From positions 1 to 15,434 of the forward strand of contig JBAZYY010000019.1 in assembly GCA_041659065.1 (NCBI GenBank): a stretch of 15,434 nucleotides of DNA, read 5' to 3'. Shown one piece after another: positions 1 to 15,434 of the stretch. Positions within the stretch are counted from its first letter, which is position 1. Each line of letters opens with the position of its first letter. Source of the DNA: Parcubacteria group bacterium (GTDB taxonomy: Bacteria > Patescibacteriota > Minisyncoccia > Moranbacterales > UBA11712). The position numbers were made by a program, and so were the translations under genes. The notes beneath the pieces were generated by a model. It was not told where the DNA came from and made no database searches. It worked only from the letters and a program-made list of their open reading frames with translations.

Positions 1-8533: not shown

Positions 8534-8573
8534 GCAAACATAACCGGAAAATTAAAATAAAAATAATTTAGAA

Positions 8574-8579
8574 TGGAGG
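8574..8579 (+). promoter_or_regulatory. Strong Shine-Dalgarno (GGAGGT) 8 nt upstream of the 8587 ATG
   Basis: The sequence is gaatGGAGGTgaatcaATG. It is the only strong SD among the five pilin-like genes. Confidence 0.7.
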
Positions 8580-8586
8580 TGAATCA

Positions 8587-8955
8587 ATGAAAAGAAGAAT
8601 AAAATTAGTGATTAGTAGCATCACGTCCGCGGTTCTCCTGGCGCCGGTAGTGACGATGGCGCAGCTCAAGCCGCCGACAACCGGCGAAACCGGTCTTCCG
8701 GCCGGATCCATATTTGATATTATTAAGAATGTCATGTTGTGGCTTTTGGGAATCCTGGGATTCGTGGCGGTTATCGGGTTTGTCATTAGTGGAATTATGT
8801 ATCTGGTTGCGGCCGGCGACGAAAAAAGACAAGAAACAGCAAAGCAGGCTATGTACTATTCGATTATCGGCGTTATCGTCGGACTGGTGGGCCTTGTGAT
8901 TCTCTACGCAGTTCAGAAGTTGCTTGGGGGGCAGAGTGGATCGACCACTTTCTAG
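8587..8955 (+). CDS. Minimal T4SS-pilin-like (TrbC/VirB2-like) protein; candidate major subunit
   Basis: 122 aa. Signal peptide is MKRRIKLVISSITSAVLLAPVVTMA, cleaved before Q. The two-TM hairpin is NVMLWLLGILGFVAVIGFVISGIMYLVAAGDEKRQETAKQAMYYSIIGVIVGLVGLVILYAV, with a positively charged cytoplasmic loop. It has a strong SD and its own downstream terminator. Confidence 0.85.
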   Translation: MKRRIKLVISSITSAVLLAPVVTMAQLKPPTTGETGLPAGSIFDIIKNVMLWLLGILGFVAVIGFVISGIMYLVAAGDEKRQETAKQAMYYSIIGVIVGLVGLVILYAVQKLLGGQSGSTTF

Positions 8956-8982
8956 CATTCGCGAAAAAATATTGTTTCTAAA

Positions 8983-9016
8983 ACGGTTCTCTTTCTAGGT
9001 GAGAGCCGTTTTTTTA
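8983..9016 (+). terminator. Rho-independent terminator after the minimal pilin gene
   Basis: The 9-bp stem acggttctc / gagagccgt contains one G·U pair and has a 9-nt loop. It is followed by tttttttattattttt. Confidence 0.7.
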
Positions 9017-9043
9017 TTATTTTTCAAAAAAACTATTGTATTG

Positions 9044-9049
9044 TATAAT
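9044..9049 (+). promoter_or_regulatory. Candidate -10 box (TATAAT preceded by TG) for the 9073 transcription unit
   Basis: The sequence ttgtattgTATAATttc lies just downstream of the terminator and ~25 nt before ATG 9073. No convincing -35 element. Confidence 0.3.
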
Positions 9050-9072
9050 TTCAGCTAAGGAATAGCTAATCA

Positions 9073-9546
9073 TTGTTTTCGATAAAAATGAAAAAAACAA
9101 ACGGAAAAATATTTTCAAAATTACTTAATCTTCCCCGATCCATCTCCCCCTCCCCCTCCCTTTCCCTTTCTCTATCTCTATCTCTATCTCTATATCTATA
9201 TCTCTCTCTATCCATATCTCTTTTCCTAGCATTTATATTTGCAGGAAATGCGAAAGCCCAATGGGTGCCGGCGAAGCACCTGTTGACTAATCTCCCCTAT
9301 AGCCCGATATATCTGATCATATACAACGTGATGAAGTGGGGCTTGGGAATCTTCAGTTTCATTGCTGTTATCAGCTTTGGCATTAGCGGGGTGATGTATC
9401 TGGTTGCGGCTGGGGACGAAAAAAGACAGGAAGGCGCCAAACGGGCTATGTACTATTCCATCATGGGGGTCATTGTGGGCTTGAGCGGGTTGGTTATTAT
9501 CTATGCCGCGATGAAGATGCTCGGAAACCAGACAACCCAATTCTAG
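9073..9546 (+). CDS. T4SS-pilin-like (TrbC/VirB2-like) protein with an unusually long, repeat-encoded signal peptide
   Basis: 157 aa; an alternative start is ATG 9088 (MKKTNGKIF...). The signal peptide ends ...FLAFIFAGNAKA|QWVPA, the same A|Q cleavage context as the 8587 gene. The core GIFSFIAVISFGISGVMYLVAAGDEKRQEGAKRAMYYSIMGVIVGLSGLVIIYAA is ~80% identical to the 8587 core. Confidence 0.75.
   Translation: MFSIKMKKTNGKIFSKLLNLPRSISPSPSLSLSLSLSLSLYLYLSLSISLFLAFIFAGNAKAQWVPAKHLLTNLPYSPIYLIIYNVMKWGLGIFSFIAVISFGISGVMYLVAAGDEKRQEGAKRAMYYSIMGVIVGLSGLVIIYAAMKMLGNQTTQF
9141..9220 (+). repeat. CT-rich microsatellite inside the 5' coding region of the 9073 gene. It combines ctcccc repeats, two C5 homopolymers, four perfect TCTCTA units and degenerate TATCTA/CT units.
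   Basis: The sequence is catctccccctccccctccctttccctttc(tctcta)x4 tatctatatctctctctatccatatctc. The TCTCTA units occupy 9169-9192. The region translates to SPSPSLSLSLSLSLSLYLYLSLSISL inside the signal peptide. Confidence 0.85.
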
Positions 9547-9581
9547 GTGGTATGAATAAATTTCAATAATCTAAATAAAAA

Positions 9582-10331
9582 ATGAAAAAAAAAGAAAAAA
9601 AATATATTATTGGATTCTCCGTCTTTTTATTGTTTTGCATGTTCGCGATTCAAGCTTTTGCCGATGAATACGGATCGGAATCCAGAAAAATATTGGACAA
9701 ACCGATACTTATTGCCGCCGTGGGAGACGATTGCAACACGTCTGCTGATTGTTCTTCGGGAATGTCATGCGTGCCTTGTGAGAGCGTCGGGGCAAAATGT
9801 CTGGGAAATGTTTGTTGGAATGGCAGTAATACGTCTGCAGCCGCTAGCTGTTCTGAAACTTGTTACCCCATAGCCTGCCCTGAGGGCACAAGCCAAATAT
9901 CAGGTACTTGTTCTGACCAGTATAAATGTTGCGGTGGATCTGCAACAAATTATGAAAATAGCGGTTCAGTTCCCGCGGGGACTTGGGGAACTAATGTTAA
10001 TACTCAGACGGGTGGTGTAAGTAGCGTTTCGGGCTACAGCGGTTCAGCTAGCGGAGTAATCCTTCCAACTTGGAGCGGTCTTCCCACTGGAACGGTTGAA
10101 GGGGTCATCTTTACTTTCTTAATGTGGCTCCTCAGTATTTTTGGCTTTATTGCCATTATCAGTTTTATCGTGAGCGGCGTGCAATATTTTCTGGCTTTTG
10201 GCGAAGAAAAAAATATGGAAAGAGCCAAGCGGAATATGGAGTATTCGATTATTGGGGTGGTCGTCGGCCTTATCGGAGTTATTATAATTTTCGCCGTGGA
10301 TTTCTTGTTGAGAGGCGTTCCGTTGTTCTAG
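9582..10331 (+). CDS. Secreted T4SS-pilin-like protein with an N-terminal 12-Cys domain ending in CCGG
   Basis: 249 aa. Signal peptide is MKKKEKKYIIGFSVFLLFCMFAIQAFA. The Cys-rich domain lies at about 9732-9935 (DDCNTSADCSSGMSCVPCESVGAKCLGNVCWNGS...CSDQYKCCGG). A G/S/T linker follows. The pilin module lies at about 10092-10328 (VIFTFLMWLLSIFGFIAIISFIVSGVQYFLAFGEEKNMERAKRNMEYSIIGVVVGLIGVIIIFAV). Confidence 0.75.
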   Translation: MKKKEKKYIIGFSVFLLFCMFAIQAFADEYGSESRKILDKPILIAAVGDDCNTSADCSSGMSCVPCESVGAKCLGNVCWNGSNTSAAASCSETCYPIACPEGTSQISGTCSDQYKCCGGSATNYENSGSVPAGTWGTNVNTQTGGVSSVSGYSGSASGVILPTWSGLPTGTVEGVIFTFLMWLLSIFGFIAIISFIVSGVQYFLAFGEEKNMERAKRNMEYSIIGVVVGLIGVIIIFAVDFLLRGVPLF

Positions 10332-10343
10332 CTTTATAAATTT

Positions 10344-10420
10344 CTTTATAAAAAAAGAAACCCCAGGAAGAGATGCGCACCGGTTGTGGCGCGCAGAGCT
10401 CTGCCTGGGGTTTTATCTTC
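10344..10420. terminator. Bidirectional intrinsic terminator between the convergent + pilin unit and the - SPFH unit
   Basis: A long GC-rich hairpin has outer stem ccccagg (10361-10367) / cctgggg (10404-10410) and internal gcgc pairings. It is flanked by an A-run (10351-10357) and a T-run (10411-10414). Confidence 0.6.
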
Positions 10421-10429
10421 CCAGCGAGG

Positions 10430-11449
10430 TTACCGCTGGTAAAGTGTGACCGGTCCCAAGGGGGCTGGAATTTTCCAGCCGTTGAGACCGCGAATCTCCA
10501 CTTTTACTGAGGTCACTTTTTTGAGCTGACCTTTTTTAATGGAGATTTGGCAGGCGCCGGGGAATGGCATCTGCACAGCCGAGTAGATCCGGCCGTTAAT
10601 CTTAACCTCAAACTTTCTGACAACCGAAGTTTGAGGAAGGACGAACTTCAACCATAGATCGCCGAAAGCCGGCGGCGGCTCGTCTAGATCAAGCTTATAG
10701 ACGATCCACTCCCCGGCCCTCTGGTACAAGATGGCGGAAGCATTAAACTTGTCCGATAGGGCCGGAGCCAATATGGCTCCGGTGACCTGGTTTCCGGTTG
10801 TGGCGAGGGTGTTTACCCAACGCCTGACCCCCGGAAATGCGGCGTAAGAGTACCAGATGACTAGGACTAGCACCACCAGCCAGAAGATTCTCCGTCCGGT
10901 GCTCATTGAAGTGCGGGCGGTAGATGTCGTGGCGGCTGTCCGAGGTGCGGTGATTGCGTACCAAATCCCTTGCAGGATCCGAAAAGCAATGTATACCGCC
11001 AGCAGAAGCAGTAAGCCCGTGATGATATCAGCCCAGTCAATCCCCGGGATCGGGGACGGCCCTAGCTTGGGAACTCCGGGGATAGCCGGGGTTCCACTAG
11101 TCGGAGGAGCCGTAGGTGTTGTGCCTGCTCCGTGACCAAAGATAGGAGGAATTCTCGGCGCCGGAGCAGATGGGGCAGTTGTGCCTCCGCAATTGCGGAT
11201 TTTGAGGATTAACCACAGCGCTGCTCCCACTGCCAGTCCATACACAGCATACCAGAAGTACTGTATGGCTTGAGCAGTTCTTGCTGCGAAAGTTGGTGCG
11301 GCGGGAGGTGCCGCAGGCGCTCCGCCGCCAGCAGGAGGAGGCGCGGGGACTGCTCCACCAGCAGGTGCGGCAGGAGGAGTTTGCTGTTGCCAGTAACGGT
11401 AGCCGAAGTATCCAGCGACCACTAATATCGCAAGAATAATCATGCCCAT
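10430..11449 (-). CDS. Pro/Ala/Gly-rich polytopic membrane protein (hypothetical). It is translationally coupled to the upstream SPFH gene.
   Basis: 339 aa with about 4 TM helices. Low-complexity PAAPAGGAVPAPPPAGGGAPAAPPAAP loops separate the helices, and there is a ~140-aa C-terminal soluble domain. Its start ATG (11447-11449) overlaps the SPFH stop TAA (11449-11451) as TAATG. Confidence 0.65.
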   Translation of the reverse strand: MGMIILAILVVAGYFGYRYWQQQTPPAAPAGGAVPAPPPAGGGAPAAPPAAPTFAARTAQAIQYFWYAVYGLAVGAALWLILKIRNCGGTTAPSAPAPRIPPIFGHGAGTTPTAPPTSGTPAIPGVPKLGPSPIPGIDWADIITGLLLLLAVYIAFRILQGIWYAITAPRTAATTSTARTSMSTGRRIFWLVVLVLVIWYSYAAFPGVRRWVNTLATTGNQVTGAILAPALSDKFNASAILYQRAGEWIVYKLDLDEPPPAFGDLWLKFVLPQTSVVRKFEVKINGRIYSAVQMPFPGACQISIKKGQLKKVTSVKVEIRGLNGWKIPAPLGPVTLYQR

Positions 11450-12531
11450 TAGGTTTTATCTCCCTTGTTTTTAAACCTATTCTCGATGGACTGAATGGCG
11501 CCTGCTAGGCCACCCAGTAAATCTCCACTTATAGCGTAGACATTTGCTCCAGTCTTTCCAAGGGTCTCGAGCCTTCGTTGGTCGAGGTAAAAGTTACGAG
11601 CCTCTTCCCATGATATGGGATGTCCGCTCTTTAGAGCTGATTCCATAATCGCCTCGATGGCCGCAGTCCAACCCTTGGCATCTGTAACATTTGCCGACAT
11701 TCTCTTGTCAGCTTGGAATTTTTGGAGGCGCGCTTTATCGCCTTCCTCACCGTAATCAAAGTCTGGCATGTAAAAATCCTTGACCATGGCTCCGGTTTTT
11801 TCCAATAGCTGATCGCAAAGTAAGCTCAAAGAGTTTGCCACGATATCGGGTCTCTTTGTGTCAGCTTCTTCGCTCCTTAGAGCTTGGAACTTCGGACGAA
11901 CCGAATTATCAAAGCTCTCTTCTAAGTGGCCTACAGGGTCGCGGTAGTTATAGACCCACTTGATTGGGTCAACTACTTCATACCAGATATGGCCTTCAAT
12001 CGTGACAGTCACATCCTGAAGCTCTAGTTTCTTCCGCAGTTCTTCCGTAAACAAGTCACGGCGAAGCCTAACCTGGTACGGAACTGTTGCTTTTACTTTA
12101 TCGATTATCCCAGGCAAACATAAAATCCGTGGACCCGGATAAGCAACTCTGCGGAAACGCCCGAAGGTTTCAATTACATCGACTTCTTTTTCAGGCTTTT
12201 GAACATAGCCATGGGCGATATAAAAGCCTGCCGCCAAAATTGAGCCCGCAATGCCAGCCGATGCCGCTTCGTCGAAATAGCTTCCAATTAGTCCGCCGAT
12301 TATTGCACCGGCAGAAACCAAAACGGAGAAAACGATCGTCGGTACCAACCGAATGATCCAATTCGCTCGCATCGAATTTTCTTCCTCTCCATCCGATTCT
12401 TCTTTTGGATGAATTTTTTTAAACTTTATTATGACAATCAATATGATTGCCAATGGGACTAGGATTAGTGACCAATCCCAGCTTTTAATCGTCCACCATA
12501 CACTTCGCATAAAATCAATCATTTCCCACAT
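11449..12531 (-). CDS. SPFH/band-7 (stomatin/HflC-like) membrane protein
   Basis: The track ORF starts at TTG 12555. I prefer ATG 12531, preceded by a strong SD AAGGGAG with a 6-nt spacer. It has an N-terminal TM. The domain VIETFGRFRRVAYPGPRILCLPGIIDKV...TKDnv-like...VTVTIEGHIWYEVVDPIKWVYNYRDP...RSEEADT fits the SPFH fold pattern. Confidence 0.75.
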   Translation of the reverse strand: MWEMIDFMRSVWWTIKSWDWSLILVPLAIILIVIIKFKKIHPKEESDGEEENSMRANWIIRLVPTIVFSVLVSAGAIIGGLIGSYFDEAASAGIAGSILAAGFYIAHGYVQKPEKEVDVIETFGRFRRVAYPGPRILCLPGIIDKVKATVPYQVRLRRDLFTEELRKKLELQDVTVTIEGHIWYEVVDPIKWVYNYRDPVGHLEESFDNSVRPKFQALRSEEADTKRPDIVANSLSLLCDQLLEKTGAMVKDFYMPDFDYGEEGDKARLQKFQADKRMSANVTDAKGWTAAIEAIMESALKSGHPISWEEARNFYLDQRRLETLGKTGANVYAISGDLLGGLAGAIQSIENRFKNKGDKT

Positions 12532-12889
12532 ACGAGTCTCCCTTATTTTGTCCAAAATTGGACTATAAAATTTTCAAGGTGCCCCCAGGGGCTTCCCTTT
12601 TTACCAAAATGCCCTGCGATGCCGACAATTCAGACATCATATTATTATATACCAAATATAAGTAATTGTCAATATGTACGAAGCAAGCCTTTTTTGCTAT
12701 GATTCACCCCGTACTGCGGATATAGCGAAACAGATTAAATAGAGCTTAAGAATGCCTAATAATTCTGTAATTCGCGTGAAACAAAGCATAGATTAGCAAT
12801 ACTTCAATTTATAGAATTTTTTGTCGGGGTGGTCCCGCACAAATGCTCCGCATTCTGCGGGATAAATTCCATGGCGATTTTTTAATACT

Positions 12890-12970
12890 GGGCGAGTGGT
12901 GAAATGGTATACACGCGTGCCTTAGGAGCACGTGGGGCAACCCGTGGAGGTTCGAATCCTCTCTCGCCCA
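12890..12970 (+). tRNA. tRNA-Leu (anticodon UAG), class II with a long variable arm; no encoded CCA
   Basis: Manual fold. Acceptor GGGCGAG/CTCGCCC plus discriminator A. D-arm GTG/CAC with GG in the loop. Anticodon stem CGTGC/GCACG with loop CTTAGGA (anticodon TAG). A 13-nt variable arm carries a GGG/CCC hairpin. T-arm GGAGG-TTCGAAT-CCTCT. Confidence 0.88.
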
Positions 12971-13086
12971 CAATTATCAAATGGAGGCTTTTACCCACCA
13001 AAGCTTTAGCGTCGGCGGGCGAGTCCTCTCCCCGGCACACTAATATTTAATGTTGGGGTTTCCCAACTTCAAATGTTTTAAGGAGT

Positions 13087-13797
13087 ATGGTAAAAATTGT
13101 TTTTCAAAATGAAGATTATATAGTTATCGAAAAACCGGCTGGACTGGCTGTCCATCCAGGAATCAATACCAACGAGCGAACTCTCGTTGATTTTTTATTG
13201 GAAAAGTTTCCTGAAATAAAATCTGTTGGGGATGCTCCCGAGCTAAGGCCTGGGATTGTTCATCGGCTGGATAAGGGAACATCCGGAGTTATGGTAGTCG
13301 CACGCAACCAAAAAACTTTTGAGTATCTCAAAGGACTGTTCAAGAATCGCAAAATTGAAAAAAAATATATTGCTTTAGTCCACGGGAAGCTTAAAGATAA
13401 AGAAGGGAAAATCGAAGGCGAAATGGGCCGGTCAAAAAAAGACTTTCGGAAACAATCTTTAGTCCGTGGAAAAGTCAAAGTGCGCAAGGAAAGATACTCG
13501 CTTACTTTCTATAAGGTTATTGGAGAGTCAGATAAATTTTCAGTTGTTGAAGTATACCCAAAAACTGGCCGCATGCATCAGATCCGAGTCCATATGCATT
13601 CCATCGGCCATCCGATTGTCGGTGACGAAAAATATACTTTCAAGGAATTCCTGCCTCGCCGGCAGGCGGGCAAGAAAGAAAATTATCCCCGGATGTTTTT
13701 ACACGCCGCTGAAATTACTTTTCAAAGTCAAAATGGAAAGCCGGAAAAATTCAAGAGCGCGCTGCCCAGGGAATTCGAAACTTCTCTCGAGAAATGA
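13087..13797 (+). CDS. RluA-family 23S/tRNA pseudouridine synthase
   Basis: 236 aa. Catalytic motif HRLDKGTSGVMVVA. The conserved GRMHQIRVH motif is present. The N-terminal YIVIEKPAGLAVHP matches the family. AGGAG lies upstream but only 1 nt from the ATG. Confidence 0.88.
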   Translation: MVKIVFQNEDYIVIEKPAGLAVHPGINTNERTLVDFLLEKFPEIKSVGDAPELRPGIVHRLDKGTSGVMVVARNQKTFEYLKGLFKNRKIEKKYIALVHGKLKDKEGKIEGEMGRSKKDFRKQSLVRGKVKVRKERYSLTFYKVIGESDKFSVVEVYPKTGRMHQIRVHMHSIGHPIVGDEKYTFKEFLPRRQAGKKENYPRMFLHAAEITFQSQNGKPEKFKSALPREFETSLEK

Positions 13798-13798
13798 A

Positions 13799-13822
13799 AA
13801 AATCCCCTGAAAGGGATTTTTT
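13799..13822 (+). terminator. Rho-independent terminator after the pseudouridine synthase gene
   Basis: The sequence aaaatccc-ctgaaa-gggatttttt gives an 8-bp A/U-flanked stem with a 6-nt loop and a T-run. Confidence 0.55.
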
Positions 13823-13905
13823 CAAACTACTGAGCCAAACTGTACAGGAAGTTAGAACTTATTTTATAAAACAGAAAACCCGCTAAGCAGGTTTCTGTTA
13901 GTGGG

Positions 13906-14460
13906 TTAAAGTGCGCACAAAATGGCAATAATCCCGTTCAGGATTATCGCGCTCCAGGGAACGAAAATATTGGCAAAGTCTCTTTTAGGAGCTCCGTAAA
14001 TGGCCAAAACGCACGCTCCAATACTCCAGAGCCAAACCCAGAGGGTTTCTCGCTGAGGAAAATTCCAGTAGTCGATAATCAGCGGAAGACACGAAACATA
14101 CATAGCAACCATATACGCCCAGATTGCTAGTCGTGCATTTAGACTCACCCAAAGCAGGATTGAGATAATACAAAGAATAAGCGAGACCGTTTCAGCGTCT
14201 CCCCAGCGCCAAGGGCTGCTCGAAATTATTGCCGCGACGATACAAGCAGCTGCGATTGTCCAGCCTATTTGGAGGTATGGTTTTCTGTTGCCGTCCTTAA
14301 AAACAAGAACGACGCCAATAATATCCAACAGAAAAATCATGAACCACGTTGCTACATTCTGCGGAATCCCATCGATATAAATAGTCCACGCAAAATATGT
14401 AGAAACGCAAAAACCAAGAACACCACTAAATACAACTGCGATGTTTCTTGCGGAATACAT
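13906..14460 (-). CDS. Hypothetical Trp-rich polytopic membrane protein (~6 TM)
   Basis: The track ORF runs to 14529. I prefer the internal ATG at 14460 (MYSARNIAVVF...) because a GGAGG SD sits 5 nt upstream (plus-strand cctcc at 14466-14470). A perfect 8-bp hairpin (aacagaaa/tttctgtt, 13870-13899) follows the stop. Confidence 0.6.
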   Translation of the reverse strand: MYSARNIAVVFSGVLGFCVSTYFAWTIYIDGIPQNVATWFMIFLLDIIGVVLVFKDGNRKPYLQIGWTIAAACIVAAIISSSPWRWGDAETVSLILCIISILLWVSLNARLAIWAYMVAMYVSCLPLIIDYWNFPQRETLWVWLWSIGACVLAIYGAPKRDFANIFVPWSAIILNGIIAILCAL

Positions 14461-14601
14461 AGCTGCCTCCGTATGGTTGAAATTTTTAAGGTAGAAAATA
14501 TTTAAATCCCCGACTAAATAAGATATCATATGAAAGCAGCTCTGTCAATCTCAGCTAACCTTAGTTCGATTCCCGCTACCAGTCGCCAAAAATAACTAAA
14601 A

Positions 14602-14630
14602 ACAAGGCTTTGAAAAGCCCTGTTTTTTCG
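14602..14630. terminator. Intrinsic terminator-like hairpin with T-runs on both strands; likely ends the minus-strand 14820-15236 transcript
   Basis: The stem acaaggctt / aagccctgt has one mismatch and a tgaa loop. It is followed by tttttt on the + strand and ttttagttatttt on the - strand. Confidence 0.5.
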
Positions 14631-14819
14631 TTGAGCTGGCTAGTTCACGCGGTTAGAACCGGGTTTAAAAATTGACTAGTTATTTTTCTTTACTGATAAC
14701 TCAATCCCAAAGCAATGTTTTCAGCACAAAAAGATAGACCCCGGCGGATAAATCCCACCGAGGTTTTATTGGTTGGTAACAATGACCGACTGCGACTATT
14801 GATAAAACGGTGCCCGATT

Positions 14820-15236
14820 TCAGAAACCGCTATTGTCGAACACGGCATTAACGAGACGAAGAGTTTCCCAACATATTGGATGCTGCAGCTTCTGCAGATC
14901 AACTGGTTCATAATGGGAGCATCCTGCGCATTTTTTCTTCATGTTCTCCATCATGATCTTCAGTACGATGTTAGCTCTCAACCGCTCAAGTATAGCCTGC
15001 GTCTTTTCCACATATTCATTCCACTCCTCAGATCTCAGACCGAATTTTTCCGCTGCTTTCCGGAGCTTTTTCCACAACTCATTGTAATCACCGAAAATGG
15101 AAGGGGTGGCCTCTTTAATCATGCGCCACATGTCTTCCTCTGGGATGCACTTTTGGCATTCAGGAGAGTAAGGGCACATTAATCCTCTCGCTTCTTCCGG
15201 GGAAACTTCCTTCAGGTCTTCCCCTTGTTTTGACAT
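14820..15236 (-). CDS. Hypothetical small cytoplasmic Cys-containing protein (C-x5-C-x2-C ... C-x2-C), directly downstream of the transposase fragment
   Basis: 138 aa with strong SD GAAGGAGAA 5 nt upstream of the ATG. Its balanced, charged composition contrasts with the antisense ORF 14715-15182, which looks like junk. Confidence 0.65.
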   Translation of the reverse strand: MSKQGEDLKEVSPEEARGLMCPYSPECQKCIPEEDMWRMIKEATPSIFGDYNELWKKLRKAAEKFGLRSEEWNEYVEKTQAILERLRANIVLKIMMENMKKKCAGCSHYEPVDLQKLQHPICWETLRLVNAVFDNSGF

Positions 15237-15302
15237 GCGATTCTCCTTCTGATGAAGTGTCGAAAAATAAATTATTTACAAGCAGCTAAATGAAGCGTAC
15301 CG

Positions 15303-15434: not shown

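Follow-up and report, generated by a model that had tools for sequence, protein, structure and literature searches.

Which member of a tandem array of pilin-like genes supplies most of the structure that the array encodes, and do the expression signals around the genes identify it? The question is raised by a 15,434-nt contig (JBAZYY010000019.1) from a Parcubacteria group bacterium; this whole stretch of DNA is referred to as the window. The source is an ultra-small groundwater bacterium. The array lies at 5557-10331 and consists of five pilin-domain genes and one non-pilin gene; related loci have 2-9 pilin-domain genes. A sequence-only reading had singled out the smallest of the five, which starts at 8587, as the only one with a strong Shine-Dalgarno (SD) sequence and its own terminator, and had taken these signals to mark a major pilin among low-abundance decorated variants. 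The answer that we favor, with moderate confidence, is that 8587-8955 encodes the core subunit of a VirB2-like pilin array in a Moranbacteria-type Patescibacterium, a subunit that dominates the array and whose translation is boosted. The genes of the array and the gene directly 5' of it are as follows.

4033..5511, + strand: solute-binding-protein (SBP)-like lipoprotein (PF13416, PF01547).
5557..6912, + strand: divergent pilin-like paralog -2, 451 aa; ortholog HMM E = 9.5e-6, no Pfam match.
6927..7712, + strand: non-pilin gene within the array, 261-271 aa; TM segment at the N terminus.
7745..8533, + strand: pilin paralog -1, 262 aa; PF18895 at 66.7 bits in two stretches, PF04956 at 39.6 bits against a cut-off of 27.9.
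8587..8955, + strand: VirB2-like pilin, 122 aa (PF18895, T4SS_pilin); Pfam 41.5 bits against a cut-off of 26.6; NCBI name 'pilin'.
9088..9546, + strand: pilin paralog +1, 152 aa; Pfam 28.7 bits; SD score -1.5 (no SD); alternative TTG start at 9073.
9582..10331, + strand: pilin paralog +2, 249 aa; Pfam 26.5 bits (just under the 26.6 cut-off); ortholog HMM E = 5e-27; SD score -0.8.

The four paralogs share 58, 41, 30, and 25% identity with the 122-aa protein in the window. In paralog -1, a Cys-rich N-terminal module precedes two pilin domains in tandem; paralog -2 combines a pilin-like hairpin with two Cys-rich modules and a Cys-rich domain at its C terminus; and paralog +2 carries a Cys-rich module at its N terminus. 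None of these three has an SD. Paralog +1 carries a length-variable simple-repeat expansion in its signal-peptide region. The gene order is stable in ~75 species, with the two-domain gene at position -1 (72 loci), the SD-led gene at position 0, and a ~125-aa gene at position +1. One or two paralogs after the SD-led gene are equally short in the relatives (~115-125 aa) and have no SD. The product of 6927..7712 has no Pfam, NCBIfam, or PDB match, and its gene is kept at the same position in at least 12-14 loci. The array sits between gyrA/SBP and rluA among housekeeping genes. In 49 of 80 loci, the SBP-like gene is directly 5' of the array and has the same orientation, and the conserved neighbors are SBP, methyltransferase, NusA, TypA, Tig, PPase, ClpP, GyrA, and RluA.

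The signal peptide of the 122-aa pilin is probably cut after VVTMA and before Q26, and M1, A25, and Q26 are invariant among the 33 orthologs aligned. Past the signal peptide are two hydrophobic helices in a hairpin with an AAGDEK loop between them. The AF2 model has helices at residues 3-25, 42-74, and 79-114 and a mean pLDDT of 71. A Foldseek search of the PDB with this model returned no match at E ≤ 0.001. The best match to a solved pilin was the A. pernix conjugation pilus (8dfu), in 4th place (E = 1.8, TM 0.45/0.62) among unrelated helical hairpins, and the fold comparison does not separate the 122-aa hairpin from them. A profile search of PDB sequences with the pilin gave nothing relevant, and sub-threshold matches were found to a Mollicutes ICE pilin-like conjugal transfer family.

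These results bear on whether the proteins are pilus subunits at all. The SD-led product could be an abundant small membrane protein, for example with an envelope or channel role, in which case 'pilin' would reflect only the two-helix hairpin. The fold and profile searches fit such a role, and so does the neighborhood: VirB4, VirB6, and VirD4 were not found within 8 kb on either side of the array in the window and related loci (80 loci), where the neighbors are housekeeping genes and the SBP-like lipoprotein. No T4SS pilus has been observed in any Patescibacterium, and a review still words it as 'potential to elaborate' (PMC12857230). Against this explanation, the Pfam T4SS_pilin and TrbC/VirB2 models were matched above curated cut-offs, the sub-threshold matches point to conjugal transfer proteins, and the extracellular N-terminal Cys-rich modules on the paralogs fit display on a surface polymer. 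Other Patescibacteria have such genes in an essential T4SS cluster (PMC12102498, PMC10633639). We consider a non-pilus role unlikely and continue with the 122-aa protein as a candidate core pilin, beginning with the leader of its gene.

8548..8566, + strand: A-rich tract, (AAAATA)x3 (TRF), immediately 5' of the SD.
8571..8582, + strand: extended SD GAATGGAGGTGA; 11 of 12 positions equal the family consensus GAAAGGAGGTGA; identical in the close relative L080.

The leader contains GGAGGTGA at 8575-8582, 4 nt from the ATG at 8587. The canonical GGAGGT that had been reported for this gene is present at 8575-8580; its spacing to the ATG is 6 nt, or 7 nt counted from GGAGG, and not the 8 nt first given. 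The consensus GAAAGGAGGTGA is the 12-nt complement of the canonical 16S tail 5'-UCACCUCCUUUC-3'. Ribosome-binding strength was calculated for all pilin starts against this canonical tail, which may not be the host's own, and the duplex energy is -15.2 kcal/mol for the 8587 leader and -0.7 to -4.8 kcal/mol or weaker for the other four. The absence of an SD from the larger paralogs was thus correctly described. SDs were scored at the called start, because the best value over all starts is misleading for long paralogs, where GGAGGTGG also arises inside the gene from the coding of Gly-rich linkers (in the window at 8009, for example). No rRNA gene is present in the window or any related locus; if the pairing is real, the 16S 3' tail of the lineage would end ...GAUCACCUCCUUUC. 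The A-rich tract is a possible translational enhancer, RNase site, or -10-like element. Of 76 leaders of SD-led pilins, 27 have a AAAATAAAA-like tract at -60..-13, compared to 0-8% for other array positions. A comparison with Rfam assigned neither the leader, nor the terminator region, nor a recurring CCCTGTTAA hairpin to a known RNA family.

A chance origin of the SD is ruled out by its conservation across genomes and not by counts in the window, where 0.35 occurrences of GGAGGTGA are expected and 66 of 200 shuffles contain at least one. The significance of the element therefore lies in its position and cross-genome conservation. The comparison set was 79 Moranbacteria-type genomes at species level with 78 evaluable arrays, and orthologs were grouped per locus and by SD since an HMM score cut-off of ≥ 150 left most of them out. 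An SD-led VirB2-like pilin (PF18895) of ~120 aa occurs once per array in 75 of the 78. Of these, 73 loci have an SD-led pilin no longer than 145 aa; the other two, L022 and L040, were added once their starts had been corrected, since an SD-led ATG 15 codons downstream there matches the ortholog N terminus. Every one of the 12 consensus positions is 75-100% conserved, and the SD-to-start spacing is 6-9 nt in 73 of 76 genes. In 967 kb of related sequence, 70 of the 164 occurrences of GGAGGTG sit 4-10 nt 5' of an 8587-type start. A close comparison is with L080 (91% protein identity), where one 668-bp contig shows the SD and terminator hairpin to be 100% identical and the stop-to-hairpin spacer to have diverged; for the two closest relatives (87% identity) the comparison was of gene maps.

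SDs are rare everywhere else. Only 9 of 306 other pilin paralogs have one, the equally short ones included, and a strong SD precedes 1 of 239 conserved housekeeping neighbors (including NusA, trigger factor, TypA, ClpP, PPase, GyrA, and SBP). The frequency on non-pilin ORFs is 4.4%, compared to a null of 2.9% for internal ATGs. These data indicate that the lineage initiates almost without SDs and that the 8587-type gene is the exception: it is the sole array member, and nearly the sole gene in ~1 Mb, with a long complement to the 16S tail. It follows that a missing SD is the default mode of the genome and not a mark of weak expression of a paralog. The proposed division into major and minor pilins is supported in part, in that the signal asymmetry is real and conserved, and it loses the part of its argument that was built on the paralogs having no SD. 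Nor does the contrast between minimal and decorated proteins describe the pattern. Short paralogs also are without SDs (7 of 151 have one, mostly tandem copies of the ortholog), and the marked gene is one orthologous lineage. The asymmetry is under strong purifying selection, and it fits one dominant subunit.

Two properties of the coding sequence point in the same direction. Identity of the hairpin domain between genomes is highest for the SD-led gene (0.61), followed by +1 (0.52), +2 (0.45), and -1 (0.42), in a comparison where positional orthology is approximate and the HMM was built from SD-led orthologs. The SD-led gene also has the most C-ending Phe, Ile, and Asn codons and the most GGT and GCT codons (paired test versus +1, p = 0.007). 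The codon bias is weak, with a pooled Sharp-type S of 0.20, and Tyr does not follow it.

An SD of this kind could be a regulatory or stabilizing device rather than a simple high-output signal. In the regulatory version, which is modeled on rpsU of Bacteroidia, the anti-SD would normally be hidden and the pilin would be translated by a ribosome sub-population or conditionally, for instance on host contact. In the stabilizer version, which is modeled on STAB-SD, a bound 30S would mainly shield the 5' end of the mRNA from 5'-3' decay. The 12-nt element exceeds the needs of initiation and includes within its consensus GAAAGGAGG, which we take to be the STAB-SD sequence. A structured 5' UTR hairpin abuts the SD in some relatives, and one sub-clade keeps a split version, AAAGG(NN)GGTGA. 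The lineage is otherwise SD-free with A-rich leaders, as are Bacteroidia (PMC13000457, PMC13000453). However, the tight 6-9 nt spacing is that of an initiating SD, whereas STAB-SD lies far from the start (PMC4113751), and bS21, which is needed for anti-SD sequestration in Bacteroidia, is reported to be often absent in Parcubacteria (PMC9297842). High expression would agree with the slow evolution and the codon bias, and stabilization would be compatible with high output. We judge a regulatory or stabilizing function in place of a high-output one to be improbable. The reading of the 8587 gene as the source of an abundant core subunit next has to account for the signals at its 3' end.

8980..9015, + strand: intrinsic terminator; stem 8980-8991 paired with 9001-9012, T7 at 9009-9015.
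9021..9049, + strand: promoter-like site TTTTCA-17-TATAAT past the 8980 terminator; the -10 is conserved in L080.
10357..10414, no single strand: large bidirectional terminator hairpin that ends the second pilin unit and a convergent gene.

The strong terminator that had been placed right after the 8587 gene is borne out. The hairpin at 8980..9015 has a 12-bp stem with an 8-bp G/C-containing core and a 9-nt loop, and it begins 24 nt past the TAG stop. It folds at -16.3 kcal/mol (z = -5.0), an energy that none of 200 shuffled sequences equaled. The automatic scan skipped this hairpin because its loop limit was 8 nt, and direct folding showed it. With a GC stem-loop followed by a U-tract past the stop, the element is a predicted intrinsic terminator. 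A terminator hairpin is found 3' of 65 of the 74 SD-led orthologs examined, so that both signals recur at orthologous loci, and of 64 of 304 other pilin genes; the background is 55 of 167 for non-pilin ORFs and 20 of 167 (12%) for intragenic controls. The hairpin and U-tract of the orthologs start ~23 nt past the stop. The 8587 gene is not the sole pilin gene with a terminator, since the larger hairpin at 10357-10414 follows 9582-10331; folded in a 111-nt segment, it gives -41 kcal/mol on the + strand and -46 kcal/mol on the - strand (z = -4.1 and -5.6).

Whether the 8980 hairpin belongs to the 8587 gene in particular depends on the transcription units. The gap between 7745..8533 and the 8587 gene is 53 nt and has no detectable terminator, and the automatic scan together with folding found none between 5511 and 8955. 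The two genes are probably co-transcribed. A strong -10 precedes the SD-led orthologs at 13% of loci, compared to 10% of random windows. A candidate promoter for the 8587 gene itself at 8345-8373 (TTGTCC-17-TATAAT with TG) was rejected; it lies inside the upstream gene, and the ortholog -10s are at the random-window level. As a rule, then, the SD-led pilin lacks a promoter of its own. Farther upstream, a promoter-like site at 3967-3995 comes after the gyrA terminator at 3931-3959, and 4033..5511 is possibly the first gene of the unit that ends at 8980. We infer that the 8980 terminator closes a multi-gene unit with the 8587 gene as its last cistron, and the hairpin that had been called the gene's own belongs to that unit. 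Past this point, the promoter-like site at 9021-9049 lies beyond the terminator, which makes 9088-9546 and 9582-10331 a second unit. A strong or extended -10 (tGTGGTATAAT) is found ahead of the next paralog at 38 of 64 loci (59%), compared to 10% of random windows. The suggestion that the decorated paralogs are co-transcribed therefore applies to the upstream ones, apparently together with 8587, and not to the array as one block.

These features suggest the following scheme for the core-subunit assignment. The transcription unit would run (SBP?)-451aa-271aa-262aa-122aa with the 122-aa gene as the last cistron. The yield of the 122-aa protein over its co-transcribed decorated paralogs would be set at translation, by SD pairing versus the default SD-independent initiation at A-rich leaders. 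The mRNA is possibly also stabilized, by bound ribosomes at its 5' end and by the terminator hairpin at its 3' end, and the conserved promoter would restart transcription for the downstream paralogs. The mature 95-residue hairpin protein would be abundant and make up most of a polymer or membrane assembly of the VirB2 type, and the paralogs, several of them with extracellular Cys-rich N-terminal modules, would join or cap the polymer in smaller amounts. The product of the 8587 gene is probably the main building block of the surface structure.

Several points count against this scheme. A consensus extended -10 promoter precedes the next paralog, whose mRNA could be more plentiful than that of the SD-led pilin. 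In E. coli, ribosomes can be slow to clear very long SDs, and a 12-nt pairing therefore need not maximize output. About half of Parcubacteria 16S genes are reported without CCUCCU (PMC9297842). Ribosomes of the SD-poor Bacteroidia are SD-blind, and their SD-bearing rpsU is regulated and not simply overexpressed (PMC13000453, PMC9976891). A literature search for the transcript or protein abundance of these proteins gave nothing usable.

Less likely than either alternative above is an array of interchangeable major subunits for host-range or antigenic variation with the SD-led gene as the default variant: this has been put forward for Patescibacterial VirB2 arrays on the model of Bartonella and Anaplasma (PMC12102498), and the paralogs are divergent from the SD-led protein and faster evolving, the downstream pair with its own promoter could be separately regulated, and the +1 signal-peptide repeat varies in length, but gene order and paralog identity are stable in ~75 species, which looks like fixed distinct roles, the upstream decorated paralogs are apparently co-transcribed with the SD-led gene and would be made together with it, and the surroundings of the array showed no sign of inversion or recombination.

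A dominant core subunit encoded at 8587-8955 would have consequences outside this locus. VirB2-like pilin arrays occur widely among Patescibacteria, and in the single species where this was tested the array is essential (PMC12102498, PMC10633639, PMC12857230). A conserved and easily recognized expression signature now marks one paralog as the likely bulk component. This gives a target for antibodies, proteomics, cryo-ET, and the modeling of homo- versus hetero-polymers, and it makes a concrete prediction of stoichiometry. The coexistence of housekeeping genes without SDs and one structural gene with a 12-nt complement bears on how and why SD-poor bacteria retain the anti-SD. A broader proposal, which we put forward tentatively and regard as possible but doubtful, is that Moranbacteria and perhaps wider Parcubacteria dropped SD-led initiation genome-wide and kept the anti-SD tail for a few privileged mRNAs, chiefly that of the core VirB2-like pilin. 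The 12-nt SD and 3' hairpin would then raise this pilin to one of the cell's most abundant proteins, and it would supply most of a T4SS-type filament. If so, the conserved SD would be a sequence tag for the structural core subunit in every such array, and these bacteria would join the Bacteroidia with their rpsU as a second, independent example of a nearly SD-less lineage that keeps SD pairing for one purpose.

The closest known systems are the Patescibacterial VirB2-like pilin arrays, which Quinonero-Coronel et al. 2025 describe as 2-11 divergent pilin genes in tandem (PMC12102498). The array studied here resembles them in its tandem PF18895/PF04956 genes of low identity, its interposed non-pilin gene, and a monoderm organism with a reduced genome. 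It differs from the published arrays in that it is not beside virB4 or T4SS genes. The same study reports a pilin near virB4 in only 1135 of 1948 Patescibacteria assemblies, which means that virB4 adjacency is not obligatory (PMC12102498). The array of Southlakia epibionticum, SEML1_0006-0019, is essential according to Wang et al. 2023 (PMC10633639). The passages that term searches of PMC12102498, PMC10633639, and PMC12857230 returned make no mention of a paralog with a perfect SD and terminator or of fixed paralog positions.

The 122-aa protein is like VirB2 (Ti plasmid), TrbC (RP4), and TraA (F) in having a signal peptide, two hydrophobic helices, and a short charged loop, and the Pfam TrbC/VirB2 model matches the 262-aa paralog as it does conjugative pilins. 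Fold similarity to these proteins is statistically indistinct. Unlike them, the present system has no adjacent T4SS, a monoderm host, multiple paralogs, Cys-rich N-terminal decorations, and tandem-domain fusions. In chaperone-usher pili (pap/fim) and type IV pili (pilA), a terminator hairpin within the cluster comes after the gene of the abundant subunit, and accessory or minor subunits are made at lower levels; the major gene tends to stand first or to have a promoter of its own. The present array shares with those systems a hairpin terminator in the cluster, past the gene of the subunit that is abundant or, here, predicted to be. The proteins and machines are unrelated, however, and the gene here is the last cistron and is set apart mainly by its SD.

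The leader itself has two counterparts. STAB-SD, the 5' mRNA stabilizer of Bacillus thuringiensis cry3A, has no role in initiation and is far from the start (PMC4113751). The element described here is similar in being a long complement to the 16S tail in a monoderm, 5' of the gene for a very abundant protein (abundance here being predicted) and combined with a 3' hairpin, and it differs in standing at the canonical SD spacing of 6-9 nt. The Bacteroidia are SD-blind, and in this lineage rpsU alone has a strong SD (PMC13000453, PMC9976891, PMC7797042, PMC13000457). They and the present lineage are alike in the lineage-wide absence of SDs, in A-rich leaders, and in an extended SD that is conserved on one or a few genes. 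Unlike rpsU, which encodes a ribosomal protein, the exceptional gene here specifies a secreted structural protein, and one would therefore not expect it to autoregulate through the ribosome.

The window's plus strand encodes an MBL-fold protein, gyrA, a solute-binding-protein-like lipoprotein (4033–5511), and then an array of six genes at 5557–10331. The two-helix domain of Pfam T4SS_pilin (PF18895), a relative of TrbC/VirB2 (PF04956), is present in five of the six. Positions below are counted from the 122-aa focal pilin (0).

5557–6912, plus strand: divergent pilin-like gene, 451 aa; only the HMM of the 122-aa orthologs matches (E = 9.5e-6)
6927–7712, plus strand: non-pilin gene; no recognisable family in family searches
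7745–8533, plus strand: two-domain pilin, 262 aa (position -1); PF18895, 66.7 bits
8587–8955, plus strand: focal pilin, 122 aa (position 0); PF18895, 41.5 bits
8980–8991 (AAAACGGTTCTC) paired with 9001–9012 (GAGAGCCGTTTT), plus strand: terminator stem; 9-nt loop, T7 tract at 9009–9015
9021–9049, plus strand: promoter-like site TTTTCA-17-TATAAT, directly 3' of the 8980 terminator
9088–9546, plus strand: pilin (position +1); PF18895, 28.7 bits
9582–10331, plus strand: pilin (position +2); PF18895, 26.5 bits, slightly below the 26.6 cut-off
10357–10414: second array hairpin, shared with a convergent gene; much larger than the 8980 hairpin

The sequence-only reading counted five pilin-like genes, and this count holds; the domains belong to the VirB2 type of type IV secretion rather than to type IV pilus pilins. 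The 15.4-kb window spans an entire contig of an NCBI MAG labeled "Parcubacteria group bacterium," and the nearest relatives of this genome are in Candidatus Moranbacteria (Moraniibacteriota).

The focal gene carries a strong Shine-Dalgarno (SD) sequence. GGAGGT at 8575–8580 extends to GGAGGTGA at 8575–8582, and 6 bases separate GGAGGT from the ATG at 8587. Ribosome-binding strength was computed at all five pilin starts, and only the 8587 leader is strong, with a duplex energy of -15.2 kcal/mol against the canonical anti-SD rather than the lineage's own 16S tail. On the same scale the energies are -1.8 at 5557, -0.7 at 7745, -1.5 at 9088 (-4.8 at an alternative TTG, 9073), and -0.8 at 9582; these four leaders are A-rich and unstructured. 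The SD is unique to 8587 among the five pilins, as had been proposed. A single GGAGGTGA in the window is unremarkable by chance (0.35 expected), so the case rests on its position and on the comparison with relatives.

The comparison set was 79 loci from a scan of species-representative genomes, almost all Moranbacteria. Each locus has 2–9 pilin-domain genes in a recurring order: a long divergent pilin-like gene, often a non-pilin gene, the two-domain pilin, the ~120-aa ortholog, and one to several more pilins. Hundreds of close relatives of the 122-aa protein are 114–124 aa long and 50–91% identical; M1, a signal-peptidase-like A-x-A-Q site, and the entire hairpin are nearly invariant. An SD-led short pilin (<=145 aa, SD of -10 kcal/mol or stronger) was called in 73 loci, and start correction in two more (L022 and L040) gives 75 of 78 evaluable loci; L018 and L057, cut at a contig end, were left out. 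The conserved leader element GAAAGGAGGTGA is the exact complement of 5'-UCACCUCCUUUC-3', the canonical 16S tail, with each position 75–100% conserved and GGAGG 6–9 bases from the start. GGAGGTG occurs 164 times on both strands of the 967 kb, and 70 of these occurrences lie 4–10 nt 5' of the start of an SD-led gene (the focal gene or an ortholog). The SD is truly absent only in loci L060, L061, and L063, despite a clear ortholog-like short pilin; these could offer a view of SD replacement or may be lineages with a different 16S tail.

The 91% identical L080 protein belongs to the closest relative with DNA. Its leader from -20 to the ATG, its hairpin, and its -10 are all identical to the window, about half of the 24-nt stop-to-hairpin spacer is substituted, and synonymous sites have diverged. 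Two more relatives, at 87% identity, have the same gene order and spacing. An A-rich tract lies 5' of the SD in 36% of orthologs compared to 0–8% at other array positions; an enhancer and a processing site are both possible roles. In a sub-clade of six loci (L011, L017, L029, L035, L049, and L067), AAAGGAGGTGA is replaced by a split SD, AAAGG(CT/CA/TT/TA)GGTGA, with two variable middle bases and a length one base greater. Its duplex energy is about -11 kcal/mol, and it is found around locus position 8000, about 10–25 nt 5' of the pilin start. Possible readings are a deliberately weakened SD and an SD that follows an altered 16S tail. A recurring 40–60-nt element, CCCTGTT(A/G)A...T(T/C)(A/G)ACAGGG enclosing one or two GC hairpins that vary, was seen in five related loci.

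L012 7913–7962; L017 7936–7976; L067 7915–7975; L007 5944–5997; L020 9960–10009: recurring element

In most of the five it ends about 10–25 nt before the pilin SD or ATG. The window lacks it, Rfam gives no match, and it may be a small mobile repeat or a structure of the 5' UTR.

The contrast drawn earlier between a minimal pilin and larger decorated paralogs did not survive the comparison. Only 9 of 306 other pilin-domain genes have an equally strong SD, and seven of the nine are short tandem copies or near-copies of the ortholog. Among the other paralogs, the 151 short ones (<=145 aa) lack SDs to the same degree as the long ones, so the rule concerns one orthologous lineage and not size. SD use was also sampled in the flanks of the arrays, roughly 8 kb to each side. 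An SD of -10 or stronger precedes the first ATG of 4.4% of 541 non-pilin ORFs (>=120 aa) compared to 2.9% of internal in-frame ATGs as the null, and at -14 or stronger both values are 0.2%. Among 239 conserved-neighbor genes (SBP, methyltransferase, NusA, TypA, trigger factor, pyrophosphatase, ClpP, GyrA, RluA, and others) one reaches -10 and none reaches -14, even with the best of all candidate starts. General SD-independent initiation, which the sequence-only reading had said would weaken its interpretation, is thus the rule around the arrays, and the absence of an SD is not a mark of weak paralog expression. A maximal SD kept across about 75 species is a rare exception to this background and must be functional. 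PMC9297842 reports 16S genes without a detected anti-SD motif for about half of Parcubacteria, and frequent absence of bS21 from this group.

Two other SD-like cases were noted. At L056 3008–3469 (minus strand), a 153-aa secreted protein has a long SD, GGGAGGTGA, and its own terminator; it is the only other clear case in the sampled sequence and hints that the SD-led genes of the lineage may be a small class of secreted or structural proteins. At the rluA start (window 13087), TAAGGAGT abuts the ATG with 0–1 nt spacing, which is tighter than a normal SD allows, and the rluA genes of relatives do not conserve the motif.

The terminator after 8587 is real. The 8980 hairpin has an energy of -16.3 kcal/mol (z = -5.0), and 0 of 200 shuffles fold equally well; a pattern scan missed it because the scanner permits loops of at most 8 nt. 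The terminator is not unique to this gene as had been claimed, since the 10357–10414 hairpin follows 9582–10331. In relatives, terminators were counted as hairpins of -8 kcal/mol or stronger with a T-tract, beginning at most 60 nt past the stop. They follow 65 of 74 SD-led genes (median distance 23 nt, median energy -17.8 kcal/mol); the counts for comparison are 64 of 304 for other pilin genes, 55 of 167 for non-pilin ORFs, and 20 of 167 for control positions inside genes. The hairpins of distant loci are not homologous in sequence, which indicates that function rather than sequence is conserved. A strong -10, often extended (tGTGGTATAAT), lies directly 3' of the terminator in most loci. It is found 5' of the next pilin in 38 of 64 loci, 5' of the SD-led gene in 10 of 76, and in 10% of random windows, and the gap between the preceding gene and the SD-led gene is typically 40–80 nt. 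Usually, therefore, the upstream unit has the SD-led gene as its final cistron. The paralogs had been taken for one co-transcribed set, but the promoter-like site directly after the 8980 terminator splits the array, probably into two transcription units, 5557...8955 (possibly from 4033) and 9088...10331.

In 49 of 80 loci the lipoprotein gene (SBP_bac_8/SBP_bac_1) is the direct same-strand neighbor 5' of the array. It has no permease or ATPase genes near it and may share both a transcript and a function with the array. Simple repeats, (CTCCCC)x2.8 and (TCTCTA)x8.8, occupy 9144–9221 within the signal-peptide-coding region of the +1 pilin, where they encode SLSLSLSL...YLYLSLSI, a stretch of unusual length. 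L080 has a shorter tract, so the repeat is an in-frame expansion. The NCBI start of this pilin is a later GTG (93 aa, library protein P0117), and that version would lack a signal peptide. Beyond the array, 10430–12555 (minus strand) holds genes for a 339-aa Pro/Ala-rich membrane protein and a 368-aa SPFH/Band-7 protein, both preceded by SD-like AAGGGAGA motifs. Its GC content is 0.52–0.56 compared to about 0.43 in the rest of the window. The block is absent in relatives, where rluA follows the pilin array, and it looks like an insertion of foreign origin.

These signals suggest a model in which the last cistron of a polycistronic mRNA, the 122-aa pilin, would be translated far more often than the decorated paralogs upstream. 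It would recruit 30S by pairing with the 16S tail, and the paralogs would use the default route of A-rich, unstructured leaders. The ribosome bound 5' and the hairpin 3' may additionally stabilize this part of the transcript. The abundant mature protein (about 95 residues) would be the main component of a VirB2-type polymer or membrane assembly, to which the paralogs would add specialized surface modules in smaller amounts. Judged from these sequence features, the chance that the 122-aa product is the dominant array product is slightly better than even, and that a filament is built of it is less probable.

The SD could instead serve regulation or stabilization rather than output, by analogy with Bacteroidia rpsU and STAB-SD, a reading compatible with the SD-free leaders of the neighbors. 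Codon use leans toward output. C-ending Phe/Ile/Asn codons, and likewise GGT and GCT codons, make up a larger share in the SD-led gene than in any paralog (paired test, 0.44 compared to 0.38 for +1, p = 0.007; p = 0.04 against all paralog domains), with a pooled Sharp-type S of 0.20 and Tyr outside the trend. The paralogs could also be alternative subunits and not minor ones. The mean pairwise identity of the hairpin domain between genomes is 0.61 for SD-led, 0.52 for +1, 0.45 for +2, and 0.42 for -1, and the SD-led domain is more conserved than +1 in 83% of locus pairs. As proxies for expression that do not depend on the SD, rate and codon effects are both modest, and positional orthology and the HMM are tilted somewhat toward the SD-led class.

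The AF2 model of the 122-aa protein has a signal helix and a helical hairpin (42–74/79–114) with a mean pLDDT of 71. Foldseek returned no significant PDB match, and the archaeal conjugative pilin 8dfu ranked fourth (E = 1.8) amid unrelated hairpins; pilin family membership therefore rests on the HMM matches. NCBIfam gave only sub-threshold matches, to the Mollicutes ICE "pilin-like conjugal transfer protein." In none of the loci was a VirB4- or VirB6-like gene present within 8 kb of the array, a result that would suit proteins that are not pilus subunits at all, a reading disfavored by the PF18895 matches. The family has 7038 cluster representatives at E <= 1e-3 and includes chains of up to six tandem pilin domains (about 550 aa), such as the tandem-domain library proteins P0121, P0123, and P0131. 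The two-domain fusion directly before the SD-led gene is conserved in 72 loci. The long paralogs have Cys-rich modules between signal peptide and hairpin (window 5700–6050, 7800–7960, and 9720–9960). Pfam has no match for these modules; presumably they lie outside the cell and contain disulfide bonds. The 451-aa and 262-aa proteins have in common the motif Y-x-E-x-x-C-T-A-x-G-G-x-C...CC, ending in CC.

The single SD is a simple marker for the probable core subunit with a testable stoichiometry prediction, and it bears on why SD-poor lineages retain the anti-SD. VirB2-like pilin arrays of 2–11 genes are described in 383 Patescibacterial assemblies. In Southlakia epibionticum such an array is part of the T4SS cluster and essential, and this literature still treats pilus formation as a potential; the retrieved passages of these papers do not mention differential expression signals (PMC12102498, PMC10633639, PMC12857230). 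The gene family, the array type, and the setting of ratios by a terminator with differential translation are already known. The apparently new features are the constant order of paralogs in Moranbacteria and the presence of one near-perfect SD where SDs are otherwise absent.

Follow-up and report, generated by a model that had tools for sequence, protein, structure and literature searches.

Results

The Pilin Gene Array and the Repeat-Bearing Gene

The DNA analysed here, a stretch of 15,434 bp referred to below as the window, carries a tandem array of at least four pilin-domain genes, located at 7745-8533, 8587-8955, 9088-9546 and 9582-10331. The first of them encodes two pilin domains and also matches PF04956 (TrbC/VirB2). 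The third, which is locus WC858_06390 of a Parcubacteria group bacterium MAG (protein MFA5872313.1), bears a CT-rich hexamer repeat within the region encoding its leader. The product of this gene matches PF18895 (T4SS_pilin) over residues 74-139 with 28.8 bits vs. a gathering score of 26.6; it thus belongs with the conjugation-type (VirB2/TrbC-like) pilins and not with the type IV pilins. The gene and its upstream region comprise the following features:

8980-9019, plus strand: intrinsic terminator after the upstream pilin paralog, with a 12-bp stem, a 9-nt loop and a U run (hairpin at 8980-9012)
9021-9049, plus strand: promoter-like site TTTTCA - 17 nt - TATAAT with 10 of 12 consensus matches (a consensus match only)
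9088-9546, plus strand: gene for a pilin precursor of 152 aa (VirB2/TrbC-like T4SS pilin, PF18895)
9088-9258, plus strand: leader (signal-peptide) coding region, 57 codons
9259-9543, plus strand: mature pilin domain of 95 aa, with two predicted long hydrophobic helices and the short charged AGDEKRQEGAKRA loop between them

The terminator hairpin has a folding energy of -16.3 kcal/mol (z = -5.47 vs. shuffles); the consensus scanner overlooked it because its loop exceeds 8 nt. Taken together, the upstream terminator and the promoter-like site indicate that the repeat-bearing gene forms a transcription unit of its own.

Arrays of this kind, i.e., tandem and divergent PF18895/PF04956 pilin genes, are familiar in Patescibacteria, where VirB2-like arrays of 2-11 divergent genes occur in 383 assemblies (PMC12102498). 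Neither VirB4 nor any other T4SS gene was found within the 15.4-kb window. This does not exclude that the array encodes T4SS pilins, since according to the same source a pilin gene lies near virB4 in 1135 of the 1948 Patescibacteria assemblies having both. A Pfam scan of the N- and C-terminal extensions of the neighbouring pilin paralogs gave no match. At the DNA level the paralogs are 71% identical, which rules out recent gene conversion between them.

The Start Codon and the Layout of the Precursor

The start of the repeat-bearing gene has been called in three different ways: the NCBI and ENA gene calls begin at GTG 9265 and give 93 aa, the JGI call on an identical contig gives 71 aa, and the Logan call begins at ATG 9088 and gives 152 aa. 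The evidence favours ATG 9088. The start context at this codon, AAAAATGAAAAAAA, recurs in two neighbouring pilin genes, those at 7745 and 9582, and the GTG 9265 start falls two residues past the AxA↓Q motif that is aligned in all the paralogs and homologues. Moreover, the ortholog described below retains both the N-terminus and the FAGNAKA↓QW sequence, and the intergenic spacings on its contig match those of the window, so that the whole 60-nt difference between the two genes falls inside the leader. The absence of the leader from the deposited NCBI protein can be explained by the low-complexity repeat having misled the start-site prediction. An alternative start upstream, TTG 9073, would give 157 aa. 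The initial annotation had assigned the repeat to a pilin paralog and, within it, to the part encoding the signal peptide, which proved correct, and had put the length of the signal peptide at 62 aa; the latter value would hold only for the TTG 9073 start, the leader counted from the better-supported ATG 9088 being 57 aa long.

The leader begins with a basic n-region, MKKTNGKIFSKLLNLPR, which is followed by the repeat, the sequence LFLAFIFAG and the c-region NAKA, after which comes Q58. The basic residues of the leader are K2, K3, K7, K11 and R17. The predicted processing site A-K-A↓Q aligns with A-L-A↓Q of the paralogs, and both the AxA↓Q site and the AGDEKRQEGAKRA loop align across the homologues. 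The layout of a Sec-type signal peptide is thus present in full: a basic n-region, a hydrophobic core, and small residues at -3 and -1. In the length of the core and in total length, however, the leader exceeds the Sec-type norm. The core of a typical Sec signal peptide comprises about 7-15 residues; here, the hydropathy plateau extends over residues ~23-47, and about 30 residues are hydrophobic or semi-hydrophobic.

In the AlphaFold model, which is of moderate overall quality (pLDDT 65.6), residues 23-54 form one helix, and two further helices span residues 74-107 and 111-149 (pLDDT 74-81), so the mature part is predicted to fold into a helical hairpin. A PDB sequence search revealed no relative of the pilin, and Foldseek with the AlphaFold model returned nothing significant (an archaeal conjugation pilin appeared at E = 5), helical hairpins being weak queries.

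Anatomy of the Hexamer Tract

The tract consists of 14 in-frame hexamers that span 84 bp (9139-9222) in the gene's own frame and correspond to codons 18-45 of the PF18895 pilin precursor. Its parts are as follows:

9139-9222, plus strand: hexamer array of T[C/A][C/T][C/A][C/T]N units, encoding (Ser/Tyr)-(Leu/Ile/Pro) dipeptides
9145-9168, plus strand: sub-arrays (TCCCCC)x2 and (TCCCTT)x2, which hold both C5 runs
9169-9192, plus strand: perfect core (TCTCTA)x4, encoding (Ser-Leu)4, a pure repeat of 24 bp
9201-9209, plus strand: TCTCTCTCT, a 4.5-unit dinucleotide run, the longest in the window
9146-9166, minus (template) strand: canonical G-quadruplex motif GGGAAAGGGAGGGGGAGGGGG, the only one in the window

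From 9139 on, the hexamers are TCCATC, TCCCCC x2, TCCCTT x2, TCTCTA x4, TATCTA, TATCTC, TCTCTA, TCCATA and TCTCTT, and their product reads SI SP SP SL SL SL SL SL SL YL YL SL SI SL. The C5 runs lie at 9146-9150 and 9152-9156; five such runs occur in the window. Tandem Repeats Finder (TRF) placed one array, CTCCCC x2.8 with a 100% match, at 9144-9160 and another, TCTCTA x8.8, at 9169-9221. The second, with a score of 71 at 82% match, is the best-scoring array of the window, in agreement with the earlier statement that nothing comparable occurs elsewhere in it. The TCTCTA array is degenerate and has four perfect units in its core. This core is the sole part of the tract long and pure enough for appreciable slippage.

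To set a baseline for the tract statistics, we used 200 dinucleotide-preserving shuffles. Period-6 self-matches were found at 63 of 78 positions vs. a shuffle maximum of 41, the longest exact period-6 run was 19 vs. a maximum of 12, and the G-free stretch at 9138-9228 reached 91 nt vs. a maximum of 56 nt. The results clearly show that the repeat is real and well outside chance expectation. The CT-rich hexamer repeat with four perfect TCTCTA units and two C5 runs, as initially described, is thereby confirmed by TRF, by reading in frame and by the shuffles, and the limits first given for it (9141-9220) deviate from the ends of the array by no more than 2 nt. A gain or loss of hexamers was also expected to leave the reading frame intact, and indeed, all the changes from -4 to +3 units keep the ORF.

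The region includes a pure pyrimidine run of 31 nt (9143-9173). The G-quadruplex motif is not significant alone, with 0.18 such motifs per shuffled window, and is a by-product of the C-rich hexamers. Rfam revealed no RNA family at the tract. Its one match within the window is a tRNA, which lies away from the tract.

The Tract in Other Assemblies and in the Ortholog

The tract is base-for-base identical in the JGI contig Ga0172379_10184735 and in the ENA MEGAHIT contig ERZ27249449 k141_617501, and it is also identical in the Logan contig SRR18595301_60, which matches the window over 4.4 kb. Two datasets, with three or four assemblies between them, have thus yielded the same tract. An assembly artefact is ruled out by the identity of the tract from different pipelines and by its length of 84 bp, which is less than a typical read. 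A single SNP, 9021 T>C, located ~120 nt upstream of the tract, distinguishes the JGI and ENA contigs from the window; it is the sole SNP between the datasets and falls on the first base of the promoter-like site. The length of the tract is therefore the same in two datasets, or populations, set apart by a SNP.

The only ortholog among the protein-database matches listed (P0001) is a protein of 132 aa encoded on a syntenic JGI contig of 7,667 bp (IMG 3300075153). It starts with MKKINRKIFSKLLNL, and its n-region is MKKINRKIFSKLLNLTR vs. MKKTNGKIFSKLLNLPR in the window protein. The two proteins share 14 of 17 residues at the N-terminus and all nine residues of FAGNAKAQW, with the same AKA↓Q site. 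The leader of the ortholog is exactly 20 residues shorter, i.e., by 10 hexamers or 60 nt, and the whole of this difference lies inside the repeat: the corresponding region, FLSLTLSLSL, comprises about 5 X-Leu units vs. 14-15 in the window protein. The intergenic spacings are 136 and 34 nt on the ortholog's contig vs. 132 and 35 nt in the window. The mature domains are 85% identical, the changes being conservative, and no frameshift is seen. The conservation of both flanks around a segment 20 residues shorter indicates that the tract is translated and that its length varies in frame between lineages.

Two alleles only have been found for this ortholog group (152 aa and 132 aa), both in frame. 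A cluster look-up yielded no further members of the group, exact-protein look-ups for the gene and both its neighbours returned the same allele only, and scans of the GTDB species genomes, one with patterns for the leader and another with patterns for the mature domain, gave no match. As for the repeat numbers in relatives, which the initial annotation proposed to compare, a difference of ten hexamers separates the ortholog from the window gene, and no difference is seen between the two SNP-separated datasets.

In the wider family (1,953 members at E<=0.001), none of the best 150 representatives carries a tandem dipeptide repeat in the leader. The more distant positional homologues (L002 and L008) have ordinary leaders of ~27 aa devoid of a CT repeat. 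In 85 short single-domain relatives, the mature N-terminus is preceded by 30 residues in the median and by 56 at most, compared with 57 here. A leader exceeding those of all 85 relatives fits a recent lineage-specific expansion. The repeat is an insertion relative to every homologue aligned and, as judged from these alignments, is specific to the lineage and confined to the predicted leader.

Discussion

Probable Origin of the Repeat by In-Frame Slippage

The data obtained are best explained by a translated coding microsatellite, which was probably made by slippage and is tolerated in a leader that is presumably cleaved off, so that the length of the leader is polymorphic in frame and does not act as an on/off switch. 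The hydrophobic core of the ancestor would have included about five (Ser/Thr/Phe)-Leu dipeptides encoded by a CT-rich segment, as in FLSLTLSLSL of the ortholog, and repeated replication slippage in steps of 6 nt would have brought this segment to 14-15 units in the lineage of the window. All the steps being multiples of three, the frame of the pilin would never have been broken. Since the leader would be removed at AKA↓Q58, and its core needs rough hydrophobicity only, such an expansion could be tolerated, presumably as a nearly neutral change, the outcome being an in-frame polymorphism of leader length between lineages. Both slippage and its direction (expansion here or contraction there) are deduced from a comparison of protein sequences.

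The structure of the tract is consistent with such an origin. Its variant units adjoin one another as identical pairs (TCCCCC x2, TCCCTT x2 and TATCTM x2) beside TCTCTA x4, which points to repeated duplication of units after point mutation; point mutation alone would be insufficient. For Leu, the core unit uses CTA, which the other genes of the window choose less often than any other Leu codon (9%), and this suggests that the composition of the tract was set by duplication of DNA, not by codon choice. The repeat combines a unit that is a multiple of 3 nt, at least three perfect copies, a length polymorphism that preserves the frame, and conserved flanks, as characteristic of coding microsatellites. 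Repeat tracts with units of 6 and 9 nt, termed 'in-frame', have been catalogued in Neisseria (PMC5953494), and the same tolerance accounts for the concentration of hydrophobic short tandem repeats of human proteins in signal peptides that are cleaved (PMC9581044).

The expansion may not be entirely neutral, and a quantitative cost or effect is conceivable. A hydrophobic stretch of ~30 residues could serve as an uncleaved anchor or could slow down cleavage. A functional effect, if any, would concern the efficiency of membrane insertion or of leader cleavage.

Alternative Explanations

The first alternative ascribes an adaptive role to the repeat: a hypermutable number of units would act as an in-frame 'rheostat' that tunes the length of the leader and, through it, export, cleavage or retention of the pilin, giving graded surface variation in an episymbiont population. 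With four perfect 6-nt units, the core is above the cut-off of >=3 copies that PhasomeIt applies to units of 6-9 nt, a class termed 'in-frame' (PMC5953494), and high-frequency in-frame variation of the tract is conceivable. The orthologs differ by 10 units, a promoter-like site and an upstream terminator belong to the gene alone, and the pilin array of which it is part is variable, a kind of array proposed to aid host adaptation in Patescibacteria (PMC12102498). However, the hexamer array is degenerate, matching at 82% and containing no more than 24 bp of pure repeat, its length is identical in the two SNP-separated datasets, two alleles only have been found, and the importance of leader length is without support. 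We therefore regard this explanation as unlikely. A more specific proposal would be that the hexamer tract serves as a heritable and reversible 'volume control', the length of the leader setting the balance between export with cleavage and an anchored precursor, so that targeting, not the frame, is varied; this seems rather unlikely.

Another alternative treats the gene as a decaying paralog, in which the repeat, with two Ser-Pro units among its hexamers, would have expanded out of control and disabled the leader of a redundant copy on its way to becoming a pseudogene. The leader longer than those of all 85 short relatives, the prolines and the ~30-residue core are indeed atypical; the Pfam score barely exceeds the cut-off and is well below that of the neighbouring pilin (41.5 vs. 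28.8 for the repeat-bearing gene), and with at least four pilin-domain genes in the array, redundancy is plausible. Nevertheless, the mature domain is intact and differs from that of the ortholog by conservative substitutions, no assembly shows a broken ORF, and the gene has kept its promoter-like site and start context, which makes decay quite unlikely.

The tract might also be untranslated, with the start at GTG 9265 (93 aa) and the CT repeat acting as a 5′ untranslated or regulatory element. Besides the short NCBI/ENA and JGI calls, an AGGA sequence is found 15 nt upstream of GTG 9265, and as all three frames are open over the repeat, an open frame there is uninformative. Such a start, however, would deprive the protein of its leader and begin it past a processing motif conserved in every paralog and homologue. 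In the ortholog, the ORF is open from MKK, with the flanking residues (14 of 17 and 9 of 9) kept around the 60-nt change; the ATG context is shared by the sister genes, and long forms are called by Logan for the window gene and by JGI for the ortholog. An untranslated tract is therefore improbable.

According to the initial annotation, slippage in the C5 or CT tracts would shift the frame and switch the gene on or off, in what was called the classic signature of a contingency gene. Switching of this type is known for (CTCTT)n in opa and (CT)n in oipA. In position the tract resembles these two, being part of the sequence that encodes the signal peptide of a surface protein, and a change of +/-1 in a C5 run or of +/-2 in the CT run would cut the product to 46 or 66 aa; but a frameshift truncates any gene, and so this truncation does not discriminate. 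The published cut-offs for mutability in Neisseria are G>=9 (G7 being the shortest tract documented), at least six copies for dinucleotides, and at least five for tetra- and pentanucleotides (PMC5953494). The two C5 runs and (CT)4.5 reach none of these values; TCTCTA x4 passes only the rule for units of 6-9 nt. Moreover, the C5 runs are not peculiar to the pilin gene within the window. An A at every sixth base interrupts the CT run, thereby converting a frameshifting dinucleotide repeat into a frame-neutral hexamer. The classic cases are long pure tracts with units that are not multiples of three, quite unlike the degenerate 6-nt units found here. Among the sequences found (two alleles, a very small sample), none is out of frame, and this, together with the same tract length in two SNP-separated datasets, leaves on/off switching unsupported and very improbable.

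Finally, by analogy with the G-quadruplex linked to recombination at pilE of Neisseria, the polypyrimidine/polypurine tract with its template-strand G-quadruplex could be imagined to act through non-B DNA and so to stall replication or transcription or to stimulate recombination between the paralogs. In spite of the 31-nt pyrimidine run and the window's only G4 motif (9146-9166, minus strand), this is hardly credible, given that a chance G4 motif is expected in 17% of the shuffled windows, that hexamers encoding Ser-Pro and Ser-Leu yield such a motif as a matter of course, and that paralogs only 71% identical in DNA show no sign of recent gene conversion.

Comparison with Known Repeat-Bearing Genes

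A close parallel to the in-frame microsatellite of the window is found in Helicobacter pylori oipA (and genes of the sabA/hopZ type), where a CT dinucleotide repeat lies in the signal-peptide coding region. In both oipA and the window gene, the repeat comes after a ATGAAAAAA start and encodes alternating Leu and Ser residues of the hydrophobic core. The LSLTLSLSL sequence of the shorter ortholog is strikingly similar to the oipA leader, M K K A L L L T L S L S F (PMC6327388), and the tract of this ortholog might even be a pure (CT)n with on/off switching of the oipA type. The oipA gene differs in its pure (CT)5-9 tract, whose unit length is not divisible by three, and in having observed alleles of both the on and the off type, whereas in the window, the unit is an in-frame hexamer, the longest pure CT run has 4.5 units, and no off allele has been seen.

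In the opa genes of Neisseria, too, the repeat sits in the leader-coding part. It is CTCTT(n), a pyrimidine-rich repeat within the ORF of multi-copy genes for surface proteins (PMC11475388), and in this respect resembles the tract described here; however, it is a pentamer present in 5-24 copies and acts as an on/off switch (PMC5953494, table). The window tract, in contrast, has a hexamer as its unit, of which 4 copies are perfect and 10 degenerate, all in frame.

The staphylococcal Clf/Sdr proteins contain Ser-Asp dipeptide repeats, which are encoded by coding VNTRs. Likewise, the 'in-frame' tracts that PhasomeIt identifies in Neisseria have, as here, a unit that is a multiple of three and vary in length between strains with no loss of frame (PMC5953494). 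All these repeats are located in mature, surface-exposed or stalk regions and alter the protein displayed; the repeat of the window, in contrast, lies in a presumably removed leader and leaves the mature pilin unchanged.

Eukaryotic signal peptides offer another example of repeats tolerated in a cleaved hydrophobic core: of the human STRs classed as 'ordered', 61.7% are in signal peptides (PMC9581044). These are, however, single-amino-acid repeats, mostly poly-Leu, in contrast to the hexamer-encoded dipeptide repeat of a CPR bacterium, with a leader about twice the family norm. As to the VirB2-like arrays of Patescibacteria, the available part of PMC12102498 describes sequence divergence among the paralogs and, within that part, does not mention repeat-driven variation in leader length.

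As found, the window gene provides an example of a coding microsatellite tolerated in a presumably cleaved leader, a kind already known. If the tract proved unstable within populations, this would point to repeat-driven surface variation in CPR bacteria, and of an unusual mode, with export being tuned rather than the frame switched; the repeat is a possible tuner of pilin export. The gene also holds a lesson for annotation, three gene callers having given three answers (93, 71 and 152 aa) for one and the same gene.

Annotation and start region of the repeat-bearing pilin gene

The pilin gene carrying the CT-rich hexamer repeat was called differently from one database to another. In the NCBI and ENA calls, it starts at the GTG at 9265 and encodes a protein of 93 aa without the leader, the JGI call gives 71 aa, accompanied by a 35-aa antisense ORF over the repeat, and the Logan call gives 152 aa.

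9265-9546: NCBI gene call for the repeat-bearing pilin (WC858_06390 / MFA5872313.1)
L006 (JGI contig) 1011-1118 and 1217-1432: JGI calls at the repeat-bearing gene

The deposited protein MFA5872313.1 very probably lacks its N-terminal part, the start prediction having been misled by the low-complexity repeat.

The start context AAAAATGAAAAAAA (Met-Lys-Lys) is common to three pilin genes, and no obvious Shine-Dalgarno sequence was seen there; the paralog at 8587, by contrast, has a GGAGG 8 nt upstream.

7741-7765, 9084-9108 and 9578-9602: pilin gene start contexts AAAAATGAAAAAAA

The MAG differs from the JGI and ENA contigs by a sole SNP (9021 T>C), which alters the initial T of TTTTCA, the −35-like hexamer of a promoter-like site that precedes the repeat-bearing gene.

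Sequence features of the repeat and of the next paralog

In the repeat core, Leu is encoded by CUA, which is the rarest Leu codon (9%) among the window's remaining genes; the window also encodes a tRNA that reads this codon.

12890-12971: tRNA-Leu, anticodon TAG, reads CUA

The sole canonical G-quadruplex motif of the window, GGGAAAGGGAGGGGGAGGGGG with loops of 3/1/1, lies within the repeat on the template strand; its presence there is not significant in itself, with 0.18 expected per shuffled window.

9146-9166, minus strand: G-quadruplex motif GGGAAAGGGAGGGGGAGGGGG

In the next pilin paralog, A9 and then A8 follow immediately 3′ of the start codon (ATG AAA AAA AAA GAA AAA AAA).

9585-9602: A9 and A8 runs at the start of the next pilin paralog

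This A-run is the longest homopolymer of the window and a likelier slippage candidate than the C5 runs in the repeat. The independent JGI and ENA contigs, L001 (1483 bp) and L004 (1481 bp), which are two assemblies of another dataset, break at a nearly identical pair of positions. The first break lies within the two-domain pilin gene; the second lies in the A-rich beginning of the gene that follows, where L001 and L004 terminate within the A-run at 9597 and 9599, respectively.

8115-8119 and 9597-9599: L001/L004 contig breaks

The near coincidence of these breaks suggests heterogeneity between strains, or repeated sequence, in the vicinity of the pilin array.

Distant relatives and flanking genes

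Pilin genes occupy the same array position in two more distant relatives, L002 and L008.

L002 1912-3282: same-position pilin, 456 aa
L008 3476-4792: same-position pilin, 438 aa

The leader of these pilins, and of the proteins P0013, P0015 and P0016, is normal, and a ~330-aa Asp/Gly/Ser/Tyr-rich low-complexity extension runs from the leader to the pilin domain. Low-complexity N-terminal growth of the same-position paralog therefore recurs in another form.

Furthermore, neighbouring pilin-domain proteins in the window bear Cys-rich N-terminal modules, e.g., CTAAGGTC...CNPDQD...GACCAPK.

5557-6912, 7745-8533 and 9582-10331: pilin-domain proteins with Cys-rich N-terminal modules

The 451-aa pilin-domain protein contains two copies of this module and a ~190-aa Cys/His-rich C-terminal domain with no Pfam match.

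In L002 and L008, the pseudouridine synthase gene comes immediately after the pilin array; in the window, two genes separate them.

10430-12555, minus strand: 339-aa protein (Pro/Ala/Gly-rich N-terminal region) and SPFH/Band 7 protein

This segment could have been gained by insertion in the window's lineage or lost in both L002 and L008.
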